Shown here: positions 1 through 64,000 of the stretch, one piece after another
How the letters are laid out: each line of letters opens with the position of its first letter
How positions within the stretch are numbered: position 1 is the stretch's first letter
Assembly: GCA_963785305.1 (NCBI GenBank)
Contig: CAWAUV010000002.1
Coordinates: 160,001 to 224,000 of the forward strand
DNA from: an uncultured Planctomycetaceae bacterium
GTDB taxonomy: Bacteria; Planctomycetota; Planctomycetia; Pirellulales; PALSA-1355
Direction of reading: 5' to 3'
Length of the DNA: 64,000 nt
Notes under the pieces: model-generated
What the model was told of the DNA's origin: nothing
The model's input: only the letters and a program-made list of their open reading frames with translations
Database searches by the model: none
Program-made: the position numbers and the translations under genes

Positions 1-25
1 ATGACGATCTCCAGTTCAGGCAAGG

Positions 26-100
26 GGTATCTGAGCGGAGTTGAACCGCCACCTTCTGGTTCACAGCCAGACGTGCAGAAACCGCTACACCACAGACACC
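26..100 (-). tRNA. tRNA-His(GTG), array member
   Basis: Anticodon loop CTGTGAA; G-1:C73 present. Confidence 0.9.
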
Positions 101-113
101 ATATAGTTGTCAG

Positions 114-186
114 CGCCCCGACCAGGAGTCGAACCCGGAATCTCTCGTTAGAAGCGAGATGTGATGATCCATTTCACCATCGAGGC
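114..186 (-). tRNA. tRNA-Arg(TCT)
   Basis: Anticodon loop CTTCTAA, T-loop TTCGACT. Confidence 0.9.
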
Positions 187-191
187 CCAAG

Positions 192-279
192 CGGAAGGCA
201 TGGGATTTGAACCCACATGACCCTTGCGGGTCGCACGGTTTAGCAAACCGGCCCGACCAGCCGTATTCGGCTACCTTCC
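192..279 (-). tRNA. tRNA-Ser(GCT)
   Basis: Loop TTGCTAA, long variable arm, G73. Confidence 0.9.
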
Positions 280-289
280 AAGTTGTCAG

Positions 290-360
290 TGGACCCACCG
301 AGAATCGAACTCGGATCTCCGCCACGCCAGGGCGGTGTCGTCCCGTTGGACCATGAGCCC
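290..360 (-). tRNA. tRNA-Ala(GGC)
   Basis: Loop CTGGCGT, G3:U70, A73. Confidence 0.9.
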
Positions 361-371
361 GTCGTTGTCAG

Positions 372-444
372 TGGACCGAATGGGAATCGAACCCATCGCA
401 CCGATCTTGCAAGGATCAGTCGCCCCCGTGGAACATGCCGGCCC
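372..444 (-). tRNA. tRNA-Ala(TGC)
   Basis: Loop CTTGCAA, G3:U70. Confidence 0.9.
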
Positions 445-454
445 GTACATCGAG

Positions 455-526
455 AGGTCCGTCCGGGAATCGAACCCGGCCTTCCTCCTTACCGAGGAGG
501 CGTGCGGCCAATAGCACTTACAGACC
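455..526 (-). tRNA. tRNA-Thr(GGT), C33 variant
   Basis: Stem CCTCC/GGAGG, loop TCGGTAA. Confidence 0.85.
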
Positions 527-530
527 AGAG

Positions 531-603
531 TGATCCCGGATGGACTCGAACCACCGATTTCCTGGATGTCGACCAGGCGTCTTGACCGCTGGACCACGGG
601 ATC
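531..603 (-). tRNA. tRNA-Val(GAC), C33 variant
   Basis: Loop TCGACAT, A73. Confidence 0.85.
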
Positions 604-608
604 GTGAG

Positions 609-685
609 TAACCGAGGTGGGCGTCGAACCCACAAAATCACGAGGCTCTCGACCTCGCCGCTTTGCCTAGTTTGCGTACCCGGCC
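609..685 (-). tRNA. tRNA-Leu(GAG), no variable stem, C33
   Basis: Loop TCGAGAG, A73, about 7-nt variable region. Confidence 0.8.
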
Positions 686-705
686 GTGAATATCGTCCTT
701 GCAAA

Positions 706-774
706 TTGCAGGTCCGGGTGTCGCACCCGGCGGTCCGGGCTTATGAGGCCCAGCTGAGCACTGGCTCACCTGCG
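706..774 (-). tRNA. tRNA-Met(CAT), initiator-like with reduced D-arm
   Basis: Loop CTCATAA, C1:A72 mismatch, T-loop TGCGACA, 69 nt. Confidence 0.75.
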
Positions 775-813
775 TCATGTCGGTCGGACGCGGTGCCCGC
801 CGACATAGTTCAG

Positions 814-897
814 TGACCAAGGGGAGAGTCGAACTCCCATGCCATTGATGGCACGACGTTCTGAGCGTCGCGTGTCTGCCAGTTCCACCACTTGGTC
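814..897 (-). tRNA. tRNA-Leu(CAG)
   Basis: Loop CTCAGAA, variable stem present. Confidence 0.9.
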
Positions 898-909
898 AAT
901 GTGATCGAG

Positions 910-982
910 TGACCCGTGCGGGAATCGAACCCGCCCTTCCAGCTTGAGAGGCTGGCGTCCTGAACCGATAGACAAACGGGCC
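910..982 (-). tRNA. tRNA-Glu(CTC)
   Basis: Loop CTCTCAA. Confidence 0.9.
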
Positions 983-988
983 GCTCAG

Positions 989-1070
989 TGCGCCGGGCAG
1001 GAGTTGAACCTGCAATGCCCGAAGGCGGGTGGGTTACAGCCACTTGGGCACGCCAATGCCCAGCCGACGC
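989..1070 (-). tRNA. tRNA-Tyr(GTA)
   Basis: Loop CTGTAAC, variable arm. Confidence 0.9.
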
Positions 1071-1078
1071 GTTTCGAG

Positions 1079-1157
1079 TGGCACGGGTCGGAGTCGAACC
1101 GACAGACAGATCACGAAGGTTTGAGCTTCGCCGCTTTACCGGTTTGCGTACCGTGCC
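1079..1157 (-). tRNA. tRNA-Leu(CAA), no variable stem
   Basis: Loop CTCAAAC, A73. Confidence 0.85.
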
Positions 1158-1165
1158 ATCACAAG

Positions 1166-1240
1166 CGTCCCCGGCGGGATTTGAACCCGCGATCTCCACC
1201 TTGACAGGGTGGCGAGCACTCCAGGCTGCTCCACGAGGAC
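1166..1240 (-). tRNA. tRNA-Asp(GTC)
   Basis: Loop CTGTCAA, G73. Confidence 0.9.
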
Positions 1241-1254
1241 AGATATATATTGAG

Positions 1255-1328
1255 TAGCTCAGGTGGGACTCGAACCCACAGCATCCCTGGTTCTAAGCCA
1301 AGGTGGTCTGCCAATTGCCTACCGAGCC
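1255..1328 (-). tRNA. tRNA-Leu(TAG), no variable stem
   Basis: Loop CTTAGAA, 74 nt. Confidence 0.85.
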
Positions 1329-1347
1329 ATGTCGCTGTCCATCGCAG

Positions 1348-1420
1348 TGCCCAGGGCAGGAGTCGAACCTGCAAACACTCGGGTTTAAGCCGAACCGCTC
1401 TGCCGTTGGCGTACCTGGGC
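1348..1420 (-). tRNA. tRNA-Leu(TAA), no variable stem
   Basis: Loop CTTAAAC, 73 nt. Confidence 0.85.
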
Positions 1421-1424
1421 GCAG

Positions 1425-1497
1425 TAGTCCCGGGTGGACTCGAACCACCGGTCGGCGCTTTGTAGGAGCGCTGCCTTTGCCGCTAGGCGACGGGACC
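1425..1497 (-). tRNA. tRNA-Val(TAC), C33 variant
   Basis: Loop CCTACAA. Confidence 0.85.
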
Positions 1498-1511
1498 GCG
1501 TATGCGTGAAG

Positions 1512-1582
1512 TGGACTCACTGGGATTCGCACCCAGATTTTCGGCTTGCGGAGCCGGCGTCTTCCTGTTGGACGATGAGCCC
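1512..1582 (-). tRNA. tRNA-Ala(CGC), C33 variant
   Basis: Loop TCCGCAA, G3:U70, T-loop TGCGAAT. Confidence 0.85.
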
Positions 1583-1596
1583 GAATGGATCGAAAG

Positions 1597-1682
1597 CGGA
1601 AGCGGTGAGACTCGAACTCACAAGCGGCCAAGTGCCGCCACCTGTTTTCGAGACAGGCTCCTCATCCGGCCGGATCACTTCC
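1597..1682 (-). tRNA. tRNA-Ser(CGA)
   Basis: Loop CTCGAAA, variable arm, G73. Confidence 0.9.
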
Positions 1683-1703
1683 GTAATTCAGCACTGCAAA
1701 AAG

Positions 1704-1778
1704 TTCCGGGGGTTGGAATCGAACCAACGACCTCCTGGTTCAGAGCCAGGCGTCACTACCAACAGCAACTACCCCGGA
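1704..1778 (-). tRNA. tRNA-Gln(CTG)
   Basis: Loop CTCTGAA, U1-A72. Confidence 0.9.
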
Positions 1779-1816
1779 TCGCGTTGTCTCGGCTGACACT
1801 CGCGCGAGTGCCTGAG

Positions 1817-1887
1817 TTCGGGGAGAAGGAATTGAACCTCCACCACCTGGTTCAAAGCCAGGCAGCCTACCGTTAGCCGATCCCCGA
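1817..1887 (-). tRNA. tRNA-Gln(TTG)
   Basis: Loop CTTTGAA, U1-A72. Confidence 0.9.
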
Positions 1888-1902
1888 TCGCGTTCGTGCG
1901 AA

Positions 1903-1974
1903 AGTGCCCTGTGGGAGTTGAACCCACCTCGCCAGCTTGGAAGGCTGGCACCTTTGCCGCTCGGCCAAGGGCAC
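1903..1974 (-). tRNA. tRNA-Gly(TCC)
   Basis: Loop CTTCCAA, U73. Confidence 0.9.
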
Positions 1975-1979
1975 ATGAG

Positions 1980-2063
1980 CGGAGGGAGAGGGAGTCGAAC
2001 CCCCAAGGCTTGTCGCTCGACTGTTTTCAAGACAGCTGCCATCGCCAGTCGGCTTGTCCCTCC
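1980..2063 (-). tRNA. tRNA-Ser(TGA)
   Basis: Loop CTTGAAA, variable arm, G73. Confidence 0.9.
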
Positions 2064-2071
2064 ACGCGAAG

Positions 2072-2143
2072 CTGCGGCGGCAGGAATCGAACCTGCAATC
2101 GTCTCCTTAACAGGGAGCTGCCTTACCGTTTGGCCACACCGCA
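2072..2143 (-). tRNA. tRNA-Asn(GTT)
   Basis: Loop CTGTTAA, U1-A72, G73. Confidence 0.9.
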
Positions 2144-2152
2144 ATGAATCAG

Positions 2153-2226
2153 TCAGGGCGGCTGGATTTGAACCAGCGCTCTCCTGCTCCCGAGGCAGGC
2201 GGAATTCCAGACTTTCCCACACCCTG
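2153..2226 (-). tRNA. tRNA-Pro(CGG)
   Basis: Loop CTCGGGA, C1-G72, A73. Confidence 0.9.
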
Positions 2227-2241
2227 ATGTCTTCAATTAAA

Positions 2242-2312
2242 AGCGCCCAGCGGGAGTCGAACCCGCACTTCCGCCATGGCAAGGCAGCAGGCTACCGCTA
2301 CATCATGGGCGC
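2242..2312 (-). tRNA. tRNA-Gly(GCC)
   Basis: Loop TTGCCAT, U73. Confidence 0.9.
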
Positions 2313-2326
2313 AAAGAATCGGACCA

Positions 2327-2340
2327 AATTGTCAAAGATC
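2327..2340 (-). promoter_or_regulatory. boxA-like antitermination element inside the tRNA array
   Basis: Sense GATCTTTGACAATT in a spacer; resembles rrn boxA (GCTCTTTAACA family). Confidence 0.6.
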
Positions 2341-2344
2341 GCAG

Positions 2345-2416
2345 AGCACCGGGTGGGACTCGAACCCACGTCGCCGCATTACGGGTGCGGGGTCCTCGCC
2401 GCTGGACGACCAGTGC
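2345..2416 (-). tRNA. tRNA-Thr(CGT), C33 variant
   Basis: Loop CCCGTAA. Confidence 0.85.
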
Positions 2417-2427
2417 CTAAGTGTCAG

Positions 2428-2500
2428 TGGGATCAGAGGGGCTCGAACCCTCACCGACCTGGGTAAGAACCAGGCATGCTGCCGCTAACACCTTGATCCC
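2428..2500 (-). tRNA. tRNA-Lys(CTT)
   Basis: Loop TTCTTAC. Confidence 0.9.
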
Positions 2501-2533
2501 GTCGTTCGTTTTGCTGTCGTTCTGTGCGCAAAC

Positions 2534-2605
2534 TCGGCGCGGAGGGAGTCGAACCCTCGTCTGATCCTTATAAGAGACCTGCTCTGACCGTTGAGCTACG
2601 CGCCG
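2534..2605 (-). tRNA. tRNA-Ile(TAT)
   Basis: CGGCGCG/CGCGCCG acceptor stem, GCTC/GAGC D-stem, loop CTTATAA, A73. Confidence 0.85.
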
Positions 2606-2639
2606 GCTAGGGCGATCGGTTGATCGCCGCTTCGACGAG

Positions 2640-2711
2640 TAGGGCCGGAGGGATTTGAACCCACACCTATCGGATTAAAAGTCCGGAGTGCTGCCGTTAC
2701 ACCACGACCCC
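2640..2711 (-). tRNA. tRNA-Lys(TTT)
   Basis: Loop CTTTTAA. Confidence 0.9.
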
Positions 2712-2800
2712 AAAGGTTGGTCGGGCGTATCCGTTTCGTGGGCTTGGTCTCGAACATCGTCTTGCGCGACATGTTGTGCCTCCTGCGTTCGCGTGCTCAG

Positions 2801-2871
2801 TAGTCCGGGATGGAGTTGAACCATCGCCGACGACATATCAGATCGCCATGCTGCCGTTACACCACCGGACA
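2801..2871 (-). tRNA. tRNA-Ile(GAT)
   Basis: Loop CTGATAT; first acceptor pair mismatched. Confidence 0.8.
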
Positions 2872-2889
2872 ACAACTCCGTCGCTTCAG

Positions 2890-2962
2890 TCGGGATGGTC
2901 GGACTCGAACCGACACGCTCGTGCTCCCAAGGCACGTGGGCTTGCCGTTACCCTACATCCCG
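2890..2962 (-). tRNA. tRNA-Pro(TGG)
   Basis: Loop CTTGGGA, C1-G72. Confidence 0.9.
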
Positions 2963-2986
2963 TTTGCCGTCACCATCTTCTGTCAG

Positions 2987-3059
2987 TAGCTCGTATGGGA
3001 GTCGAACCCATCTCTCCGGATTGAAAGCCCGGTATCCTGCACCGATAGACGAACGAGCC
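2987..3059 (-). tRNA. tRNA-Glu(TTC)
   Basis: Loop CTTTCAA. Confidence 0.9.
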
Positions 3060-3105
3060 GCGTGTTTTACCGTCCGCGCGCACCCTGGCGCGCACGTCGA
3101 GCGAG

Positions 3106-3177
3106 TGGGTCGGGAGGCGCTCGAATCCTCGTCTGCGGCTTTTCAGGCCGCCGCTAAACCGTCTCAGCTACCGGCCC
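3106..3177 (-). tRNA. tRNA-Phe(GAA), first gene of the array
   Basis: Loop CTGAAAA. Confidence 0.9.
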
Positions 3178-3222
3178 GTTGCTCTCCGATTCCCGCCGTC
3201 ATTCCTCCTGCTTCAGACCAAC

Positions 3223-3255
3223 AAAAAAGGCCCGATGTCCTTGCGACACCGAGCC
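3223..3255 (-). terminator. Intrinsic terminator/attenuator in the tRNA-array leader
   Basis: Sense GGCTCGGTGTC-GCAAG-GACATCGGGCC followed by T6. Confidence 0.75.
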
Positions 3256-3508
3256 TTTTGGGCTTTCAGACCGTTTTCGTCCGAGTGTCACAAGCGCAGG
3301 ATTGGGGGCGAGGTTATTCACGCCTGACCGCGTGCCTTGGGCGCACATGGTATCGCGCAGCGTGGAATAACGCTCCGCCATGCGTTCTCGAATCGAACTC
3401 GGTCGTAAAAACATCATCGAAGTCACGTTTCCCGCAAAATCCGAGGGCCCGTCAAAAGGCCCGTCAAAAAGCACTCGCGAATATTCGCATCGCGAGGGCA
3501 TACCCACT

Positions 3509-3537
3509 AGACGCCGGCCGCCGACAAAAGTTCGCGC
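3509..3537 (-). promoter_or_regulatory. Putative ECF-sigma promoter of the tRNA array
   Basis: GCGCGAAC-N15-GCGTCT (GAACTT-N16-TCTAG). Confidence 0.6.
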
Positions 3538-3850
3538 GAAATTTTTAGGAGCCTTCCGCCAGCAACGGGTTCGCGTCGGCCGGCACTTGGCGAGGCTGAC
3601 AAAAGCCACGATGGCATTTTTCAACAGTCCGCGAACCGTGATGTTGTTTTCGCCCGGCAAAACACGGCGCTTTTGAGGTTGTTCTCGTTTCCGCGCGACG
3701 TTTTCTGGAGTCCAACTTCACGGAAACCGCAAAAAACGCCGCGATTTTTTTGGCGGGGGCCGCGGGCCCAGAAACCGCCTGACAATTACCCGCCATGTCA
3801 TTCCCCACGGCAAGCATGGACATGGCGCCCGGCGTCTTCGGTTTGGCCTC

Positions 3851-4995
3851 TTACACGCCCTTGTGACTTAAGAGCGGGCGGAGCCGCCGTAGTGATCGGG
3901 TGAGGCGCCGCTGCGCGCATCACCGCGAAGATGTCCTTGTAGGCTGACGGCGCTTCATCGCGAAGCGACCGCGCATGGCGCTGGTCGAACCAAACGCCTT
4001 GCATTTCGTCGAGCAGTTGCCGCTTTCCGATCGTTCGCGCCGCCGCCGCGCGGCTCAATGCGCGTCCGGCGCCGTGGGAGCTCGAGCACAACGATTCGGA
4101 ACATCCGCGACCCAGCGTGTGAAAACTGGCCGTGCCCATGGAACCGGGCACAATTCCGGGCTCATCGGCCCGCGCCGACTGCGCTCCTTTGCGATGCACC
4201 CAAAGTTCGACGCCCTCATGGACTTCGGCTCGCACATGGTTGTGATCGGCATGGATGATCGAGTGTTCTTCAAGTCCGATGTCAAACAGTTCGTCGAGTG
4301 TTTCGGCGACGTTCGCCAGCATCGCCAGCCGATTGGCCGAGGCATAGCGCTGGGCCCAAGCGGCGTCGGCCAGGTAATTACATCCCCCGGGGCTTTCGGC
4401 GACGAAAAACGGCAGCCACTTGGCCTCGAGATCGATCTGGGCCAGCGAGGTGATGATTCGTAATGGCCTGGCCCATGCCGCGCAAACCCGAGTGAATCAT
4501 CACCCATAGTTGGTCCTGATCGTCGCTTTGAAATTCGAGAAAATGGTTGCCGCGGCCCAGAGTGCCCAACTGCACTCGCCCCTCGCGAGATTTCAGTTTA
4601 TCGAGTCGCGGGTGGCTCAGCGGCATGTGGGCGAGCGCCTCGGGCAAGGCCTCGGGCATTGTCCCCGCGCCATGTTTGAGCGAGGGAACCCGGCGATAGA
4701 GCGCGTCGAGGAGTTTGGCGGCCAAGCGCTCATCGGCCAGGAGTTCCGCGGCGCCCGAGAATCGCGCCGTGAGAATGCCGCAACCGATATCGCCGCCAAC
4801 GGCCGCCGGAAAGATTCGCGAGCGCATGCCCACGACGAGCCCGACGCACACCTGTTTGGCTAGGTGCGCGTCGGGCATTACCGCAATTCGCTCTACATCG
4901 TCTAATCGCGCCAAGGCTTCAATGGCGGCCGCGGCCTCTGGCGGCAGAGGCTCCGCGAGCCAGCAACGCGCCTTTCGATGCGAAGCGCGATTCAT
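3851..4995 (-). CDS. rtcB: RtcB-family RNA ligase (frameshifted in this sequence)
   Basis: Motifs MPDAH, VGGDIGCG, GTLGRGNHF, IHSG, HNH, HRKGA, PGSMGT, SHGAGR, DEAPSAYKDI across several frames. Confidence 0.92.
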
Positions 4996-5428
4996 TGGCC
5001 GCCCTCGAAGGCTTTCGGAGACGCGAGAAACTCGAACAACAGCTTCGGCGCCCGCTTCCGAGTAATCGCCGCCGCCACGCCGCGCGCAGGCGTCCGGACT
5101 CCGCGGCAAGGCGCGCGAGAACTTCGAACGGATCGAATGGCGCGGCGGGCTCGACCGCTGGAACCACGACCACAAGCAATCGCGACGCGTCGGGCGCCGG
5201 TCGAACTTCGGCCACTTGCAGGAGCGAAAGCAACTCGTCGCGACTCTCGCCGCCCAGCAAATAATTCAGCGTGTCTTGAGCCTGGCTGCAAAGCTGCAAG
5301 GTTTTGCGTCCGGATTTCCACCCGGCTTTGCCTTGGCGGAAGAAGTCCCGGGGATCGACGCCATCGTCATCTCGCGATTCGGAAGATAAGGGCGGCACTC
5401 GGCGCGCGGCCCGTCGTTTGGATGTCAT
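4992..5428 (-). CDS. RbfA-like (ribosome-binding factor A family) paralog, one frameshift
   Basis: LQVAEVRPAPDASRLLV ... GRLR ... AITRKRAPKLLF KH-like pattern; stop overlaps rtcB start (ATGA). Confidence 0.7.
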
Positions 5429-5548
5429 GGGTTCTCTCACGAGGAAAAAAGTCGCGCGCGGAGCGAGCGCCGTGGTATTCGCGTCGACGCGACGCGAGCC
5501 CTGAAGCGTGAGAGCCTGCCCCGAGAACCGGAGCCAGATAATGAGCAA

Positions 5549-5605
5549 TTAGCCGCGGTCGTCGCGCAGGCTCGGCGACACAAACAAGCAAATGGCGATG
5601 TTCAT
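5549..5605 (-). CDS. Putative leader peptide MNIAICLFVSPSLRDDRG
   Basis: GGAGGT 5 nt before ATG; 18 codons; followed by alternative helices. Confidence 0.55.
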   Translation of the reverse strand: MNIAICLFVSPSLRDDRG

Positions 5606-5672
5606 GGTCGACCTCCAGATTGGGGAGTGCTTGGCCTTTGCGATAGCGGCCCCGATGCCGCGAACGAACCCA

Positions 5673-5702
5673 AGACGCGGATGGGCCCGCGAAGGTTCGC
5701 GC
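5673..5702 (-). promoter_or_regulatory. Putative ECF-sigma promoter of the rbfA-like/rtcB unit
   Basis: GCGCGAAC-N16-GCGTCT, same boxes as 3509-3537. Confidence 0.6.
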
Positions 5703-5792
5703 ATCGGAAATCGCGGCAAGCCGGCGGACGTTGAGCTAGAAATGAACAAAGGACTCGCGGCATGGCGCCGTAAGTCCTTTGCTAGCTATGAG

Positions 5793-5876
5793 TGCGGGAA
5801 ACAGGACTTGAACCTGCACGAGGTTACCCCCACCAGGCCCTCAACCTGGCGCGTCTGCCAATTCCGCCATTCCCGC
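5793..5876 (-). tRNA. tRNA-Leu(GAG), canonical copy
   Basis: Loop TTGAGGG, variable arm, canonical D-loop. Confidence 0.95.
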
Positions 5877-5902
5877 GGGCAGTTGTGCTCCGTGTGGAGT
5901 AT

Positions 5903-7402
5903 TCAACTTTTTTGCCGCGGCGTCAAGCCATCGCCCGCCGAGATCGCGAACACATCCTTTAACCCGCCGAGCTTCTCGCTTTTGCCGCCGATCGCATGGA
6001 CCTCCGGGCCGACATGCGCCGTCACCAAGCTACCAAACAGCGTGAACGGGCTCGCCTCGACGATCGTCACCGGCAAAATCCGACCGATCTGACGCTGTGT
6101 GCCCGAAAACACCACGATGCGGTCGCAACGGGTGCGGCCCACGAGTTGCAACACCGGGCCCGACTCGCCCAGCTTTTGACTTGTTTTGCTTGGTCCCTCG
6201 ACGAGCACCTCCAGCGTGCGGCCGACCAGCGGCTGATTGTCTTCGTGGCTGATCGCGTTTTGGATCGCCAAGAGGTCGTTGTTGCGCCGCCGCTTCACTT
6301 CCTCGGGCACGTCGTCGGGAAAAAGTTGGGCTCCCTTCGTGCCGGGCCGCTCGCTGTATTTGAAGATGAAGCTGTTCTTGAAGCGGCATTCGCGCACCAG
6401 CGACTCCGTGGCGGCGAAGTCGTCTTCGGTCTCGCCCGAAAAGCCCACGATAAAATCGCTCGTCACGGCCGCCTCGGGCACAATCTCGCGAATGCGGGCC
6501 ATCATCTCGCGATATTCCTCCACCGTGTAACCGCGTTTCATGCGGCGGAGCACCGTGTTCGAGCCGCTTTGCGCCGGCACATGCAAATAGGGCGACACCT
6601 TGGGCAGGTCGCGCACCGCCTGGAGCAGGTCGTCGGTCATGTCGCGCGGATAATTGGTCACGAACTTGAGCCGATCGAGCCCCGCGATATCGCCGAGCGC
6701 CACGAGCAGGTCGGCCAATCGCCACAGGCGACCGCCGCTCGCGTGGCGATAGCTGTTGACGGTTTGGCCCAGGAGCGTGATCTCGCGGCAGCCTTCGGCG
6801 GCGAGTTGCTTCGCTTCGGCGATGATCGCCTCGGGCGGCCGGCTTTGCTCGGGTCCGCGCACCGAAGGCACGATGCAATAGGTACAGAATTTGTCGCAAC
6901 CGATCATGATCCGCACGAAGGCTTGGAATGGGCTCGGCCGCATCGTCGGATCGCGGAGCGGATCGTAACTCTCGAAGCTCTGCTCGACCACGTCGCGAGC
7001 GCCGGCCTTGCGATCAAGACTCACTTCAAGCTGTTCGCTCGCTCCGGCTTCGGCGCGGGCAATCAACTCGGCGGTCTGATGAATCTGGCCGGGCCCGACC
7101 ACGAGATCGACAAACGGGGCCCGCTCGAAGATGAGGCGTTGATCCTTTTGGGCCATGCAACCCAACACGCCGATGATTTTGTGCGGATGCTCGCGTTTGG
7201 CGTGTTTGAGTCGGCCGAGGGCGCTGTAGATTTTGTCTTCGGCGTGCTGGCGTACACTGCATGTGTTGAACAGTATCACATCGGCCTGGGCCGGCGCGTC
7301 GGCCAGTTCATAGCCCTCTTTGCGCAGACTGGCCACGACCAGCTCGCTATCGAGCATGTTCATTTGGCAGCCGACGGTTTCGATATAAAGTCGTTTGGCC
7401 AC
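5903..7402 (-). CDS. miaB: tRNA methylthiotransferase MiaB
   Basis: GCQMN, NTCSVR, radical-SAM CDKFCTYC, C-terminal TRAM-like domain. Confidence 0.95.
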   Translation of the reverse strand: MAKRLYIETVGCQMNMLDSELVVASLRKEGYELADAPAQADVILFNTCSVRQHAEDKIYSALGRLKHAKREHPHKIIGVLGCMAQKDQRLIFERAPFVDLVVGPGQIHQTAELIARAEAGASEQLEVSLDRKAGARDVVEQSFESYDPLRDPTMRPSPFQAFVRIMIGCDKFCTYCIVPSVRGPEQSRPPEAIIAEAKQLAAEGCREITLLGQTVNSYRHASGGRLWRLADLLVALGDIAGLDRLKFVTNYPRDMTDDLLQAVRDLPKVSPYLHVPAQSGSNTVLRRMKRGYTVEEYREMMARIREIVPEAAVTSDFIVGFSGETEDDFAATESLVRECRFKNSFIFKYSERPGTKGAQLFPDDVPEEVKRRRNNDLLAIQNAISHEDNQPLVGRTLEVLVEGPSKTSQKLGESGPVLQLVGRTRCDRIVVFSGTQRQIGRILPVTIVEASPFTLFGSLVTAHVGPEVHAIGGKSEKLGGLKDVFAISAGDGLTPRQKS

Positions 7403-7423
7403 GGATTCGCGGAGTGTGTTCGG

Positions 7424-7711
7424 TTATTTTTTGACGACGGCGCCGGCGGGGCCATTTGCGCCGCCGGCAGCGGGGCCCGCAGTCACGGGCGCTCGCGGCG
7501 CGATCGGAGGGCGCGGGGCGGCTTTTTGTTTTTCTTGCTCTTTTTTGACGGCTTCGGCGCGGCGGCGCTTCTCTTGTTCGGCTTCCATTTGCCGGCGCAA
7601 CTGAACCATCAGCTCATCGCGCCGGCGGTTCATCATGCGCACGAGCACCCCGATCGCCACGAACGCCGCGGCCGCCAGCAGCACCCATTCCCAAGCATCC
7701 ATGCCCTTCAT
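7424..7711 (-). CDS. Small membrane-anchored coiled-coil hypothetical protein
   Basis: AGGAG before ATG, one N-terminal TM helix, charged helix. Confidence 0.6.
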   Translation of the reverse strand: MKGMDAWEWVLLAAAAFVAIGVLVRMMNRRRDELMVQLRRQMEAEQEKRRRAEAVKKEQEKQKAAPRPPIAPRAPVTAGPAAGGANGPAGAVVKK

Positions 7712-7875
7712 GACTCTCCTCCGCGAGCGACGGGCCGCCGCCAAAATCGCGGCCGAAACCACCCGGCGGCGCTCGCCGGGGGCCATCTTAAACCAGCGAC
7801 CGCCCGGGGCGCCAGCGAGAAATGCGCGGTTGCAGCCTCGCAGCCCCGCCGGCGCTAGCAACAGCCCGAGTGATG

Positions 7876-8433
7876 CTAGAACTCGCGAGCGCCGTGCCAA
7901 TCGCCCGGGCCGATTGCCGGCGGCGGCGCCACTTGGCGCACGGACCGCTCGAGCGGAGCCGGCCGCGGCCCAACCAGGGGGAACCCAGCGGCGGGCTGCC
8001 CGATCGCGGGAGACGGGTCGCGCGGCGTCGGATCGTCGGCGTACACCGGCTCCGAAATCCAGCGGTTCGGGCCGGCCTGATACGATCGCTGCCCGACGGA
8101 TTGCCGGATTGGATAAGGCAAGGGATAGCCCCAAATATCGCCGGGAATCATGGGCCAAGCCTCGAATGCTCCGGGATAAAACGAGCTAATGCCGGTCCAT
8201 CGCCAGCGCATTTGCTGATTGAGATCGATCTGGCGATTGATTTGCGACATTCGCAGGGCTTCGCGTTGGTAGTACGCGTCGCGACCGGCGTCGAGCGACG
8301 TGTAATTGCTCCGCTCGACCGGCGCGGCGACTTGGGCCTGGCTCGCGCTGGGCAGACACACGACCGCAATCGCTAAAGCGCCGGCGGCCAGAAGCGAGGC
8401 GTCGCAAGTTCGCGGGCAGGGGCGCACGGTCAT
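7876..8433 (-). CDS. Secreted hypothetical protein
   Basis: Signal-peptide-like N-terminus, Pro-rich tail. Confidence 0.55.
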   Translation of the reverse strand: MTVRPCPRTCDASLLAAGALAIAVVCLPSASQAQVAAPVERSNYTSLDAGRDAYYQREALRMSQINRQIDLNQQMRWRWTGISSFYPGAFEAWPMIPGDIWGYPLPYPIRQSVGQRSYQAGPNRWISEPVYADDPTPRDPSPAIGQPAAGFPLVGPRPAPLERSVRQVAPPPAIGPGDWHGAREF

Positions 8434-8735
8434 GGCGGCGAATATCCCGAGATGTCATCGAGCGAACCATAGCGCGACGCCTCGCGGTCGCGCAAGCGCC
8501 GTCCCGCCCATCCAGGCATCCTATACTTAGCGAATCGCTTCGCCAATCGCGCCCGGCCGCCAAAGCGCGTGAAATCCGCCGGATTTTCGAGCGACGAATC
8601 CGGGCCAAGGCCGGTAGGCGAAGTCGGGCCGGTGGATTATGATGGAGCTGTCAAAAACGAAAGCAACGGGCGACAGCAAGGCCGATCCCCATTTTTCGGG
8701 GGCGGCGAATCCAATCGGGGGCGGAGAAAAGTTCG

Positions 8736-9305
8736 ATGCACGCTTGGCACGACATCTATATCGACGACGCACAGATCGAACGCGACTTTCCCGTGGTGAT
8801 CGAGGTGCCTCGCGGAAGCAAGAATAAATACGAGCTCGACAAGGAGACCGGCTTCCTGAAGCTCGACCGCGTGCTCTATCGCGCCGTGCATTATCCGGCC
8901 AACTACGGCTTCATTCCCCGCACATTCTGCGACGATGGCGACCCGCTCGACGCGCTCGTGCTCGGTCACGAGCAAGTCTATCCGCTGACGATCGTCGGCG
9001 CCCGGGCGATTGGCGTGATGCGGATGCGCGACGAAAAGGGCATCGACGACAAGATCATCGCCGTGAATATCTACGATCCCGGCTTCAACACCTACACGAA
9101 CCACGATCAATTGCCGGAGCACATGCTCCGCGAGATTCGCCGGTTTTTCCAGGACTATAAGGTGCTGGAAAACAAGCTGGTCGAAGTCGAAGACTTCATG
9201 GGCGCCAAAGAGGCCACGCGCATTGTGCGCGAAGCGTTGGGCCTCTACCGCCAGTTGCGCCGCGGCGAACTGGGCCACGGCGGCATGATGAAGATCGGCC
9301 GCTAG
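8736..9305 (+). CDS. ppa: Family I inorganic pyrophosphatase
   Basis: KYE, YPANYGFIP, DGDPLD, DDKII motifs. Confidence 0.95.
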   Translation: MHAWHDIYIDDAQIERDFPVVIEVPRGSKNKYELDKETGFLKLDRVLYRAVHYPANYGFIPRTFCDDGDPLDALVLGHEQVYPLTIVGARAIGVMRMRDEKGIDDKIIAVNIYDPGFNTYTNHDQLPEHMLREIRRFFQDYKVLENKLVEVEDFMGAKEATRIVREALGLYRQLRRGELGHGGMMKIGR

Positions 9306-9387
9306 AAGCGGCGGCGGGTATTGGCGATCATGTCCTTGGCGCGTTTGCCATGTGCGGTTCCGCCGAGCGTCATTCCCCCCTATGCCT

Positions 9388-9416
9388 GTGCCATGCCCAC
9401 GCTTGTCGTGGGCATG
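9388..9416 (+). repeat. REP-like palindrome (RAYT-associated family)
   Basis: GTGC-CATGCCCACG-CTTGT-CGTGGGCATG, identical to 31530-31558. Confidence 0.85.
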
Positions 9417-9480
9417 CCGCTTTCATCAACACCCGCAAAGCCGACAAACGCTCGATTCACCTCCACCGTCACGCCAGCCA

Positions 9481-10250
9481 TTAAGCGGCGCGCGAATCTG
9501 GCCGCTGGCCGCGGTCGGCGGAATGACTCCCGGCGGAGCCCGGTGGCACGAGCGGTTGAGCATTTAGCGGAGTCCGCGCCGCGGGCGTTGCGATTGCCCA
9601 ACAGCCGGCGCCGAGCGAGATGCCGGCCAGGAGCGTGGCGGGTGAGTCAGGGAAATAGAGCCCCCGCTGGAGCATCGCCAGCAGGGCAAACACGCCGAAG
9701 AGCCCGCGTCCGCGCGGATACAGCCTGCCGAGCCCAATCGCCAGCGCCGTCGCCACGGCCGCGTGCGGCGCCGCGATCGCCGGCGCTTGGCGGGCCACCT
9801 CTTTGGCCAGCGGCCCTGCCAGCGAGCCTAGCCAAGTAAGCGGTTCGACCACGCTTCGCAGATGCAGCCCCACGGCGGCGCGATTGACGCCATCGGCCAA
9901 TGCCCCCGCGATCAATACCATGAGCGCCACGCGCGCGATCGCCCATCGCCGAGCCTCGTCGAGCGTGGCGGCCAGGAGCAAGATCGCGGCGACCCCGAGG
10001 CCATCGGAAAACAAGTCAGAGAGCCAGATGATTTTACACGCCAGGCCGAGTTCATGGCGGTCGAGCCAAGCACGCGCGTCGTGGCGAGCGGCGGGCCAGA
10101 CCAACGCATGATCCGCGATCACGGCCAGCGCCAGAGCAACGAGCGCGATTGCAAGCCACGACCCCCGCTTGGGCTGCTCGCGCGCATGCGGTCCTGCGCG
10201 AGCAGGGACACATTCGGAGCAGCCGTGTTCAATTCGATTTCGTGAGTCAT
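9481..10250 (-). CDS. PAP2-like membrane protein, degenerate paralog of 42099..42851 (5' frameshift likely)
   Basis: HAAVATALAIGLGRLYPRGRGLF aligns with HAAVAAGMAVGLAWLYPRGRWLF. Confidence 0.55.
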
Positions 10251-10323
10251 CGAACCTCGGTAGATGCCGCGATCAAGTGGGCGCCGCTCTTGGAGACGCT
10301 TTTCGCGGCGATCGTTCGCGGCG

Positions 10324-11142
10324 TCAATAGTTGCGATCAGGATCGGCGAAGAAGATATTCAAGATCGAGTTTCGCACTCCCGAGCCCGGCGGAATCGCCT
10401 CGCGACCGTGCCAGCTCTTGCGGCCGATGGAATTCGACACCGCGAAGGCGTAGCCGCTATTGGGCTGAAAGGCGAACTGCTTGACCTTGCGAAATCGCCC
10501 CCGCCAGGAGATGAGGCCCCGGAGCGAGGTGAGCGAGCGCTCGTAGACGGCCGTGCCGAGCTCGAGTTGCGAGCGATCGGCCGGCAAATAGAGCTGCATG
10601 GTCACGATCTTGGCCCGTCCGTCGGGATGGGGCGCGATCTCATAACCTTCGAGATCGCGAAACAGCGAAGGCTTGGTATAGCTCGCGATCTCGCTCACGC
10701 CCTCGCGCGGCACGCCGAAGCGAAACGAGAGATCGGTGGCCAGCTTGCGGAACACGGCCCGCTTGAGCTCCGCGGAGCCAAGGGCTATCGCCACGTCGCT
10801 CCAAAAATGTTGTTGTTCGCCGGGCAAACGGGCAAGCGCCTCGGCCCGCAGCGGCAAGACATCGCGAGTGCTGATGCCTTCGGCCGAGTGATGTTTCGCG
10901 ACCGAAAGCGGCTTGTAGCTCGTCGGAGCCGGCATGAGCCGCATCATGGTTTCGTACACATCCGGAGGAAAGAACCGCTCGACATAAAAATGCGAATACG
11001 GTTTGTCTTCGACCGAAGTGTTTTCGAGTCTCGCGAGCATGTGACCAACCATGGTGCTCGCGAGACTCGGGGCCGAGCGCGAGCGCGCTGGCGCGGCGTA
11101 AAAGGACGAGTGACCGTGGCCATTGCGAACGCCTCCTTGCAA
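10324..11142 (-). CDS. 2OG-Fe(II) oxygenase superfamily protein
   Basis: HPD ... SWHG ... RNS motif spacing. Confidence 0.7.
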   Translation of the reverse strand: MQGGVRNGHGHSSFYAAPARSRSAPSLASTMVGHMLARLENTSVEDKPYSHFYVERFFPPDVYETMMRLMPAPTSYKPLSVAKHHSAEGISTRDVLPLRAEALARLPGEQQHFWSDVAIALGSAELKRAVFRKLATDLSFRFGVPREGVSEIASYTKPSLFRDLEGYEIAPHPDGRAKIVTMQLYLPADRSQLELGTAVYERSLTSLRGLISWRGRFRKVKQFAFQPNSGYAFAVSNSIGRKSWHGREAIPPGSGVRNSILNIFFADPDRNY

Positions 11143-11636
11143 CGGGTGAGCGAAGAATTCGCCCCGAAGACGTTGAAAGACGCTCGCCGAGAGTGTGGCG
11201 GTCTTTCAGTCGCGCGGAGCGTGCGATGATTCGAGGGGAGACCATTTGCGGAGCGAACGGGCGCCGCCCAGCGCGAGCCCCGCGTCTCCCTGGAAACCAT
11301 ATCGACGCCGGCGGCGCAAAACTTAAAATCCACCTAACCGCCACATTTCTCCAGAACGCCGACCGGCGAGGCAGGAGGGCGGACGTGCAGCGCGAAGCGG
11401 CCGGCGACAGGCCCACGCTAGCATGCGCATGCGGGCGAGATTCCCCCCTCACCTGAAAGCTCACGCCCCCGACAAGCTCGGGGCTTGTCGCCCGGCGCTT
11501 CGACGCGGCAGCAGGTTCAGTATTACGCCGCGGCTCTTTGTGTTACTGCTGGAATTCAAAATTTGTTTGGCGAAAATGGCTTTCCATCCGTTCGTGAGCA
11601 ACTCGTCCGAAGAAACGCAAAGCGGAGCCTCGCGCC

Positions 11637-12650
11637 ATGTCTCTTAAAGGCTCTCGCGATTCCATCCGCGATCGGGCATCGGCCGATTACGCGGCAGTCG
11701 TGCTTGAGAGAACGCTTCCAGACCCATCCGTGCGGCGAGCGTTTGAAAGCGTGTTGGCCGAAGCGATCGTATTCGCCCATGAGCAGAATCCCGCATCGTG
11801 GGGGATCACCCTGTACCCGGACAAGCTGCGGCTGAACGTCGGCCAAGTAGAAGTGATCGTTTTGACGAGCGAGGGGATGTATCTGGTCGTCGACGATTCC
11901 GCTGTTACACAGGCAACGAAATCCACCTTCGGTAGCTTTTTGTCCGATGCGGGGATTCATTATCCGAGTGTCCCGTCGCCGCAGATTTGCTGCCGGATTC
12001 CTGATCGGGATTTTTTATTCGCATATCCGGATTTGCGCAACGCGCACTTCGCGTATATCGCACAGGCGGCGAGGCGGAGTACGCCATTTCGGCGGAGTTT
12101 CTCCCCCGGTATTATTCGCTATTTGCGATGCACCACGTCGTGCGACATTCCATTTCCCGCGTACTTCAAAGACGTCCACGGCTCGAACGACGAATCACGT
12201 TCCCCGCGGTTTTACTTCGAAGGGGCGGTGCGCCAAATTACGAGCAAGCGCTATGAGAGGGATTTAAATGCCCGCGCGGCGTGCGTTGCCCACCATGGAG
12301 CGAAATGCTTCGTCTGCGAAATGGATTTCGGTGTCGTCTACGGACCCGACGCGAAGGATTTCATTCACGTCCATCACTTGATGCCGCTGTCTGAACATAA
12401 CGGCGAACATTCAGTCGATCCTGTCAAAGATATGCACCCATCTGCCCAAATTGTCATGCGATCGTCCATTTGGGCGGCCAATGCAGATCTCTTGAAAATG
12501 TGCGGAGCATGTTGCGGCGCGACGGTTGACGCGCGAGAAAAGCTTATCGCGGCGAATAATGGTGCGGCATGGAATGAAACCGGGACTCGATGGCTCAAAC
12601 GCGCGGTATTGTCGGTCGCGGTTTGTTGGGGGCTGAGCCCATGCTCCTGA
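11637..12650 (+). CDS. McrA-like HNH endonuclease (C-terminal frameshift; true end uncertain)
   Basis: EG..YER..AR..CFVCEMDFG..YG..FIHVHH; CPNCH follows in a shifted frame near 12440. Confidence 0.75.
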   Translation: MSLKGSRDSIRDRASADYAAVVLERTLPDPSVRRAFESVLAEAIVFAHEQNPASWGITLYPDKLRLNVGQVEVIVLTSEGMYLVVDDSAVTQATKSTFGSFLSDAGIHYPSVPSPQICCRIPDRDFLFAYPDLRNAHFAYIAQAARRSTPFRRSFSPGIIRYLRCTTSCDIPFPAYFKDVHGSNDESRSPRFYFEGAVRQITSKRYERDLNARAACVAHHGAKCFVCEMDFGVVYGPDAKDFIHVHHLMPLSEHNGEHSVDPVKDMHPSAQIVMRSSIWAANADLLKMCGACCGATVDAREKLIAANNGAAWNETGTRWLKRAVLSVAVCWGLSPCS

Positions 12651-12952
12651 GCTTTCGGCTGCGCGTGCTCCTGGGATATCGAGTTTTATTGGCGGAGCGG
12701 GGCGAATGTCTCGGCCATGTCGAGCGGGGGCCGGCGGAATGCGCCGGCCCTCAGGCGGCGCGCGACGGCGCTTCGGCGCGATGCGAGGCGGCGGGCGCCA
12801 CGCTCTCTACCCGCTGATGCGCCACGAGCCTGAAGCGCTTCAAGCTGGGGTGTTTCCCGAGCAAGGTCGGGCGAGGAGTCGATCCGAGAACACTTTGGCC
12901 GTGCCCTGTCGGCGATCACCTGCTCGCTGGCAGGAGCCGCGGGAACGTCACG

Positions 12953-13699
12953 TCAGCGGATCGCCGGGGTGGGGGTCGTTACGACGCGCGTGCCGCCGGG
13001 TGGGGTGATCGGCATTCCGCCGGCCGCCATTTGCAGCGAGGCCACGCGCTGGGCCACTTGCGGTTGATAATGGTTGATCGCCAGCGAACGCTGGTAATTG
13101 GCCATCGCCTGCGCCGTGTCGCCCGATTCCTCGCGCAGCTTGCCCAGCGCCGCATAGGCCCGCGCATTGTTCGGCTCGACTTCGAGCGAACTTTGCAACT
13201 GCTGCCGGGCGGCGTCCTTGTTGCCCGATTCGTCGTAGAGTCGGGCCAGTTCGATCTTGGGCGCGGCGATCGTCGGGCTGCGCTGCTCCCAGTTTTGCAC
13301 CAACTGAAACGCCTCGGGGCTCCGATTGTCTTCGACCAAGAGCACCGCCAGGCCGCGGTAGCAGTCCTGATGGTTCGGGTCGCGATCGAGACACTGGTGA
13401 TAATAGCTTTCGGCTTGCTGAATATCCGACTTGTCGTTGTGCAGCCGGCCGAGCCGATGGTAGGTGGCGCCGAGATTGTAATAGGCGTCGGCGTTGTTCG
13501 GATTGCTGGCCAGCGATTGATGGAATCGCTCGAGCGCGCCTTGATAGTAGGCTTGCTGGTACATGGTCACGCCCTCGGCGTTTTGCGCGTGGGAAATCAC
13601 GCCGCAACCGGCGCAACACACCAACCCACAGCCGACGAGAGCGCCGACCACGAGCGAGCAAGCGCGAACCGAGAATCGAGTTCCGAACGGGACCGACAT
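12953..13699 (-). CDS. TPR-repeat (lipo)protein
   Basis: Signal peptide with Cys; NPNNADAYYNLG and EPNNARAYAALG repeats. Confidence 0.85.
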   Translation of the reverse strand: MSVPFGTRFSVRACSLVVGALVGCGLVCCAGCGVISHAQNAEGVTMYQQAYYQGALERFHQSLASNPNNADAYYNLGATYHRLGRLHNDKSDIQQAESYYHQCLDRDPNHQDCYRGLAVLLVEDNRSPEAFQLVQNWEQRSPTIAAPKIELARLYDESGNKDAARQQLQSSLEVEPNNARAYAALGKLREESGDTAQAMANYQRSLAINHYQPQVAQRVASLQMAAGGMPITPPGGTRVVTTPTPAIR

Positions 13700-13894
13700 G
13701 CCATTACCTTGGCGCCGAATAGAGGCAAAGAAAGGAGTCGAGCGGCGGACAATACCGGCGAGCCGGTCCAAACCGCAAGAGCAGTTTTTTGCGACTGCCC
13801 GAGCGACTACACTAGGGGAAACCTTTGCCCCCGACTTTGGGCCCCCGCCGCCACGCTCGAAACATCGTCCGCGACACACCGCACAGGCACGACT

Positions 13895-15169
13895 ATGAAT
13901 TGCTTCTCCCGACTTTCGCCCGCCGGCGATCGTGTCTATTGGCGAATCGCCCCCATGCTCGTCGCGGTCGCAAGCCTGGCGCTCGCGGCGACCGGCGTGG
14001 CCAGGGCCGAGGATTGGCCATGCTGGCGTGGCCCGCGCGGCGATGGCTCGAGCCTGGAACCGCAAATTCCCATGCACTGGAGCGCCGAGGAGAACATCGC
14101 CTGGAGCTCGCCGATTCCGGGCCGCGGCCATGCTTCGCCGATCGTGTGGCGCGACCGCATCTTCGTCGTGTCGTGTCTCGAAGAATCCCAGGAGCGGATT
14201 CTGCTGTGCTTTGACCGCGCCAGTGGGCGCCAGCTTTGGCAAACCGTGGTGCTCAAGAGCCCGCTCGAAAAGAAGCATCAACTCAATAGCTTCGCCTCGA
14301 GCACGCCAGCCACCGACGGCGAGCGAGTCTATGTCACGTTTCTCGATCGCGCCGAAATGGTGGTGGCGGCCTATGACTTCGCCGGCAAAGAAGTCTGGAA
14401 TGTGCGGCCGGGGCCGTTTTCCAGCGTGCATGGTTATTGCAGTTGCCCGGTGCTGTTCGAAAACGAAGTGATCGTCAACGGCGACCACGATGGCGACGCG
14501 TATCTCGTGGCCCTCGACCGAGCCGACGGCCACACGCTCTGGAAAACGCCGCGCGAAAACAAAACCCGCAGCTATTCGACGCCCATTATTCGCGAGATCG
14601 ACGGGCGCACGCAAATGATCCTCGGCGGGTCGAAGTGCGTGGCGAGTTACGATCCGCGCACCGGCGCCCGCCACTGGATCATTCAAGGCCCGACCGAGCA
14701 GTTCGTGGCCTCGGTGGTGTACAACGGCAAGTTCCTGTTTCTCACCGCCGGCTTTCCCGAGCGCCACATGCTCGCGATTCGGCCCGACGGCCACGGCGAC
14801 GTGACCGATTCGCATATTGCCTGGCGCACGAAGAAAGGCGCGGCCTATGTGCCGTCGCCGATCTCGGTGGGTGATTACTTTTTGGCGGTGTCCGACGACG
14901 GGATTGCCAGTTGCTTTCTCGCCGACAGCGGCGCGAGGCAGTGGACCGAGCGCATCGGCACGCATTTCAGCGCCTCGGCCATCTCGTGGAACGGTCTCGC
15001 GTTTTTCACCAATGACGACGGCAAGACCACGATCATTCGTCCGGGCCCAAAGCTCGACATCGTGGCTGAAAACTCGCTGGGCGAGCCAATTCAGGCTTCG
15101 CCGGCGGTGAGCGATGGCCATATCTATATGCGGGCCCCCTCGCGGCTGTTCGCCATTGGCGAGAAGTAA
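13895..15169 (+). CDS. PQQ-like beta-propeller protein (BamB-like)
   Basis: DWPCWRGP, SPIV, G..W repeats. Confidence 0.9.
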   Translation: MNCFSRLSPAGDRVYWRIAPMLVAVASLALAATGVARAEDWPCWRGPRGDGSSLEPQIPMHWSAEENIAWSSPIPGRGHASPIVWRDRIFVVSCLEESQERILLCFDRASGRQLWQTVVLKSPLEKKHQLNSFASSTPATDGERVYVTFLDRAEMVVAAYDFAGKEVWNVRPGPFSSVHGYCSCPVLFENEVIVNGDHDGDAYLVALDRADGHTLWKTPRENKTRSYSTPIIREIDGRTQMILGGSKCVASYDPRTGARHWIIQGPTEQFVASVVYNGKFLFLTAGFPERHMLAIRPDGHGDVTDSHIAWRTKKGAAYVPSPISVGDYFLAVSDDGIASCFLADSGARQWTERIGTHFSASAISWNGLAFFTNDDGKTTIIRPGPKLDIVAENSLGEPIQASPAVSDGHIYMRAPSRLFAIGEK

Positions 15170-15193
15170 CGCCGCGCGACGCGAACGCGAGTT

Positions 15194-16162
15194 TTGTTCG
15201 AGCGTTTCATTCGACCCTTCGGTCCAGCCCCAGACTCTCGCATGCGATCCAGCCTCGGTTGGCCGATAACGCTCGGCGTCGTGATGATCGTGCTCGTGGT
15301 GGCGCTGATTGTCGGCTGGGTGCTTCTGACCGTGGGCCAGGCCGATAAGTCGGCCATGTATTGGGTGATGCTGGCCGTGGGCGCCAGTTTCTTGGTGCTG
15401 GTGCTGGTGGGCGTGGTGCTGTATTTGCTGATCTCCGTGCGCGAGATTCGCCTCAACCAGCGGCAATCGAACTTTATCGACAGCGTGACCCATGAACTGA
15501 AGAGCCCGCTGGCCTCGCTCAAGCTGTATTTGCAAACACTCACCCGGCGAAGCGTGACCGAAGGCCAGCGAGCCGACTTCTATCGCTTCATGCTCGACGA
15601 TCTCGAACGGCTCGACACGTTGATCAATCACATGCTCGACGCGGCCCGGGTCGATCAACTGCCGACGCGAGACGACCTCGCGGTGGTCGACCTGGCCGAA
15701 ATGTTGCGGAGCTGCGCCGAGACGGTTCGCGTGCGTTACCACTTGCCCACCGATGCGATCCGCGTCAGGCTCGTCCCGGCGGCGGTGCGGGCACGGCCGA
15801 TCGATGTGGAAATGATTTTTCGCAACCTGATCGACAACGCCGTGAAATATGGCGGCAATCCGCCGCAGGTCGAGATCGAGCTCGCGCCGGCGGCCGACGA
15901 CCGAGCGCTCGCCCGCATTAGCGACAATGGGCCCGGCATTCCGCCCAAGCTGCGTCGCAAGATCTTCGGCCGCTTCGTGCGCCTGGGCAACGAGCTCGAG
16001 CGCAAGCAGTCGGGCACCGGTTTGGGCCTGTTTATCGTGCGCACTCTCGTGCGGCGCCTGCATGGAGAAATCGCGGTGGGTGATCGGGCGGGCGCCTCGG
16101 GGGCCGTGTTCGAAGTGCGCCTGCCCACGGTGAGGCCGCCGGCCCGCGCCGAACTGCCTTGA
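15194..16162 (+). CDS. Sensor histidine kinase
   Basis: Two TM helices, THELKSPL, NLIDNAVKY, DNGPGI, GTGLGL. Confidence 0.95.
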   Translation: MFERFIRPFGPAPDSRMRSSLGWPITLGVVMIVLVVALIVGWVLLTVGQADKSAMYWVMLAVGASFLVLVLVGVVLYLLISVREIRLNQRQSNFIDSVTHELKSPLASLKLYLQTLTRRSVTEGQRADFYRFMLDDLERLDTLINHMLDAARVDQLPTRDDLAVVDLAEMLRSCAETVRVRYHLPTDAIRVRLVPAAVRARPIDVEMIFRNLIDNAVKYGGNPPQVEIELAPAADDRALARISDNGPGIPPKLRRKIFGRFVRLGNELERKQSGTGLGLFIVRTLVRRLHGEIAVGDRAGASGAVFEVRLPTVRPPARAELP

Positions 16163-16287
16163 GTCGGACCGAATTCTCGTCGACAATACACATGGTTCGC
16201 TCGCGAACAATTGAAAGCCGCTTGCCCGCGAACGAGGGCGCTTCGCGCCGCAAGACGCCGGACTTTCCCCTGACCGCGATTTTCGCC

Positions 16288-17094
16288 ATGAAACGCATTT
16301 TGGTTGTCGAAGACGAAGAGCATCTGGCCATCGGCATCAAATACAATCTTGAAGCCGAAGGCTACGATGTCGATACCGTGGGCGATGGCCGGGCGGCGAT
16401 CGAACGTTTTAATTCCGATCCCCAAGGCTTCGATCTCGTGATCCTCGACCTGATGCTGCCCGGCATGAGCGGCTACGCCGTGTGCGAAACCCTGCGCAAC
16501 GAAGGCAAGCAAGCGCCGATCCTAATGCTCAGCGCCCGCACCTTGGTCGAAGATCGGATTCGCGGCTACGATGTGGGCGCCGATCAGTATCTGCAGAAGC
16601 CGTTCGAGCTCGACGAGCTCTTGAGCATGACGCGCAACCTACTCTCGCGCCGGGCGCTCGCGCCGGCCGCGCCGGTCGTTTCCGCCGTCGGGCCCGAATA
16701 CGCGTTCGGCCGAGCCATCGTCAATTTCGATACCTTCGAAGTCTCGGTGGCCGACCGGTCGCTGCGGCTCACGCACACCGAAATCAAGCTGCTGCGATAT
16801 TTCGTCGAAAACGAAGGGGTGGTTGTCACCCGGGCCCAATTGTTGGAAAACGTGTGGGGCATGAGCCACATTCCCACGACCCGCACAGTGGACAATTTTA
16901 TCGTCAACCTGCGCAAATATTTCGAGATCGACCCGGCCCGGCCACGACATTTCCTGAGCGTGCGCGGGGCCGGCTATCGGTTTATCGCCAGCCCGGTCGA
17001 GGCCGAGTCGGTGGAATCCGGCGCCGCGAGCGCCGAGGAGCCGCTTGGCAATGCGCCCCCCGGCGGTGAATCACCCTCCAAGGAGAATGGATGA
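16288..17094 (+). CDS. OmpR-family response regulator
   Basis: ILVVEDE, LDLMLP, KPF, SVRGAGYRF. Confidence 0.95.
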   Translation: MKRILVVEDEEHLAIGIKYNLEAEGYDVDTVGDGRAAIERFNSDPQGFDLVILDLMLPGMSGYAVCETLRNEGKQAPILMLSARTLVEDRIRGYDVGADQYLQKPFELDELLSMTRNLLSRRALAPAAPVVSAVGPEYAFGRAIVNFDTFEVSVADRSLRLTHTEIKLLRYFVENEGVVVTRAQLLENVWGMSHIPTTRTVDNFIVNLRKYFEIDPARPRHFLSVRGAGYRFIASPVEAESVESGAASAEEPLGNAPPGGESPSKENG

Positions 17095-17745
17095 ACGTAT
17101 CGGTATCCGATGACTCGCTCGCCGCGGCGCTCGAGCGACATGGCGTCGAACTCGAAGTCGGCCAGCGAGACAATCTCCAGCGCTACTGCGAAGCGCTCTG
17201 GGACTGGAACACCAAGCTCAACCTCACCCGGCACACCGACTACGAAAAATTCGTGGCTCGCGATGTGATCGACTGCGTGCAGCTCGAACGGCTGCTCGAC
17301 GCGGGCGAGCGCGTGATCGATGTGGGCTCCGGCGGCGGGGCGCCGGGCGCGGTGCTCGCGATTTTGCGACCCGATTTGGAGGTGTCGCTCACCGAGTCGA
17401 TGGCCAAGAAGGCCAAAGCGCTCGAAGCGATCGTGCGGGCGGCGGCCATTGAAGCCACGGTGCATCACGCCCGAGCCGAGACGCTGCTCGAAGCGGGAGA
17501 ATACGACACCGTGGTGGCGCGAGCCGTGGCCCCGCTTTCGAAGCTGCTCACCTGGTTCGCGCCCCACTGGGATTCGTTCCAGCGGCTCTTGGTCTTCAAA
17601 GGACCGGCTTGGGTCGAGGAACGCCGACTTGCGCGAGGCCGGGCTCATGCGCGGGCTGAAGCTTCGCAAGGCGGCAACCTATCCGCTGGCCGGTTCCGAC
17701 GCCGAAAGCGTGATCTTGTGCATCGAGCGGCAAGACGGCGATTGA
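17091..17745 (+). CDS. rsmG: 16S rRNA m7G527 methyltransferase (frameshift near 3' end)
   Basis: WNTKLNLT, DVGSGGGAPG, VVARAV, FKG. Confidence 0.9.
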
Positions 17746-17787
17746 GCCTTCTGGGCGGGGCCTCGAAGATATCAATTCGCCCGAAAC

Positions 17788-19377
17788 TCAACCTTCGCCA
17801 GGGGCGACCAATCCGCCGGTGAAATCCTCGTCGTGGGCGGCGTGGCCGGCGAGCACATCGGCTTGGTAACCGCCCTTGGACTTGAAGTAGCCGAGCAGCA
17901 TCAGATAGCACACGAACATGATGCAGGGCAAAATCGCCACATAAGCCAGCGCCTGCTTCTTCGAGCCGTCTTGAATGCCGGTGACGATTTCTTGATCCGC
18001 TTTCGGTAGCTCTTTGAGCTTGGCGTCGTCGACGGAAGCGTACTCGCCGAACAGACCGTTTTTCTCCGCGATCACCTGCTCGCAAATCTTGGGATCTTGC
18101 TGCTTAAGGTCGCGCACCGAGATGTGATCTTGCAGGTTGCCCAAGAACACGGAGCCGATCACGCCCACGCCGAGCATGCCGACGCCGGCGATCGCGTTCA
18201 GGGTGAGGGCGCCGCCTTTGGGAAACTGCTCGGCCACGACTCCAAGCGTCGTGGGCCAGAAGAATGTCTTGCCGAAGCCGTAGAGCGTGGCGGCGGCGAG
18301 AATCATCGCGCCCTCGGCCTTGGACAGCGATAAGAGTCCCGCCGCGGCAACCAGGGCGCTGACGGCCAATAGCCCCAGCGGCGAAATCTTATGCACGATC
18401 GAGCCCGCGCAGAATCGCAGGATCATCATGATGGTCGAGGTATAAATCAGCACCCAGCCGGCGTCGTGTCCCAGGGCTTCCATGGCCGGCTTCATGAGAT
18501 CCGTCATCCAGCTATCGGTGCCGAGCTCCGTGGTGGCCAGCGGAATCATTACCAGCATCAAGAAAATAAACATCGGCCGGCCCAGCGAGAGCGTGTAAAG
18601 ACCGAAGCCGAGCGTGCATGTCGCCAATGATCGCGCCCGGAAGTAGGGCGAAATCAGCAGGTTTTGCAGCAAGGGACTGCTGGAGTGCTCAAGATCGAGC
18701 ATGCCATGGGCCACGCGAGTCGCTTCCATCACGACCAGCCCGCTCACGATGAGCGCCCCGACCGCGCCAAACTCGCGAAGCATGTCCTTGTAGCTCACGC
18801 CCGCCGCCACGCGCTCGTTCACCGGGAAGCGGCAGCCAAGCATCAACAGCCCATAGCCAATGACCGGAATCAGAATCAACGCGACCTTATACTGCCAGAT
18901 CGCCGCATCGCCCCACACTCGGGTCATGCCGATCGTCAGCAGGCCGCCGAGCACCAAGCCGCCGGGCCATGCGGCATGCAGAATATTGAGCCACTTGGTC
19001 TTCTCTTTGGGAAAGAGCGTGGCGGTCACGGGATTGATCACCGCTTCGACCGTGCCGTTGCCCAACGCCACGATCACATTGCCGATGTAAAGCCCGGTGT
19101 AGCCCTTGGCCGTGATGGTGACGATCGCCGACGCAACGTGGCAGATAAACGCGAACACCATCGCCTTGCCGTAGCCGATGCGGTCGATCACGAGGCTGAA
19201 CAGCACGATGCTGATGGCGAACGGCCAGAGCCCGGCGCCAAAGATTTCGCCCTTTTGGGTGGAGCTCAAATTGAATTCCGTGGCCCATTGGTCGATGACC
19301 ATGCCACGGATCGTAAAACCAAACGCCGTGGCGATCAACGACAGCCAGCAGGCCCAAAACAATCTGCGCTCGTTCAT
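17788..19377 (-). CDS. MFS transporter
   Basis: Many TM segments, DRIGYG motif. Confidence 0.9.
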   Translation of the reverse strand: MNERRLFWACWLSLIATAFGFTIRGMVIDQWATEFNLSSTQKGEIFGAGLWPFAISIVLFSLVIDRIGYGKAMVFAFICHVASAIVTITAKGYTGLYIGNVIVALGNGTVEAVINPVTATLFPKEKTKWLNILHAAWPGGLVLGGLLTIGMTRVWGDAAIWQYKVALILIPVIGYGLLMLGCRFPVNERVAAGVSYKDMLREFGAVGALIVSGLVVMEATRVAHGMLDLEHSSSPLLQNLLISPYFRARSLATCTLGFGLYTLSLGRPMFIFLMLVMIPLATTELGTDSWMTDLMKPAMEALGHDAGWVLIYTSTIMMILRFCAGSIVHKISPLGLLAVSALVAAAGLLSLSKAEGAMILAAATLYGFGKTFFWPTTLGVVAEQFPKGGALTLNAIAGVGMLGVGVIGSVFLGNLQDHISVRDLKQQDPKICEQVIAEKNGLFGEYASVDDAKLKELPKADQEIVTGIQDGSKKQALAYVAILPCIMFVCYLMLLGYFKSKGGYQADVLAGHAAHDEDFTGGLVAPGEG

Positions 19378-19737
19378 GGAAGTTATCCGCCTTGTTGACT
19401 CTCGTTGGTGGGTATTGGGGAGCTGCGCGGCGCGAGGCCCGGTTCGAATCGCTTCCTACAGTGCTTGCCGCCGCTCGCGAAGGCAAGTCGCTCGCAGCGC
19501 CCGGGCCGTGAGAAGCATCGAGTATACAAGTGAAAACCGCGAAGTAAACGGAGCGAATCCGGCGAAGTCTGGTAAATCGCCGAATTCGCGCGAAGCCGCC
19601 CTCGCGCCGACGGAAAATCGAGCACGGTTTTCCAGCGAGAGCGTCGCGCGTTCGCGACGCGTTGTTCACGAATTTCGCGCCGTGAATCGGCCGCTGGACT
19701 TGCCTTGGCGCCGCGCGAGCCATATGCTTTCAGAGAC

Positions 19738-20088
19738 ATGAAGACCAAGCCCGCCAACGCGACCGATCTCGCTTTTCGCGCCTTTTCCGATTGGAACCGG
19801 CTGCGGATCGTGAATTTGCTGCGTGGCGGGGAGCTGTGCGTGTGCGATCTGGTCGATGTGCTCGGATTGCCGCAGCCGGTGGCGTCGAAGCATCTGGCCT
19901 ATCTCCGCCGAGCCAAGCTCGTGGCCAGCCGCCGCGAGGGACTCTGGGTCTATTATCAACTGGCGCCCGCGCGGCTCGAATTTCATCAGAAGCTCTTTGA
20001 AGCCGTGGCGGCCAGCGCCTCGCAAGCCCCGCAATTGGCAAACGACCTGAAGCGTTTGGCCACTCGGGGCAAAAGCTGCTGCGATTGA
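19738..20088 (+). CDS. arsR: ArsR/SmtB repressor
   Basis: ELCVCDL, SKHLAYLR, C-terminal CC. Confidence 0.9.
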   Translation: MKTKPANATDLAFRAFSDWNRLRIVNLLRGGELCVCDLVDVLGLPQPVASKHLAYLRRAKLVASRREGLWVYYQLAPARLEFHQKLFEAVAASASQAPQLANDLKRLATRGKSCCD

Positions 20089-20149
20089 TTTCGCCGGTTC
20101 CGCGTTACGCGATTTCGTCGCGAAAAATACATTCCTCTGAAAGCATGCA

Positions 20150-20521
20150 ATGAGAGTGCTATTCGTCTGCGTGGAAAATTCGAATCGCAGCCAAATGGCC
20201 CAGGCCTTTGCCCTTCGGCTCGGCGCCGAAGCCCATAGCGCCGGATCGCGGCCCTTGGGCGCGATCAATCCCCGCGCGATCGCGGCGATGCGCGAACTCG
20301 GCCACGACCTCACGACGCATCGTTCCAAGTCGATCGCCGAATTGCCGCCGGGGCCGTTCGATGCCGTGGTGACGATGGGCTGCGGCGACGCATGTCCTCA
20401 AGTGCAAGCCGCGCGGCGCGAGGACTGGGAGATTCCCGACCCGCGGGAGATGTCTCCGGAGCGGTTCCGCGAGGTGCGAGATTTGATCGAAGCCAAAGTC
20501 AAAAAACTCTTAGAAGGATGA
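20150..20521 (+). CDS. arsC: LMW-PTPase-fold arsenate reductase
   Basis: [23 protein letters not shown]. Confidence 0.85.
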
Positions 20522-21366
20522 CGCCCATGTCGATCGAAGAAACCGTTCGTTCCAAATACGCCGAAGTGGCTCGCGAAGGGCTTTCCAGCAACGACGCCGG
20601 GGTGCGGGCCGTGGCCGAGGCGTTTGGTTATAGCGCCGATGAATTGCAGTCGATTCCGGCCGAGGCCAACATGGGACTTTCGTGCGGAAATCCCACGGCA
20701 TTCGCCAGTCTGCGCGAAGGCGAGACCGTGGTCGACCTTGGCTCGGGCGGCGGCCTCGATGTGTTTCTCGCCGCGGCCAAAGTCGGCCCCGCCGGCCGGG
20801 CGATCGGCATCGACATGACGCCCGACATGTTGGCGCTCGCCCGCGCGAACGCCGCTCGCGCCGGGCTCGCGAATGTCGCATTCCATCAGGCCACGATCGA
20901 CGACTTGCCGCTAGCCGATGGCTCGGTCGATTGCGTGATCAGCAATTGCGTCATCAATCTCGCGCCCGACAAGCCGGCGGTTTTTCGCGAGATTGCCCGG
21001 GTGCTCAAGTCGGGCGGGCGGCTCGCGGTGAGCGATATCGCCCTCAAGCGGCCGCTGCCCGCGGAAATCGCCCAAGATATCATGGCCTATGTCGGCTGCA
21101 TCGCCGGCGCGATTTCACTCGACGATTATCGCTCGGGTCTCGCCGCGGCGGGCTTCCGCGACATTGTCCTCCTCGAAACCGGCGCCGACCTGAATGCCTA
21201 TGCCAAAGTCGAGGGGCAGGGCGGATGCTGTCCGCCCGAGATGTCGGGCCTGCCGATGGTGTCATGCGGCGATGGCGGCCTGCACGAGCGACTCGCCAAC
21301 CTGCTCGCGCGCTACAATGTGAACGACTACGCGGCCAGCGTGAAGGTCTACGCGGTCAAACCATGA
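20518..21366 (+). CDS. arsM: Arsenite methyltransferase
   Basis: [30 protein letters not shown]. Confidence 0.9.
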
Positions 21367-21412
21367 GGGGCGCCGATGCCCGCGGGACGGGGCGCCTTAC
21401 CGAGCGCGCCGC

Positions 21413-21841
21413 TCATCCGAGGCCGAGCGTCATGCCGAGCGCCAACAGCGCGAGCACGACCAGCGCCGTGAGGGCGAAGCGGCGGTCGCCCCAGGCGAGC
21501 CAGCCCACGGCGAGCACCGCCACCCGTAGCACCGGAGTGCAGATCAGGGCCAAGATGCCCAGATCCAATAGGGCCTCGCTCGAGCCCGAAATCGCTCCCC
21601 GCGCGAGCTTCGCCAAACCGCCGGGCAGACCCGCGGCGGCGTGCTCGTCGCGCCCAAGAGACAGTGCGAGGCCGGCGATAAGCAGCATGGTGCTAATCGC
21701 GAGGCCCAAGAGCAATGTCCAGTGAACCAAGTGTTCGAGCGATCGCATTTCCGGGTCGGCCGACGGACGCGTGTCCGATGCCGGGCCGGGAGCCGAATCT
21801 TGCGATGAATTTCGCGGCGCATTGGCATCCATGCGAATCAC
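21413..21841 (-). CDS. DUF1634-like membrane protein
   Basis: LGILALICTPVLRV; typical partner of TauE. Confidence 0.75.
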   Translation of the reverse strand: MIRMDANAPRNSSQDSAPGPASDTRPSADPEMRSLEHLVHWTLLLGLAISTMLLIAGLALSLGRDEHAAAGLPGGLAKLARGAISGSSEALLDLGILALICTPVLRVAVLAVGWLAWGDRRFALTALVVLALLALGMTLGLG

Positions 21842-22726
21842 GCTCCGCCGCGCACGGCGCGGATCATCATTTCAATCGACACCATCACGAGCAAGGTGGC
21901 AAACAGCCGCTGGACGAAGCGGTCTTGCACCTTGCGATTGACCAACGAGCCCAGGGCCGAGCCAATGAGCACTCCCAACACGACAATCGCCGTGACTTCC
22001 GCCCGCACTTCGCCGCGGCCGTAGTACAAGGTAGCGCTGGCGGCGGCCGTCACTCCGATCATGAAGTTCGAAGTCGCCGCCGCCACTTTCATGGGCACTC
22101 CGCAGGCCAGATGCATCGCCGGAGCTTTGAACACCCCGCCGCCGATGCCTAACAGGCCCGAGAGATTGCCGGCCAGAAACGAAATCGCCATGCCGGCCCA
22201 AAGCCGGACAACGCGATAAGCGATCCATTGCCCGGCGGCTTCGTCGAAATACACGGCGCCCAGCGCCCCAGCGCCCGAGCGCCGCGGGCGATGGCGGCGC
22301 GATCGCGGGGGGAGCCCCGGCCGCGGGCGGCGCCGTGGCGCCCGCGGCATGCGCATTTCCGCGGCGAAACATCAAATACGCGGTCGGCAGGAGCACCACG
22401 GCGAAACAGCCTTCGAGCGCCCGGGCCGAGAACCAAGCCGCGCTAAAGGCGCCGGAGATCGCGCCCACGGTGGTGGCCATTTCAAGCGTCATGCCCAGGC
22501 GCATGTTGGCGGTGCCGCGTTCGACATTGGTGCTGGCCACGGCGCTCGAGGTCGCGATCACGCTCACAATGCTCGTGGCGACGGCATAGTGCATCGGCAT
22601 GCCGAGCCCCAGGACAAGCACCGGAATCAGAAACACTCCGCCGCCCGTGCCCAACATGGCCCCGACCAGACCGGTCAGGGCGCCGGCCAACAAGACAATC
22701 GGCGCATTGTCCAACGTGACAAACAT
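21838..22726 (-). CDS. TauE/SafE sulfite exporter family (frameshifted)
   Basis: GTGGGVFLIP and GIGGGVFKAP, ATSNFMIG. Confidence 0.85.
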
Positions 22727-22735
22727 GGCCCGATC

Positions 22736-24109
22736 TTAGGGAGACCCGATTCCGCCGGCAAGTCTGGCTTTCGCTCCAGGAGCGAGCAGCTCGCGTATTG
22801 CGTCGATCAGCGGCCCGTAGCCCTCGGCCAGTGAAACGGTTTGACTTTGCGCGGTCGCCAGATTCTTGAGTTGCACGTTCCGAGCCGCGAATTCGTTTTC
22901 GCCCGCGACCAGCGCCACGCGAAACCCGCGACGGTCGGCGTATTTGAGTTGCTGCCCCAGCTTTTTCGGCTCGGGATAGAGCTCGACGCCGAGCCCGGCG
23001 GCGCGCAGGGCGGCGGCCATTTGCAAATAATCATGCAGCCGCGCGGAATCGAAATAAGCGATAAACACCGGCGCCGTTGTGGCGATTTTTTCGAGTTGGC
23101 CGAGCTCCTCGAGCGCCGCGAGCAGCCGATCGAGCCCAAGCGAGGCGCCGATGCCCGGCAACTGCTGCGAAGTGTAGAGCTCGGCCAGATTATCGTAGCG
23201 CCCCCCGGAGCACACGCTGCCGATGCCCGGCAAGTCGTCGAGAAATGTTTCGAAGATCGTGCCGGTGTAATAGTCGAGCCCGCGCGCGACGGCCGGGGCA
23301 ATGTGAATTCGCTCGTCGGGCACTCCGGCCGCCTGGACCGCCGCGACGATCTCGCGAAGCCGGGCCACGCCGGCTTCGCCCGGCTCGCTACCGGTCACGA
23401 GCCGATCGAGCTGGGCGAGCACCGCGGCATGTTCGCCCGAGACCGACGCCAAGTCGAGCACTCGGGCGGCCTGTTCGGGGGTGGCGCCGGCAACGTCGAT
23501 CATTTCGGCGGCGACCGCTTCGGGACCGATCTTGGCGAGCTTGTCGAGCGCGCGCAGCACCGATGTGGCCCGATCGCCCAGGCCGAGCTTGGCCAAGAGT
23601 CCGGTGAGCACTTGACGATTGTTGATATGAATGGTGAATCGTTCGAGGCCCAGGGCGAGCAACAAGTCATGGATCACGAGCGCGGTTTCGATATCGGCGG
23701 CGACCGAAAGGGAGCCGATGGTGTCGAAATCGCACTGCATGAACTCGCGATAGCGGCCGCGCTGCGTGTTTTCGCCGCGCCAGACGCTCGCAATGTGATA
23801 GCGCTTGAACGGAGTGCCCAGTTCGGCGATATGCTGCGCCGCGAAGCGGGCCAGCGGCACGGTCAGATCGAACCGCAAGCCCACGTCGCGGTCGCCGTGA
23901 TCCTTGAACTTGTAAAGCTGCTTGTCGGTCTCGTCGCCGCCTTTGCCGGTGAGAATTTCGAGATACTCGAGCGCCGGAGTGTCGATCGGGCAGAAGCCGT
24001 AGGAGCGGTAAACTCGCCGAGCGGTTTCCATGAGCCATTCGCGCGGAATCATGGCCGCGGGCAAGTAGTCGCGAAAGCCCTTGAGGGTGCGAGGTTCGAT
24101 GCGCTGCAC
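22736..24109 (-). CDS. hisS: Histidine-tRNA ligase
   Basis: KGFRDYLP, LRFDLTVP, GRYREFMQCD, RGLDYYTG, GGRYD; start approximate. Confidence 0.95.
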   Translation of the reverse strand: MQRIEPRTLKGFRDYLPAAMIPREWLMETARRVYRSYGFCPIDTPALEYLEILTGKGGDETDKQLYKFKDHGDRDVGLRFDLTVPLARFAAQHIAELGTPFKRYHIASVWRGENTQRGRYREFMQCDFDTIGSLSVAADIETALVIHDLLLALGLERFTIHINNRQVLTGLLAKLGLGDRATSVLRALDKLAKIGPEAVAAEMIDVAGATPEQAARVLDLASVSGEHAAVLAQLDRLVTGSEPGEAGVARLREIVAAVQAAGVPDERIHIAPAVARGLDYYTGTIFETFLDDLPGIGSVCSGGRYDNLAELYTSQQLPGIGASLGLDRLLAALEELGQLEKIATTAPVFIAYFDSARLHDYLQMAAALRAAGLGVELYPEPKKLGQQLKYADRRGFRVALVAGENEFAARNVQLKNLATAQSQTVSLAEGYGPLIDAIRELLAPGAKARLAGGIGSP

Positions 24110-24253
24110 GAAATGTCTCAACAACGCCGGCGAAGGCGCCGCTGCTCCAGGTAAATAATGAATCGCCGGTCGAAGCGGCGCGAATGAAACCACGACGCGA
24201 TTTTCAGCAAACGAACTCGAGCGGGCCTCCCGCTCGGACCACCGGGCCGCGAA

Positions 24254-24700
24254 TCAGTTCATGATCGGCAGGAGCGGCGGCCGGGGGCCGCGGATGCCTT
24301 GCCCTTCGTCGCGCGGCAGGATCGCTTCCATGTACTCCGCCACTTGTTCCGGGGTTTCGAGATACTGGTCGTAGCAACTGTCGTCGTCGTACTCGCAGCC
24401 GTCGGTCGTGTATTCACGGCAAATCTTGGGGCGGGTCTCGTAGATGCCGCAGCGATTGTCGTCTCGCAGCTTGCGGCAGTTCGTGTGCACGACCAGATAC
24501 CAGGTTTCGCCTTCCTTGAAGACGGCGGCGGCTTCGTGCAGCACATACCAGCGGACGAATTCCCAGTCGTCGAAATTCGTCGGCGCCTCGATCGGCAAGG
24601 CAAAATACCGGCAACACTTCGCGGTGCAATAACTGCAAAGCACTTCGCCCTTGGGCAAATCCTCGCGCTTCAGACGCGGCGCCAATCCCACGCTTGCCAT
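24254..24700 (-). CDS. YkgJ-family cysteine cluster protein
   Basis: CSYCTAKCC ... CGIYETRPKICR. Confidence 0.85.
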   Translation of the reverse strand: MASVGLAPRLKREDLPKGEVLCSYCTAKCCRYFALPIEAPTNFDDWEFVRWYVLHEAAAVFKEGETWYLVVHTNCRKLRDDNRCGIYETRPKICREYTTDGCEYDDDSCYDQYLETPEQVAEYMEAILPRDEGQGIRGPRPPLLPIMN

Positions 24701-24872
24701 GATTCGACCTGTTCTTGGTTCTCGCGCAACACGCAGCGAACAACTTAACACGTCGGCCACCGTCTCGCCATAGGGAGCCGAATTGGCGCCAATGTCGCGG
24801 ACGCCGGCGATGGCCAAGCCGCCCGACGAAAATGCGCGCGGCCAAAATCGTGCGCGAGCGGAACACCGCCCT

Positions 24873-26279
24873 TTAGCGCCAGACCGTGCCGCCGTTGGCC
24901 AAGCGGCCGTCGGCCGGCGCGAGCTCGGCGGTGGCGGGGTTCGGGGCGCGGCTCCATTCCAATATGATCTGGCGAGACTGCTGCACGGGCTGCGGCCGCG
25001 TGGCCTGATGGCTTGTCTGGTCCGATGTGGCGGACGTAGCCACCGGGTCGGGCGCGGCCGGAGTGCGCGGCGCGGCCGCGACATTCGCGGCGCCCTTCGC
25101 GGGGGAGGTTCCGCTCGCGCTCGCGGGGGCGCTACCGCCGGCCGGTTCATACGACGCATAATCGCGGCGTGGCGAGTGCCAGCCAGCTTCGCCAGCCGCC
25201 ACGCTCGCTCCCTCGCGAGTCATCCCGTCGCGAGGCGCCGCGCTGGCCAGAGAGGCGCTCGCTCCCGCGGTCGGCAGTGGAGCAATTTGAGCGCGATAGA
25301 TCGACGCGGCCACGCTGCTTGGCGCGGGAGCGGTTCCCGAGGGCCCGGATGGCGCTGGCATGGCTACCGATGAGGGCCGGGGCGCCGGCGCGGGCCGAGC
25401 TGCTGGCGAGGGAATCGCTGCCGCGAGTGCTTCGGGCGACGCTTGTTCCTGAGTCGGGCTGCCCTGGCGAACCCATTCGAGCCAAGTATTTTGCAACACG
25501 CCCAGGTTGGCCACCGTGTAGTGTTGGGCCACGGCCCGGGTCCAGTTGTCGTCGCGCATGCCATCGGCCAAGAAGGCGAGGAATTTTTGCCGGCCGCCTT
25601 GGGCGATCAGATACCGGGCCAGCGAATAGCCTTGCGAATACAGTGGCATCACATCGCGCGGATACTCTTTCATCACGAACATTCGGCTGAAAGGAATACC
25701 GCGATTCGTGCGTAGGAAGTCGACCAGCATGATCTGCTGCTTGGTCTTTTCGCTCGCATGCTCGACCGTGGTGCAAGCGCCCTCGTCGGCCCAGCGCGGC
25801 AGCGGGCGGCGGAAATGCGTCGCGAAGATCGTGTGCGTGATTTCGTGCGGGAGCACCGAATCGAGCACGCGTTCGAGCGAGCCCTGAATCGTCATCTGCC
25901 AGCCATAGACTTCGCCATGTTCGAAGAGAAAGCTTGTTGCCCCGCCGGCGCCGAGATGCGGCGCCACTTGGGCTTCGATCGGGCAAGGCGCCGACCAATT
26001 GGGCATCGGGCTGCCGAGCCACAAAATCGCTAGGTCGCGGCGATAGCCTTCGGCCGCGCTCGTGATCTGGGCCGCCATTTCGGGAGTCGGCGCGGTGACG
26101 ATGAAATTGGCGCTCCGTTGGCTCGCGCCCATCGAAGCCGCGGCAACGAACAAAATGGCAATGCGATAAAAGCCCCGCGAACCGAGACTGCGCTTTGCTC
26201 GTCGCTCGGCGAAATTGATCAACGTGAGCTTCCATGCTCCTGGGTCCCCTCCCTGGTTTGGATCGGCTACAAGCGCCAC
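24873..26279 (-). CDS. Secreted HExxH metallopeptidase-like protein with low-complexity tail (start uncertain)
   Basis: PHEITH ... PRWADEG. Confidence 0.7.
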   Translation of the reverse strand: MALVADPNQGGDPGAWKLTLINFAERRAKRSLGSRGFYRIAILFVAAASMGASQRSANFIVTAPTPEMAAQITSAAEGYRRDLAILWLGSPMPNWSAPCPIEAQVAPHLGAGGATSFLFEHGEVYGWQMTIQGSLERVLDSVLPHEITHTIFATHFRRPLPRWADEGACTTVEHASEKTKQQIMLVDFLRTNRGIPFSRMFVMKEYPRDVMPLYSQGYSLARYLIAQGGRQKFLAFLADGMRDDNWTRAVAQHYTVANLGVLQNTWLEWVRQGSPTQEQASPEALAAAIPSPAARPAPAPRPSSVAMPAPSGPSGTAPAPSSVAASIYRAQIAPLPTAGASASLASAAPRDGMTREGASVAAGEAGWHSPRRDYASYEPAGGSAPASASGTSPAKGAANVAAAPRTPAAPDPVATSATSDQTSHQATRPQPVQQSRQIILEWSRAPNPATAELAPADGRLANGGTVWR

Positions 26280-26604
26280 TCACATCTTGTGAATAGCGCA
26301 AAACTCGCCAACTCGAATACGGCGAACTGCAAGCAGCGCGAAGGAGCGGCTCGGCCCGGTAGGCCTCGAATGCGGAATGTTCACGAGAGGCCGGAGAGAG
26401 CGTCGCACGCGCGAGGGGAAGATGATTCAAAGGGGGAAAAGCTGGCGGGCGGGCGCTCGACGATTCATTCTCTCGGGGTCAAGTGCTCCTTGGCACTGGC
26501 CGCAAAGCTTACAGAGCTTTCCCAAATGCCACTAGACTGAAATTATTGCCAGCCCGGCGAGCCGCTGGCGCCAGCGCTGCTAGTGGTGCGCGGGAGGTCT
26601 GAAA

Positions 26605-27057
26605 TCACTCGCGAGCCAGGAGCGCGAGCAACTGCAGGTTGGCTTCCGGAAACGGATAGTCGCCCAGCGAGCGCTTCGCCACCCAGCGAAATCGCGACGG
26701 AAGCTCGGCGCTCGGCGGCGCATCGCCCCGCGCTCGCGAATCGGCGAGCTCGCAGCGGAAGAAATGCAGTTCGAGTCGGCCGTGCGAATAGTCATGCACG
26801 ACAATCGGATACTCACTCGCCACCGCCACTTGCAAGCGCGTCTCTTCGAAACATTCGCGCGCCGCGGCCTCGGCCGGCGATTCGTCTGGTTGCAGCTTGC
26901 CGCCCGGAAATTCCCAGAGGCCCGCCAGCGGTGCGCCGGGCGGACGCAACCCGATCAGCACCCACTCGCCCGACACAACCACGGCCACCGCAATGCGAGT
27001 CGAAGCGAGTGAATCCGTATCCGGGGCCAGGGCATCGGGCGTCGCTCGCCGACTCAC
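26605..27057 (-). CDS. MutT-like Nudix hydrolase
   Basis: WEFPGGK ... AARECFEET; start may overlap upstream stop. Confidence 0.85.
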   Translation of the reverse strand: MSRRATPDALAPDTDSLASTRIAVAVVVSGEWVLIGLRPPGAPLAGLWEFPGGKLQPDESPAEAAARECFEETRLQVAVASEYPIVVHDYSHGRLELHFFRCELADSRARGDAPPSAELPSRFRWVAKRSLGDYPFPEANLQLLALLARE

Positions 27058-28823
27058 TTGCTGGCCATCCATTCCCAACCGCTCAATGTGCCCAATTCTC
27101 GCTGGGCGAGCATTTCCCAGGGCGTGCCTTTGTGGTCGTTCACCACGCGTTCGAGGTACATCCGCGACTTTTTCACCATTTTGTCGAGGGTGCTGTCGGT
27201 GGAAAATGTTTCGGCCGGAACCATTGTCCACACATTGTCGTTCGGCCCGCCGGGGCGCTTGCCTTGCTTGAGCTGCGCGACCATCGAGTTGTAGCCTTCG
27301 AACTTGGCCTTGGCCGCGAGCACTCGGCCCATCGAAAGATCATAGGCCGCTTGCCAACGAGCGCCGGTGAGCTTGGCGCGGTCCGATTCGCCCGGCTGTA
27401 GCGCATCATAGAGCGGGCGGAGCATCGGCTCGACCCGCGCCACGGCCTGCTCGGCGCGGTCGCATTCGCGCTTGAGCTTGGACTCGTCCTCGCGCACAAA
27501 CGCCGTGACAAGGCTCATGGCCGCGTCGATCTTGATCGGCGGCAGCATCGCCGCTTTGTGCAGCGCCATGCGACATTTGTTGTCGGCCAGCAGCGCGTCG
27601 TATTCCGCCTGGCTCACATAGTCGGGCGCATAGCGAGCCATGATTTTCGACTCGAAATGCCGCGCCGCCGAGCCCGAGCCCCAGCGCGAGCCGCCGCCAT
27701 CGCCGCCCCCGCGCACAATCAAATACGCGCCATCTTCCGAAGCCTTGCAAAGTCGGCAAAGCGCGAACGGCCCGAAGCCCGAGTCGAGCAGTTCGTTTCG
27801 CAGCGAAAGGCCGCGTGTGTCGAGATCGATCATCTCCGACTCGCGCGATTCGGGACCCACCTGCACGATCTTGCCTAGCTCCATCATCGGCTGCATCGTC
27901 AACGTGCCGTCGCGACCAAAGGGCGCGGGCACGCCGATGCAATACACCAGCACTAGATTCTTCTCCACGATCGGCGCGAGCTCATCGACCTTGGCCATGT
28001 CGTCGCCGCGCTCGTCGGTCACGATCGTGAGCACCAGATAGCGCTTCTGCTCGGTGTGAAACTTCATGAACTCGTCGAGCACCTGCTTGACCGCGCCAAA
28101 CGTGTTTTCCGAGGCGTCGTTGTCTTCGGTCACGCGTTCGAGCGCGGCGGTGAGCTCCGCGGTGTCGTCGGTCGGCTCGGGCGTGAGAATCTCGCAGGTC
28201 TTGCCATAGGCGGCGATCGCCGTGAGCAGCGGGGGACCTTTCGAGGTGTTGGCAAAGCCCTTGTGGCCTTGCTTCTTGAGTTCATCGAATCCCTTGAGCA
28301 CTTCCTTGAGACGGCCGGTCACCGCGGCGCGTTGGCCCGCGGCGCTCGGCGAGCGATCGAACAACCAGATCGCGAGCGTCGGGCGCGTGTCGAGCGTGTC
28401 GACGATCTCCCAGCCCACGCGATCCGTGGCCGATTCGTTGGTCATGTAGTCGGCCTGGGCCTTGGCTTGTTGCAAGCTCCCCGCGGCAAAGGGGCCCGAC
28501 GACCGGCCGCCTCGCGACGAAAATCCACTCGAAGCACTGCTCGAAGAACTGCCCGACGAGCGCGACGGCGAGGGATAATCGGGCTTCGGCGCCGAGGCGA
28601 CCTCTTGCGTCTCGGCCGGCGCCGTTTTTTTCGTCGCCTTCTTCGGTTTCGTTTCGGCGCTGGCCAGTGGCGCCGGCTTTTGCGGCGCGCTCGCCACGCG
28701 ATAGGCGGCAAAGCCGGCGAGGCCCAGCACCGGAATCGCAATCAAAAACACGATCAGCGGCAAATTCGAACTTTTCGGCGGGCGTGAACGGCCGCGCGAA
28801 CGCGATTTGGTATATGAACTCAC
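27054..28823 (-). CDS. vWA-like domain membrane-anchored protein
   Basis: N-terminal TM, WLFDRSPS, ENTF, IVTDERGDD. Confidence 0.75.
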   Translation of the reverse strand: MSSYTKSRSRGRSRPPKSSNLPLIVFLIAIPVLGLAGFAAYRVASAPQKPAPLASAETKPKKATKKTAPAETQEVASAPKPDYPSPSRSSGSSSSSASSGFSSRGGRSSGPFAAGSLQQAKAQADYMTNESATDRVGWEIVDTLDTRPTLAIWLFDRSPSAAGQRAAVTGRLKEVLKGFDELKKQGHKGFANTSKGPPLLTAIAAYGKTCEILTPEPTDDTAELTAALERVTEDNDASENTFGAVKQVLDEFMKFHTEQKRYLVLTIVTDERGDDMAKVDELAPIVEKNLVLVYCIGVPAPFGRDGTLTMQPMMELGKIVQVGPESRESEMIDLDTRGLSLRNELLDSGFGPFALCRLCKASEDGAYLIVRGGGDGGGSRWGSGSAARHFESKIMARYAPDYVSQAEYDALLADNKCRMALHKAAMLPPIKIDAAMSLVTAFVREDESKLKRECDRAEQAVARVEPMLRPLYDALQPGESDRAKLTGARWQAAYDLSMGRVLAAKAKFEGYNSMVAQLKQGKRPGGPNDNVWTMVPAETFSTDSTLDKMVKKSRMYLERVVNDHKGTPWEMLAQRELGTLSGWEWMASK

Positions 28824-29113
28824 GCCAAGGCTCCTCTCGAAGAACCGGGGGGACTGGGGGGCGATGCGCCAATTAGAAATTTAGAAACGTCGTACGGCGG
28901 CGGCGGTGTGCAACCGCCGGCAGCAAAATCCGATTATAACAACCATTCGCTCGCGCCGCCTGCCATGATTCCCGCGAACCGGCACGGCGGACTGAAATTC
29001 GAGCCACCCGACTTTTGGGTAAATCGAACGGCCCGGGTATACTGAGAAGTTGCAAACTCGCCTCGGTCGGCGCCGCCCGAGGATACCCACTTCCAAACCC
29101 GGCGATCGCCAGC

Positions 29114-30145
29114 ATGTTTTCAGGAACTCTCAAAACCTGGGCCTCGGAACACTTGCCGGCGCCGCGGGCCCACGTCGCGGCGCTGCTATGCGCCCTCGCC
29201 ATCGCAAGCCTCGCCACTCGCCCGGCGGGGGCCGTGGTGATCAATTTGGCCAATACGGCCAACACGAGCCCCAGCACATCGGCCGCCGGTCCCAGTTTCT
29301 CGGGCTACTGGGACAATGTGGTCAGCGTCAACGGCGCTTCGGCCGTGTATCTGGGCAGCGGTTGGGTGCTCACGGCCGCGCATGTCGGCGCCGGCTCGTT
29401 TGTGTATGACGGCGTGACCTATTTTCCGGGGACATCGTATTCCAATTTCAACACGCCCACCCTGCCACCCGGGACCGCCGATCTCACCCTGTTTCAGATC
29501 GCCTCGTCATCGTCGGGGCCGACCGACCCGGCGCTGCCCAATGTGCCGATCCAATATGGCAACGTGCCGGGCGTGGGAACGTTTGTGAACGATGCCGGCA
29601 ATGGCTACACCGCGGGAGCGTCGACCGGCAACGGGTTCTCCTGGGCAGGCTCGGTCGGCGAGACCTGGGGCTCGAACAACACGGCCGACGCCTCGGTGGT
29701 CACGCCCTCGGCCTCGGGCCCGGTGATTCCGATCTCGGTCACGGTGGGCAGCAACACCTACACCTCCTACGACCTCGTAACGCAGTTCACCAACGGCGGC
29801 CTCAATACCTCGCAGCTTGCCCCGGGCGACTCGGGCGGGGGGCTCTTCGCGCTCGACACGCTCGGCCATAGCATGCTCGTGGGCCTGAACGAGGCGATCG
29901 GTTCCCAGAATTCCAATAGCGCTACCTACGGAGACTACAGTGTCTATGTGGCCATCGGCGAATACGCCTCGCAGATTCAGGCCGACACGGGGGGCGTGGC
30001 CAGCCCCCTGACCTTCGATGTGTTGCCGACGCCCGAACCGAGCTCGTTTTTGCTCGCGGCGGCGGGTCTGGCCGGCGCCGGGGCCACGCTCTGGCGGCGT
30101 CGAAATCAAGGCAGGGCGAAGGCCGCGGCCCCCGCGAGCCGATAG
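29114..30145 (+). CDS. Trypsin-like serine protease with PEP-CTERM-like sorting signal
   Basis: LTAAHV, ADL, GDSGGG; PTPEPSS + TM + WRRR. Confidence 0.85.
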
Positions 30146-30344
30146 GAAACGACGGGCGGCGCAAAAAGCGCGAAAAAACATTTCCAAACGCTGGACAAAA
30201 TCGCTGGCAACGCGGAGAATACGTGCAAGCGAAATTTTTCCGGCGGGTCGGACCGGCGCCAGCATGCGCTGGTTCTTCCGACGGGCCGCCGCGACTCATC
30301 TCACTATATCTTTTCGCGCGGAATCATTACGAGGAGGAAGGCAC

Positions 30345-31430
30345 ATGGCTCGTCGACGGCGTACTCGTGGTTTCACCTTGGTCGAGCTCTTGGTGGTAAT
30401 CACCATCATCGGTATGCTCATGGCGCTCTTGCTCCCGGCCGTGCAGTCGGCGCGTGAAGCCGCCCGGCGCAATACCTGCGCCAACAATCAGAAGAATGTC
30501 TCGCTGGCGATGGTGAACTTCGAAAGCAACCGACATTACTTCCCGGGCTATGCGAACACGATCACGGCCACCGGAAATGGAAACACGACCTATTACTATG
30601 TAAGCTACATCGTGCCTCTGTTGCCGATGCTCGACCACGCCGATCAATACAAGACCTACACCGACACCACGACCGGCAATGGCAATGGTGGCGTCGCGTT
30701 TCAGGGCTACAACAGCCTGTTGGTCTGCCCGAGCAATCCGCCGATCGCGGCCGCCGGCCCAGTGCTGGCTTATGTGACCAACGCGGGCGCCAACACGAGC
30801 GGAACCACGGCCGTGACTTCTCCGCCGGAATACAACACCGATGGCGTGTCGTTTAACACCACCGGCCAAAACAGTTCCAGCAGCGGCAGCGGAACCGCGT
30901 CGGTAATCAAGGTCTCGGGCGATTACATCGGCTCGAACGATGGCACGACCTACACCCTCATGACCACCGAAAATATGCAAGCGGCTCAGTGGACGTGGGT
31001 ATCGGGCAACGCGGGTAACCTTTCCAACATCGGCAGCACGCAAATCGGCTGGACAGCGAGCGGCACGACCTATCTGGCAACCATGAAGGCCACGACCACC
31101 TTCCAATGGGACGCCAATCAGTCATCGGGATTCCTGCAAACACCGAGCAATGTCGCCGAGCAGATCAACGGCTCAAAGACCACGCCGATCAGCACTTCGT
31201 ATTCCTCGAGCGCCTATGCTCGGCCCTCGTCGAATCACCCGGGCGGCGTGAATATGTTCTTCGCCGACGGCCATTATAGGTTCGTCGCCCAGGACATCGC
31301 CTATTCGACCTACCGCCAGCTCATGACTCCAAACAGCGTGGCCTCGGATGTGAATCACGGCTACCTCCAGGTGAGCGGCGGATCCTACTCCGGCAATGCC
31401 ACGCCGGTGCTCGACGAAGCGAGCTATTAA
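30345..31430 (+). CDS. DUF1559 prepilin-type protein
   Basis: [33 protein letters not shown]. Confidence 0.92.
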
Positions 31431-31470
31431 GCTGGCGGGCGAATTGCCGACTCGCATTTTTGCATATACG

Positions 31471-31508
31471 AACGCCTCGCGCGGACCCAACCGCGCGAGG
31501 CGTTTTTT
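31471..31508 (+). terminator. Intrinsic terminator
   Basis: CGCCTCGCGCGG/CCGCGCGAGGCG stem followed by T6. Confidence 0.85.
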
Positions 31509-31529
31509 CGTATCCGGCCCTGGCGCCCT

Positions 31530-31644
31530 GTGCCATGCCCACGCTTGTCGTGGGCATGAGAACTTCGCCAAAGCCACGCCCACACGCCGCCAAGCCCCCC
31601 TTGCCTCCGTCACGCACATTCCGACGCAAGCGTGGAAATGGCAC
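31530..31644. repeat. Inverted REP pair (REPIN-like) downstream of RAYT
   Basis: REP 31530-31558 and degenerate inverted copy 31617-31644. Confidence 0.75.
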
Positions 31645-31695
31645 TCAGAATTCTCTCTGGCATCCGCCCGGTATTCACTTAATCATCCGGCAATC

Positions 31696-32280
31696 TCAGC
31701 CATCGGCAGTTCGAGGGAGGGACTTTGCGTCGACCGCGAGCGGTCCGGCGCCGGGAGACGTATATTCGCGGGCACTCGACCACGGCCAATCCATCGCGCG
31801 TTCGCAGAGACCTCGTCGCACGGGATTGGCATGGATGTAATCGATCTCAGTCCAAATGGCGCAAGGTTCGGTGAGATTTCGATCAAAGCCGCCCCCGCGC
31901 TGCCAGAACCGGTATCGCACAGTCCCGTTGGGCTGCCGATCTTCCATTTGCCGAAGGAACGCCGGGGCCTCGGCGCGCACATGGATCAAGGCTCTCTTGG
32001 ATACCGGCTGCTTGAGCGTGGTGAGTATTCGGCTGATCGAATACTCTACCCGAGTCGGCCAAAGCAACAAATGCACATGTTCAGGCATGAGCACATAAGC
32101 CCACAAATCGAAACCATGCGTTATTCGACTCTGCTGAATCGCGTCGATCATCCAACGGCAAGCGAGCTCCTTGGAGAGAAACGGACGTCGCTGAAAACAC
32201 GAAAAAGTGATGAAATGCGCATGCCCTGGTGCGTTGCGCCGCCGGCATCGTTTGCGAATCGAGCTCATTCGCCTAGCCAT
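31696..32280 (-). mobile_element. REP-associated tyrosine transposase (RAYT, Y1 HUH)
   Basis: HFITF, MPEHVHLL, FWQRG, YIHANPVRRGL, DWPWSSA; flanked by REPs. Confidence 0.9.
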
Positions 32281-32382
32281 TCAAATCCGCGGTGAAGCAC
32301 TCGCCGTGGCGGCATGCCCGCGCGATCGGTAATTGGAGAATACACGTCTAACGCGTTCCGCTCCATGTACTTTGCGTGTTCT

Positions 32383-32684
32383 GTGCCATGCCCACGCTGG
32401 CGTGGGCATGAGAGCCAAGTTTGGCGATGTCCATGGGATCAATGACTCGAACAAAGTCACGTCTAACGTTACTCGCATGCCCACGCAAGCGTGGGCATGG
32501 CACGCGCTGGGAGCTAGGTTTGGCGATATAAACGACTCGAACAAAGTCACGTCTAACGTTACTCGCATGCCCACGCAAGCGTGGGCATGGCACGCGCTGG
32601 GAGCTAGGTTTGGCGATATCAACGACTCGAACAAAGTCACGTCTGACGTTACTCGCATGCCCACGCAAGCGTGGGCATGGCACG
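32383..32684. repeat. REP cluster: one forward REP plus three inverted REPs in a 90-bp tandem repeat
   Basis: REPs at 32383-32410, 32476-32503, 32566-32593, 32656-32683; period 90. Confidence 0.92.
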
Positions 32685-32712
32685 GGCTTCACGGGGCGCT
32701 GGGAATGGGGGG

Positions 32713-33504
32713 CTACCAACGGATGTGGACTTTGGCCCCGACGCGCACTCCGAGCATGATCGCGGCGCTGTCGCCCACGATCGCCAGCTCGAGTTTGCCG
32801 TCGGAGCCCACCAGGGCGATCAGCGTCATTTCGGGCTGGTCGGCGTAGGCATTGAAGATGCCGCAAGTCTCGTGCTCGTCGCATTCGATGCGCACATCGT
32901 CGGCCCCGCGCGGGGTCTTCGCGAGCGCGTCGGCGCCGATATTGGTGATGAGGTTGCCAAACGAGTCGATCGACTCGACGATTCCCTCGATGCAGCCCGA
33001 GCTCACGCGTGCCTCCGACCAACTATAGGGAGTCAATGCGTCGATCCGCTCGCCCAACGATTCGGCCTCCACGCCCAAACTCAATCGCGCCGCGACCGGC
33101 GCCATGATATCGCGCCCATGAAAGGTCGCCGAGACGCGCGGAAGCCAAAACTCGGGGCGGTTCAAGTGAATGATTGTAGAATCTGGACCGAACCGCGCCA
33201 AACGGCTGAACAGTCCATTGTCGGGCCCCACGAAATCGTGACCGCCGGTTCTGACGAGCACGATCCGCCGCCGGGAGCCGACTCCCGGATCGACCACCGC
33301 CACATGCACTGTGCCGGGTGGGAACCAGTGGCAGGTTTGTTCGAGCATAATCGCTCCGCGGGCAATGTCTTGTGGCGGCACGCCATGCGAGATGTCGACG
33401 ATCTCGGCGGCCGGGTTCAGCGACAGGATCACCCCCTTCATCGCCGCCACGTAGGGACTGCCAACTCCAAAATCGGTCGTCAGGGTAATGATCCGTCGCT
33501 CCAT
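32713..33504 (-). CDS. SAM hydrolase / halogenase family (DUF62)
   Basis: TLTTDFG, VVDPGVG, GPDNG, TFHGRD, DSFGNLITN. Confidence 0.92.
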   Translation of the reverse strand: MERRIITLTTDFGVGSPYVAAMKGVILSLNPAAEIVDISHGVPPQDIARGAIMLEQTCHWFPPGTVHVAVVDPGVGSRRRIVLVRTGGHDFVGPDNGLFSRLARFGPDSTIIHLNRPEFWLPRVSATFHGRDIMAPVAARLSLGVEAESLGERIDALTPYSWSEARVSSGCIEGIVESIDSFGNLITNIGADALAKTPRGADDVRIECDEHETCGIFNAYADQPEMTLIALVGSDGKLELAIVGDSAAIMLGVRVGAKVHIRW

Positions 33505-33636
33505 GGCCGATCAATCCGCCTCGCCGGCCCCCGAAACGGCGCTGTAATATCCGTCTCCCGTCAGCGCCCTTCCGCGTCGCCTGCCGTTCCTTTCCGTGCC
33601 TTCCGTGTCTTTCCGTGGCCACTCCCCGCTCCGGCT

Positions 33637-35108
33637 TCAGCCCGCCGCCCCTTGCACAAGTTTAATCACAATCTCACGAAAGCGGCCGGGGTCGACATTC
33701 GGGTTTCGCTTTTTCGCCTGGCCGATCAGGCTGCTGGCCGCCTGGAGCTTGCCGCCTTGAATATCGGCCACGATCTTGGGATTGGCCGCCACCAGCTCTT
33801 GGGCCAAGGCCACGAGCGCGCTTTCATCGACCTGTTCGATGCCCTGCGATTTCATCACCTCCGCGGCCGATCGCCCGGTGGAGACCATTTCCACAAGCAC
33901 TTCGCGAGCCCGGCTCGTGTTGAGCAAGTTGCCTTGCACCGCCTTGAGCAGCTCGGCCAGCCGGGGCACGGTGAGCGCGAAGTTCTTGATGTCGGTCTGC
34001 TGCTCCTTGAGCAGCCTGAGCACATCTTGCTGCACCCAATTGCTGGCCAGCTTGCCATCGCCCGTGGCCTCGGCGAGCCGCGCGAAGTAGTCGACCAGTT
34101 CGGGGCCCTGGTTCACGAGCACATCGGAATCGTAGGGCGTGATGCCGTGGGTATCTTCCAGCCGGCGCCGCATGGCCGCGGGCAACTCGCCCAGCGCAGC
34201 GCGCACTCGCGATCTCTTCCTCGCTCACGCGCACCGGCAACAGGTCGGGCTCGGGGAAATAGCGATAGTCGCTCGACTCCTCCTTGTGCCGCTGGCCACG
34301 GGTAATGTTGGCCACGTCGTCCCAGCCGCGAGTTTGCTTCGGCACATCGCCGATCTTTTGGCCGGTCTTGCGCCATTCGTCGTATTGCCGAGCCGCTTCG
34401 TATTCCATCGCCTTTTCGACCGCGCAAAGCTGTTCATGTTTTTCACTTCCACGATCGGCGTGGCGATTTTTCCCTCGGGCGCGTCGATATGCAGATTCAC
34501 ATTGGCGTCGACGCGCAGGCTGCCTTCTTGCATGTTGCAGTCCGAAACACCGAGATACGTGAGCAGCAGCTTGAGCTCCGTGAGATAGGCCTTGGCTTCG
34601 GCCGGCGAGCGCATGTCGGGCTGGCTCACGATTTCCAAGAGCGGCGTGCCGGCCCGATTCAGGTCGATGCGGCTATCGGCCTGGCCGGCGAGCTCATCGT
34701 GCATGCTCTTGCCGGCGTCTTCCTCGAGATGCGCGCGAATGATGCCGATCTTCTTGGGCTCGATGCGGCCCTTGGGGTCGCTGATGTCGAGATGTCCGTC
34801 GTGGCTGAAGGGCAAGTCGTATTGGCTGATCTGGTAGCCCTTTGGCAGATCTGGATAGTAGTAGTTCTTGCGATCCCATTTCGTGAAGCGGGCAATCCGG
34901 CAATCGAGCGCCACCGCGGTGCGGAGCCCCAGTTCGAATGCCCTGCGATTCATCACCGGCAGCGTGCCCGGCATGCCGATACACACCGGGCAGGTTTGGG
35001 TGTTGGGCGGCGCGCGAACTTGGCGCCGCAGCGGCAAAACAGCTTGGTGTTCGTCGCAAGCTGCACATGAACTTCAAGGCCGATCACGGTCGTATAGGAC
35101 TGAGTCAT
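33637..35108 (-). CDS. gatB: Asp/Glu-tRNA amidotransferase subunit B (frameshifted in this sequence)
   Basis: [50 protein letters not shown]. Confidence 0.95.
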
Positions 35109-35240
35109 TTGATTTGATTTTCGATTACGATCAAACGGAACTGGAGTTGGCTGCGGCACGGCTATCGCTCGAGCAGCCGATCCGCGAGGCGGTTTCGATT
35201 TACGTTCCTGAAATTGCCGGTGGTCGATTCGCGACCTAAT

Positions 35241-35864
35241 TCATTCTGAGGGAATCGGCACGGCCGCTATCGCCGCATGCAATGCGGCAAGTATTTCGGC
35301 CTCGCTCTGCTCGTTTGGCCGGCATCGTGCCGCCCACGAACCACCGGGGTGGACGATATCCCACGGCGAGCGTTTTTGATTATAGCGACCCGCGCCCGGG
35401 TCATGATTGCCATAGCCGTCTAAATAAAAATTCCAGATCGGCATGAATCGTTGAATCAGCAGCGATTCGCCCAGCGGTATCCAAATATCGTCGACCACCA
35501 GAAACCGGCAGTGGAAATCCTCGATTTCGAGGTTCGTGGTTTGATTAACCGAATCGGCGTGCTCCGACAAGCGATTGAAAAGGACGCGGCCGGGAAGCGA
35601 GCCGACGCCAAAATTGCCACGTCGAGCGCCGGCCGGAATCGCCTTGCCGACGTAGATCGGCCATCCGAACCGATTTCCCCGATTCCGCTCGGCAATCCGA
35701 CGATAGGCGGCAAACCTGCCGGTGTAATAAATCGCGTAGACACCCGCGCCGAGGAACACTTCGGGCGGCGGCAACTTTTCGACCGGGCGATTCAAAATCG
35801 CATTCGCGACGCTCTCGCCAAGATGAACTTTAGCCAGCGGATTGTAGGGCGTCTCTTCTCGCAA
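35241..35864 (-). CDS. Eco29kI-family GIY-YIG restriction endonuclease
   Basis: GVYAIYY, PIYVGKA, WIPLGESLLI, GYGNHDPG.GRY, WDIVHPG. Confidence 0.88.
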   Translation of the reverse strand: MREETPYNPLAKVHLGESVANAILNRPVEKLPPPEVFLGAGVYAIYYTGRFAAYRRIAERNRGNRFGWPIYVGKAIPAGARRGNFGVGSLPGRVLFNRLSEHADSVNQTTNLEIEDFHCRFLVVDDIWIPLGESLLIQRFMPIWNFYLDGYGNHDPGAGRYNQKRSPWDIVHPGGSWAARCRPNEQSEAEILAALHAAIAAVPIPSE

Positions 35865-37021
35865 GCCGGCCTTCCATCGCTAGAGATTGTTGGACGCTAC
35901 GGGCGACCCGCTCGGCGAGTGTCACGGGAACAGCATTTCCCAATTGCCGCATCGATTCGGTCCAAGAGCCTTGAAAGATGAATGTATCCGGGAACGTTTG
36001 CAGCCGCGCTTTCCCTCACCGTGAAATATCGGACATCCCCGTTTGGGTAAGCCAGCATATTTTCGCCCCCCGGCACTCCATGGTCGCCGGCCTTGAGCGT
36101 CTTCGCGGGCTCGTCCATCGGACTTCCGGTATGACCGCCATAAACGCGAGCGCCCATGTTGTGAACGTGATTCAAAACGTCATGTGGTTTATCCTTTGTC
36201 GGGTCCGGCAAATCCCCGATCGCATCGCGAACCGTCAGCCAAGGTTCGGCGTCTGGCCAGAATCGGCCGCCAGCCAGACGTGGAATGCGCGCCTTGTATT
36301 TGGTCGGCGCGGCGCCCCGGCTCCGCTTGGCGATCTTGTGCCGGTCCCAGTATTCTCCGGTAACCCACTGCGAATGCAACAAGGATGCAAGCGAATGCGT
36401 CGGCTCGGGGAATGACCATTTCGCGCGAACATCGCCACGAAAGCCGACGATAAAGACTCGTTCACGCTTTTGGGGCACGCCGTAGTCAGCCGCGTTCACG
36501 CGACGAAACACAACGTGATAATGCAGCCCAGCCGATAGGCCCTTGGTGTGGCAGCGTTCTAAGCGGCCAAGATGGCCGGTCCAATCTTCCTTGCTTCGTT
36601 GGGTCAATTCCGGGTAGGTCAGTTGCAAGACAACGTACTCGAAGAACTTGGCGAACGATGATCGCAGCAAGCCTTTGACGTTTTCAACGATGATCGCCTT
36701 GGGCTGAATCTCTCGCACCGCGCGGACGGCTTCCGGGAACAAGTTGCGAGAGTCGTTTTGCCCGCGATGTTTCCCGCCGATGGAAAATGGTTGGCACGGC
36801 GGACCACCCGCGACCAAATCCGCGCCGAAGTACGGCTTGAAGTCGAACTGGTGGACGTCGACCTCGCGCAGCGGCCAATCAACAACGCCGCGTCGCGTGT
36901 TTTCGCGGATTGTATTGCACGCGTTCCGATTCCATTCAATGACGGCTTCGTGCTTGAAACCGGCCGAAGCCGTCCCCAGCGCCAGACCTCCCGCGCCCGC
37001 GAACAGTTCGATTGCTTTCAT
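35830..37021 (-). CDS. C5-cytosine DNA methyltransferase (frameshift near 3' end)
   Basis: LFAGAGG, GGPPCQPFS, ENVKGL, QKRERV; LGNAVP in shifted frame. Confidence 0.92.
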
Positions 37022-37422
37022 ACGTCCATGAATTTCTTGATGCGACGCGCTAACCGCGCCTGGTCTTTCAATTCGCATTCCCACACGACCAGCGATCGCC
37101 AACCAAGCCGCCGCAAATGGCTTCGGTTGAGCCGGTCCCGCTTGGTGTTCGAATCAAGCTTGGGTTTCCAGAAATCGAGCCGAGACTTCGGAAGCCGGCA
37201 ATTCGGGCAGCCCAGGTGGCGATGCCAAAAACAGCCGTGAACGAAAATGACTTTTTGACGACCGGCAAAAACCAAATCCGGACTTCCCGGCAATCGACCG
37301 TGAAGCCGATAGCGATAGCCCATTCCATGCACAAGCCGCCGCACCGCAAGCTCGGGCTTGGTATTCCTCGACCGAACCAAGCCCATCTGTTTGCTTCGCT
37401 GCGATGGGGTCAGCGTGTCCAT
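37018..37422 (-). CDS. vsr: Very-short-patch repair endonuclease
   Basis: NTKPE, PGSPD, FVHGCFWH, VWEC. Confidence 0.92.
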   Translation of the reverse strand: MDTLTPSQRSKQMGLVRSRNTKPELAVRRLVHGMGYRYRLHGRLPGSPDLVFAGRQKVIFVHGCFWHRHLGCPNCRLPKSRLDFWKPKLDSNTKRDRLNRSHLRRLGWRSLVVWECELKDQARLARRIKKFMDV

Positions 37423-37536
37423 TCCTGTTAGCGTATCGGCTTAACTCCCGCAACGCCAATAGAGACCAAATGTACACCAATGCCCGCCATGAAGTCAATC
37501 AACGCGCCGAGTTTTGCCGACGCCATTAATGTTCCG

Positions 37537-39084
37537 TCACTCGAGCCGCGGCGAGCGGGTGTGCCAGTCGGTCGCCGCCTGGAACATATGCGCGGCGCGC
37601 AGCAGGCGGTCTTCTTCGAAGGGCGGCGCTTGCAATTGCAGGCCGATCGGCAGGCCGCTCGCCGTGAAGCCACAGGGAAACGCAATGCCGCCGATGCCCG
37701 CTAGATTGGCGCTCACCGTGTACAAGTCGACCAAATACATGGCCAGTGGATCCGACGATTTCTCGCCGATCTTAAAGGCCGGCGTGGCCGACACCGGACC
37801 GACGATCAGGTCCACGTCGGCAAACGCCGCATCATAATCGTTGCGAATCAGCCGGCGAACCTTGAGCGCCTTGAGATAATAGGCGTCGTAGTACCCGGCG
37901 CTCAGTGCATATGTGCCGAGCATGATCCGGCGCTTGACTTCGGGACCAAAGCCTTCGGCCCGACTGCGGCGGTAGAGGCGCACGAGCGCGTTGTCGAGCG
38001 CGGCGAGAGCCCGCGGGTCGCCGCCCTTTTCGAGCTTGGCCCGCTGGGCTTCGAGATCGGCGAGCATCGCTTTTTCATTCGTCCGGTGGCCGTAATGCAC
38101 GCCATCGTAACGGGCCAAATTGCTCGACGCCTCGCAGGGGGCGATCACATAGTAGACCGCGATGCCGTATTTGGCGTGCGGCAGCGAAATCTCGCGCGTC
38201 GTGGCGCCAAGCGATTCATAGACCCGCACCGCTTCGCGCACCGCTCTCTCGACTTCACCATCGAGCCCCGGGCCGAAGTGCTCGCGCGCCAAGCCCAGCC
38301 GCAGCCCGGCGAGCGGCTTCGTGACCGAGCGGCTGTATTCGGGAACCGGCAGATCCACGCTGGTCGAGTCGCGGGCATCGTGACCGGCCATGACTTCCAA
38401 GAGCAGGGCGGCGTCTTCGGCTGAGCGGGCAAACGGCCCGATCTGGTCCAAGCTGCTGGCGAAGGCCACGAGCCCATAACGGCTCACGCGGCCATAGGTC
38501 GGCTTCATGCCCGTGACGCCGCAGAGGCCGGCCGGCTGCCGGATCGAGCCGCCGGTGTCGGTGCCCACGGCCAGCGGCGCCATGCGCGCGGCCACCGCCG
38601 CGGCCGAACCACCGCTCGAACCGCCGGGGATGCGGGTCGTGTCCCATGGGTTGCAGGTCACGTGAAAGGCGGAGTTTTCGTTGGAGCCGCCCATGGCGAA
38701 CTCGTCGAGATTCGTTTTGCCGATCACCACCGCGTCGGCCGCCTTGAGCCGCGAGACAACGGTCGCGTCGTAGGGCGGCACGAAGTTTTCGAGCATCTTC
38801 GAGGCGCAGGTCGTCGCCTCGCCCTGGGTGGCGAGCAAATCCTTGAGCGCGATCGGCAATCCGGCGAGGCGGCCGAGCGGCTTGCCGGCCTTGCGGCGGG
38901 CATCGATCTTGGCCGCTTCGTCGAGTGCCCGCTCATCTCGCACTTGCAAGAAAGCCCGCACCTGGCCATCGTGGCGGTGAATCTGGGCCAGGCATTCGCG
39001 CGTGAGGTCCACGCTCATCAGATCGCCGGAAGCCAGATCCTCGAGCAGTTGCGTGGCCGAGCGTTCGAGCAGCGGAGCAGTCAT
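37537..39084 (-). CDS. gatA: Amidotransferase subunit A
   Basis: KTNLDEFAMG, GGSSGGS, DTGGSIRQPA. Confidence 0.95.
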   Translation of the reverse strand: MTAPLLERSATQLLEDLASGDLMSVDLTRECLAQIHRHDGQVRAFLQVRDERALDEAAKIDARRKAGKPLGRLAGLPIALKDLLATQGEATTCASKMLENFVPPYDATVVSRLKAADAVVIGKTNLDEFAMGGSNENSAFHVTCNPWDTTRIPGGSSGGSAAAVAARMAPLAVGTDTGGSIRQPAGLCGVTGMKPTYGRVSRYGLVAFASSLDQIGPFARSAEDAALLLEVMAGHDARDSTSVDLPVPEYSRSVTKPLAGLRLGLAREHFGPGLDGEVERAVREAVRVYESLGATTREISLPHAKYGIAVYYVIAPCEASSNLARYDGVHYGHRTNEKAMLADLEAQRAKLEKGGDPRALAALDNALVRLYRRSRAEGFGPEVKRRIMLGTYALSAGYYDAYYLKALKVRRLIRNDYDAAFADVDLIVGPVSATPAFKIGEKSSDPLAMYLVDLYTVSANLAGIGGIAFPCGFTASGLPIGLQLQAPPFEEDRLLRAAHMFQAATDWHTRSPRLE

Positions 39085-39238
39085 GTGCGAGACCAGTTTC
39101 CTCTGAAGGGGTTCTGACGCGGTTCACGGAACCCGCGCGGTGGCTCACCCGGAGCGCGACCGCGCGGCGCGGACCAGCGGGCTCCAGCGCCGAGCACATT
39201 CATCTAGGCCAAATGTTCCCGCGCACGGCTCGCGAAGT

Positions 39239-39529
39239 TCAATCGCCGAGCACCGCCGGCACAAGATAGAATTCGCCATCTTGATTCGGGGCGTTGCGAA
39301 GCGCTTCCTCGCGCGGCAAGCTCGGCGCCGCCACATCGTCGCCAAAGGCGTTTGCCAAGTCTAGGGCATGGGCCATCGGCTCGACGCTCGCGGTATCGAG
39401 ATCGCTGAGTTGCTCCACATAGGCCACGATGCCCGAAAGCTGCGTCGTCATCGCGTCGAGTTCGGCCGGGGTCAATTCGAGCCGCGCCAGGAGCGAGACC
39501 TTCAGCACATCGTCGCGAGTAAGACTCAT
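39239..39529 (-). CDS. gatC: Amidotransferase subunit C
   Basis: LARLEL ... NAP ... FYLVPAVL. Confidence 0.92.
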   Translation of the reverse strand: MSLTRDDVLKVSLLARLELTPAELDAMTTQLSGIVAYVEQLSDLDTASVEPMAHALDLANAFGDDVAAPSLPREEALRNAPNQDGEFYLVPAVLGD

Positions 39530-39717
39530 GGTCCTAGCGCCTTGGTCGATTGAGGGCGAAAAAAGAGCTGTGGGCTTGGGATGCCATGGTTCCAGGGCGC
39601 CCGTCGTGGCCCGCGGCCAGCCATTTGCCCATGATTGACCCAGTTGCCGCAAGCGCGGACGCCAGACGGAACCAAACAATCCTTGCCAGGGGCAGCGGGT
39701 GCGATTCGCCGCGAACT

Positions 39718-39993
39718 CTAGTGCGACTTGCCGGTGGTCGGCAGCTTGAAGGGGGCATTGCGCACCCGCTTGGTCACCGCGCCCGAACGAATGCACTGGG
39801 TGCAAACCCGCATGCTCTTGCTGGTGCCGCGTCCGACCGTGACCCGCACTTTTTGCAGGTTGGGCTTGAACTGCCGCCGCGAGATGCCGGTCACCTTGGT
39901 GCCGACGCCTCCCAGGTACTTGGCCTTGCCGCGCAAGGTCACCGTGTTGCCCATGGCGGGCTTTTTGCCGCAAACTTCGCATTGAACCGACAT
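39718..39993 (-). CDS. rpmB: 50S ribosomal protein L28
   Basis: CEVCGK..GN ... FKPNLQ ... VCTQCIR. Confidence 0.95.
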   Translation of the reverse strand: MSVQCEVCGKKPAMGNTVTLRGKAKYLGGVGTKVTGISRRQFKPNLQKVRVTVGRGTSKSMRVCTQCIRSGAVTKRVRNAPFKLPTTGKSH

Positions 39994-40328
39994 GTGCAAC
40001 CCTCGCCGACCGCCTCGCGGAACAAGTCGGGTAATCAAAACTCGGGGGGATGGTTTTTTGGGAAACAGCCAGTATAGCGGCTCGGCCACGCCTGACAAGG
40101 CCACGCCATGAGCTGGCCAACGGTGGCGAGCTCCGCCGGCGAAGTGCCCCGGTGGCCCGTAGCGCGCTCGCAAGGTTTGCCACCCGCCGAGGCGACCGGT
40201 CGGATTGCGTAAAATATGACGGCGCCTCGCCTTCGGAACTACCGCCGCTTTCGCGCCCACCATCAAGGTCGCTTTCCCCTGCGGTCGAAAAGAATCGTAT
40301 CGACCAACGTTTCCCGGGGGATGGCGAG

Positions 40329-41972
40329 ATGCTTCAAGAGCTCGGGGCCGGATGGCCCGCGGCCGACGCCGCGCTGCAATTTCGGCGGCTCACACGGCTG
40401 TTCTGGGTGTTTGTGGTCCTGCATGTCTCGGTTTGGACGATCACGCCGCTGATATGCTGCCCCAACGCGCCGCTCGATTCCGTGGAAATGGTCTACTGGG
40501 GACGCGAATGGCAGCTCGGCTATCCCAAGCATCCACCGCTCGTCGGCTGGATCGCCGCCAGCATCGTGGCGATCACCGGGCCGCATGTCTGGGGGCTCTA
40601 CCTGGCCGCGCAGCTCGCCATCGCCACCTGCTTTTGGTGCGCTTGGCGACTGGGAATCGAAGTGGTCGGCCCACGCGCCGCCGTGTTGGGAGTGCTCGCC
40701 CTCGAAGGAAGTTTCTTCTTCACTTACGAAGGCGCGGTGCTCAACAACAATGTTGGGCTCTATCCCTGCTGGGCGCTCGCCACGCTCTTCTTCTACTGGG
40801 CGCTGCGCCGCGAACGGCTGGCGTATTGGATTGCCGGCGGGGCGTGCGTCGGAGCCGGGCTACTGTGCAAATACAGCATGGCGGTGTTGCCGGCGACGTT
40901 TGTGTTGTTTGTACTCGCCGACCCCCGCTCGCGGCGCTGGCTCCGGCGGCCGGGGCCCTATATCGCGCTCGGCGCCACCGCCGCGGTCGTGGCTCCGCAT
41001 GTCTGGTGGGCCGCCACGCGCGGCTTTCCCACGGTGACCTACGCCGCGAGTCGCACGCGCGATCCGTCGCCCATGCTCGGCCGCATCGGGCATCCGCTCT
41101 CGTTCCTCGTCGCCGAAGCGGCGGCGCTGGCGCTCGTGTTTTTGATCGCGCTGCCGCTGGTCGGTTGGAGACCGCGATTGCGCGCGGTGAACATCGACGA
41201 GCGCTGGAATCGAAACTTCGTGCTCGCCATGACCCTTGGCCCCTTCACGCTGCTGTTGCTTGCCTCGCTCGTGGGCAATGTGCATTTTCGCGGCATGCAC
41301 GGCTCGCACCTGTGGCCATTCGTGGGCCTTGCGTATTTGTGCGCCTTTGAATTGCGCTGGGAACGCGCGGGCCGCATTCCGCTCCGCGCCGCCGTGATCG
41401 GCGCCTTGCTCGTGGCCGCGTTCGCGGTGCGGTTCACGCTCGCGCCTCGCGTCGCGGGCCGCGCGTCGCGAGAACATTTTCCCGGGTCGCGGTTGGCGAT
41501 GTCGATCGATCAGGCCTGGCGCGAGCGCTATGGCTGCCCACTCACGGTCGTGGGCGGCGATAGCTGGCTGGCGGGCAATGTGGCGTTTTACTCGCCCGAT
41601 CGGCCCCGTGTGTATGAAGAAGACTGTAGCTGGCTCACGAGCGCCGAGTTCGCGCGACAGGGCGGGGTCGTGGTGTGGAACATCGCCGACTTCGGCGAGG
41701 CACTGCCCACGCAATTCACGGCGCTCGGGCCCTGCGAGATTCAGCCGCGCATGACATTGCCGAATCAATCGCTCGCCAAGGCGCCGCCGGCGCGGATCGG
41801 AGTGGCGTTTATCCCGCCATCGACCGCCGGCCCGCTCGACTGGCTGGCCCACGGATCGGAGCCGCGTCGCGAGCCGGAATTGCGCCGCGAACCGGAGTCG
41901 CGGCCGGCGCCGCGCCGCGAGCCGATCATCGTCGCCGAGCGAGTCGGCGCCTCGGGCTCGCGCCTGCGGTAA
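40329..41972 (+). CDS. ArnT/PMT-like membrane glycosyltransferase
   Basis: GYPKHPPL, LLCKYS, many TM segments. Confidence 0.85.
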   Translation: MLQELGAGWPAADAALQFRRLTRLFWVFVVLHVSVWTITPLICCPNAPLDSVEMVYWGREWQLGYPKHPPLVGWIAASIVAITGPHVWGLYLAAQLAIATCFWCAWRLGIEVVGPRAAVLGVLALEGSFFFTYEGAVLNNNVGLYPCWALATLFFYWALRRERLAYWIAGGACVGAGLLCKYSMAVLPATFVLFVLADPRSRRWLRRPGPYIALGATAAVVAPHVWWAATRGFPTVTYAASRTRDPSPMLGRIGHPLSFLVAEAAALALVFLIALPLVGWRPRLRAVNIDERWNRNFVLAMTLGPFTLLLLASLVGNVHFRGMHGSHLWPFVGLAYLCAFELRWERAGRIPLRAAVIGALLVAAFAVRFTLAPRVAGRASREHFPGSRLAMSIDQAWRERYGCPLTVVGGDSWLAGNVAFYSPDRPRVYEEDCSWLTSAEFARQGGVVVWNIADFGEALPTQFTALGPCEIQPRMTLPNQSLAKAPPARIGVAFIPPSTAGPLDWLAHGSEPRREPELRREPESRPAPRREPIIVAERVGASGSRLR

Positions 41973-42098
41973 GTCGCCCGCGACGCCGCGGTGAGTTGCC
42001 GTTTCGGGCTCGCGCCGGGTCTGGTATTCTGCCGCCCGCCTTGCCGGGTCGCGCTGCTCGCGCGACGCCTGTTTTTGCCTCGCTATTCCTAGATTTCC

Positions 42099-42851
42099 AT
42101 GCCGCACCGCGATTCATCGCCTGCCTCCTCCGCCGCCGCCGACTCTGGCCGCGGGCGCGCCGCGCTGCTGGCGGCAGCAGTGCTGGCGCTGGCGGGCTTG
42201 GCGGCGCTGCCGATCGATCTGCCGGTGGCTCGCTGGTTCATGGAGCAGCGGTGTCCACCGTTTTTCGTGAAGCTGGTGAGTCTGGCCGAAGTGATGGCGC
42301 ACGGGATTGGCGCCGCAGCGCTTCTGGCGACGATTGCCGTGCTCGACTCTGGCCGTCGCCGCTGTTTGCCGCGGCTCGCGGCGATGTCGCTCGGGGCCGG
42401 ACTGGTGGCCAACTGCATGAAACTTTTCCTGGCCCGCAAGCGCCCCTATCACTTCGACTTTCAAGGCGGCCCGCTGGCGACCTTTGTCGAATGGCTTCCG
42501 GGCACATCGGCCGGAACCGGCGCTCAGAGCTTTCTTTCGTCGCACGCCGCGGTGGCCGCGGGCATGGCGGTGGGGCTCGCCTGGCTCTATCCGCGCGGGC
42601 GATGGCTGTTTGCCTTGTTTGGCCTCTTGGCGATGGGCCAGCGCCTCGCGGCCGGAGCGCATTTCACGAGCGATGTGCTCTGGGGCGCCGCGTTGGGCCT
42701 CGCCTGGGCCGGCGCTTTCTTGAGCGATCGGCTGGCGGCCCGCTGGTTCGCCGCATTCGAGCAGGGCGATTCGGCGCCCAGCGGCAGCCAAAAGCCGCAA
42801 GCCGCGCTCGACGCCTCGCGCGGCGCCGAAGCGCCATCGCGCGCCGCCTGA
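42099..42851 (+). CDS. PAP2-family phosphatase
   Basis: KLFLARKRP, SFLSSH, QR....HF.SDV. Confidence 0.85.
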   Translation: MPHRDSSPASSAAADSGRGRAALLAAAVLALAGLAALPIDLPVARWFMEQRCPPFFVKLVSLAEVMAHGIGAAALLATIAVLDSGRRRCLPRLAAMSLGAGLVANCMKLFLARKRPYHFDFQGGPLATFVEWLPGTSAGTGAQSFLSSHAAVAAGMAVGLAWLYPRGRWLFALFGLLAMGQRLAAGAHFTSDVLWGAALGLAWAGAFLSDRLAARWFAAFEQGDSAPSGSQKPQAALDASRGAEAPSRAA

Positions 42852-43061
42852 TCGCCCGCGGATTTCGCGGCTCCAACCCGCGGGTTGCGAAGCGAGCTCC
42901 TTCTCCGGCGCGTCATTCATGCTAATGCGGCAGCTCGCCGCTCGTCGCGATTTTGCTTGACGGGGCAATCGCGAACTCTTACGAATGCAATCATTGCTCG
43001 CCGTTCGCGCGGGCGCCGCATCGCCGGTCTCTGGAAGTCATTTCACCGGGCTCCGCTGTAC

Positions 43062-44718
43062 TGTCTTGGTTCACCGTGAACTGGAATTGGCGGTGCCGGG
43101 GATTAGCGAGTTGTGAAGGGCATCCTGCCGGGCATTTCGCGGCATCGTGCCGCGAAGGTTTAACGCATTCGCGCCAATCCCGAAGGATTGGCGAGCGGAC
43201 GGCGCCGACGATTGCCGGTCGCCGCCCTCTCTTCGGTCTTGGCCGCTGGGTCGCGCTCGGGTTGCCCCTCGGCAGAGCCCTATCCTCCGCCCAGTTCAAT
43301 CATCAATTTAGCGCCGCCGATCGTTTCAGGCAACCTTGGGCGCGGCGTTGGCGGCGGCACGCGCCGCGCGTCGTCGCTCGCGGGCCGCGTCCAGCTTGGC
43401 GTCACGCTCGTCGAATATCCGCTGCTCGATACCGTTCAACTTGTCGGCCGGCGCGACGTAGCCGATCGCGCTATGTAAACGTTCCTGATTGTAGTGCGCG
43501 ACGAACTTCGTGATCCGGCTTCGCGCGTCCTCGACATCCGCGGGACAAGCCGGGCGAATGCACTCGGCCTTCAGGCTCTTGTGCCAGCGTTCCAACTTGC
43601 CGTTGCTTTGGGGATAAAACGGACTCGTTCGCACATGCGTCATGCCGGCCAGGCGAATGAACTCCTTGAAATCCCGCGCGATGAACTGCGGGCCGTTGTC
43701 GCTGATGATCCGCGGCTTTTCGTCCGGAAACTTTTCTCGCGCGCGTTGAATCACCGTTTCCACTTCGAACTCCTTCATGCTCTCGCGCAGCTCCCAATGC
43801 ACGATGTAGCGGCTGTAGCCGTCCAGAATCGTGCGGAGAAAGTAGAACGTTCCCGCCAGATTGATGTACGAAATATCGACATGCCAGTGGTCGTGCGGCC
43901 GCGGCGGCTGCACGAAACCGGTTCCTTTCTTGGACGGCGAGAACTTGCGTTGGTCGAGCCGTCCGCCTTGTTTCAATACCCGATACACGCTGCTGGGACT
44001 GACCGCCACCACGTCGAGAGTCGAGCATCATGAACGCCAAGCGGCGGTAGCCGTTCAGCGGATGGCTGTCGTGGTAGGCGAGGATGGCTTGTTTCTCCCA
44101 GTCCTCGAGTTCTCGATTCCCCGGGCCACCAGTCGCGCGGGACCTTGCCGTTGTGTTCGTTGGCTTTGCCGTAGCGGTCCTTCCACTGGTGGAACTTGCT
44201 CGGCGCCAATTCCAGCCAGCCCAGCAGCCGCTGGGCCGGCAGCTCGGCACGCTCGGTCCAACGCCCGATGTAATCGACGATGGCGTCGCGCGTGTCGTGG
44301 GGAACCCAAGCTCCCTTCAGAGTTCCCCAAGCTCTTTTTTTGCGCGGACATTCTCCTCCATCAGTTCGGCGATGACTTCGTTCTTGGTGACCAGCTTCGA
44401 TTCGAGCTGGGCGATCTTCTGGTCCTTGGCCGCTTCCAGCCGCGGCGGCCGCCCGCCCGCCCGCCCACCGCCCGACCGCCTTCTCGGCCTGATCGAGCAC
44501 CTGCTTGACCCAGAGATGGATCAGGCTCGGCTGGACCTTGAGTTCATCGGCCAAATCCGACACCGGCGTTTTGCCGCTCAAATGCCGCCGCACGACCTGG
44601 GCCTTCTGCTCGGCGGAAAAATGCCGCCGCGTTCGCAATTCGCTCATGGAAACGTCCTCCCTCGGGATTTATGCTAATCCCAACGGCCAAACTTTCCAGT
44701 TCCGGGAGGTTCAGGACA
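43062..44718 (-). mobile_element. IS3-family insertion sequence (about 1.66 kb)
   Basis: Imperfect terminal IRs TGTC..GAACTGGAA..GGGATTAGC; orfA HTH; A7G slip site; DDE orfB; no target duplication seen. Confidence 0.88.
43326..44647 (-). CDS. IS3 transposase orfAB (programmed -1 site near 44334-44341 plus additional breaks)
   Basis: RHFSAEQKA; WHVDISY, ISDNGPQF, PQSNGKLER, YNQERLHSAIGY. Confidence 0.85.
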
Positions 44719-44825
44719 GAATGGGCTCTAAAGTGAGCCAACGTAAACTACGAATGACGCAGCGCATATTATTACAACTAGCAAAAAGCGCTCGCGACTG
44801 ATAACGTTTAGCGCATAAGAAACAC

Positions 44826-45185
44826 TTAATGCAAGTATTCATCGATTACAAATAACGCCTCGGGAAAGACCTGCTTTGCAAGCACAAGTTTCTCGCGCGG
44901 TATTTTCCCCCCAGGCCCTAGTTCGATACGCCCAACGGCATTATCGCCGAGAACACGACGAGTAATCCGGACGGACGGAATGTAACTCTGCTGAAATATG
45001 TTCCAACGCTCAGGATTATAATCATAAATGCGGGCATCTAAAGAAACAAGATAGACTCGCATTTCCTTGCGTTGCCGCACAATCGACGTTTCCCAGCCGA
45101 GAAACGCGGTAAAGGGAACAGACAAAACAAGGACCGTCCGCAAGCAATATCTGGGACATGCCTCAAATAGACGTTTCAATAGCAT
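44826..45185 (-). CDS. AT-rich membrane-anchored hypothetical protein
   Basis: RYCLRTVLVL + TM ... RRVLGDNAV ... FPEA; lower GC than flanks. Confidence 0.55.
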   Translation of the reverse strand: MLLKRLFEACPRYCLRTVLVLSVPFTAFLGWETSIVRQRKEMRVYLVSLDARIYDYNPERWNIFQQSYIPSVRITRRVLGDNAVGRIELGPGGKIPREKLVLAKQVFPEALFVIDEYLH

Positions 45186-45267
45186 AACAACATACCAGCG
45201 AAAAAATCGAACTCACGATACCACCGCAAATCGTCAGGGGATTTTCTCAACTTTCTTATGGAATACA

Positions 45268-45340
45268 ATGGAAATGTCCTCCCTCGGGATTTATGCTAAT
45301 CCCAACGGCCAAACTTTCCAGTTCCGGGAGGTTCAGGACA
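45268..45340 (-). repeat. Second copy of the IS left end
   Basis: Near-identical direct repeat of 44646-44718 (one mismatch seen). Confidence 0.92.
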
Positions 45341-45661
45341 GCCTGGCTGTCAACTGACGAGTTGCCAGCTACATTTGAGCATGACCGCTTATCACCGACA
45401 AATCGAGTCGTAGGAACGTGGGGTGCCCAACTGCAAGAAATGCCTGACCAAGAATGCGACCGAAATCGACCGGCAGACGAGCCAACCGCTCTGCGGGGGC
45501 TGTTATGGCGTCGTCACCGCCATGCGGAGCGCCGATCCGATTAAGTTTTACGCCTACCTGGGCGGCAGTGCCGCCAAAGCGCCGAGTGGCCCTGGTGGCG
45601 TCCGGCGTGCATCGGCGTGCATATTTTGATAGGGGTTGATCGTAAACCCTTACCAAATAAG

Positions 45662-45735
<74 letters not shown>

Positions 45736-46091
45736 ACGTAATCGCCGGGCGTGGGCCCGCGAATTCGGGATTTGCCGCCAGGATCGGCGGCTTGCCGAAA
45801 GCAGTGGCGGCAGGGCGAAACATCGGCCGGCGACGTTTCAAATCCAAGGATAGCATATCGCCTATTGGCCATGAAGCCCATCGGCGGCGGCGGCGAATGC
45901 GGTCGGCGGGGCGTGGTTGCGTCGCAGGCACAAATGGGCGAATAGGCACCAGGTAGGCCGAGCATATTGGCCGAGCGAGATTGACTTTGGCGGCCGGATC
46001 GCCTTAAATAGCGGGGTTGTGCTTGATGCCTCGCTCCGAACGCCGGAAGGTCGAGGCCAATGGTTTCGTTCCTGGTTCGCTCGTCTCCGTC

Positions 46092-46466
46092 ATGCTGATC
46101 CGTCGCACTCAACGTCGCTGTATTTGGCTTGTGCTCGCCATGCACTTGGCCACGGGCGTCGCGGTTCAGCTTGCTCACGAACATCATGGCGGCCCGGGAC
46201 ATGATTCCGATCGTCACCAGGCCGAGCACTCGCCCGGCCTTGCGCGGGGCGGCGAGGCACGCACTGCCGCGAGCGACACGCTCGACGACGCCGATCATGA
46301 ATGTTTGGCCTGTCGAGTGCTCGGGCAACTTTCGCATGGCTGGTCGGTCACCGAGATGGCCCCATTGCCTGTGCGGGTCGCGGCGCTGGTTGTAGCGGCG
46401 CCGGTGGCGATTTCAAATCGAGCGCCGCTTGTGTCTCGCTCTCGCGGGCCTCCGCGGAACGTCTGA
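46092..46466 (+). CDS. DUF2946/CruR-like upstream ORF (His-rich, CxxC, C-terminal RGPP)
   Basis: Hydrophobic N-terminus, HEHH, DHECLAC, SRGPP. Confidence 0.7.
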   Translation: MLIRRTQRRCIWLVLAMHLATGVAVQLAHEHHGGPGHDSDRHQAEHSPGLARGGEARTAASDTLDDADHECLACRVLGQLSHGWSVTEMAPLPVRVAALVVAAPVAISNRAPLVSRSRGPPRNV

Positions 46467-46480
46467 TCCGTGCGCGTTGG

Positions 46481-46518
46481 GCGCGGCAATGGCCGCAGCC
46501 GCGCGTTTTCTATTTTTT
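46481..46518 (+). terminator. Terminator-like hairpin after the RGPP ORF
   Basis: GCGCGGC/GCCGCGC then TTTTCTATTTTTT. Confidence 0.5.
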
Positions 46519-46733
46519 GCCGCCGGCCGACGACGCATTGGCGATTCGTCGGCGCCGGTTCGCGAGATTTGCCCAAGCTTGCCCCCGCGCACGTTAGGCG
46601 AATGATCGCTTCGACATGGCAAAAGCCATGGCCTGCCAAGCGCGAGACCGTTGCGCGGTGTTTGACCGCGCGAACGTGCCTGCTCGCGGCTTGCAATCCG
46701 ATCAGACACACCCGATACCGAGGTACGATCCCG

Positions 46734-47830
46734 ATGCGATCCCAAGATATATTGCGTGCGTACTACTCAAGACATCAAGGCGGCGTTCGATTCCGCGGCC
46801 GCTCGCTCCGATCGGCCGCGGGACCGCGGCGAGGCTTCACGCTCGTCGAGCTACTGGTCGTGATCGCCATTATCGGCATGATCACGGCCCTACTGTTGCC
46901 GGCGGTGCAAGCGGCGCGCGAGGCCGCGCGGCGAGGCCAGTGCGCGAACAATCTGAAGCAAGTCGGCCTGGCGCTGCACAACTTTTACGATGGGCGGAAA
47001 TATTTTCCGCCCGGCTACACCGACAACAACACGAGCACCACGAGCACGCCCGACAACGATCTCGGTCCCAGCTGGGGCTGGGGGGCTCATGTGCTGCCGT
47101 TCATGGAAGAGCAAGACGTTTTTCGCCAGATTAATTTCACGCTACCCGTGGGCGCCGCGGCGAACGCCACGATTTCCCAACAGCCGGTGGCGAGTTACCA
47201 ATGTCCGTCGGATCCGCTGCAGCAGTCGTTTCCGGTATACGACAGTTCGTTGAGCACGGTTCTGGCCACCGTGGCGCACGGTAATTATGTGGGCTGCAAT
47301 GGCTGGGTCGAGTGCTTTAGCAACGCGGGCGGCAATTATCAGCCGTCGAGCGATGGCGGCGCGGCCGAAGATGGCGACGTCGGCGGCTTTGGCTTGGCCG
47401 GAAACGGCTTTTTCTTTCGCAATAGCCGCACGACGATCTCCCAGGTCACCGACGGCATGAGCAAGTCGATCTTCGTCGGCGAGCGCTCGAGCGATCATTC
47501 GCCCAGCACCTGGACCGGAGCCGTGGCGGGCGGGCAGTGTCCGGCGTGGATGGCCGGGCAAGCGCCTTATTCTCCGCCGCCGGGACCGGCCTACGACAAC
47601 GCCGACTTCGGCGAAGCCCTCGTGTTGCGCACGGCAACGCCACGCATGTGCCCTCCGCCGATTTGCCGTTCTTCGACCCCGACACGTTCTACAGCATGCA
47701 TGCCGGCTCGGGCGCCAATTTTCTCTTTGGCGACGGCGCGGTGACGTTTCTCACCAGCGACATCGATCCCTATGTGTATCAATATCTCTGCACGATCGCG
47801 GGCGGAGAAGTCACCGGCGACAACTATTAA
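46734..47830 (+). CDS. DUF1559 prepilin-type protein (frameshift near 47630)
   Basis: [34 protein letters not shown]. Confidence 0.9.
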
Positions 47831-47856
47831 GCGACCGGGCGCCAAGGAGACTGGAG

Positions 47857-48255
47857 ATGCGGAACCACGCGATCTTTGCATTACTCGTCGGCCTGATCAT
47901 CTGCGGTGGATGCCACCGGGCCAAAACCACGGATGAGCTCCTGGACGATCTCAAATCGAGTCACGAGCGAGACCGAATCATCGCCGTGCGTCTGCTGCCC
48001 GAGCGAAAAGCCGAGGGCGACCGGGTCGTGCCGGCGCTCATCGAAAGTTTGAACGACAAACACGACGATGTTCGACTAAGCGCGGCGATCGGGCTGGGCT
48101 CGTTTGGCGAGGCCGCCGTGGCGGCTGTTCCCGCGCTCATGGCGGCCCAGCGAGATTCGGACGCCCGAATCCGACGGGCCGCTGGAGTCGCATTATCTCG
48201 CATAGATCCGAAGCGAGCGCCGTCGCCCGCGGCGTCCGAGCGACGGAGGCAATAA
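47857..48255 (+). CDS. HEAT-repeat lipoprotein
   Basis: GGC lipobox-like; VPALIESLND..VRLSAAIGLG repeats. Confidence 0.85.
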   Translation: MRNHAIFALLVGLIICGGCHRAKTTDELLDDLKSSHERDRIIAVRLLPERKAEGDRVVPALIESLNDKHDDVRLSAAIGLGSFGEAAVAAVPALMAAQRDSDARIRRAAGVALSRIDPKRAPSPAASERRRQ

Positions 48256-48280
48256 GGTCGATCACGCTTGCCGGCCGACA

Positions 48281-49762
48281 TCATGGAGAAGTCGTGGTGA
48301 CCGGCGGCGCGGTGGGATTGATGCCAGGGTTCGTGCCGGCATTGGGCGGAACCGCCGTGGCGCCATGCGTCGCCGTGGCCGTGCTGGCAACCGCCGCGTT
48401 CGATTGATTGCTGTTGCTCACCAGCAGCATCGCCGACGGCGTGACGAAGCTCATGGCCGCGTTCGCCATGTACTCTAGCGGTTTGTATTCCAGCATGACG
48501 AGGTCATCGGGCTGAATGACGAGCCGTTCTCGGGAATCATGCGCCGCGAGACTCAAATCGACGGCGATTTTCACCTGTTCGCCGTTGGGCAGCTTGCGCA
48601 CCACGAGAATTTGGGTCGGGTCGACGATTCCGCCCAGCGTGCCATTGTTGAAGTTTCGCCGGGCGCCGTTCAAACCAGCCGGGCCGCCCGGAGTGCCATT
48701 GGCCATCGCAATGGCCTCGATCACGTCGAGACTACGGTCGCGAGGCAACGGGAACTGGCCGCCGACCAGCAGACCGCCCGTGTAGAACCACTCGGTGTCG
48801 CGGGCCGGCACGAACACGATATCGCCATCGTCGAGCACGATGTCTTGCTCGATAAACGGCAGCGGTTCGCCGGTGCGCAACCTAAGCGGAATGCGCGCCG
48901 TGCGAACGCCCGGCGTCGGGACCGAAGCCATGTTTTGCGGCGCCGCGGCGGTTTCGCCGGGCTCGTCGGCGGGCAAAGCTCGGACAACGTCCGCCCGTCC
49001 CCGCAGCACCCACAAATCGCAATGCGCGTCGATGCCCGGCTGGCCGCCGCTCACGACCAGCGCATGCAGCACGTCGTTTTCGTGCGTGGGCAAATCCACG
49101 ATCAACGACGTCGGGCGTTTCGTGTAGGGCACGACGCCATGGGAGACATAACTCGGAAAGCCATCGACATTCAAATCCTCGCGAATCACCATCACGCGGT
49201 GGACTCGCGGCTTGATGATGGTCACGATCACGCGGTCGCGTCCGGGCTGGAGAATCTTGTGGTCGACCACATACGTGTGTCGAATCACCTCGGCGGCCTG
49301 GGTGAGCGTCATGCCGCGCACGGCGAGCGGCTCGACGAGCGGAATCGCGATGCGGCCCGCGTCGTCGACCATCGTCGGCACGCCGACCACCGGTCCGTAT
49401 ATCTGGCCGGTCGCGGGATACATGAACGGACTACTGATATTGTTGGTCGGGATTTTGGGAAGAGTTAGCTCCTTGGTCGGGAGCACGCCCTCGACCAGAA
49501 TTCCCAGCATGTCGCCGGAGTCGATGACGTGCGTGTCGCGGGGGCGCTGGCCAAGCAAGCGAAAATCAATTGGCGTATCCGATGGCCGGGCGTCGGTCAG
49601 CAGCGCGGGCGGCGCTTCCCGCACGGGAACCGCATTGCGAGCGCACGAAATGCGACCGATCGGGGCCACGCACCCGGTCAGGCACGCGACAACCACCGCC
49701 AGAGCCCAAACTCCCGACGCGAGCAAGCTAGGTTTTAGTTGGGCGCATTGCGCGGCGTTCAT
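48281..49762 (-). CDS. Polysaccharide export (Wza-like) lipoprotein
   Basis: IDSGDMLGI, GRIAIPLV, IQPDDLV. Confidence 0.85.
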   Translation of the reverse strand: MNAAQCAQLKPSLLASGVWALAVVVACLTGCVAPIGRISCARNAVPVREAPPALLTDARPSDTPIDFRLLGQRPRDTHVIDSGDMLGILVEGVLPTKELTLPKIPTNNISSPFMYPATGQIYGPVVGVPTMVDDAGRIAIPLVEPLAVRGMTLTQAAEVIRHTYVVDHKILQPGRDRVIVTIIKPRVHRVMVIREDLNVDGFPSYVSHGVVPYTKRPTSLIVDLPTHENDVLHALVVSGGQPGIDAHCDLWVLRGRADVVRALPADEPGETAAAPQNMASVPTPGVRTARIPLRLRTGEPLPFIEQDIVLDDGDIVFVPARDTEWFYTGGLLVGGQFPLPRDRSLDVIEAIAMANGTPGGPAGLNGARRNFNNGTLGGIVDPTQILVVRKLPNGEQVKIAVDLSLAAHDSRERLVIQPDDLVMLEYKPLEYMANAAMSFVTPSAMLLVSNSNQSNAAVASTATATHGATAVPPNAGTNPGINPTAPPVTTTSP

Positions 49763-49868
49763 GGTATCAGGTTCTCAATGTCGCGGTCGCGATGCTGGTT
49801 TGTGCGCGTCGCGGCCGGTAACACGGTCCGCGCTTGGAGGATGCCCGCGGCCGGGCGAGGATTGTCGA

Positions 49869-51299
49869 TCACGGGATGGAATAGAACACCGAGCTCTGGA
49901 CTCGGATCAACGCCAACACCGCGTTGCTCGCATACTCCCAGGGCTTGAACTGCAACATCACGAAATCGCCGGGCTGAATGACGATTCGTTCGCGTGCATC
50001 CACCGCGGCCCGGTTCAAGTCGACGCGAATCTTCACTTCTTGGCCATCGGCCAGTTTGCGGATGATGATCACGCGAGTGGGGTTAACGATGCCGCCCAGG
50101 GCGCCATTCCGAAAGTTGGACGACGCTCCGTCGCCCGACGGACCGCCGACCGAAGCGGTCACCAGCGACATGGCCTCGATCACGTCGAGATCGCGGTCTC
50201 GCGGCAAGGGAAACTGCCCGCCCGGCAGCAAGCCGCCGGTCGAAAACACGTCGTTATCCCGCGATTCCAGATAGAGAATGTCGCCGGCCTGTAGGATGAT
50301 GTCGGATTCGGAGAACGACAGCGGCTCGCCCGGCGCCATGCGCAGCGGAATGCGGGTGTAGCTGCGATTGACCTTGCCGGCTTCCAGGACCGATCGGGGG
50401 TCGCCTTGGTTTTGCACTTGGGCGAGCGTCGGTTCGAGCACATCGGTTAGCCCGTCGCGGCTGCGCAGCACCCAAACAGCGTTGTAAGCGTCGATGCCGG
50501 GCAGGCCGCCCGTGGCCAACAGCGCGTGCAGCACGTCATTTTCATATCGTGGCAAGTCAAGAATCACGCCGCTGCCACGCTTCGTGTACGGTACGGTCGT
50601 CGCGCTGCGGAACGAAGGAACTTGGGTCGAGGCCGTGTCCTCGCGGATGATCAACACGCGTTGCACGCGCGGCTTAATCAGCGTAACGATAATTCGATCG
50701 CGGCCAGGATTGAGAACTTTGTGATCGATCGTATAGGCCCGGCGAAGTTGCTCGGTGGCTTGCCCCAGAGTCACGCCCTCGAGCGACGTGCGGCCGATGA
50801 GCGGAAGGTCGAGATTGCCGTTCTCATCCACGACCAGCGGCAAACCCACCACGGGGGCGCGAATCAGGCCCGTCGCCGGATAGGGATCGGGCGTGCCATT
50901 CAAGTTGGTGTAAAGCGCCGCTTGCTCCGCGTTGCTCGTCGGCACGACACCTTGAATGAAGATGCCCAAGGTGTCGCCCGCGCCGATCCGATAGGATTTC
51001 GGCGCCTCTTGCCGCAGGAGCGTGAAGTCGATCGGCGTCTTGCCGCAGCGGCTTTCAGCCAATAGTTCCGGGGGCAAACGATACGCTGGCACCGCGTCGG
51101 TCGCGCAGGTGATGCGACAAAATCCGCTCACGCAGCCGCTGCCGGTCGCGAGCGCCAACGCCGCCAAACAGATCGCTTGGACGACTCGCGCTACTCGGTG
51201 ATTTCGCGTTGGCTCCAAGACCGGCGAAACCGGTCGCTCGGCGCCAACAGCAGGAGCGAAGCCGGGCTTTCCCTCGCCGTGCTTGATAGATTTACACAT
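49869..51299 (-). CDS. Polysaccharide export (Wza-like) lipoprotein, tandem paralog
   Basis: YRIGAGDTLGI, GNLDLPLIG; shares ENDVLHAL and GGQFPLPRD with neighbour. Confidence 0.85.
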   Translation of the reverse strand: MCKSIKHGEGKPGFAPAVGAERPVSPVLEPTRNHRVARVVQAICLAALALATGSGCVSGFCRITCATDAVPAYRLPPELLAESRCGKTPIDFTLLRQEAPKSYRIGAGDTLGIFIQGVVPTSNAEQAALYTNLNGTPDPYPATGLIRAPVVGLPLVVDENGNLDLPLIGRTSLEGVTLGQATEQLRRAYTIDHKVLNPGRDRIIVTLIKPRVQRVLIIREDTASTQVPSFRSATTVPYTKRGSGVILDLPRYENDVLHALLATGGLPGIDAYNAVWVLRSRDGLTDVLEPTLAQVQNQGDPRSVLEAGKVNRSYTRIPLRMAPGEPLSFSESDIILQAGDILYLESRDNDVFSTGGLLPGGQFPLPRDRDLDVIEAMSLVTASVGGPSGDGASSNFRNGALGGIVNPTRVIIIRKLADGQEVKIRVDLNRAAVDARERIVIQPGDFVMLQFKPWEYASNAVLALIRVQSSVFYSIP

Positions 51300-51365
51300 C
51301 GCCGCAAATCCTTTCGCATCTCGTTGCCCGGCCAATCCTGATTGCCGAGCGCGAGTTCCGTTTCG

Positions 51366-52517
51366 TTATTTTTCGGGATTGCCCGCGCAATCCGTGGGTG
51401 GCAATCTTTGCACGGTAGTTTCGGCGACATCCTGGCGCCGCACGATTCCGACTGCCGCGCGTCGGACATAGTTGAGCGGGTCGGCGCTGCCCGAACTCGC
51501 GCCGACGAGCGGCGGTCCGTCGGGTCGCAACGCCATGGTCGGCGCTCCCGGTACTCGAGCCGGACTCGGCGATGGGGCGCGAGTGGCCGTCGAGACGGTC
51601 TGGACCGCGCCGCCGCCTTTGCGCGACGACGTCGGTCGCGCCGGATCGGGTAGCGCCGGCAACGCTTGCGGATTCGCTGCGGGAATCGGCAGCGCCGGTA
51701 TTGGCTGCTCAAAGCCCGGCCCCGAATCCGACGGACCGAGCGGACCCACGGGCATGGCTGGCGTGGGCGTTAATATTCGCGAGGCGGGCTGCGACGGCGC
51801 GACTGGCGTCAGCAACGACGGGTTAACCGCCGATGGAGGCCCGGCCGCATCGCGTGGAGCAAGGGTTCCCGAAGGCGGCAAGGGCGCTTCGGACAGCGTC
51901 GGCGACGACGGAGCATTGGCGGCCGACGGCGGCAGCGCGGAGCTTGGCGTGAGCATGGTCGGCGGCAGCGCGGTGGACATCGCGCCGGGCAACGCGTCCG
52001 GCGCCACCGAGTCTGGCGACTGTTCGGCCGGCGCGGGCACAACCTCTTCCGAAGGCGTCATTCCCGGGGATAGCTCGCCCGGAGGCATCGGCATTTGCGC
52101 GGCCGGTTCCGTCGTCTCGACCGGAGGTTGCTCGGGACCGCCAGCGCCGCCAAAGGCCGGCAATGTGGCTCGGTAGCCGAAGCCATCGCGCTCGGCGGCG
52201 ATGGCGCCTTCTTGGAAGCCTTGATACCAAGCGTTGATCGCGGCCGCCCCCTCGGGGTTTTGCGTATGGGCCGACCAGTAGCATTTGGGGGGAACCGCCG
52301 GGGGGCGAGCGCAACGGCCGAGGCTCACCTCATAGTATCCTTGCCGCCATCCGCGGCGAAAGTCGCTGTATGAGCCGACCGCGTGCTTATCGTATTTCGT
52401 CCCGTACCAAGCCCAATTCGCGCGGCATTCGTTCGTAACGCCATAATGCCAGTCCTGGAATGCCGCGCATCCAGTCTGAACGAGTGTGATTGCCAACCAA
52501 AGCGTGAGCCAACGCAT
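51366..52517 (-). CDS. Pro-rich lipoprotein, hypothetical
   Basis: QTGC lipobox-like, GWRQGY/WYQGF repeats, Pro-rich tail. Confidence 0.7.
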   Translation of the reverse strand: MRWLTLWLAITLVQTGCAAFQDWHYGVTNECRANWAWYGTKYDKHAVGSYSDFRRGWRQGYYEVSLGRCARPPAVPPKCYWSAHTQNPEGAAAINAWYQGFQEGAIAAERDGFGYRATLPAFGGAGGPEQPPVETTEPAAQMPMPPGELSPGMTPSEEVVPAPAEQSPDSVAPDALPGAMSTALPPTMLTPSSALPPSAANAPSSPTLSEAPLPPSGTLAPRDAAGPPSAVNPSLLTPVAPSQPASRILTPTPAMPVGPLGPSDSGPGFEQPIPALPIPAANPQALPALPDPARPTSSRKGGGAVQTVSTATRAPSPSPARVPGAPTMALRPDGPPLVGASSGSADPLNYVRRAAVGIVRRQDVAETTVQRLPPTDCAGNPEK

Positions 52518-52863
52518 GCGCGATCCTTGCGCTAGAACACAATCCGTAACCGTCGAAGTTTCACATCGGCGGGAGAGTCAGTCGCGGGAAAACATCGCTC
52601 GCGAGACCTCCCGTCTTGCGAGGACATTTTCCCCTGTTGGCGTTCTATCGTCGGACCGCAAACGACAATTGAGCGGCGGAGATGGTATTTTCCTCGCCCG
52701 CCGGGAGTTCGACGGACCTCACATCGGCATGGCCCTCACAATCCGATCGACACACGCGGTGCGCGAGCAATTCGCTACAGCGACGCCGGCTAAATGAGAA
52801 CTGGGCAACGCCGGAGCAGGCTCGGCACGATCGAGTTGGCGCATGTCGCTTCGAGGCCACAAG

Positions 52864-54271
52864 TCAGTTCGCCGAAGGCCGCATCGCGCGCGACCAAATC
52901 GTGGGCTTTTCCGCGAAATGCGGCAAAGTTCCCGCCTCGCCGAGGCATCCGGCGAAGCCGAGCGAATAAAGCAAAAAAAAACCCCAATCGCTCGGCATCC
53001 ATTCGCCCGCCAGGAGCAGACTCAACGCCGTTATAGTCGCTCCAAGCGATGCGGCGAGCACTCGCGCCTCGAGCGAATCGCGACCGACCCACGTGCGCCG
53101 CAGCGCGAAAAACGCGGCCAGCAGCACCATTGCCGCGAAGCAGGCTAGCCCCATCCAGCCCAAACGGAGCAACAGGAGCAGATATTCATCGTCGATCGAC
53201 CAGACTTGCGTGAGCACGACCCGCGCATCGGCGTCGAGCGGCACCAGCGGCGGCCAAACCGCGAGTCGCTCGCTGCCGTAGCCCCAGAGCGGCGCTTCTT
53301 GAATCGCCTTGAAGTAGGCGCGCAGGACGTAAAAACGATAGTTCGCGGAATCGGCGCGATATTTCACGCCGCTGAGCTCGATCTGCGCTTGTCGAGCGCG
53401 CGTGCCCTCGGACCAGCGGAGCCATTCGCGAATTTCGCCGGCGCCGAGGCTCAGCGCCACGACCACGATCGCCAGTCCGCCGACAAGATAGGGCCAGCGA
53501 ACCCGGTATCTCACGATGGCGAACACCGCGCTAGAAATCACGAGACATAGGAGCGGCCCACGGGATAACGTGAAAAACACGCCCAAAAAGGTCACTGCCG
53601 GCAAGACCAGCCACCAGCGTGGCCCGCGTCGCCGCCAAGCGAGATTCGCGGCCGCGAGCACGTAGGGAAACAACAGGCACTGAATCATGCCGAACCAGAT
53701 TGGATGCGTGGTCGGTCCCTCGGCGCGTTTGAGGCCGAAGCGCACGCGCCATGCTCGGAGTGCGATCGACGGGCCGTGGTCCGACGATCCAGTTCGCCGG
53801 ATTCACGCGCGAGATCGACTCCACGACCGACCAAACCGCCAGCACGATGCACACATAACACGCAATTCGAATCCAAAGGTCGTAGTTGCGCGAATTGCGA
53901 TTCACAAGCCTTCCGCACACGACCGGCACGAACCATTCGCCATAGGCATGCAAGAGAATTCCGATTCCAAAACCATCGTTGAGCGAATCGGAAAGCACTT
54001 GCACGACAATCAAGCTAATTCCGGCATAGTCAAACGCGTTGAGGCGCGTGCGCAAACGGCTTTGGGGATGAACGCAGTACACCCCTAGTCCCCAGATCGC
54101 GGCCGCGGTGCGCACATCGACCGGCAGCCCGGCGATTTCCACACGTAGCCAAGTCGGCACGAGCAGCGAAAGGAAGACGGCCCCGCCCAGCGCGATATCG
54201 GGGCCAAACCGCCAAGCGACGATTGCGATGAGCAGGCAGGAGAGAAAAACGGTTGTGAGCCACATGGGCAT
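52864..54271 (-). CDS. O-antigen ligase/polymerase-like membrane protein (frameshifted)
   Basis: RAEGPTTHPI, TLSRGP, PLWGYG, IDDEYL. Confidence 0.75.
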
Positions 54272-54363
54272 TGCACCCGTTTCAAAAAACTTTCCAGCGA
54301 ATCATGAGGCGGCCGTGGCCTCGCGCGAGACGAGCGCCGAAGTGCTTTCGCGGCCCATGCCCG

Positions 54364-55026
54364 CTAGGCAATTTCCTTGGAGCACAGAATTTGGAAGGCA
54401 TGCGACGGCCGGTGCGTCGTCAACGGTTGCGTCAAAAATGAAAGGCGTTCCCAAATCAATCTCGGACGAAACCGCGGTCGGGCTCGTTCGGAACGCAATC
54501 GATTCCACCCGTTGATACCCTGCACGCGATAGCCGCGTCCGCGCATCTCCGCCGCGGTCCAGCCCGAGCGGTGCACCTGATGGAGGTTATTATCGTATTC
54601 GCCCTGATACAGGAAACCGTTTGGCGTGAAGATCACGACTCGGCGGCGCGCAATGGCTTCCATTTGCGCGATCAACGATTCACCCTGGGGCTTTTCCAGA
54701 TGCTCGATCAAGTCGTTGGCCAAAACAATGTCGAACGACTTTTCGCCGAACTTTTCCAATATCCCCAGCACGTCACAATGGACGTAATCCGTGTGTATCC
54801 CGAGGGCGCGGCTCCGTTCGATGGCCGGGGCGTGGCCATCGACACCGACACTTTGCTCGACTGCTTGCGAGAATTGTCCGATCGGCGATGTCCAGCCGCA
54901 CCCGACATCGAGCAGGCTACCCCCATCTCGACAGAGCACTTCCAGCATGCGAACGAATTGCTTCCTGAAGCGATCAAACACGAACTCGTCGGCGCGCTTG
55001 AGGAGAGGAATAGCTCGATCTTTCAT
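54364..55026 (-). CDS. Class I SAM-dependent methyltransferase
   Basis: LDVGCG, FDIV, LIEHL, FTPN. Confidence 0.85.
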   Translation of the reverse strand: MKDRAIPLLKRADEFVFDRFRKQFVRMLEVLCRDGGSLLDVGCGWTSPIGQFSQAVEQSVGVDGHAPAIERSRALGIHTDYVHCDVLGILEKFGEKSFDIVLANDLIEHLEKPQGESLIAQMEAIARRRVVIFTPNGFLYQGEYDNNLHQVHRSGWTAAEMRGRGYRVQGINGWNRLRSERARPRFRPRLIWERLSFLTQPLTTHRPSHAFQILCSKEIA

Positions 55027-55131
55027 GAACAACCACCGTTGGTATAGAGCCGATGTTATTGCGGTTCCTAAAGTTTTACGTCGAGTCGCTCGACCGACTC
55101 GAGAATCGGAAACGGACGCGATCTCGGCGCC

Positions 55132-56112
55132 TCATTTCGAATGATTCGTGACATTTTCGATCGGCGAAGCGTTTCTGGCGTAAATGGCGGCGATAAACGC
55201 CCGCGGAACGGCCAAGAACGCTTCATATCGCCCATGCAGAAGAAATCTAAAAGCTTTCATGATGAACTCAAGCGCACACGCGGAAACAAACACCATCTTT
55301 TGATATCCGGACAAGTGTTTGCAAAACACGAGCAATCGATTCTTGAGCGTATGAAAAACATAAAACGCGGCGTGGGGGTTGCTCCAATCGTCCTGAGTGA
55401 GAAAAGCCTCTTCCTTGGAACGCATGGCCCCGTGCGCGCGATGGATGACCTCGGCTCCGGGAACATACATGATGGTCCAACCCGCGCGGGCAGCGCGGAT
55501 CGACAAGTCCACGTCTTCTTCATACATGAAGAGCCGCGGATCGAAACCCTGGAGGCGTTCGAACATTTCCCGACGGCACAACATCGCGCAACCGCTCGCG
55601 AACTCGACGGGGCTCGGCGGGTTCGTCGAATCCGCGTGATCGAGTGGTTTGAGCCACCCCGGGACGCGCATGCGCCCGCGGCTGATATTGATCGTGCCCC
55701 CGGCGTACCACTTCAGTCGCGGCAGTGCATCGAGCATGATGCGCGGCGCGGCGATCCCCGCCGACGGATTCCGTTCCAGGCAATCACGCAGCGACTCCAA
55801 GCAACCCTCTCCAAGCTGCGTGTCCGGATTCAGAAGCAAAATATATGGCGAGCGAACCGATGAAAATATCGACCTCAGCCCGAGATTGACTCCTCGACCG
55901 AAGCCAAGGTTGGTCGACGACTCGACGAGCACGACCTCGACGCCCTCGATCTTCGACCGAAGCTCCGGCAGGTCCTCGGAAGCGTTATGCACGACGACCA
56001 CATTCGCACCGGGACATTGCTTCAGAATGGATATTGCCGCCGCGGCGGTTTCATCCGCGCAGCGATAATTCACGATGACGGCCGAACACCATCCACCCGC
56101 GGCTTCTGACAT
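55132..56112 (-). CDS. GT2 glycosyltransferase
   Basis: NLGFGRGVN, LLNPD, GFDPRLFMYEEDVD. Confidence 0.9.
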   Translation of the reverse strand: MSEAAGGWCSAVIVNYRCADETAAAAISILKQCPGANVVVVHNASEDLPELRSKIEGVEVVLVESSTNLGFGRGVNLGLRSIFSSVRSPYILLLNPDTQLGEGCLESLRDCLERNPSAGIAAPRIMLDALPRLKWYAGGTINISRGRMRVPGWLKPLDHADSTNPPSPVEFASGCAMLCRREMFERLQGFDPRLFMYEEDVDLSIRAARAGWTIMYVPGAEVIHRAHGAMRSKEEAFLTQDDWSNPHAAFYVFHTLKNRLLVFCKHLSGYQKMVFVSACALEFIMKAFRFLLHGRYEAFLAVPRAFIAAIYARNASPIENVTNHSK

Positions 56113-56439
56113 GTCGTGCTTTCTTCCTTCCCGCGAATCAGTAATCGGGCGCCTTAGTCCGGAATTCCGGTATCTCCACGACCGACGACTCGAATCACGG
56201 CAATCGAGCTCGGTTCCCAAAGCATCTAGCAGTCGGTTGAATATTTCAACGGGCTGCCATCCTAACCACTTGGCGAAACGTTCCCTTGTGGCATTCTTCA
56301 ACCTCTTCAAAGCAAATCTCGCCGCGGCCCGCGAAATAGTGACGTCGGTCGTTATTTCGGCGCCGCACCCACGGCGCCTTGGCGGCTTGTCGAACCTTTC
56401 AGGAAGCCGCTGGATTCGCCGACTCGGATAATCACAGAC

Positions 56440-57735
56440 TCACGCTCGCGATGAGCCGCCGAGGGGATTATCGATATACGACGCCGCGAAAAACGCCATC
56501 CACAGCACTCCAAGCAGAAACGGGTCAAGGAGAATCTCAAAAAGGTTTCCGTAGATCGAAAGAATAAAATAACCTAGCACGTATCCGTAAGTGACGAGCC
56601 ATCGGGTATTTTCAAATGACTTGTAGTACAGATAACGCAAACCGAGACCGATCGAAAACATGCCGCCCACGACGCCCAAATACCAAAAATCGATAAAGAG
56701 GGTGCCGAGTGTCGTGCTTGCGAGTCCCTGACCGCCGCTCATTCCGCCATATTCGCCCAGCATTTCCTTGAGCAATACTCCCGCGGCGGGCTGATATCCG
56801 GGCATCAGAGAGTAGATCGCGTTGAACATCTGCATTCCCAGACGGCTTTTCGTGACATCGAAATGCTCGAGGATGCGCTCGAGCACGATGATTCCGTTCG
56901 CGCAATTAAATAACATCGGTCCGCAGAAACCCAACCAGGGCGGCAACCGAAGCAGATCGTTGACCGCGCTGACATCATAACTGGGATTACTCACCCAGCG
57001 CCACCACGCGAATAACCCCAGAAAACAGAACGCCGCCAATCCGATATAAATGATCCGCTTGGGGCTCAAATTCCATTTAATGCGGCTAATCGTGAACAAC
57101 GTCAGCGTCGCGGGCGCGAACATCGCCCCGCGGCTGCCGGTGAGCGCCACGCTACCGACGCACAAAAAGATCGCGATATATCCAATGCGCCGCTGAATTC
57201 GCCCGAGCCCGGGTCGCAGAACCGCGAGAAGGAGACAAATATAAGCGGGCACCGTCAATCGTCCTAGATAGACGATGAAGCCATTATTATCTTCCCAGTA
57301 TGCGCCGCGCGCTTCGTCGATATTCGCGCTAAGCATCAGCAGGCCGACATCGCGAAAATCCCACAATACGAAAGGCGCCGCGGCAAGCGCCAGCAAGATG
57401 CCGACGATGAAAAGCGACCGCGAGGAATTGCCGGGGTAAGTCGTGGTCATCGTCGCCAACTGCTCTCGCGAGGAAAGAGCGAGCGAGTTCGCCGATCGCG
57501 GGCATACCGCATCGCCGATCGCGAAGGCCAGCAGTCCGACAATGAGAACCAAGTAGACTTGTCCGGACGGGCTCTGGTCCTTGACGAGCACGTACGCGTA
57601 GACGCCCACCGTGAAATAAACCGTGTAGGCGTATAAATACAAAGCGCGGGAATTGAAACCGTCTTTCGAGCGCGAATACGCCCATGTCGCGACGCTTACG
57701 ACCAGGGTCATGGCAATGACGGCAACGCTTAACAT
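56440..57735 (-). CDS. Putative Wzy polymerase
   Basis: About 10 TM segments, TGSRG, IDFWYLG. Confidence 0.7.
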   Translation of the reverse strand: MLSVAVIAMTLVVSVATWAYSRSKDGFNSRALYLYAYTVYFTVGVYAYVLVKDQSPSGQVYLVLIVGLLAFAIGDAVCPRSANSLALSSREQLATMTTTYPGNSSRSLFIVGILLALAAAPFVLWDFRDVGLLMLSANIDEARGAYWEDNNGFIVYLGRLTVPAYICLLLAVLRPGLGRIQRRIGYIAIFLCVGSVALTGSRGAMFAPATLTLFTISRIKWNLSPKRIIYIGLAAFCFLGLFAWWRWVSNPSYDVSAVNDLLRLPPWLGFCGPMLFNCANGIIVLERILEHFDVTKSRLGMQMFNAIYSLMPGYQPAAGVLLKEMLGEYGGMSGGQGLASTTLGTLFIDFWYLGVVGGMFSIGLGLRYLYYKSFENTRWLVTYGYVLGYFILSIYGNLFEILLDPFLLGVLWMAFFAASYIDNPLGGSSRA

Positions 57736-57872
57736 AATCGTGGAGCAGTCAAGGGGCGATTTGGCACTCGTGGCCGGCGTAAGTCGCCTGGCGGCGGGAG
57801 TCGGTAAAATTCCGGAAATCGGGCAGGCTTGTTGTCCACGCGATGTACACGCGACGAAAACAAGCGAGGCGC

Positions 57873-58553
57873 TTATTGAAACGGCTGGGAGAACGCTGGC
57901 TTATACGTGAGTAGTCGTGATCGATTACGGATAAAGCGAGCGGGCGTGCCGCCGACCAATGTATATGGCTCCACATCCTTGGTGACGACCGCGCCAGCGG
58001 CGACCGCGGCGCCTTTTCCGATCCGGACATTCGGGAGAATGATGGCGCGAGGCCCTATATAAACGTAATCCTCGATGACCACCGGCCCACCGCGAACGCC
58101 GAAATCCGGAGCGTCCATGTCGTGTTGGAGAGTAAATATCATAGCTTCGGATGACGTTACGACGCAATTACCTATCGTGAGCCCGCTCCGTCCGTCGAAG
58201 AAATTGTCGTTGCCGATGACGCAGTTGTCGCCGACCACGATCCGCCATGGCGCATAAAATCGGGCTCGCCAATGTATGGAACTCTTTCGCCCAAGTTTTA
58301 TGCGCAAAACATGGCGATACATCGCGCGACGAAAATGATGCGATGGCACATAGCCGACCAACGTCGCCAACAACAGCGAAAAGCCTTCCGCGAGATTCGC
58401 CATGTAAGAGATTCTTCGCCGCAGCCAAACTGGCAGGCGGTCGAATGAGCCCGCGAGCGCGGGCGGCAATCTACGATGGACTGTCGCTCGCGGAAGAACG
58501 CCGCCTTGAGCGGCATTCGCCGTATCATGTAGTTCCATTGCCGTCGGTCCCAT
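57873..58553 (-). CDS. Hexapeptide-repeat O-acyltransferase
   Basis: [26 protein letters not shown]. Confidence 0.9.
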
Positions 58554-59945
58554 GAAAGCATAGGTGTTGCGGGGTTAACTTGCTCGTTCCGGAGGCCGCG
58601 GTGAGCGACAAACCGTCTTCTTGCTCGCCGCTGGGGACGGCCTCGACCCGGCCGGTCGAGGCCCCGGACCGCTCGATCGGGCTCGAGGGGATTTTGAAAA
58701 CGCCGTACCGCGCCAGTGATACGAACAGCGCGACGCCCATCAAACATTCCGTGGTCAAGACCGCGCTCGCGGTCCCCTGGGCGCCGCCCCATGCGCTGAA
58801 TGTGGTTAATAGAACGATGTGCAGCGCGGAGCCTAAAAAGATAATCGAGGTAAAACGCCGCGTGTAACCGAGGCGCAAAGGGCTTGGGTTCCCAGTAGAT
58901 TATTAAGCGTAAAAACACAGGGCCACCAAGCTAGGATCGAGAACACTTGAATCGACCCGTCCGCCGAACCGCGAGAAATGCATTTGATGATCGGCGAGGC
59001 CGCCATGTAGAGCACGAGAGACCCCACAAACGACGCGCTCGCCACCACCCACAGCAGGTTGCGAATAAGCGCCACGGCCTGCTCGCGCGAGCGCGCGGCC
59101 GCCTCGCAGATGCGAGGGTACACCACTTTTGACATGGGCAACGTGCATAGCTGGATCACGGCCAGTGCGATCTTTTCCGCGAAACTGTAATATCCGACGA
59201 CTCGATCATCGCACAGCAAGCCCAGGATGAAGGTGTTCGCCGTGATGAATACCGACGTGGAGATCGTCGAAAGAAACAATTCGAACCCCTGCCGCAGGCC
59301 GGCCAAAACAGCGCGAGGATCCGGCATGGCGCCCATGACGCGAGTGAGCATGAACATCAGGCCGAGCGACGCCAATGCGCCACATAGGGTGCTACCCCAC
59401 TGAAGCAGCCCGGCGGTGGCAATGTCCTTGTCGGTCTTGACGAAATAGAGCATCGCGAACATCATCGCGATTCGCGAAATGCCTTGGATGCAATTCACAT
59501 AACGAACGAGTCGCATTCCCTCGAAAAACCAGACGGGCAAAATTCCCGTTCCCAACACCTGCAGCGAAGCCAACATGTAGATGTGGCGATGTTCGCGGAA
59601 CGACGGGATGCCCATCACCAGCGCGGTCATCAATGCCAAGCTGACGCTCAATGTAATCAGTCGAACGCCCAAGGTCGTCCGAATGATCTTCGAAAGTCGT
59701 CGAGGTTCATGCCGGTTCAAGGCGACCTCTCGAGTCGCCGTGAGGCCATGGCCATAATCAGCCAACGTCCCGAAAAACATCGCGAACGCTTGAGCAAACG
59801 CCAACTCGCCAAAGCCGCTCGGTCCAAGTCGGGTCATCAGCAGCGGCGCTGTGACCAAGGGGACGAGATAGTTCATCCCTTGCAGAATCACCAGCGAGCT
59901 GAAGTCGATGGCGATGTTTTGGAACCGTTTTAACAATCTGATCAT
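58525..59945 (-). CDS. wzx: Wzx flippase (frameshift near 58870)
   Basis: [30 protein letters not shown]. Confidence 0.85.
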
Positions 59946-59998
59946 GGTTCGACGACCGGTTGCGGCGCGCCCTAACGGGAGCGAGGGAATCCGAGTAT

Positions 59999-61257
59999 TC
60001 ATAACGTGGCGTAAACACCGGCCAACTCTTGGCCAATAAGAGACCAATCGTGCGTTCTCGCGGTTTCCAAAGCCTTCTTCGCCGCCGAGCCACGGGCGTC
60101 GGGATCTCCCAGCGCCTCGATCAAGACGTTCGATAACGAATCCGGATTCCCGGATCGGAACAAGAAACCATTGTCGCCGTGCGTGATGAGTTCGGACATT
60201 CCGGGGATATCCGAGGCAATGATCGGTAGCCCCCAGCTCATCGCCATCAGCAGAACACCGCTCTGATAAACCTTCCGATAGGGCAGCAGAACGATATCCG
60301 TCGCGCTGTGGTATAGACTCGCTTCGTCATCGGGAATGTACCGAATGTCCGCCCTCACGCGCGATGCGATGTCGAGACGTTCGATGCTCGCCTGATAGCG
60401 CGCGAAGTCGTCCTTCCAGGGTTTGCCCGCGATAACGAGATAAAACTCCGGAAATTTCGCCACGACCTTTGGCAGGGCCTCGAGCAATATGTCGAGGCCC
60501 TTGGCTGTCTTGATTTGCCCAAACATCAAACCCACGATCGCATTGGGCGGTAGATCGAGTTTTCGCCGAGCCGTGGCCATATCCACGCGGCCGTGTATCG
60601 AGTCGATATAATTTCCGTGCCGGATTCTGGAGACCTTGCATTCGGGCACGCCGACAATGTCGATCAATTCGTTGAAACTCACCATATTATGCGCAACGAT
60701 GGCGTCGCTCGCGTTTAGAATGCGGCGCTGTAGTCCCCCGCGACTATCGCCGCAAAGGCTCTCCACGTCGTGGATCGTCGCCACCACTCGCAGGCCAAGC
60801 AGTTTGGCCAGTCTCACGCAAAGATATTCTAGCGCGGTCGCATGAAAAAAATGAAAATGAACGCACTTCGCGCGATTGACTTTCGCCGAAATCAGGCTGA
60901 TTAAAAGCCCTCGCACGAAGAACCCCGCCCGTAGAATTTTCGGCGCATTGCCAAACGCGCCCGGAATGCCGGCACGACCTTGAATGGGCATCGAAGCGCG
61001 GCGCTGCCATGATCCGAGGTAAACAACATCGGTTCGTAGTCCGCGGTCATTAATCCCAGGCAAAGCCCCTGATTGTAGAGGTGCATGCCCCCACGAGCGC
61101 CGACGGGCTCGATCACGACGACACGCGGAGGCCGGCTCCGCGACGTTTCGCGATGGGCGGGCGAGCCGCTCGATTCGTCGTCGGGCAACGTCATGGGGAT
61201 GCCGCCCGGTTCGTGTTGGCGGCGGATCGCGGATGCGTCAGGCAACGGGTTCATCAT
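59999..61257 (-). CDS. GT4 glycosyltransferase (frameshifted)
   Basis: FGQIKTAKGLD, LPYRKVYQSGV, GLPIIASD. Confidence 0.85.
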
Positions 61258-62631
61258 TGCTCCGGGCCTTTAGGGCCCTGGCCTCCGGCCGCGATTGAGC
61301 CACGTTGGTCGACGATTCCGCCAAGAGCAGCTCATATTGTTCGAGTATTTGTTCCCATTTGAAGATTCCTTGATGTCGATGAAGCGCGGCCCGGCGCATG
61401 CGCGGCAGTTCAGGATTTTCCGCAAGCAACAGCGAATCAAGTTCTCCAAGGCAACTCGCCTCATCCATGAAATAAGAAGCCGCGTCGTCGACGACCCAGC
61501 GATTGAAGCGGTTGTCGTGCGCCAGGACCGCGCAGCCCGCTCCCAGGGCTTCGACCAGCGAGGGGTTCGTTCCGCCGACGGTGTGGCCGTGGATATAAAG
61601 CCGCGCGTGGAACCGAAGCGCCTCGACGATCGCGGTGTCGTAGATCGCGCCGGGAAACAGCACTTCGTCGCTCGCCGCGTCGAGCACCTCGCGGTGATAC
61701 TCGCACTTCGTCGGATCGTATTTCCCCAGCACCACCAGCTTGATTCCGCGGCGCCGCGCGAAAACGCCCGCACGATTTCAAGAATCGAATTCTCCGGCTC
61801 CGGCCGGGCGATCACCAGCGCATACGACCTCGGTTCGAGCCCCAGCGGAGCCAGCAAGCAGGGGTCGGCATCGCGCACTTCGGGAGCGCCGTAGGGAATC
61901 ATCGTGATCTTCTCGGTAGAGACGCGCGTGGCGAGATGCGCCTTGATCTCTGGATGATCGGCGATCAAATGCTCGCCCAACACGCAGCCGAGCCGTTCGT
62001 TTGCATAAAGCCAAGCCCGCTCATGCCAGCGCCATTTTTGTCGCTGCCACTCGAGGCCATCCATGTTGAACACATTGGGCACGCCTAAGAGGCGATAGAG
62101 CGTTGCAAACGCGGCGGTGTTGTAGCCGAGCGTCAAGACCAGCGACCCGCGCCGAGCGGCGTGCAATGTCGATTTCCAATCGAAAAGAATCGTGCCCAGG
62201 GCGCCGCCACGCGAAACCGGGATCATCACTCGCCGCACGCCGCGCCAGGTGTCTTCGCTGATTTCGTCGGGACCATCGGCCGCACATTCGGTCTGGCAGT
62301 ACACGGTCACATTCCAACCGCGCTCGACCAAAAACAATGCGAGCCTCTCGGCGAATGTCTCGAAGCCGCCATGTCGAGCCGGCACGCCGCGGGTTCCGAG
62401 AATCGATAAGGCCGGCGCCGATGGATCGCCCGAGGGCGACGATGGGCCACGCATGCGTCGCGAGCGTCGCGGCGCCGCGAGCGCGCCACCGGGGGCATGC
62501 ATGCGATGCGCGCGATCGATCGCCGGTTCGATTCGCGGCGGTTGCGGCGACATGCTCGTCGCGGTCGCGGCGGCTCGGGCCGATCCGTTCGATGTTCGCA
62601 TTTTCCAGACATTCCACCCAAGCATCGGCAA
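61238..62631 (-). CDS. GT-B glycosyltransferase, DUF1972-like (frameshifted; start uncertain)
   Basis: ILGTRGVPARHGGFET, NMDGLEW, ARPEPEN, HGHTVGGTNPSLVEA. Confidence 0.85.
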
Positions 62632-62766
62632 GCATCCTATTAGCGGTCGATTACGATGTTCCGCGTTGTCATGGCCTCAATGGCATGGACTTTTCGCCGT
62701 CGAACCACGTCGCGGGAATGGCTCCTCGCACGCAGTTCAACGAGGCCGTTCATCTTGGCCTGTCGT

Positions 62767-63345
62767 TCAACTGGGCGGCGAGCAAACCGGCTCGCGTCCC
62801 CGGGCAGTGAACAGCGCGGCGAGCGATTCGCCGCTCGCGTCTTTGAGCGAGAGCAGCGGCTCGCTTATCGGCCAAGCCACGCCCACCTCGGGATCGTTCC
62901 ATTGCAGCGTGCGTTCATATTGGGGCGCGTAGTAGTCGGTGCATTTGTAGACCAACTCGGTGTCGTCCTCGAGCGAGCAGAAACCATGGGCCAAGCCGGG
63001 TGGCACATAGAGCTGCCGCTTATTGTCGTCGCTGAGCGCCACCCCGACCCATGAGCCAAAGGTCGGCGAGCCCGGACGCAGATCGACCGCCACATCGAAT
63101 ACTTCGCCGCGCACCACGCGCACCAGCTTGCCTTGCGGCTGCTTCCACTGAAAATGCAAGCCACGCAAAGTGCCGCGGCGGCTGCGCGAATGGTTGTCTT
63201 GCACGAATTCATGAGGCAACCCGGCGGCCTGGAACTCCGCGCGGTGGTAGGTTTCCATGAAGAAGCCGCGCGCGTCGCCGAAGACCGCCGGCTCGACGAT
63301 CAGCACGCCTTCGATCGACGTTTGTCGGATGTTGAATTTGCCCAT
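62767..63345 (-). CDS. rmlC: dTDP-4-dehydrorhamnose 3,5-epimerase
   Basis: DARGFFME, QDNHS, RGLHFQ, AHGF. Confidence 0.95.
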   Translation of the reverse strand: MGKFNIRQTSIEGVLIVEPAVFGDARGFFMETYHRAEFQAAGLPHEFVQDNHSRSRRGTLRGLHFQWKQPQGKLVRVVRGEVFDVAVDLRPGSPTFGSWVGVALSDDNKRQLYVPPGLAHGFCSLEDDTELVYKCTDYYAPQYERTLQWNDPEVGVAWPISEPLLSLKDASGESLAALFTARGREPVCSPPS

Positions 63346-63399
63346 GCCCTGTTTCGCTCCCCGGCCGTTTCTCGGTTCCTCGGCGTCTCGGCAGCGCCG

Positions 63400-64000
63400 C
63401 TAGCGGGTTGAAAGCGCGCGGGTCGACTGATTGTTCCGCTTCGGCTGCCGCGTGCGATTGCCGGTCGATTCCTCTGAAGCTCGCTGCGCGATTTCCGAGA
63501 GATAGATGCCGTAGTCGTTTTTGTATTCGAGCGCGAGCATCGCCAAACGGTCGCGATCGATATACCCCATGTGAAAGGCGACTTCCTCGGGGCAGGCGAT
63601 CTTAAGACCCTGGCGAAGCTCGATCGTTTGCACATAGCTGCTGGCTTGCATCAACGATTCGTGCGTGCCGGTGTCGAGCCAAGCGAAGCCGCGCGTGAAC
63701 GACTCGACCCGAAGTTGGCCTTGGCGGAGATACCGCTCGTTCACGGCCGTGATTTCGAGTTCGCCGCGGGCCGAGGGCTTGAGATTCGCCGCGATGTCGA
63801 CCACTTGATTGTCGTAGAAATAGAGCCCGGTCACGGCGAGCGACGAACGCGGCTTCGCGGGTTTCTCTTCGATCGAGATCGCGCGTCCGCGGCCATTGAG
63901 CTCCACGACGCCATAGCGTTCCGGATCGCGCACCGGATAGGCGAACACGGTCGCGCCCGAACTGCGGCCGGCGGCGCGGGCAAGCATCGCCTGGAATCCT
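63400..64000 (-). CDS. rmlA: Glucose-1-phosphate thymidylyltransferase (3' part)
   Basis: ERYGVV, EEKP, TGLYFYD, RGELEIT, WLDTGT. Confidence 0.95.

Follow-up and report, generated by a model that had tools for sequence, protein, structure and literature searches.

The locus occupies the left end of the window, a stretch of 64,000 nucleotides of a planctomycete genome (contig positions C2:160001-224000); positions below refer to the window unless the prefix C2 marks them as positions on the contig. An RbfA-like gene, the gene of a short RtcB paralog and a long array of tRNA genes follow one another on the minus strand, and both leader ORFs of the original prediction are present, one at 5549-5605 and the other starting at 3417. 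The housekeeping gene of tRNA-Leu(gag) (5792-5876, minus strand, ARAGORN) forms the upstream boundary of both modules. A sigma-70-like promoter match of its own lies at 5898-5926, and the gene is 87–94% identical to tRNA-Leu genes of the same family.

The part of the array inside the window spans 24-3177. ARAGORN with default settings found 31 tRNA genes there, all on the minus strand, and Rfam added three: a tRNA at 1512-1582 (48.3 bits), a long-arm tRNA at 1598-1682, whose anticodon CGA was read by eye as Ser, and a tRNA-like gene spanning 706-774, matched weakly at 710-772, with a CAT anticodon and a deviant T-loop. Together these are 34 tRNA-like genes for 18 amino acids with every anticodon present once, exactly as predicted. 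Phe-gaa is the first gene to be transcribed and His-gtg ends the window part, and the predicted continuation past base 1 was also found. The array extends 1.3 kb further left, to C2:158667, with an HNH endonuclease ORF inside it (C2:159409-159969) and seven more tRNA-like genes called by ARAGORN with lowered thresholds (Trp, Thr-tgt, Arg-ccg, Arg-tcg, Arg-gcg, Cys and a deviant 'Ile-aat', the acceptor stem of which is broken). The whole array holds ~41 tRNA-like genes in 4.5 kb (C2:158667-163177), all on the minus strand. Its gene order is that of the arrays in other genomes, which is beyond chance: 42 genes keep this order in the array of locus L015, and 35–38 keep it in those of L140-L143, which come from the same family and have HNH genes of 80–93% identity at the corresponding point of the array.

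The array is a supernumerary set. Outside it, the same genome carries a complete scattered tRNA complement of 54 genes with 44 anticodons, and only the anticodons GCG, TAT and the deviant AAT are unique to the array, which adds isodecoders more than new anticodons. Array tRNAs share 53–73% identity with the housekeeping tRNAs of the same anticodon (mean 64%, n=36), and the best 20 of the 80 Rfam tRNA scores in the genome all belong to genes outside the array. It is a long tRNA array in the sense of Tran et al. (2016, PMC4758250), whose definition, in the part of that report used here, asks for at least 20 tRNA genes on the same strand at a density of at least 2 per kb. Like the L-array of Anabaena sp. 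PCC 7120 and others (Santamaria-Gomez et al. 2021, PMC8421152; PMC4758250), as the cited sections describe it, the array comprises dozens of same-strand tRNA genes beside a full scattered set, is patchily distributed, is linked to an HNH gene, has rtcB in some of its neighbourhoods and has a proposed role under translational stress. The view that this architecture had gone undescribed in planctomycetes is not supported, because the same sections already report long tRNA arrays from Planctomycetes and, for cyanobacteria, arrays with rtcB and HNH genes as neighbours (PMC8421152, PMC4758250). Of 32 family genomes, 13 matched the array DNA, as did 22 of 400 other genomes of the phylum. The NfeD-like and SPFH genes that flank the array adjoin the arrays of family genomes too, the SPFH gene with 88–92% identity; the flank is native, and by these comparisons the array is shared vertically within the family.

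Attenuators such as those of trp, his and pyrBI combine a leader ORF with a mutually exclusive antiterminator and terminator, and the position of the ribosome decides between the two. The leader of the array has the same design, all of it on the minus strand. A terminator hairpin with a T-run at 3225-3259 (15 pairs in the terminator scan) is the minimum-energy fold (z -2.6), and GTGACAC at 3285-3291, the antiterminator strand, matches the 5' half of that stem in reverse complement. Over 10 arrays, 98.2% of the cells in the terminator alignment are paired, with two pairs changed on both sides; for the antiterminator the paired share is 98.6%, and a compensatory change affects one pair in two sequences. 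Slid controls for the two helices give 3–59%. The leader ORF (MMFLRPSS..., 3288-3417, aligned with those of L140, L141 and L144) ends in 15 of 16 arrays at a TGA inside GTGACAC (3288-3290 in the window), so that a short ORF, a terminator and a competing antiterminator overlapped by the ORF recur together in 15/16 arrays. In this assembly, the window copy is shifted by a single base relative to the frame of the conserved ...PLRL-TGA end, and the extra base maps to a run of five C at 3304-3308. Unlike trp, his and pyrBI, this leader shows no evident cluster of regulatory codons specific to a single amino acid, its stop codon is itself part of the antiterminator strand, and its output is a set of tRNA genes, not a biosynthetic operon. 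The conserved alternative pairings suggest that a leader-peptide attenuator controls the array, with a switch that presumably works as follows: a ribosome at the leader TGA would cover GTGACAC, the terminator would form and the array would stay silent, whereas slow or scarce ribosomes would leave GTGACAC to pair with the 5' half of the terminator, allowing read-through into the tRNA genes.

The two protein genes are coupled as predicted, with the TGA of the RbfA-like gene (4992-5428, minus strand) overlapping the ATG of rtcB (3851-4995, minus strand) in an ATGA at 4992-4995. The assignment of rtcB to a short RtcB paralog of ~381 aa draws on Pfam, on an alignment of homologues (A4) and on the intact homologue in L002. 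Its two largest pieces score 100.3 and 121.2 bits against the Pfam family RtcB (PF01139; gathering cut-off 27 bits), and the blocks PDxH, GxDIGCG, GRGNHF, HSGSRG, HNH and SSSHGAGR, invariant in the 26 RtcB homologues of the alignment, are present in the translation; we take them to contain the catalytic residues, namely the metal-binding Cys/His/Asp residues and the nucleotidylated His.

Intact homologues of the RbfA-like protein have ~143–145 aa. The window copy gave no Pfam match to PF02033 at E <= 1 and four of the intact homologues that were scanned score 26.4–30.9 bits, below the gathering cut-off of 34.7 bits; precomputed PF02033 matches exist in the protein database for most homologues. 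The AlphaFold2 model has a mean pLDDT of 78.4, with ~90 or more over residues 41–130, and Foldseek places nothing but RbfA structures at ranks 1–17, with probability 1.00 and target TM-scores of 0.45–0.83. A profile search of PDB sequences likewise returned only RbfA (E 7e-4 to 4e-3). The predicted structure thus identifies the protein as an RbfA paralog of the type II KH-like RbfA fold, with a 45-residue N-terminal extension. Housekeeping rbfA belongs to an infB-rbfA-truB neighbourhood. We considered whether the gene at our locus is the housekeeping copy and rejected this, because the canonical rbfA of the genome sits elsewhere, at C7:1966576-1966887 (99.2 bits).

The original prediction made no mention of frame changes, of which the assembly has two in rtcB, read in three frames (near 4445 and 3925), and one in the RbfA-like gene (near 5078). 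Three changes in 1.57 kb compare with ~0.44 predicted from the assembly background (Poisson P ~0.01), so the locus might be a truly decayed remnant that no longer works in this genome, with true pseudogenes for the RbfA-like protein, RtcB, the array leader and some tRNAs. The out-of-frame leader ORF, the broken acceptor stem of 'Ile-aat' and the deviant T-loop of the CAT gene at 706-774 agree with such an account. However, the assembly is rich in indels: equivalent splits affect 13 of 41 control genes (6/20 DUF1501 and 7/21 sulfatase genes) as well as a nearby class-V aminotransferase gene, and the completeness is 84.7% in only 9 contigs. The breaks fall in short G, C or GC runs, and away from them the proteins are 62–72% identical to intact homologues and keep the presumed catalytic residues. 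The three frame breaks may therefore be assembly errors, since control genes are split likewise, and we consider decay of the locus improbable.

We found 341 loci related to the RbfA-like gene and kept 80 of them. A conserved leader RNA (5423-5621, minus strand; model R1, 123.9 bits) matches 48 of the 80, always directly 5' of the RbfA-like gene, and has its sole copy in our genome at this position. The uORF in this leader (5549-5605, minus strand) has 18 codons, a GGAGG upstream of it and GAGCCTGCGC in its 3' part, and a uORF stands at the aligned start in at least 37 of the 48 matches. Two pairings are possible within the leader: GAGCCTG (5567-5573) with CAGGCTC (5512-5518), and alternatively CTCTCAC (5508-5514) with GTGAGAG (5434-5440), just 5' of the ATG. 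For the latter, covariation is thin and controls slid by two columns still pair at 63–71%. The fold of the window copy alone has a z of -1.25, and a GC hairpin followed by T6 lies at 5445-5471.

ECF promoters have a -35 box GAAC and a CGTC-like -10 box, 16–17 bases apart. Motifs of this type stand on the minus strand before both units, GCGAACC-N16-CGTCT at 5673-5700 before the RbfA-like gene and rtcB, and GCGAAC-N16-CGTCT at 3509-3535 before the array. Both fit the ECF-type boxes and spacing, and their positions are conserved. GAAC(C)-N15-18-(C)GTC occurs upstream of 34 of the 47 leader-bearing loci, compared with 96 of 9422 control windows (1.0%), and a looser form stands in the same place upstream of 15 of 16 arrays; genome-wide, the loose motif shows no enrichment (53 observed, ~70 expected). 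The predicted control by an ECF sigma factor plus attenuation agrees with these motifs and with the leader features, but no sigma-factor gene accompanies the units: no Sigma70_r2 match was found in the window, and the nearest ones lie at C2:72325 and C2:274806. That a sigma factor acts on both units is suggested by the motifs.

The prediction had treated the RbfA-like gene, rtcB and the array as one candidate island, to be checked for synteny across Planctomycetota. Comparative analysis separated them into two units with separate distributions. RtcB directly follows the RbfA-like gene in 43 of the 80 loci, array tRNAs lie within 10 kb in only 8, and none of the 32 other family genomes carries a match to the RbfA-like gene. 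Nor was one found near any of 12 array regions of the phylum sample or any of 4 full arrays fetched from the family. In the phylum sample, 2 of the 22 array-matching genomes also have an RbfA-like match, on other contigs, with ~2.5 expected under independence. The array and the pair therefore appear, from these comparisons, to be two separately inherited modules that stand side by side here.

These distributions also agree with another account, in which the array behaves as a selfish and largely silent element, kept and spread by its HNH endonuclease, and the pair landed beside it, 3' of tRNA-Leu(gag), without any functional tie. None of the 32 other family genomes has the pair, although 13 of them have the array; the closest array (G420, 91–95% identical) has no such pair beside it; the phylum sample shows no genome-level co-occurrence; and the literature, in the passages cited here, proposes that HNH homing endonucleases spread L-arrays (PMC8421152). 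Against mere coincidence, array tRNAs lie within 10 kb of 8 of the 80 RbfA-like genes, and among the 45 loci that have 8 kb or more of sequence to either side, 5 have 7 or more such tRNAs, whereas a chance match to a single 20-kb target in a 6-Mb genome is expected at ~0.3%. The array-linked loci are moreover dispersed across the RbfA-like tree, a quick one, in which the nine rows with array linkage, our own included, require 4 or more changes on well-supported branches; the same promoter motif precedes both units, and HNH homologues accompany RbfA-like genes as well (L005, L030, L065, L071, L074, L079). Chance neighbourhood is unlikely in our estimate, though well short of negligible.

Phage tRNA clusters often include genes for HNH endonucleases and RtcB, and the array with RtcB could have arrived as cargo of a prophage or integrative element that integrated at tRNA-Leu. 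The locus does lie directly 3' of tRNA-Leu(gag), and several relatives have partial tRNA-Leu copies. We consider this origin highly improbable, because Pfam showed phage genes, integrase and capsid included, to be absent from ~14 kb on the left and ~17 kb on the right, and the flank is native and the array vertically shared within the family.

The reading that we favor, with a probability of about 0.6, is that the array and the pair are two separate modules that serve under translation stress and are adjacent in this genome. Sequence comparison supplies the parts, their conservation and the alternative pairings; the sigma factor, the response to stress, the sense in which each switch acts and the target of repair are inferred. 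The array would be transcribed from its own ECF-type promoter through the attenuator. Behind a similar motif and the conserved uORF leader, the RbfA paralog would be made in translational coupling with the short RtcB RNA ligase, while one leader segment would be free to pair with the uORF or, instead, with the purine-rich stretch that precedes the start codon.

Two RtcB systems provide the analogies. PrfH-RtcB2 repairs 16S rRNA cut in the decoding centre (PMC9304027, PMC13166195, PMC9223846) and, as described in the cited parts of these reports, resembles our pair in that two genes form one unit, one for an RtcB paralog and the other for a paralog of a translation factor that binds the ribosome. 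In our pair, this second protein has the fold of RbfA, a 30S assembly factor, and not a release-factor fold, and the target RNA is conjectural; we therefore discarded the assignment of the pair to PrfH-RtcB2, the Foldseek result pointing to RbfA instead of a release-factor homologue. By analogy, the RbfA-like protein would recruit RtcB to broken 16S rRNA of the 30S subunit or give it access there. In Pseudomonas aeruginosa, the PA5471.1 leader peptide, encoded upstream of armZ and PA5470, gates the RtcB-like armZ (PMC12057347). By the cited account, a short translated leader and downstream terminators do so, as may be the case here, and ribosome-targeting drugs lead to read-through. The leader sequences are unrelated, the partner there is a release-factor homologue, the RbfA-like leader seems to mask the pre-start stretch, with a terminator only possible, and a second attenuator of another design gates the tRNA array here.

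A more specific scheme, which we advance only tentatively, is that the RbfA paralog docks on the damaged 30S subunit and the coupled RtcB reseals cuts in the 3' domain of 16S rRNA, a second system of ribosome repair independent of PrfH, with the uORF leader sensing failing initiation or elongation; the array, in the same ECF-sigma regulon, would be an emergency tRNA supply released by the leader peptide with its stop codon in the antiterminator. If so, slowdown of the ribosome would itself trigger both tRNA replacement and ribosome repair. Inhibitors of translation induce the L-array of Anabaena together with rtcB (PMC8421152); control there, according to the cited part, is assigned to direct repeats in the promoter, in contrast to the ECF-type motif and leader-peptide attenuator found here, and an RbfA paralog as partner of rtcB is a further difference. 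The controls are the new element of the locus: ECF-type motifs on both units, the attenuator of the array and the uORF leader of the RbfA-like gene. Some RbfA-like loci that lack RtcB have other RNA-repair genes as neighbours: L023 carries RtcA, and L028 a pair of RlaP genes.

The source genome (6.4 Mb in 9 contigs, GC 0.63) was originally predicted to carry 34 tRNA genes at this locus, for 18 amino acids and with every anticodon present once, next to rtcB and an RbfA-like gene. These components were confirmed using ARAGORN, Rfam, Pfam, and Foldseek. ARAGORN at default settings found 31 tRNA genes on the minus strand (24–3177) and Rfam supplied the remaining three, also on the minus strand: a tRNA at 1512–1582, a long-arm tRNA-Ser at 1598–1682 whose CGA anticodon was read by eye, and a weak tRNA-like match with a CAT anticodon and a deviant T-loop at 710–772. 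The array indeed runs past base 1, as had been expected. To the left of the window, on the same contig, an HNH endonuclease ORF lies inside the array (C2:159409–159969; Pfam HNH, 54 bits), and beyond it are seven more tRNA-like genes, of which six are Trp, Thr-tgt, Arg-ccg, Arg-tcg, Arg-gcg, and Cys, and the seventh is a deviant "Ile-aat" whose acceptor stem is broken. In total, the array spans 4.5 kb and has approximately 41 tRNA-like genes.

These genes form a spare tRNA set. Elsewhere in the genome there are 54 tRNA genes covering 44 anticodons, and array tRNAs share 53–73% identity with housekeeping tRNAs of equal anticodon (mean 64%, n = 36), while the top 20 of the 80 Rfam tRNA scores all belong to non-array genes. 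Ile-TAT (2534–2605) and Arg-GCG (L001:18938–19011, in the source-genome region reaching left of the window) are absent from the housekeeping set, occur in the array only, and recur in related arrays; such anticodons would read AUA and CGY codons without lysidine or inosine modification. Two further genes, Leu-TAA and Leu-TAG (1254–1420), are 74–75 nt long and have a variable loop of 4–5 nt, which is the class I shape, without the long variable arm that is the norm for bacterial tRNA-Leu. Genes called Leu-taa and Leu-tag are found at matching positions in related arrays.

Comparison of 16 arrays, our own and 15 from relatives (L015, L030, L071, L074, L112–L115, L117, L121, and L140–L144), revealed a shared organization upstream of the first tRNA. 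With a loosened pattern, a GAAC-N16-19-(G/A)TC motif is present approximately 260–400 nt upstream of the first tRNA in 15 of the 16, and in the window it reads GCGAAC-N16-CGTCT (3509–3535, minus strand). Downstream of the motif, an ORF ending in ...(P)LR(L/T/I)-TGA, with the TGA within GTGACAC, is also found in 15 of the 16 arrays; measured from the first in-frame ATG, it mostly has 31–51 codons and is longer in two arrays, and our own copy is shifted by one base from this frame at a C5 run. The ORF is followed by a terminator stem and T-run (3225–3259, minus strand), the 5' half of which is GTGTCAC, complementary to GTGACAC. Pairing across 10 arrays reaches 98.2% in the terminator, where two pairs are changed on both sides, and 98.6% in the antiterminator, where one compensatory pair occurs in two sequences, against 3–59% for slid controls. 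By its sequence, the array upstream region has the anatomy of a leader-peptide attenuator, in which a ribosome at the leader stop codon would cover the antiterminator and permit termination, and a ribosome delayed on the leader would allow transcription to read through into the array. Found in 15 of the 16 planctomycete arrays, this putative attenuator offers a concrete, mutable, and testable mechanism that would couple array transcription to ribosome progress.

Long arrays with as many as 43 tRNA genes, including those of Planctomycetes, and their linkage to HNH endonucleases have been described (Santamaria-Gomez et al. 2021, PMC8421152), and Planctomycetes were also listed as array carriers by Tran et al. 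2016 (PMC4758250). In some cyanobacterial array neighbourhoods rtcB is present, and in Anabaena the array and rtcB are induced by translation inhibitors (PMC8421152). The arrays studied here resemble the L-array of Anabaena and others in being long and HNH-linked but add the predicted leader-peptide attenuator, and no paper in the literature searched joins "tRNA array" with "leader peptide". The purpose and silencing of these "cryptic" long arrays are known for one cyanobacterium only. The locus is an L-array with a probable leader-peptide attenuator beside an RbfA-paralog/RtcB pair with its own uORF leader, with a similar promoter motif on both. We infer by reasoning that it functions under translation stress.

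The pair is encoded upstream of the array, also on the minus strand, where the TGA of the RbfA-like gene (4992–5428) overlaps the ATG of rtcB (3851–4995; Pfam RtcB, 100 and 121 bits) as ATGA. The genome has a second RtcB, canonical and intact (C8:1223724–1225016), and a canonical rbfA (C7:1966576). Pfam RBFA gave no match on the RbfA-like gene of the window even at E ≤ 1. Its homologues make up a family of proteins 143–145 residues long; a search retrieved 147 proteins at E ≤ 0.01, most of them with precomputed RBFA hits, and the four that we scanned scored 26–31 bits with RBFA, under the 34.7-bit cut-off. An AlphaFold2 model built from a 32-row alignment has a mean pLDDT of 78, with residues 41–130 at about 90 or more, and a conserved N-terminal extension of approximately 45 residues is poorly modelled. 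Because RbfA structures alone occupy Foldseek ranks 1–17 for this model and a profile search of PDB sequences with the family returns only RbfA, we identify the upstream gene as an RbfA paralog. We also considered an RbfA-RtcB fusion and rejected it. The long ORFs over both genes at four loci (L009, L038, L053, and L060) are out-of-frame read-through or, in L009, reflect an indel near the 3' end of the RbfA-like gene, and a search for longer fused proteins matched one unrelated 296-aa protein, giving no evidence of a fused form.

Neither gene of the pair is in a single frame in the assembly: the frame changes near 4445 and 3925 in rtcB and near 5078 in the RbfA-like gene. When aligned with intact homologues, the breaks fall within short runs of G, C, or GC. 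Decay of the pair would account for such breaks, and three observed against 0.44 expected from a background of approximately 0.28 breaks per kb is an excess (P about 0.01). Similar breaks occur elsewhere in the genome (for example at C8:515151–516421 and C1:117986–119246), dividing 6 of 20 DUF1501 genes and 7 of 21 sulfatase domains between two frames. In a class-V aminotransferase (cysteine desulfurase-like) gene 13 kb away (L001:5585–6779), Pfam positions 1–131 and 133–370 fall in separate ORFs, and completeness of the assembly is 84.7% although it has just 9 contigs. Assembly error is a likelier cause of the frame changes than decay. A look-up of sequencing runs, RNA included, for 3150–5900 of the window listed none. 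Given the frequency of frame breaks, pseudogene calls anywhere in this genome need independent reads.

A 190-nt leader lies directly upstream of the RbfA-like gene. It comprises, in order, a GGAGG and an 18-codon uORF (5549–5605, minus strand) whose 3' part has an invariant GAGCCTG, then a small hairpin, CAGGCTCTCAC, a GC hairpin ending in a T-rich tail, and GTGAGAG just before the ATG. RNAalifold pairs GAGCCTG with CAGGCTC, for which there is no covariation because both strands are invariant. An alternative pairing of CTCTCAC with GTGAGAG (80% paired, with a few compensatory changes) is suggestive only, since controls slid by 2 columns still pair at 63–71% owing to a CT/GA repeat. The covariance model of this leader, R1, matched 48 of the 80 RbfA-like loci kept for analysis, always immediately 5' of the RbfA-like gene and with or without RtcB, and at least 37 of the 48 matches have the uORF at the aligned start. 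Rfam families gave no match in the leader regions of either the array or the RbfA-like gene. A wider leader-RNA regulon was rejected: in the source genome R1 finds its own copy only, and the next match has an E of 0.33.

The promoter motif of the RbfA-like/rtcB unit (5673–5700, minus strand) follows the pattern [CT]GAACC-N15-18-GTC, which is found upstream of 34 of 47 RbfA-like loci versus 96 of 9422 control windows. This pattern was loosened after the sequences had been read, the first strict version, ending in ...[CG]GTC[TC], having matched 4 of 47, and the control windows were scored with the same loosened pattern. In Isosphaeraceae, a sigma-70-like TTGAC...TA..AT pattern is seen by eye in place of the GAACC motif. 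We take the motifs upstream of the array and the pair to be "ECF-type", after the ECF promoter consensus. Control by an ECF sigma plus attenuation had been proposed for the locus; the attenuator anatomy and the motif upstream of both units agree with it, but there is no sigma-factor gene within the window. A motif-defined regulon was likewise discarded, as the loose motif shows no enrichment across the genome (53 occurrences versus approximately 70 expected).

The RbfA-like profile, run against one genome per species, found 341 loci. The 80 kept belong to Pirellulales, Planctomycetaceae, Lacipirellulaceae, Isosphaeraceae, and Gemmataceae, together with a few MAGs under other labels. Among the latter, a Nitrospirales MAG (L067) has the leader and RtcB, and in a Candidatus Nealsonbacteria MAG (L080) neither was found; both may reflect transfer or mis-binning. 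RtcB is directly downstream in 43 of the 80 loci. Scanning the neighbours at 11 RtcB-less loci revealed an adjacent RtcA in Singulisphaera acidiphila (L023), two RlaP genes in L028, and a DEAD-box helicase in L050, which places the RbfA-like gene in RNA-repair neighbourhoods. These loci define an RbfA-paralog family, often coupled to RtcB and with a conserved uORF leader, and the coupling may represent a new route of ribosome repair. RtcB and RbfA were not found as a module in the literature searched; related cases are PrfH-RtcB2, which repairs cut 16S rRNA (PMC9304027, PMC13166195, PMC9223846), and PA5471.1/armZ of Pseudomonas aeruginosa, an RtcB-like gene under leader-peptide attenuation (review PMC12057347). 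The pair is present in cultured species, Adhaeretor mobilis (HG15A2) and Aeoliella straminimaris, and the RbfA-like gene with RtcA in Singulisphaera acidiphila DSM 18658, which makes testing feasible.

The array, rtcB, and the RbfA-like gene had been read as one translation-rescue island. Its parts are real and their adjacency recurs, with array tRNAs within 10 kb of the RbfA-like gene in 8 of the 80 loci and at least seven tRNAs in 5 of the 45 loci having at least 8 kb on both sides. At these loci the tRNA order is as in the window and the arrangement varies: L015 and L074 have the array divergent from the RbfA-like gene, L030 has it upstream in the same orientation, and L071 and L047 have it downstream. 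On an RbfA-like protein tree (quick method, 137 columns), the nine array-linked rows, our own included, are scattered, and well-supported branches force at least four changes. A single conserved island is contradicted by the reverse test, in which 12 array regions, drawn from 10 of the 400 genomes in a phylum sample, all lack an RbfA-like gene within reach, and in the window's own family (32 genomes) the array is present in 13 and the RbfA-like gene in none. Because this test fails, we conclude that the HNH-containing array and the RbfA-like/RtcB pair are separate units whose adjacency recurs but is not conserved. The closest family array, in G420 (91–95% identical), and three others have the same tRNA order and HNH at the same place with no pair beside them, and homology of the family arrays to the window ends at approximately 3440–3570, the array's own promoter region. 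Across the phylum sample, the RbfA-like profile matches 47 of 401 genomes, and 2 of 22 other array genomes have both, on different contigs. To the left of the array, the NfeD-like and SPFH genes are native flanks: SPFH is up to 88–92% identical in family genomes, and the flank adjoins arrays in family genomes and in L047, L048, and L074.

At the other boundary, tRNA-Leu(gag), the loci compared as empty sites in G409 and G423 differ in their neighbours, and insertion borders are therefore not definable. Several family genomes (G409:C4, G423:C186, G420:C4, and G402:C18) have a second, partial copy of the tRNA-Leu(gag) 3' half 1.8–17.6 kb from the full gene, as expected where elements have integrated at this tRNA; neither the array nor the pair is present in the two such regions examined. 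Two tRNA-modification genes are close by: miaB (5903–7402) is immediately upstream of tRNA-Leu(gag), and a QueG-like epoxyqueuosine reductase gene (L001:6997–7899) lies 12 kb leftward; both linkages may be coincidental. In the family genome G401, which has a full 35-gene array 1 Mb away, a collapsed array (L144, G401:C1:6872000–6890000) beside NfeD-like and SPFH genes consists of the leader, Phe-gaa, and immediately after it the deviant "Ile-aat". L047 (7064–10620) shows the layout of the window with just two tRNAs: RbfA-like, RtcB, Cys-gca, Thr-tgt, NfeD-like, and SPFH.

Follow-up and report, generated by a model that had tools for sequence, protein, structure and literature searches.

The question raised by this locus is whether a long spacer in front of a tRNA-Lys gene, within a dense array of tRNA genes, is read by ribosomes that thereby control the tRNA that follows. 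In bacteria, the supply of tRNA is generally attributed to promoter control (growth-rate and stringent control) together with general processing and decay. The window, i.e. the whole stretch of 64,000 nucleotides analyzed here (positions 160,001 to 224,000 of contig CAWAUV010000002.1 from an uncultured Planctomycetaceae bacterium), begins with such an array. We lean towards the view that the spacer would serve as a ribosome-read leader, with a sensor ORF gating folding and 5' maturation of the array tRNA-Lys(UUU). It is probably a switch of the leader-peptide type that acts on tRNA folding and on processing by RNase P. The evidence is all computational and consists of conservation, a coding signature, codon identity, complementarity with some covariation, a predicted switch and an association between ATA and tRNA-Ile(UAU).

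Long tRNA arrays have been defined as at least 20 tRNA genes at a density of at least two per kb (definition given in PMC4758250). Planctomycetes are described among the phyla carrying them, with a patchy distribution (PMC8421152; PMC4758250), and linkage of long arrays to rtcB has been reported (PMC8421152). The array analyzed here extends past the start of the window, to about G000:C2:158667, and comprises some 38 tRNA genes over roughly 4.5 kb, which is above both limits. The genome encodes 89 tRNA genes in total and about 50 of them are dispersed, so that the array is additional to the housekeeping set. A second Lys(TTT) gene was detected at C7:1087914, and TilS adjoins a CAT tRNA. Two ORFs just upstream of the array gave matches to the RNA ligase RtcB (8.5e-35 and 1.9e-28), a linkage to RNA repair and processing genes. 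In density, additional gene content and rtcB linkage the array is therefore like the L-arrays or tRNA array units described in PMC8421152 and PMC4758250. Among 13 flanking ORFs scanned against Pfam, five had matches (PEP-CTERM protein, AraC-type regulator, histidine kinase, beta-helix and TPR), and no phage-like or integrase match was found. The leader is chromosomal and internal to the array, located after its first four genes. The coordinates are collected in Table 1.

Table 1. Positions in the window of the array, its neighbour and the parts of the proposed leader.
Feature	Position	Strand	Remark
Accessory long tRNA array	24..3177	-	31 genes by ARAGORN, two by Rfam and one weak tRNA-like match
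tRNA-Ile(UAU)	2534..2605	-	Sole gene with this anticodon in the genome; TAG of the leader ORF (2598-2596) in its D arm
tRNA-Lys(UUU), proposed gated gene	2639..2711	-	60.1 bits
Segment 2 (tRNA-Lys nt 3-13; 5' acceptor strand and start of D stem)	2699..2709	-	Predicted partner: segment 1, or the 3' strand of the same tRNA
Leader region, 88-nt spacer	2712..2799	-	65-94 nt at this place in the first ten arrays compared
Segment 1, ACGCCCGACC, putative anti-acceptor strand	2719..2728	-	Complementary to tRNA-Lys nt 3-13
ATA, proposed sensor codon	2728..2730	-	Decoder: array tRNA-Ile(UAU) or lysidine tRNA-Ile2
AAA, proposed sensor codon	2734..2736	-	AAA in 70 of 72 array regions
Internal in-frame ATG	2755..2757	-	Consensus position, seven codons before AAA; no Shine-Dalgarno sequence of its own
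Start codon ATG of leader ORF	2770..2772	-	12 codons before AAA in this lineage
Shine-Dalgarno AGGAGG	2779..2784	-	SD-like motif in 63 of 70 homologous leaders
tRNA-Ile(GAU), gene upstream of leader	2800..2871	-	Found at this place in most homologous arrays
rtcB (RNA ligase), just upstream of array	3798..5175	-	Two ORFs, 4378-5175 and 3798-4322

The preliminary description of the locus had placed AGGAGG 6 nt before an ATG in the longest spacer, with a frame of 58 aa running through tRNA-Lys(TTT) to a TAG inside tRNA-Ile(TAT). On the minus strand the Shine-Dalgarno (SD) sequence (2784-2779) is indeed separated by CACAAC from the ATG (2772), and the ORF (2772..2596) encodes MSRKTMFETKPTKRIRPTNL followed by WGRG..., staying open through the whole tRNA-Lys gene (2711-2639). 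The two in-frame ATA codons that had been noted lie at 2730-2728 in the spacer and at 2670-2668 inside tRNA-Lys. The spacer is the longest one once the tRNAs detected by Rfam are counted, whereas by ARAGORN alone the gaps 1498-1702 and 686-812 are longer; the former holds Rfam tRNAs at 1512-1582 and 1598-1682 and the latter a weak tRNA-like match at 710-772. Two copies of the canonical anti-SD tail are present in the source genome. The SD-ATG combination alone is at chance level in the window (AGGAG-N5-9-ATG seen six times against 5.5 expected, with at least six in 46 of 100 shuffles), and the array is stop-poor, with 50 ORFs of at least 30 aa within 3.6 kb. The leader stands above chance because it is conserved in related arrays and not because of the motif in the window. 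No Rfam match was obtained in 2712-2799 at E<=1, either to a T-box or to another curated RNA family, and a decayed tRNA in the spacer was rejected on the same basis.

Conservation was analyzed in 72 unique regions upstream of array-borne tRNA-Lys(UUU) genes from related genomes. These regions were retrieved with a leader-containing query, which introduces some bias toward conserved leaders, and the counts overstate independence as the sequences are related. The element was kept in 70 regions, and the other two had no leader. An in-frame start was found in 66 of the 70 leaders (63 ATG and three TTG), three others being frameshifted and one cut by a contig end, and an SD-like motif occurred at a fixed distance in 63 of 70. 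Absence of SD and ATG from homologous spacers had been named beforehand as evidence against a functional ORF, and both are kept in the large majority of these spacers. The start lay exactly seven codons before AAA in 55 of 66 homologues, and the layout of start, six codons, AAA, CGN and ATA was present in 55 of the 72 regions. All of the first relatives compared shared the gene order and had a long spacer as well (9/9), and an order-level search gave matches in 68 of 401 genomes.

A separate sample came from a contig pattern search in which no start codon was specified, and at least 41 loci with an ARAGORN tRNA-Lys(TTT) were among the matches listed. In 40 of these 41 listed loci the motif was located just upstream of the tRNA-Lys(TTT) gene, while one (L117) was a chance match. 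All 40 true matches among those listed had an in-frame start (38 ATG and two GTG). Another 79 listed loci were without a tRNA-Lys(TTT) call, some of them Planctomycetota tRNA arrays (e.g. L133), and on viral contigs one of 24 pattern matches was a true array (L215). ORFs with an SD-ATG start that extend into the following tRNA were detected in 54 of 65 Lys(TTT) spacers, compared with 12 of about 250 other spacers of at least 35 nt.

A reading frame could be recognized in the alignment of 68 unique sequences. ATG occurred 69 times in frame versus four and three times in the other frames, stops occurred twice in frame versus 11 and 38 times, and the third positions of the CGN codons were free. 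Indels were multiples of three (5, 6, 7, 8, 11-14 and 17 codons), and the ATA of L008 was shifted yet in frame. It is unlikely, given these patterns, that the element works as RNA only, as an anti-acceptor or processing signal timing RNase P or RNase E cleavage without a ribosome, with SD and ATG kept for some other reason. In favour of such an element are the helix and covariation described below, which are independent of any ORF, and the chance level of SD-ATG in the window; moreover, AAACGNATAC, the sole A/U-rich patch of a G+C-rich spacer, could be a nuclease site. However, it leaves the excess of in-frame ATG (69 versus seven out of frame), the depletion of in-frame stops, the free third positions and the codon-sized indels without explanation, as well as the fixed SD distance and the moved but in-frame ATA.

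The consensus peptide is M-x4-R6-x7-K8, with the CG of R6 at 96% and 90% and x7 variable. The N-terminal six residues are free. R-L-K-R-I-R-P, in contrast, is a conserved stretch whose codons vary synonymously, which suggests that the nascent peptide also matters, in a way that a pure codon-supply model does not explain. A stop was located in the spacer in only one of 66 ORFs; the remainder stop inside or beyond tRNA-Lys, in three frames (D arm 19, anticodon loop 29, beyond the tRNA 16 and elsewhere two). The 58-aa product is not conserved: since the frames into the tRNA differ and the stops fall in three places, the long ORF of the window and its second ATA are incidental, and the ORF was rejected as a protein because relatives read its tRNA-encoded part in three different frames. 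We give very little credence to an importance of the product itself, either as a basic peptide of about 15-20 aa acting in trans or as a non-stop fragment engaging tmRNA after RNase P cleavage. The conserved R-L-K-R-I-R-P would suit the first version, for which peTrpL offers a precedent as described in PMC7298713, and an RNase P cut with a ribosome paused on the leader would leave that ribosome on a non-stop RNA. The C-terminus is undefined, however, with stops scattered over three frames, the N-terminal residues vary freely, and neither version accounts for the tRNA complementarity or the codon choice. The non-stop mini-mRNA with tmRNA tagging, once put forward as a function, would at best follow from an RNase P cut made while a ribosome is paused there.

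Codon choice was conserved beyond the amino acid. The Lys site was AAA in 70 of the 72 regions, the other two being those without a leader, and never AAG, though AAG makes up 63% of the Lys codons in the source genome. ATA accounts for only 6% of the Ile codons there (2.5 per 1000), yet it was found at codon +2 in 55 of 66 leaders. The two tRNAs encoded next are those that decode AAA and AUA, and each codon occurs once, without any run. With tRNA-Ile(UAU) as the next gene, 52 leaders had ATA and two did not; with another gene next, six had it and eight did not (Fisher 1.5e-5, without phylogenetic correction). The eight ATA losses involved eight different codons in five families, and genome G171 contained both states (L058 and L073). 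Exceptions are the six leaders that retained ATA without tRNA-Ile(UAU) next and the two that lost it with tRNA-Ile(UAU) next. Structure could account for some of the preference for ATA, since the third base of ATA sits in a predicted helix (A-U13).

This helix involves segment 1 (ACGCC-CGACC), whose ten bases begin with the final A of ATA and are complementary to tRNA-Lys nt 3-13. In the chosen register 85.9% of cells pair, versus 30-49% in slid registers. Two-sided changes were found in 22 cells compared with 11 +/- 2.7 in shuffles, and none of 500 shuffles reached 22. Compensatory change is present at only two helix pairs (types GC32/GU21/AU8 and GC21/AU13), and at one compensatory pair 30 of 64 cells are unpaired in that register. 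The 5' strand was predicted to pair upstream only for Lys(TTT) (0.68, n=93), all other tRNA types with n>=10 giving 0.20 or less.

Folding predictions were compared by the probability that the acceptor strand pairs with its own 3' end in 67 sequences, counting those above 0.5. For tRNA-Lys alone the predicted pairing was 0.91 (67/67). With the leader attached it was 0.05 (1/67), and the anti-acceptor helix replaced the acceptor stem in 66 of 67. Holding leader nt 1-14 open brought the predicted pairing back to 0.81 (57/67), and holding nt 1-19 open to 0.90 (65/67). The predicted switch was repeated in 34 further sequences. Shuffled leaders gave 0.41, so leader composition alone already lowers the predicted pairing. 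In silico, mutually exclusive RNA pairings are thus selected by ribosome position, as in attenuators. Thermodynamic predictions take no account of the tertiary structure of the tRNA, of its modification or of the co-transcriptional order of folding, so the real balance may favour the cloverleaf. A domino effect on tRNA-Ile(UAU) was considered and dropped: both tRNAs were predicted to mispair in the two-gene folds (Lys 0.30, Ile 0.26), but Thr(CGU)-Gly(GCC) did likewise (0.28 and 0.31). The earlier suggestion that ribosomes on the precursor act as a feedback sensor of the maturation of both tRNAs is supported, by comparison and folding, for tRNA-Lys(UUU), because the codons are cognate, the anti-acceptor helix lies right behind AUA and there is no stop before the tRNA; for tRNA-Ile(UAU) it found no such support, the cross-pairing test being unspecific.

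The same switch could respond to another signal. In ErmDL, the leader of ermD, a basic-x-basic motif is located at residues 6-8 and the stalled ribosome melts a downstream hairpin, activating the next gene, as described in PMC8298421. The leaders analyzed here might likewise encode a +X+ arrest peptide that stalls ribosomes in the presence of a tunnel-binding antibiotic or under general translation stress and turns on the array tRNA-Lys(UUU), tRNA supply being unsensed, although we consider this improbable. The consensus R6-x7-K8 has the same residue numbers as Arg6-Leu7-Arg8 of ErmDL (MTHSMRLR), where Lys is tolerated (PMC8298421), and R-I-R comes directly after the K8 motif. Most homologues thus share with ErmDL a very short leader with basic-x-basic at residues 6-8 (PMC8298421), but the motif is absent from the leader in the window, which has P-T-K in place of R-x-K. 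A cyanobacterial long array linked to rtcB, the Anabaena trn operon, is induced by translation inhibitors (PMC8421152). A ribosome held at codon 8 would flip the predicted switch if its footprint reached nt 13 (0.78, 55/67), whereas under an 8-nt boundary the helix stays closed. Basic +X+ motifs are also frequent by chance in short basic peptides, and an arrest peptide fails to account for the exclusive use of AAA in spite of the abundance of AAG, or for ATA tracking tRNA-Ile(UAU). Unlike in ErmDL, the codons themselves are conserved, and the helix would hide a tRNA acceptor strand and not the ribosome-binding site of a protein gene.

In the reading that we prefer, the supply-sensing leader, the parts are ordered as SD, start, about six free codons, AAA-CGN-AUA and then segment 1 facing segment 2. 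When segment 1 is ribosome-free (OFF), the helix 1:2 would beat the acceptor stem 2:3, and the precursor, having no cloverleaf, should not be an RNase P substrate. A ribosome with AUA in the A site (ON) would keep segment 1 single-stranded. A ribosome waiting at AAA may do so too, given a larger footprint; with a conservative 8-nt helicase boundary the predicted switch did not flip at this codon (0.16, 8/67). tRNA-Lys would then fold and RNase P would cut at +1, an irreversible release. Unpaused ribosomes would continue into the tRNA, which may be the reason why no stop codon is found in the spacer, and after their departure the RNA would return to 1:2. AAA is decoded by tRNA-Lys(UUU) only, and AUA by the array-only tRNA-Ile(UAU) and the scarce lysidine tRNA-Ile2; as only these read the two codons, pause length would report their supply. 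More tRNA-Lys(UUU) would mature when the decoders are short and less when they are ample. The patterns described above lead us to infer that ribosomes translate the ORF and pause on it according to tRNA supply, that the 1:2 fold blocks RNase P, and in which direction the regulation runs.

Ribosome-mediated leader-peptide transcription attenuators control amino-acid and pheST operons (trpL, hisL, pheL, thrL, ilvL and pheM). The leader resembles them in that a short SD-led ORF directly precedes the gene presumed to be regulated (66 starts and 63 SD-like motifs in 70 leaders), the key codons match the products of the downstream genes, and ribosome position is predicted to pick 1:2 or 2:3 pairing. 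It differs in that the genes regulated would be tRNAs and not proteins, the tRNA's own acceptor stem would play the part of the antiterminator, one AAA and one AUA stand in place of codon runs, and the ORF is not closed by a stop ahead of the gene it would control but runs into it (one spacer stop in 66). Neither is an intrinsic terminator present: no terminator-like hairpin with a T run was detected in 2500-2900, the five sites of the scan all being elsewhere, which would make folding and RNase P processing the output, in place of transcription.

This absence also bears on a polarity or attenuation mechanism, in which ribosome position on the leader would set the continuation of transcription, by intrinsic or Rho-dependent termination, and gate all downstream tRNA genes. 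Rho loading sites are C-rich and G-poor, and so is the stretch 3' of ATA, but it spans only about 16 nt before the structured tRNA begins. SD, short ORF and cognate codons are also the design of a transcription attenuator, and the position after the first four genes could split the array into two regulatory units. With the terminator missing and a complementarity specific to the tRNA acceptor strand, which termination does not need, we give this mechanism little chance.

Ribosome-read leader control of this kind was not found in the literature for tRNA genes. Control of the Anabaena trn operon has been mapped to repeats over the promoter (PMC8421152), and a term search of that work and of the survey of Tran et al. 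found no leader ORF or internal gate (PMC8421152; PMC4758250). If true, the proposed control of tRNA-Lys(UUU) would let decoding feed back directly on tRNA supply through a ribosome-read test frame, and it would offer a first concrete way into the regulation of long accessory tRNA arrays, of which the one studied is induced by translational stress (PMC8421152). More tentatively, accessory arrays may carry a decoding homeostat, in which the ribosome on a ten-codon leader would sense the supply of the rarest-codon decoders of the array (Lys-UUU, Ile-UAU) and license or withhold tRNA maturation via the anti-acceptor helix. "Maturation attenuation" would then be a third class of leader-peptide output beside transcription termination and translation initiation, and the homeostat could act, beside the repair ligase RtcB, as a circuit that replaces these tRNAs upon their depletion by anticodon nucleases or translation stress.

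Public sequence data contained some traces of the locus. A contig from an RNA library (X15, record 2, 2691-3017) joins the 5' part of tRNA-Lys, the leader, tRNA-Ile(GAU) and tRNA-Pro. Contigs from two other studies join tRNA-Ile(GAU) to the SD-ATG leader of a relative. As contigs show neither ends, strand nor level, and DNA carry-over is possible, we do not count them as evidence of expression. None of the public sequencing runs contained half of the query words, and six RNA-library runs contained 7-9%. At least one cultured strain, Thalassoglobus neptunius KOR42, carries the element, and as the element is also short and sharply defined the proposed control is directly testable.

The spacer between tRNA-Ile(GAU) and tRNA-Lys(UUU) in the tRNA array of the window contains a leader open reading frame preceded by a Shine-Dalgarno (SD) sequence. 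The frame was open for 58 codons, across tRNA-Lys, and closed at a TAG (2598-2596) within the tRNA-Ile(UAU) D arm. The AGGAGG, the ATG, the open frame and the TAG, all on the minus strand, had been correctly reported in the preliminary description. When the window is considered alone, an SD-ATG ORF is not beyond chance: AGGAG-N5-9-ATG was observed six times against 5.5 expected, and 50 ORFs with 30 aa or more were counted in 3.6 kb of the stop-poor array. The window copy has an N-terminal extension of five codons and retains, in frame, a further ATG where the consensus start lies (2757-2755). A canonical anti-SD tail is present in the source genome.

Features of the leader, the tRNA array and the adjoining region (window coordinates)
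Feature	Position	Strand	Remark
Spacer, 88 nt	between tRNA-Ile(GAU) 2871-2800 and tRNA-Lys(UUU) 2711-2639	minus	
Shine-Dalgarno AGGAGG	2784-2779	minus	six bases before ATG
Start ATG	2772-2770	minus	
tRNA array	24-3177	minus	31 genes by ARAGORN; far end lies outside the window
tRNA	1512-1582		Rfam; missed by ARAGORN (gap 1498-1702)
tRNA, Ser/Sec-like	1598-1682		Rfam, 39.5 bits; missed by ARAGORN (gap 1498-1702)
Weak tRNA-like match	710-772		Rfam; CAT anticodon loop by eye; inside ARAGORN gap 686-812
rtcB, two ORFs, both with Pfam RtcB match	4378-5175 and 3798-4322 (span 3798-5175)	minus	directly upstream of array
MiaB/RimO-type methylthiotransferase (UPF0004 + Radical_SAM + TRAM) and lone tRNA-Leu(GAG)	5792-7402	minus	beside rtcB
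Terminator-like hairpin, strong (15 pairs, followed by TTTTTTGTTGG)	3225-3259	minus	48 nt upstream of first array gene, tRNA-Phe

Nine relatives from several families, identified by DNA search, share with the window the gene order Phe-Glu-Pro-Ile(GAU)-[65-94 nt]-Lys(UUU)-Ile(UAU)-Lys(CUU)-Thr.... Each of the 10 spacers (the window's and these nine) contained the SD, the ATG and, in frame, ...K(AAA)-R-I(ATA)-R.... At the level of the order, matches at E<=1e-15 were patchily distributed and occurred in 68 of 401 genomes. All matched places were fetched, and the 82 tRNA-Lys(UUU) genes called by ARAGORN had 77 unique upstream regions, of which 72 belonged to arrays and five to stand-alone genes. 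An AAAC-anchored element was found in 70 of the 72 array regions, in a sample of related genomes, many of them metagenome bins, retrieved with a query that included the leader. It was absent from all five unique stand-alone regions. Among the 72 array regions, 66 had an in-frame start without an intervening stop (63 ATG, 3 TTG), 63 had an SD-like motif 4-12 nt 5' of the start, 55 had exactly seven codons from start to AAA, and 55 had ATA two codons past AAA. Three array leaders (loci L025, L032 and L075) were frameshifted and one (L046) was cut by a contig end. In the two exceptions (L086 and L089) an unrelated spacer rich in repeats (CTACGGTCT / TAGGC motifs) and lacking an ORF replaced the leader; their genomes (G075 and G114) each also carry a second array with a normal leader.

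By record name, the carriers among the matches listed were all Planctomycetota, including Pirellulales, Pirellulaceae, Lacipirellulaceae, Thermoguttaceae, Planctomycetaceae, Fuerstiella, Thalassoglobus neptunius KOR42 and a single MAG under the label Ca. Kuenenia. The same array and leader (MLTRLKRIRPTKY) occurred on a 94-kb contig filed as viral (L215, IMGVR_UViG_3300007072_000340). In loci L083 and L084 a palindromic insert (CAACTCGC GGAG CGAGTTG type) between leader and tRNA-Lys(UUU) gave a longer ORF, and both arrays were without tRNA-Ile(UAU) and without the ATA codon.

The aligned leaders (68 unique sequences) displayed a coding signature. ATG occurred 69 times in frame with AAA versus four and three times in the other frames, while stops from -21 to +18 numbered two in frame versus 11 and 38. 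Information was maximal at GGAG, ATG and the first two bases of CGN codons, the third bases of which were free; the first six codons after the start were nearly free. A pattern scan was confined to AAAC..ATA and the 5' end of the tRNA, leaving the start unspecified; an in-frame start 5-9 codons before AAA was found in 40 of 40 true array matches among those listed (38 ATG, 2 GTG). The run-in design is specific to the tRNA-Lys(UUU) spacer: an SD-ATG ORF entered the next tRNA in 54 of 65 such spacers versus 12 of about 250 remaining spacers 35 nt or longer, and one of these 12 was this leader itself before a Lys-type tRNA with the anticodon TAT. In that locus (L078:1525-1597), the tRNA-Lys(UUU) slot is occupied by a Lys-type body with the usual leader and the anticodon loop CTTATAA (anticodon TAT), an apparent anticodon shift, and an ordinary tRNA-Ile(TAT) comes next.

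A ten-base stretch that begins with the final A of ATA (segment 1; 2728-2719 in the window, ACGCCCGACC) is complementary to tRNA-Lys nt 3-13 (2709-2699), with U8 bulged. The duplex energy between the post-ATA segment and tRNA nt 1-12 averaged -13.1 kcal/mol versus -10.2 for shuffled sequences (99 sequences), and ACGCC:GGCGU was recovered when RNAalifold was applied to 64 aligned sequences. Over the entire length of the 10-bp helix, 85.9% of cells were paired versus 30-49% with the partner slid. Helix cells altered on both sides numbered 22 versus 11 +/- 2.7 in shuffles, none of 500 shuffles attaining 22. Two pairs covaried (GC32/GU21/AU8, and GC21/AU13, where 30 were unpaired in that register); one of these sites falls at the third, synonymous position of a Pro codon, CCG occurring with tRNA C6 and CCA with tRNA U6. 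Predicted pairing of the 5' acceptor strand to the 25 nt upstream was confined to tRNA-Lys(UUU) (0.68, n=93), every other array tRNA type with n of at least 10 giving 0.20 or less. In the window, the minimum-energy structure of the full leader plus tRNA contains this anti-acceptor helix, and its overall energy is ordinary (z = 0.06).

The effect of the leader on folding was expressed as the calculated probability of pairing between tRNA-Lys nt 1-7 and the 3' end of the same tRNA, using energies that leave out tRNA tertiary structure. Two ribosome boundaries were assumed, 8 nt (conservative helicase) and 13 nt (toeprint) from the first A-site base. Leader nt 1-8 or 1-13 were therefore masked for AAA in the A site, and nt 1-14 or 1-19 for AUA.

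Predicted pairing of the tRNA-Lys acceptor stem (67 unique sequences)
State	Mean probability	Sequences >0.5
tRNA alone	0.91	67/67
Leader attached, from AAA	0.05	1/67
Leader nt 1-8 held single-stranded	0.16	8/67
Leader nt 1-13 held single-stranded	0.78	55/67
Leader nt 1-14 held single-stranded	0.81	57/67
Leader nt 1-19 held single-stranded	0.90	65/67

The predicted fold flips with a ribosome waiting at AUA under either boundary, and with one waiting at AAA under the larger footprint only. The mean minimum energy was -34.7 kcal/mol with the leader attached versus -28.8 without it. Another 34 sequences, taken from named records, behaved alike: values above 0.5 were obtained for 34 with the tRNA alone, two with the leader attached, 26 with nt 1-13 masked and 33 with nt 1-19 masked. 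Shuffled leaders of the same composition gave 0.41 acceptor pairing; composition therefore contributes but is insufficient to explain the effect.

The codons at these positions match exactly the two tRNAs encoded next, tRNA-Lys(UUU) and tRNA-Ile(UAU). AAA is decoded solely by tRNA-Lys(UUU), and tRNA-Ile(GAU) is unable to decode AUA. The Lys codon was AAA in 70 of 70 leaders and AAG in none, while in the source genome 63% of the Lys codons of long ORFs are AAG. ATA is the third rarest codon there (2.5 per 1000, 6% of Ile codons). Where tRNA-Ile(UAU) was the next gene, ATA was present in 52 leaders and absent from two; with another next gene the numbers were six and eight (Fisher 1.5e-5, not corrected for relatedness). 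These last eight leaders, spanning five families, retained AAA and replaced ATA by GCG, CAG, CTA, CGC, GGC, AGA, ATG or AAT. Two arrays with near-identical leaders in one related genome (G171) differed likewise, L058 having ATA and tRNA-Ile(UAU), and L073 having CTA without tRNA-Ile(UAU).

The residues R-L-K-R-I-R-P were conserved with synonymous variation, suggesting that the nascent chain probably matters too, beyond what a codon-supply model explains. The main alternative is that the same switch would answer a tunnel-binding drug or general translation stress. R6-x7-K8 of the consensus leader is a basic-x-basic motif with the residue numbers of Arg6-Leu7-Arg8 in ErmDL (MTHSMRLR; PMC8298421), and a stress response would fit the induction of a cyanobacterial array by stress (PMC8421152). 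As the sole signal, however, it is opposed by the invariable AAA, by the association of ATA with tRNA-Ile(UAU), and by the P-T-K of the window's own leader. The tRNA-supply and drug or stress signals could be combined.

By computation, the leader is a conserved, frame-constrained, SD-led mini-ORF with codons specific to the two following tRNAs and an anti-acceptor helix directly behind AUA. RNase P requires an acceptor stem. In the model based on tRNA supply, the resting precursor would adopt the anti-acceptor fold and lack this stem. A ribosome lingering at AUA (or AAA) would keep segment 1 open, so that the cloverleaf forms and RNase P cuts; a ribosome that does not linger would enter the tRNA, and the RNA would then revert. 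The frame would have to avoid ending in the spacer because termination there would leave a ribosome sitting on segment 1 and the switch constitutively ON. Among 66 leader ORFs, one stopped in the spacer, 19 in the D arm, 29 in the anticodon loop, one elsewhere in tRNA-Lys and 16 beyond it. The tie between ATA and tRNA-Ile(UAU) would arise because an array without its own AUA decoder would always pause long at the rare AUA, a useless sensor; gating of tRNA-Ile(UAU) itself would not be needed. Cleavage beneath the paused ribosome would leave the leader as a non-stop fragment, and the tmRNA involvement proposed in the preliminary description may fit as a consequence. RNA-library contigs bridge the leader and its neighbours, such contigs being no proof of expression.

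No account of tRNA genes under the control of a leader ORF was found in the literature on tRNA arrays and leader peptides or, by title and abstract, in the wider literature. In a term search, two array papers (PMC8421152; PMC4758250) contained no relevant passage on an ORF, peptide, spacer or intergenic region, and no Rfam family matched the leader spacer. The leader shares the logic of leader-peptide attenuators. Unlike in those, the regulated gene would be a tRNA, the predicted output is folding and processing instead of termination or initiation, and one switch arm would be the regulated gene's own acceptor stem.

The source genome (G000; 6.4 Mb, 62.6% G+C; the window is G000:C2:160001-224000) contains 89 tRNA genes, about 50 dispersed and about 38 in the array at C2:158667-163177. 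This makes the array a second set, accessory to the dispersed one. The array alone encodes tRNA-Ile(UAU), while tRNA-Lys(UUU) has an additional stand-alone copy. Lysidine tRNA-Ile2 is the usual decoder of AUA where TilS exists; TilS is present here, adjoining a CAT-anticodon tRNA, so AUA is normally decoded by lysidine tRNA-Ile2. Long accessory tRNA arrays linked to rtcB have been described in cyanobacteria (PMC8421152), and Planctomycetes are among the phyla listed with such arrays (PMC8421152; PMC4758250).

The splitting of rtcB reflects either a frameshift in the gene or a mistake in the assembly. Together with the methylthiotransferase and tRNA-Leu(GAG), rtcB forms a small tRNA-related gene cluster adjoining the array. 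The terminator-like hairpin leaves little promoter room; array transcription may come by read-through from rtcB, or the hairpin may be a second gate. At the far end of the array, just outside the window (G000:C2:158667-158738), a tRNA called Ile carries AAT, an unusual anticodon for a bacterium. A perfect 7-bp hairpin, GGCGATC-AACC-GATCGCC, is present in the spacer (2606-2638, minus strand) that separates tRNA-Lys(UUU) from tRNA-Ile(UAU).

Follow-up and report, generated by a model that had tools for sequence, protein, structure and literature searches.

The locus and its leader

The locus lies within a 64,000-nt stretch of planctomycete DNA, hereafter the window, whose coordinates are used throughout. 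The gene order is miaB, a stand-alone tRNA-Leu(GAG) (5876-5792), the leader, an RbfA-like gene (from 5428), rtcB (from 4995) and a tRNA array (from 3177). All the features of the leader are read on the minus strand, and they are listed here in the order in which they are transcribed.

5673..5698, minus: candidate promoter motif GAACC-N17-GTCT, from a pattern count upstream of type I uORFs
5611..5616, minus: Shine-Dalgarno (SD) sequence GGAGGT of the upstream open reading frame (uORF), from sequence; purine block at -12 to -7 conserved in 41 in-register leaders
5549..5605, minus: uORF of 18 codons, MNIAICLFVSPSLRDDRG and stop, with ATG at 5605 and TAA ending at 5549, from sequence; homologs have 10-25 codons and ATG or GTG starts
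5568..5614, minus: hairpin H0, SD, spacer and AUG (5614-5601) with codons 8-13 (5582-5568) and a single bulged A; the window can form 11 of 14 pairs, from covariation and nascent-prefix folding
5566..5573, minus: segment 1, GAGCCTGC, uORF codons 11-14, predicted anti-anti-RBS strand; AGCC[TC]G at a fixed uORF position, pairing with segment 2
5518..5534, minus: hairpin A, GCTCCG/CGGGGC in the window, overlapping the 5' end of segment 2 and belonging to the predicted OFF fold; 78.4% paired, double changes in 4 of 7 pairs
5507..5519, minus: segment 2, GCAGGCTCTCACG, 5' part with segment 1 and 3' part with the RBS segment, from exact complementarity and alignment
5456..5470, minus: hairpin B (GCGC-loop-GCGC), followed by a pyrimidine tract (T6 at 5450-5445 in the window); three-pair core 90.8% paired
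5434..5441, minus: segment 3, CGTGAGAG, in the ribosome-binding site (RBS) region upstream of the RbfA-like gene; its helix is 78% paired, with double changes in 4 of 8 pairs
4992..5428, minus: RbfA paralog, stop overlapping the rtcB start (ATGA); PF02033 in intact homologs, Foldseek and tblastn
3858..4995, minus: rtcB RNA ligase; PF01139 in both pieces, and tblastn

A sequence-only reading of this DNA had described an SD sequence and 18-aa ORF, two alternative 8-nt pairings and the element CGCGAC-T6, and each of these is present on the minus strand exactly where it was placed. Perfect Watson-Crick pairing is possible between GAGCCTGC (5573-5566) and GCAGGCTC (5519-5512), and likewise between CTCTCACG (5514-5507) and CGTGAGAG (5441-5434); the last of these stops 6 nt short of the ATG of the RbfA-like gene at 5428. 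CGCGAC-T6 occupies 5456-5445. Two overlapping perfect 8-bp helices in such an arrangement arose in 1 of 2000 dinucleotide shuffles of the leader, and the same arrangement at 6 bp in 130 of 2000. The two helices overlap by just 3 nt (CTC, 5514-5512), and a fold in which the RBS helix is complete but the first helix shortened is calculated to lie just 1.4 kcal/mol above the minimum. The helices are predicted not to be strictly exclusive, and can largely coexist. The stability of the region as a whole is not unusual (z = -0.60). An nhmmer search of the same genome gave no second copy of the leader at the four places opened (best E = 0.0068), which were in or before unrelated genes.

The promoter-like motif, in the form GAAC[CT]N15-18GTC[TC], is found upstream of 23 of 50 type I uORFs, compared with 3 of 243 control windows and none of 18 type II leaders. 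It may be ECF-sigma-like. It was also seen, as GAACC-N16/17-GTCT, before many of the tRNA-array leaders discussed below. At three loci (L123, L125 and L129) it stands directly before the ATG of the paralog with no uORF between, which suggests a leaderless form of the gene.

The cassette begins directly after the tRNA-Leu(GAG) gene. It was not found in 32 genomes of the same family, and may have been inserted at the tRNA gene. At one homologous locus (L050, 1803-2158) a tmRNA lies directly upstream of the leader, and at another (L049) the gene upstream of the match presumably encodes something resembling the C-terminus of Ro60/TROVE.

Conservation of the leader in planctomycetes

Homologous loci were collected with an alignment as query; a single-sequence query of the genome contigs gave no matches. 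This yielded 277 loci, of which 242 non-redundant ones were retained. Loci with enough flanking sequence were scored by a motif-blind rule requiring an SD match of at least 5 nt and a uORF of 8-27 codons. Conservation of the leader ORF and its helices, on which the sequence-only reading had staked its proposal, is borne out. The arrangement recurs in homologs, and 100 of 208 RbfA-paralog loci have a uORF by this rule compared with 41 of 2042 control genes (long genes of the genome that the window comes from). The remaining 108 paralog loci fail the rule. The fraction is 58 of 84 for loci linked to rtcB and 42 of 124 for unlinked loci. A strict leader pattern has ten matches in 401 genomes, eight of them directly before the paralog gene, with one match in the controls.

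The type I set comprises 51 leaders, being 58 motif anchors less seven judged to be false (L077, L092, L113, L171, L176, L238 and L239), and these are spread over many branches of the protein tree. In 41 of the 51 the sequence AGCC[TC]G of segment 1 starts at nt 34 of the uORF, regardless of a uORF length that varies from 10 to 25 codons. For 49 of the 51, segment 1 lies in frame with the uORF (offset 1 mod 3), and both exceptions are 10-codon uORFs that stop at segment 1. This retention of frame supports translation of the uORF, which we regard as likely. In all, four of the 51 uORFs stop at codon 10 yet retain segment 1. Because these 10-codon uORFs end before the Ser-Leu-Arg encoded by segment 1, that tripeptide need not be translated.

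Over codons 8-13 the third positions are the most conserved (entropy 1.09/0.94/0.74 bits). Ser12 is encoded exclusively by AGC or AGT, and in the 41 in-register leaders Ser12 is found in 36, Leu13 in 35 and Arg14 in 20. Codons 2-7 are diverse among the 51 leaders, with no amino acid contributing more than 43 of 306 residues. In a comparison aimed at rare-codon sensing, codon adaptation in this stretch was just a little lower than at the starts of genes (-0.62 vs -0.51, with an own-genome baseline). Ala, Ser or Thr occurs at codons 2-5 in 45 of 51 leaders, as a raw count. In the alignments, what is conserved is the position and the RNA, with no conservation of the peptide beyond the constraints on the RNA.

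Rfam covariance models gave no match over 5429-5616 up to E = 1, and none at gathering score for nine homologous loci. A literature search that lay mostly outside subscription journals returned no report of the leader, or of an RbfA paralog paired with rtcB. We regard the leader as real, conserved and apparently unpublished, and as a probable uORF-coupled switch on the RBS.

Pairing and covariation of the helices

We counted compensatory double changes and compared them with 500 shuffles; the sequences are related, so that shuffle counts are not probabilities. The alignment downstream of the uORF contains 32 of the 41 in-register leaders. Covariation of the helices in orthologs had been put forward as a check, and its result divides between them. 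The set closing the RBS (hairpin A, the RBS helix formed by segments 2 and 3, and hairpin B) is 81.2% paired and has 27 double changes compared with 13.2 in shuffles, a number reached in none of the 500. In the RBS helix, for example, an A-U pair becomes G-C in seven sequences, and hairpin A, as GGCCC/GGGCC in most homologs, differs from its form in the window. The opening helix between segments 1 and 2 is 93.8% paired and nearly invariant, with two double changes (250 of 500 shuffles), so its covariation is not significant.

The three-segment scheme of the sequence-only reading was incomplete, in that it missed hairpin H0, which covers the SD and AUG of the uORF itself. H0 takes in the GCCU of segment 1. 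It is paired in 72.5% of cells, with 24 double changes compared with 13.9 (1 of 500 shuffles). RNAalifold did not predict H0, and in the downstream alignment it gave just four pairs.

Hairpin B has a semi-conserved loop and plays no role in the ribosome model presented below. The tract that follows it has a T6 run in four of 51 leaders, and 17 of 51 have at least six T in some 8-nt stretch near that site. A terminator scan did not include CGCGAC-T6 among its listed terminators. On the rarity of T6 and the result of the scan we rejected CGCGAC-T6 as a conserved terminator.

Folding with a ribosome on the uORF

The RNA was folded with a masked ribosome footprint of three sizes. Four near-duplicates and three leaders with long insertions were removed from the 51, leaving 44. 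For the window, the calculated probability of the RBS helix is at most 0.18 with a ribosome at early codons, reaching about 0.98-0.99 once the ribosome is at codon 9 or later, and the cost of opening the RBS rises from about 4.4-7.6 to about 8-11 kcal/mol between early and late ribosomes. The predicted threshold lies at codon 6-8, depending on the footprint assumed, and with a ribosome stalled at codons 9-18 the RBS stays closed in the fold.

Over the 44 leaders the median probability of the RBS helix is 0.12-0.30 for early and 0.87-0.96 for late ribosomes. Individually, 15 leaders go from ON early to OFF late, 16 never form the RBS helix by the measure used, ten always do so, and three behave otherwise. 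The median change in RBS opening energy is small (0.07-0.39 kcal/mol), with 18-21 leaders going up and 8-12 down. With segment 1 shuffled, the value for the RBS helix went up from 0.53 to 0.85, but it went up in a control shuffle too, to 0.71.

These calculations bear on two further proposals of the sequence-only reading. Folding with and without occlusion of the leader gives the anticipated result in the window, where the first helix prevails as long as the RNA is ribosome-free or the ribosome is at early codons, and the RBS helix prevails once segment 1 is covered, but a clean switch is seen in just 15 of the 44 leaders. It had also proposed that expression would rise when ribosomes fail to reach the end of the leader. 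Folding supports the direction, in that impaired translation would open the RBS, but places the threshold at codon 6-8 and not at the end of the leader, a stall at codons 9-18 leaving it closed.

At equilibrium the ribosome-free window RNA is predicted to adopt the ON fold, 6.8 kcal/mol below the full H0 form. Folds of nascent prefixes have segment 1 caught in H0 for 28 of 44 leaders, that of the window among them (0.74). Just before segment 2 emerges H0 still holds segment 1 in 24 of 44, the window no longer among them. The free RNA might thus be ON, as in the equilibrium fold of the window, or OFF with H0 forming first, as in several homologs. Because H0 competes for segment 1, a mutant lacking the uORF start codon could be either ON or OFF. 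And since the ribosome-free window RNA is ON at equilibrium, repression would require steady traffic of ribosomes on the uORF, kinetic trapping or decay.

A second class of leader

Type II leaders (for example L073, L086, L088, L090 and a subset of L227-L277) have a 13-codon uORF (MRLxxxxLPLxxR) whose codons 8-10 pair directly with the RBS. They are confined to one clade, with named members that include Tepidisphaerales/Phycisphaerales, and the main gene mostly starts with GTG. In 20 that were folded, the helix between uORF and RBS has a median probability of 0.99 in the ribosome-free RNA. It is lost with a ribosome from about codon 5, and the median cost of opening then falls to 8.0 kcal/mol, from 12.1. 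This is suggestive of types I and II both being ON with a ribosome near codons 3-6.

The downstream genes

Intact homologs of the RbfA-like gene match PF02033 with E values from 2e-8 to 3e-5, one of five scoring above the cut-off. In a Foldseek search with a predicted model the nine best matches are all RbfA, at E values of 0.16-0.64. A homolog is 32% identical over 77 aa to the canonical RbfA of the genome that the window comes from. As a canonical rbfA is present elsewhere in the genome (C7:1966576), the regulated gene would be a paralog, and by sequence and predicted fold the data weakly support a divergent RbfA paralog. Genomes with the paralog number 70 of 401 in the order and 128 of 401 in the class, but none of 32 in the family to which the window's genome belongs. 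One genome (G532) has three copies (L143, L158 and L159), each with a 21-codon uORF.

The stop codon of the paralog overlaps the rtcB start as ATGA or GTGA in 74 of 100 rtcB-linked loci, and as ATGA at 4995-4992 in the window. By this arrangement rtcB is likely to be joined to the control of the paralog through translational coupling. A scan of 76 of 118 candidate ORFs for a further conserved gene downstream of rtcB, or of the paralog at loci without rtcB, gave no consistent family, and most of these ORFs have no Pfam match.

By tblastn, the paralog changes frame between 5093 and 5081, and rtcB between 4468 and 4400, in this assembly. In the same assembly gyrA (G000:C9, 142114-144768) is also split, over three frames, while rpoB and rpoC are intact. 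For this reason insertions or deletions of the assembly are likelier than real pseudogenisation of both genes.

A leader before the adjacent tRNA array

The tRNA array has 31 genes in the window and 35 on the contig, including tRNA-Ile with TAT and AAT anticodons. Beyond the window start (G000:C2, 160098-157000, minus strand), ORFs in and after the array resemble what we take to be an HNH nuclease and an SPFH-domain protein. The array adjoins the pair of paralog and rtcB in three genomes, those of the window, L309 (G069:C338) and L310 (G083:C1), in three arrangements: downstream, upstream and divergent. Proximity of an array to the paralog is not a rule, being found at none of 39 other loci scanned.

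A second conserved leader lies directly before the array (3420-3200, minus strand; homologs L280-L298), and its conservation in other Pirellulales extends over the 260 nt that precede the array. At 19 other loci there is an in-frame uORF of about 31-47 codons (MxFLRP...PLRL-stop), ending in Leu-Arg-(Leu or Trp)-stop on the 5' strand of an antiterminator, and all 19 are followed by tRNA genes. The copy of this uORF in the window is out of frame. The antiterminator (3293-3281 in the window) forms in competition with a strong terminator (3259-3225). Of the two, the terminator has the firmer covariation support, with 11 double changes compared with 3.8 at 98.5% pairing; the antiterminator is 96% paired. 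On these sequence features the element resembles transcription attenuators of the whiB7 type, placed before a bacterial tRNA array. The titles and abstract openings searched, which took in few subscription journals, reported no such attenuator before a bacterial tRNA array.

Proposed mechanism and alternative explanations

On balance we think it probable that the type I leader acts as a translational attenuator, which is turned ON by a ribosome halted at the start or within the first six or so codons of the uORF. This would free the RBS of the paralog, with rtcB likely coupled. A ribosome that has passed codon 6-8 would cover segment 1, so that segment 2 could pair with the RBS, giving the OFF state. 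A ribosome parked earlier would melt H0 and leave segment 1 free to take segment 2, giving the ON state. The sensor would then read the position of the ribosome, not the peptide or a single amino acid. For that reason the likely trigger would be general damage to translation, such as antibiotics that block initiation or the peptidyl transferase center, cleaved tRNA or faulty subunits.

Hairpin B, conserved and with a semi-conserved loop, has no place in this mechanism. It would have one in an autoregulatory leader where the RbfA paralog or another factor bound the RNA, for example at that hairpin, and stabilised the fold closing the RBS, with the uORF just modulating. RbfA proteins bind RNA, and this counts in general for such a leader, as do the eight of ten strict-pattern matches at the paralog gene and the lack of a second copy in the same genome. 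Protein binding leaves unexplained the conservation of the SD and start of the uORF, the frame of segment 1 in 49 of 51 leaders and the different wiring of the type II uORFs, and we consider it unlikely. We judge it rather less probable still that translation of the uORF leads to termination of transcription at the stem that ends in CGCGAC-U6. U6 does follow a long imperfect stem in the OFF fold of the window, 17 of 51 leaders have at least six T in 8 nt, and PA5471.1/armZ is reported to act by transcription attenuation in the account we draw on (PMC12057347). Against this are the presence of T6 in just four of 51 leaders, the negative terminator scan and the location of the covarying helix, which covers the RBS downstream of the U-run. 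Rho-dependent polarity is possible as an effect secondary to translational repression.

The conservation of Ser12, Leu13 and Arg14 in the in-register leaders (36, 35 and 20 of 41) might indicate erm/cat-type arrest, in which a drug or metabolite stalls the ribosome at codons 12-14. We regard this as very unlikely, since the fixed choice of codons (AGC, CTG) points to a constraint on the RNA, four of 51 uORFs stop at codon 10 with segment 1 kept, the arrest motif +X+ occurs within the first eight codons in two of 51, and a stall at codons 12-14 is predicted to close the RBS. Finally, there might be no regulation at all, the pairing being chance complementarity in GC-rich DNA or the neutral remains of an old leader. 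The ordinary stability of the region (z = -0.60) and the 108 of 208 loci that fail the uORF rule are consistent with that, but the single occurrence in 2000 shuffles, the many branches of the tree and the covariation make it highly improbable.

Relation to known systems

Attenuation by ribosomes stalled on a uORF is already known, including before an RtcB-like gene in Pseudomonas. We compare the proposed translational attenuator with such systems as they are described in the cited articles. In E. coli the toiL uORF of topAI-yjhQP senses several ribosome-targeting drugs, including stalls at the start codon caused by tetracycline and retapamulin (PMC12121999). There, as predicted here, the uORF pairs with a downstream initiation region and control is translational (PMC12121999). 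As described there, toiL pairs directly with the SD, as type II leaders do, whereas type I is a relay with a segment fixed at nt 34, and the target of toiL is a toxin-antitoxin operon, not an RbfA paralog with RtcB. The vmlR leader of B. subtilis likewise has its uORF inside the first hairpin, where a stall at the initiation stage blocks the hairpin and relays to free a hairpin that sequesters the SD (PMC9226507). By that account the vmlR uORF is three codons long and its leader works with an intrinsic terminator and NusG pausing, in contrast to uORFs of 10-25 codons with no conserved terminator here.

In the whiB7/wblC leaders, as is predicted for ours, efficient translation of the uORF corresponds to OFF, and in both the length and sequence of the uORF vary (PMC10274678). 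Loss of the start codon raises expression there (PMC10274678). The same source describes a terminator, an antiterminator and an Ala-enriched uORF, whereas the output here is the RBS and the first six or so codons are the predicted sensor. So far as whiB7 is described there, the leader of the tRNA array (3420-3200) is a closer match to it than that of the RbfA-like gene. The leader peptide PA5471.1 of P. aeruginosa armZ (RtcB-like)-prfH resembles the system proposed here in placing an RtcB-like gene under the control of ribosome-targeting stress (PMC12057347, PMC3575510). It differs, on a comparison by description and not by leader sequence, in that transcriptional attenuation was proposed, the partner is PrfH and ArmZ is an anti-repressor.

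In Anabaena, rtcB and a long tRNA array (the trn L-array) are co-induced by translational stress through direct repeats in their promoters (PMC8421152), and in the window these two elements are neighbours. Control there is by promoter repeats, and the words 'leader', 'uORF' and 'attenuat' do not occur in that paper. The induction of rtcB by translational stress in Anabaena (PMC8421152), together with the ATGA or GTGA overlap, makes an RtcB output fit a translation-stress switch.

The translational attenuators of ermC (with four segments) and cat/cmlA (with direct anti-RBS pairing) follow a similar logic, in which a ribosome translating a leader ORF sets the RNA pairing, but they need a drug-specific nascent-peptide stall motif. 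No such motif is conserved in the 51 leaders, given the diversity of codons 2-7, the two occurrences of +X+ and the 10-codon uORFs that lack Ser-Leu-Arg. The run of control codons and the terminator of amino-acid-biosynthesis attenuators are also absent from the 51 leaders, and the 51 leaders and the terminator scan contain no conserved intrinsic terminator of the whiB7, vmlR or PA5471.1 type.

Implications

The fixed geometry at nt 34 combined with a free peptide would make a simple sensor of failure in early elongation. The leader of the array suggests how the long tRNA arrays of planctomycetes might be switched on; for Anabaena, promoter repeats were shown to do this (PMC8421152). More broadly, and as a tentative proposal that we hold to be possible but doubtful, planctomycetes may have a translation-stress response without a repressor, based on two leaders read by ribosomes. 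A switch at early codons would control the RbfA paralog and RtcB, which would jointly repair or re-license damaged small subunits or tRNAs, while a uORF-terminator switch would control a near-complete backup array of tRNAs. Types I and II, having evolved before the same gene, would be oppositely wired and converge on a ribosome near codons 3-6. If the proposed switch is right, there would be a phylum-wide family of riboregulators, and a second, uncharacterised RbfA tied to RNA repair under translation stress. The idea that rescue of damaged 30S subunits makes a second use of an assembly factor could then be tested directly.

What the first reader, a model, noticed from the sequence alone, without database searches (positions are those of the whole stretch)
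43100..43325. Structured noncoding region of about 230 nt inside the IS3 element, downstream of the transposase
Seen on the transposase strand: hairpins GGCGGAG/CTCTGCC, GGG-GCAA-CCC, a second GCAA-capped stem, CGCCAATCC-TTCG-GGATTGGCG (43172-43193) and TTCGCGGCA/TGCCGCGAA (43136-43156). A cUUCGg loop and two GNRA loops occur on that strand. Known: IS3 orfB usually ends close to the right IR, and IS110 and IS200/605 elements encode functional RNAs in their ends. Inference: an IS3-encoded ncRNA. Weak extra hint: GGGCTCTGCCG matches the flank GGGCTCCGCTG (43048-43058) at 9 of 11 positions.
Basis: partly seen in the sequence, partly recalled or inferred. Interest (0 to 1): 0.7.

Follow-up and report, generated by a model that had tools for sequence, protein, structure and literature searches.

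The report
New structured RNA carried by insertion sequences
The non-coding tail of this IS3 element encodes a roughly 160-nt pseudoknotted RNA that recurs, with compensatory base changes, inside unrelated mobile elements across many bacterial phyla and matches no catalogued RNA family.

Summary
Window 43136-43294 (minus strand) lies between the IS3 transposase stop (43326-43328) and the right inverted repeat (43062-~43110). It encodes a structured RNA. A closing helix P1 frames an invariant AGGAUA/GAGCG internal loop and a 4-bp hairpin. A long rod (P2) follows, then a conserved tail, GCGNWAAA. The next 3-4 nt of the tail pair with the hairpin loop to form a pseudoknot.

Covariation supports P1, the hairpin, P2 and the pseudoknot.

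The same module occurs in at least 120 stretches of public genomes carrying about 14 phylum-level labels. It sits inside the terminal repeats of IS3, IS21, IS256, IS30 and other elements. In 50 of 57 scorable loci it lies 3' of the recombinase gene, in either orientation.

It matches no Rfam 15 family, and five text searches found no description.

Its function is unknown. My best guess is a trans-acting cargo RNA whose conserved core docks a cellular partner. Control of antisense or outward transcription, and ribozyme activity, remain open. There is no expression data.

The parts
43062..44718 (-). IS3-family element. IRL starts with TGTCCTG at 44718; IRR ends with AAGACA at 43062.
   Evidence: Seven copies in the genome share exactly these ends. 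orfA matches HTH_Tnp_1 and orfB matches rve plus rve_3.
43326..44647 (-). orfA/orfB transposase genes, broken in this copy. The A7 slippery run is at 44335-44341, and a 16-nt insertion at 44110-44125 is shared by all 7 copies.
43136..43294 (-). The whole structured RNA module, from P1 to P3. The true 5' and 3' ends have not been measured.
   Evidence: The covariance model R1 hits window 43241-43298. Structure is supported.
43305..43310 (-). -10-like hexamer TAAATT.
   Evidence: It sits at the position where 99 homologues are enriched for TAnnnT (T 52, A 67, T 66 of 99). This copy fails the strict sigma-70 scan.
43287..43294 (-). P1, 5' strand (CUGGGCGG).
   Evidence: Pairs with 43246-43253. 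Seven of 8 pairs show changes on both sides.
43281..43286 (-). Invariant AGGAUA internal-loop strand (T-loop-like).
   Evidence: A13, G14, G15 and A18 are invariant in 99 sequences. The same hexamer forms T-loop 1 of the 23S L1 stalk.
43263..43274 (-). Hairpin UGCC-GAGG-GGCA. The loop is at 43267-43270.
   Evidence: 99.2% paired; three of 4 pairs covary, for example U-A 33 against C-G 31.
43254..43262 (-). A, then CCC (pairs with GGG at 43278-43280), then the invariant GAGCG strand.
43246..43253 (-). P1, 3' strand (CGACCCAG).
43231..43244 (-). P2 rod, 5' arm (GGCCAAGACCGAAG).
   Evidence: Pairs with 43172-43185. The duplex with its own 3' arm is -29.9 kcal/mol against -13.7 for shuffled arms.
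43197..43227 (-). Variable inner hairpin of P2.
43172..43196 (-). Linker (43186-43196) and P2 3' arm (43172-43185).
43159..43170 (-). Conserved single-stranded tail GAAUGCGUUAAA (consensus AAWGCGNWAAA).
43155..43158 (-). Pseudoknot 3' strand CCUU, which pairs with the loop GAGG.
   Evidence: Loop and tail covary across 8 loop types. 58 of 67 sequences pair at 3 or more of 4 positions, and no shuffle of 1000 does as well. 88.5% paired.
43136..43156 (-). P3 hairpin UUCGCGGCA-CGA-UGCCGCGAA. It overlaps the pseudoknot strand by 2 nt.
   Evidence: Many homologues carry a hairpin of different sequence at this position.
43062..43110 (-). Right inverted repeat of the IS.

Best explanation
Window 43136-43294 (minus strand) encodes a member of a previously uncatalogued family of structured RNAs. 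These RNAs travel as cargo in the non-coding ends of mobile elements.

Shown:
- The fold. P1 closes an invariant AGGAUA/GAGCG loop, a GGG/CCC helix and a 4-bp hairpin. A long variable rod, P2, follows. The conserved tail GCGNWAAA comes next, and its following 3-4 nt pair with the hairpin loop as a pseudoknot.
- The functional strand is the RNA-sense strand.
- The module lies inside the terminal repeats of unrelated IS families.
- It sits almost always 3' of the recombinase gene, in either orientation.
- Within this genome its core is conserved while the spacers beside it are not.

Inferred:
- It is transcribed from its own sigma-70-type promoter. This rests on a positional TTG...TAnnnT signal in homologues and is weak in this copy.
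- It acts as a free RNA in trans, because neither its orientation nor the type of recombinase matters.
- Its conserved pseudoknot and T-loop-like core docks a conserved cellular partner, either a protein or an RNA. tRNA is one candidate. It does not act by base-pairing with the IS or its flanks.
- This somehow benefits the persistence or spread of the carrying element.

On the confidence figure: that this is a real, conserved structured RNA module I put at about 0.9. The figure given applies to the whole statement, including action in trans.
For: Structure:
- 5' domain, 99 sequences: 86.2% of cells paired against 72.4 +/- 0.6 in shuffles (0 of 500 as high). 15 of 17 pairs change on both sides. 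Slid controls give 34-45%.
- Full length, 66 sequences: 84.4% against 67.4%. 24 of 29 pairs change on both sides. The pseudoknot is 88.5% paired, with GC/AU swaps of 47/14, 46/14 and 33/31. All 10 pairs at the base of P2 covary.
- Loop-tail pairs: GGGA-UCC, GAGG-CCU, GGAG-CUC, GAGA-UCUC, GGCA-UGCC, GGCG-CGC, GGGG-CCC.
- P2 arms: median duplex with the sequence's own 3' arm -27.5 kcal/mol, against -14.0 shuffled and -17.0 with other sequences' arms.

Strand: 109 G-U against 36 A-C; sense strand more stable in 48 of 54.

Promoter: TAnnnT at -20..-15 and TTG at -44..-42.

Spread:
- 22 of 401 sampled genomes of the phylum, with 0 hits to the reversed pattern.
- At least 120 stretches in genome contigs.

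Cargo status:
- Inverted repeats enclose the RNA and the transposase together in IS256 (2 loci), IS21 (2), IS30, IS3 and an rve element.
- Neighbouring genes by Pfam.
- 57 of 101 loci have a recombinase homologue in the held flank. In 50 of these 57 the RNA is 3' of the gene: 23 on the same strand, 27 convergent.

Own genome:
- R1 hits only the 7 IS copies.
- Diversity (pi) is 0.039 in the 5' domain and 0.033 in tail plus P3. The two spacers give 0.215 and 0.154. Coding sequence gives 0.027.

Not catalogued.
Against: - There is no expression data. No RNA run was listed for this sequence, so transcription, RNA ends and abundance are unknown.
- The window's own copy has only a -10-like TAAATT and fails the sigma-70 consensus scan. 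Here the RNA may simply be the transposase 3' UTR.
- No partner is identified. The second T-loop signature (UG..A) required for a tRNA-elbow module was not found. R1 does not significantly match the 23S L1 stalk (E 2.2 to 7.9).
- In convergent arrangements the RNA runs straight into the transposase stop codon, within about 0-30 nt. That also fits a cis antisense role.
- In AT-rich hosts the inner P2 hairpin is followed by a U-rich run that looks like a terminator. Such a terminator would stop the RNA before the tail.
- The homologues were collected with a fixed core pattern, so invariance of the core is partly by construction.
Confidence: 0.5

Rival explanations
1. It is a cis-acting, riboswitch-like leader. 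The pseudoknotted core senses a ligand or factor and gates the transcription that leaves the module. In convergent elements that transcription is antisense to the transposase. In same-strand elements it crosses the right inverted repeat, or reads into the transposase after circle formation. Either way it tunes transposition to cell state.
For: - The module is packed tightly against the transposase stop codon. In convergent cases the gene's 3' end lies 89-176 nt from the start of the core, while the RNA itself takes 125-150 nt. In two IS256 elements the gap is only a few nt.
- The P3 hairpin follows the pseudoknot strand directly. In this window it overlaps that strand by 2 nt, which is a possible switch.
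- Highly conserved junction nucleotides with a variable peripheral rod are typical of aptamers (my own knowledge).
Against: - Read-through would have opposite effects on the transposase in the two orientations, yet both are about equally common (23 against 27).
- Many homologues have no P3 at all (Chloroflexota and Bacillota tails of the AAACUCA type).
- No conserved expression platform or terminator was found (for this copy).
- No ligand is suggested by any Rfam aptamer.
Confidence: 0.22
2. It is a ribozyme, or an RNA-level selfish module. A catalytic RNA, self-cleaving or otherwise, either processes transcripts at the IS end or moves between mobile elements on its own. That would explain why the same module sits in unrelated IS families.
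For: - It has a compact pseudoknotted core with about 25 near-invariant nucleotides and a rod of variable length.
- The module occurs in at least 8 recombinase families across phyla, with unrelated flanks right up to the promoter.
- One IS3 lineage carries a second, partial copy in the opposite orientation.
- One locus holds a tandem duplicate 314 nt away (L109).
Against: - It matches no known ribozyme class in Rfam 15.
- No conserved nucleotide marks the 5' edge of P1.
- The module has no terminal repeats or target duplications of its own.
- Cleavage cannot be tested with these tools.
Confidence: 0.12
3. It is a guide-type RNA, as the first reader proposed by analogy with IS110 bridge RNAs or IS200/605 omega RNAs. 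In that case a variable segment would pair with the IS ends or with the insertion target.
For: - It has a variable segment (P2) between conserved parts.
- A 7-nt identity links the P2 5' arm to the tip of the right inverted repeat in this IS.
Against: - The variable segments pair with each other.
- No complement of 10 nt or more to the IS sense strand was found, and 57 of 200 shuffles reach that by chance.
- Flanks differ among the 7 copies while the RNA stays the same.
- The same RNA serves DDE, DEDD and tyrosine recombinases.
- No TnpB or IscB genes were seen among the neighbours.
Confidence: 0.04
4. It is a non-functional remnant: a decayed C-terminal coding extension, or a DNA-level palindrome such as a transposase-binding or recombination site.
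For: - Related IS3 elements in two genomes of the same family have an orfB that runs to about 55 nt from the right repeat and carry no such module.
Against: - Compensatory changes occur in four helices and a pseudoknot.
- G-U exceeds A-C, 109 to 36.
- The core is conserved across phyla.
Confidence: 0.02

Closest known systems
IS110/IS1111 bridge (seek) RNAs
   Same: A structured non-coding RNA of about 150-200 nt encoded in the non-coding end of an insertion sequence. Some copies of this module lie next to IS110-family genes.
   Different: Bridge RNAs are tied to DEDD recombinases and carry loops complementary to the target and donor ends (recalled). This RNA occurs with DDE, DEDD and tyrosine recombinases. 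Its variable parts pair with each other, and no complementarity to the ends was found.
TnpB/IscB omega RNAs (IS200/IS605, IS607)
   Same: An IS-borne scaffold RNA at the 3' end of the element, with a pseudoknot.
   Different: No TnpB or IscB gene is in the neighbourhoods. The RNA ends 75-100 nt inside the IS rather than at its boundary. Orientation is free. Rfam families for these RNAs do not match.
IS antisense regulators such as IS10 RNA-OUT
   Same: A small RNA with its own promoter inside an IS. In 27 loci it is convergent with the transposase gene.
   Different: Classical antisense RNAs overlap the 5' end of the transposase mRNA and are specific to one IS (recalled). This module lies at the 3' side and is shared by unrelated families. 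In 23 loci it is on the same strand as the gene.
[quoted passage not shown]
   Same: The invariant AGGAUA equals T-loop 1 of the L1 stalk, which follows the AG..A pattern with an extra U between positions 4 and 5. This rests on passages of PMC3664808 read and on the genome's own 23S sequence (GCAGGAUAGGUGGGAGG).
   Different: The second T-loop (UG..A) was not found in the 3' loop strand (GAGCG) or in the tail. The strand topology differs. The model does not significantly hit the L1 stalk. This is a lead, not membership.
Orphan structured RNAs linked to mobile elements or prophages (for example HEARO before it was recognised as an omega RNA, ROOL, GOLLD)
   Same: A widespread, covariation-supported RNA of unknown function found with mobile DNA (recalled).
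   Different: This RNA is much smaller, at about 160-190 nt. It sits inside minimal insertion sequences and matches none of those Rfam families.

Membership tests
IS3 family (the carrier element) | orfA with an HTH domain and orfB with a DDE (rve) domain | tested here: met
   HTH_Tnp_1 at 2e-10; rve at 1.8e-18 and rve_3 at 2.4e-16.
IS3 family (the carrier element) | orfA and orfB joined by a -1 frameshift at an A-rich slippery run | tested here: met
   The run A7G lies at 44335-44341, and orfB continues in the -1 frame. This is read from the sequence.
IS3 family (the carrier element) | Terminal inverted repeats TG...CA with 3-4 bp target duplications | tested here: inconclusive
   The inverted repeats (TGTCCTG... 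and ...AAGACA) are present in 7 copies. No matching direct repeats were seen beside any copy.
IS3 family (the carrier element) | An intact transposase reading frame | tested here: not met
   All 7 copies carry a 16-nt insertion between ..RDWW and LEDWEKQ.. that shifts the frame. The window's copy has two further frame breaks.
Any Rfam 15 family | A covariance-model match at the gathering score or at E<=10 | tested here: not met
   Whole window at gathering score: tRNAs only. Positions 43000-43400 at E<=10: only sraL at 10 bits, against a threshold of 39. Twenty homologous loci: two tRNAs only.
Bridge/seek RNA (IS110/IS1111) | Encoded with a DEDD recombinase | tested here: not met
   Here the partner is a DDE IS3 transposase. 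Across loci, 8 of 57 are IS110-type.
Bridge/seek RNA (IS110/IS1111) | Unpaired loops complementary to the element ends and to the target | tested here: not met
   No complement of 10 nt or more was found; chance gives this in 57 of 200 shuffles.
Omega RNA (TnpB/IscB) | An adjacent TnpB or IscB gene, with the scaffold ending at the transposon boundary | tested here: not met
   No such Pfam domains appear among 194 neighbouring ORFs. The RNA ends about 75 nt inside the IS.
Double T-loop tRNA-elbow docking module | T-loop 1 with the conserved pattern A-G-x-x-(U)-A | tested here: met
   AGGAUA is present; A13, G14 and A18 are invariant in 99 sequences. The motif definition comes from passages of PMC3664808.
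Double T-loop tRNA-elbow docking module | A second T-loop, U-G-x-x-A, interdigitated head to tail | tested here: not met
   The opposite strand is (C/U)GAGC with an invariant C at the closing position. In the tail, WGCGN has a variable fifth position.
Double T-loop tRNA-elbow docking module | Binding of tRNA | not testable with these tools
   This needs a gel shift or a structure.
Riboswitch (cis-regulatory aptamer) | Placed 5' of the regulated gene, with an expression platform | tested here: not met
   The RNA is 5' of a gene on the same strand in only 2 of 57 loci. No conserved platform was found.
Known self-cleaving ribozyme classes | A match to a class consensus | tested here: not met
   No Rfam hit. 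Catalysis itself cannot be tested here.

The most novel reading that the evidence does not exclude
This is a promiscuous RNA cargo gene. A single pseudoknotted RNA would be exchanged among at least eight unrelated recombinase families (DDE, DEDD and tyrosine) across more than ten phyla. Its L1-stalk-like T-loop core would dock tRNA or another universal translation component. Mobile elements would thereby read or manipulate the translational or starvation state of the host, independently of how they move. That would make it the first RNA-only accessory module of insertion sequences.
Probability: 0.1. Interest if true: 0.95.

Novelty: categorically new. Interest (0 to 1): 0.85.

Why it matters
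Insertion sequences are thought to carry only what they need in order to move. The RNAs known from them are antisense regulators, omega RNAs and bridge RNAs, and each is tied to one transposase type.

This RNA is different. It is a complex, strongly conserved fold kept in the ends of many unrelated elements in many phyla. That implies a function useful to mobile DNA in general and mediated by something universal in the cell.

Finding its partner or activity could reveal a new layer of interplay between host and transposon, or a new functional RNA class. It would also give annotators a marker for otherwise unexplained non-coding IS ends.

Two cultured carriers with complete genomes make this directly testable.

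Tried and rejected
- **Rfam.** The gathering scan of the window found tRNAs only. The permissive scan of 43000-43400 found sraL at 10 bits, which is noise. A gathering scan of 20 homologous loci found two tRNAs.
- **Expression.** One search for sequencing runs listed no RNA holder, only one DNA run with 0.08 of the words.
- **Spanning-pair measure for P2.** 50 of 54 sequences have a spanning pair, but so do 500 of 1080 dinucleotide shuffles, so the measure does not discriminate. It was replaced by arm-against-arm duplex energies.
- **Complementarity of the RNA to the rest of the IS.** Nothing above chance.
- **Guide idea from the 7-nt identity between the P2 arm and the IRR tip.** It is not consistent in other IS3 lineages.
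- **Similarity to the 23S L1 stalk by covariance model.** Not significant.
- **Strict promoter and terminator scan of 42950-43450.** Nothing found.
- **PLSDB plasmids.** blastn with an IS21-borne copy gave no match.
- **Viral contigs.** Only 6 pattern hits, not followed up.
- **Search for an 'empty' close relative of the IS21 carrier.** All six close copies carry the RNA; the other IstB homologues are only 35-40% identical.
- **Search for IS3 relatives in 251 genomes of the phylum.** Only 3 other genomes matched, too few for a filled-against-empty comparison.
- **Literature.** Five text searches found nothing describing such an RNA. Only listings and abstracts were seen, except PMC3664808, where passages were read.
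- **Rows dropped.** L026 and L043, pattern hits with 2 mismatches and no hairpin complementarity. L036 and L050, duplicates from the window's own genome. Sequences too close to a contig end for the stretch needed.
- A coordinate slip (a stop codon in the reference), corrected.
Full report
**1. The element**

The finding lies in an IS3-family element at window 43062-44718 on the minus strand.
- orfA matches HTH_Tnp_1, and orfB matches rve and rve_3.
- An A7G slippery run lies at 44335-44341.
- The ends are imperfect inverted repeats, TGTCCTG... and ...AAGACA.
- The window's genome holds 7 full copies at 92-100% identity, one 5' fragment and one solo 74-nt left end.
- orfB stops at 43326-43328, which leaves 264 nt before the end of the IS.
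- Related IS3 elements in two genomes of the same family lack this stretch. Their orfB runs to about 55 nt from the right repeat.

**2. The observation**

The stretch folds modestly better than shuffles on the transposase strand (z -2.18) than on the other strand (z -1.34). On its own this is weak evidence.

The 7 copies already showed that the cUUCGg hairpin is not constant. In 3 copies its 5' arm is replaced by a longer, different segment, while the 3' arm stays the same.

**3. Homologues far beyond this IS**

- A DNA search in the family found a 37-nt core match in another genus, with a different but complementary outer stem.
- A pattern built from that core, allowing up to 2 mismatches, hit 22 of 401 genomes sampled across the phylum. 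The reversed pattern hit none. Hits were often multi-copy and at contig ends. Two of the listed hits (L026, L043) lacked the features and were dropped.
DNA was fetched for 80 of them. By record title:

| Label | Loci |
|---|---|
| Planctomycetota | 25 |
| Acidobacteriota | 23 |
| Desulfobacterota / 'Deltaproteobacteria' | 10 |
| Chloroflexota | 5 |
| Bacillota | 5 |
| Verrucomicrobiota | 3 |

One locus each was labelled Armatimonadota, Sumerlaeota, Cloacimonadota, Hydrogenedentota, Myxococcota, Acidimicrobiaceae, Bifidobacteriaceae, Enterobacteriaceae and uncultured Pseudomonadota. The last few are metagenome bins whose labels I did not check.

- The pattern is rare in viral contigs (6 hits). 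An IS21-borne copy found nothing in PLSDB plasmids by blastn.

**4. The structure**

*5' domain.* On 99 distinct sequences aligned without gaps, my structure gives 86.2% paired cells against 72.4 +/- 0.6 in shuffles. The structure is P1, an AGGAUA/GAGCG loop, GGG/CCC, a CNN/A loop and a 4-bp hairpin. 15 of 17 pairs change on both sides, and slid controls give 34-45%.

*P2.* Downstream, a long helix joins the segment after P1 to the segment before a conserved tail.
- The median duplex energy with a sequence's own 3' arm is -27.5 kcal/mol. It is -14.0 with shuffled arms and -17.0 with other sequences' arms.
- 38 of 54 sequences beat all 100 shuffles.
- In a plain MAFFT alignment of 66 full-length sequences, all 10 pairs at the base of P2 change on both sides.

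*Tail and pseudoknot.* The tail reads AAWGCGNWAAA. Part of that invariance follows from how I located the tail. The four nucleotides after it pair with the hairpin loop:

| Hairpin loop | Tail partner |
|---|---|
| GGGA | UCC(C/A) |
| GAGG | CCU(U/C) |
| GGAG | CUC(N) |
| GAGA | UCUC |
| GGCA | UGCC |
| GGCG | CGC |
| GGGG | CCC |

58 of 67 sequences pair at 3 or more of the 4 positions. That is 225 of 268 positions, against 186 +/- 3.5 when tails are shuffled among sequences (0 of 1000 as high). The counting tool gives 88.5% paired, with GC/AU swaps of 47/14, 46/14 and 33/31.

*Strand.* G-U pairs outnumber A-C mismatches 109 to 36, and the sense strand is the more stable in 48 of 54 sequences. 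The functional molecule is therefore RNA of this strand.

*In the window.* The parts map to 43136-43294 (see the parts list). Here the loop is GAGG and the partner is CCUU.

**5. Promoter**

Upstream of P1, the 99 sequences are enriched for TAnnnT at -20..-15 (T 52, A 67, T 66). They are also enriched for T at -44..-42 (T 39, 53 and 47 of 99), with G the commonest base at -41 only narrowly (30 of 99). The 18-nt spacing suits a sigma-70 promoter that would start transcription at P1.

The window's copy has TAAATT at the right place but fails the strict scan. Independent transcription here is therefore an inference.

**6. Context**

- Inverted-repeat pairs enclose both the RNA and the transposase gene in two IS256, two IS21, one IS30, one IS3 and one rve-type element.
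- Pfam on 194 neighbouring ORFs found IS3, IS21 (IstA/IstB), IS256 (Transposase_mut), IS110, ISL3, DDE_Tnp_1_4, IS30/IS481-like rve proteins, phage-type integrases and group II intron reverse transcriptases. No TnpB or IscB was found.
- I ran tblastn with 26 of these proteins against 101 distinct loci. 57 have a recombinase homologue in the flank held here; many loci are cut by contig ends.
  - In 23 the RNA is 3' of the gene on the same strand.
  - In 27 it is convergent.
  - In 5 it is divergent.
  - In 2 it is 5' of the gene on the same strand.
- The module is packed tightly. The promoter overlaps the end of the ORF in same-strand cases. In convergent cases the RNA's 3' end abuts the stop codon.
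- In the window's genome the model hits only the 7 IS copies. In D. flagellatus it hits 6 identical IS21 copies. In S. acidiphila it hits 3 IS3-derived sites, one of which has no transposase gene.

**7. Selection within this genome**

Across the 7 copies, nucleotide diversity by region is:

| Region | pi |
|---|---|
| 5' domain | 0.039 |
| Tail plus P3 | 0.033 |
| Coding sequence | 0.027 |
| P2 rod | 0.095 |
| Spacer between stop codon and P1 | 0.215 |
| Spacer between P3 and the right repeat | 0.154 |

One copy changes both strands of the hairpin, from UGCC/GGCA to CGCG/CGCG.

**8. What it is not**

- It matches no Rfam 15 family.
- It has no complementarity to the IS or its flanks above chance.
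- I found no description of it in five text searches of the held library. Papers outside that library could still describe it.

**9. A structural lead**

The invariant AGGAUA is the sequence of T-loop 1 of the 23S L1 stalk in this genome (GCAGGAUAGGUGGGAGG). Passages of PMC3664808 describe that loop as an AG..A T-loop with an extra U. It forms half of the double T-loop module that docks the tRNA elbow in the ribosome, RNase P and T-box leaders.

The second half of the module (UG..A) is not evident in this RNA, and the model does not significantly match the L1 stalk. I treat tRNA docking as a candidate, not a finding.

**10. Mechanism**

Shown: the fold, the functional strand, cargo status in unrelated elements, free orientation, and local conservation.

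Inferred: the RNA has its own transcription unit and acts in trans through its conserved core on a universal cellular partner.

Rivals:
- A cis regulator of antisense or outward transcription. Tight abutment to the stop codon and the P3 overlap favour this. The opposite logic in the two orientations and the frequent absence of P3 argue against it.
- A ribozyme or a self-spreading RNA module.
- A guide RNA. This is disfavoured.

No expression data could be obtained.

**11. Verdict**

This is a genuine new RNA family carried by mobile elements, and its function is unknown.

Noticed in passing
window 26-3177 (minus strand), also 5793-5876 and 45662-45734: There is a dense array of 26 tRNA genes within about 3.2 kb at the start of the window, plus two more tRNA genes elsewhere (Rfam). 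An array of this size is unusual and may belong to a mobile or phage-derived region.
   Followed up: no
window 44110-44125 (minus strand), and the same place in L002-L007: All 7 IS copies share a 16-nt insertion (CCCGGGGAATCGAGAA) between ..PRDWW and LEDWEKQ.. of orfB. It shifts the reading frame. Homologues in other genomes are contiguous at this point. Either the family spread after the break, mobilised in trans, or an unusual recoding event occurs.
   Followed up: partly
window 44719-45341: The left end of the IS is followed by a 547-nt AT-rich segment containing a 119-aa ORF at 44826-45185. After that comes a second, solo 74-nt copy of the IS left end at 45268-45341, 99% identical. No target duplication flanks the IS. 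This looks like an insertion into, or a rearrangement of, an IS copy.
   Followed up: no
L057, L065, L075, L038, L102, L112 (Acidobacteriota IS3 elements): These elements carry a complete same-strand module next to the right repeat. Directly after the transposase stop codon they also carry the reverse complement of a module's 3' part (P2 3' arm, tail and the G5/C5 hairpin). The module therefore seems to have been acquired twice, or partly inverted.
   Followed up: partly
L109 (Bryobacterales MAG), 3001-3037 and 3315-3351: Two identical copies of the module lie 314 nt apart in tandem, next to an IS110-family gene.
   Followed up: no
L177 (S. acidiphila, G433:C1:8706841-8706899) and L013 (G030): These look like MITE-like derivatives. 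L177 has the RNA and the right repeat but no transposase gene upstream. L013 is a roughly 325-nt internal-deletion derivative of a related IS3 without the RNA.
   Followed up: partly
many homologues, e.g. L025, L030, L034, L041, L045, L058, L063, L082: The hairpin after the tail has a near-identical sequence in distant phyla: (C)CAGGGGGUYUGGGGGAC-AGMG-GUCCCCCAG. It contains a direct repeat of the G-run that could support alternative pairings. Its role is unexplained, and it is absent from the window's copy.
   Followed up: no
G000:C8:250229-253156 (L216, L003): One IS copy lies about 200 nt downstream of a 23S-5S rRNA operon.
   Followed up: no
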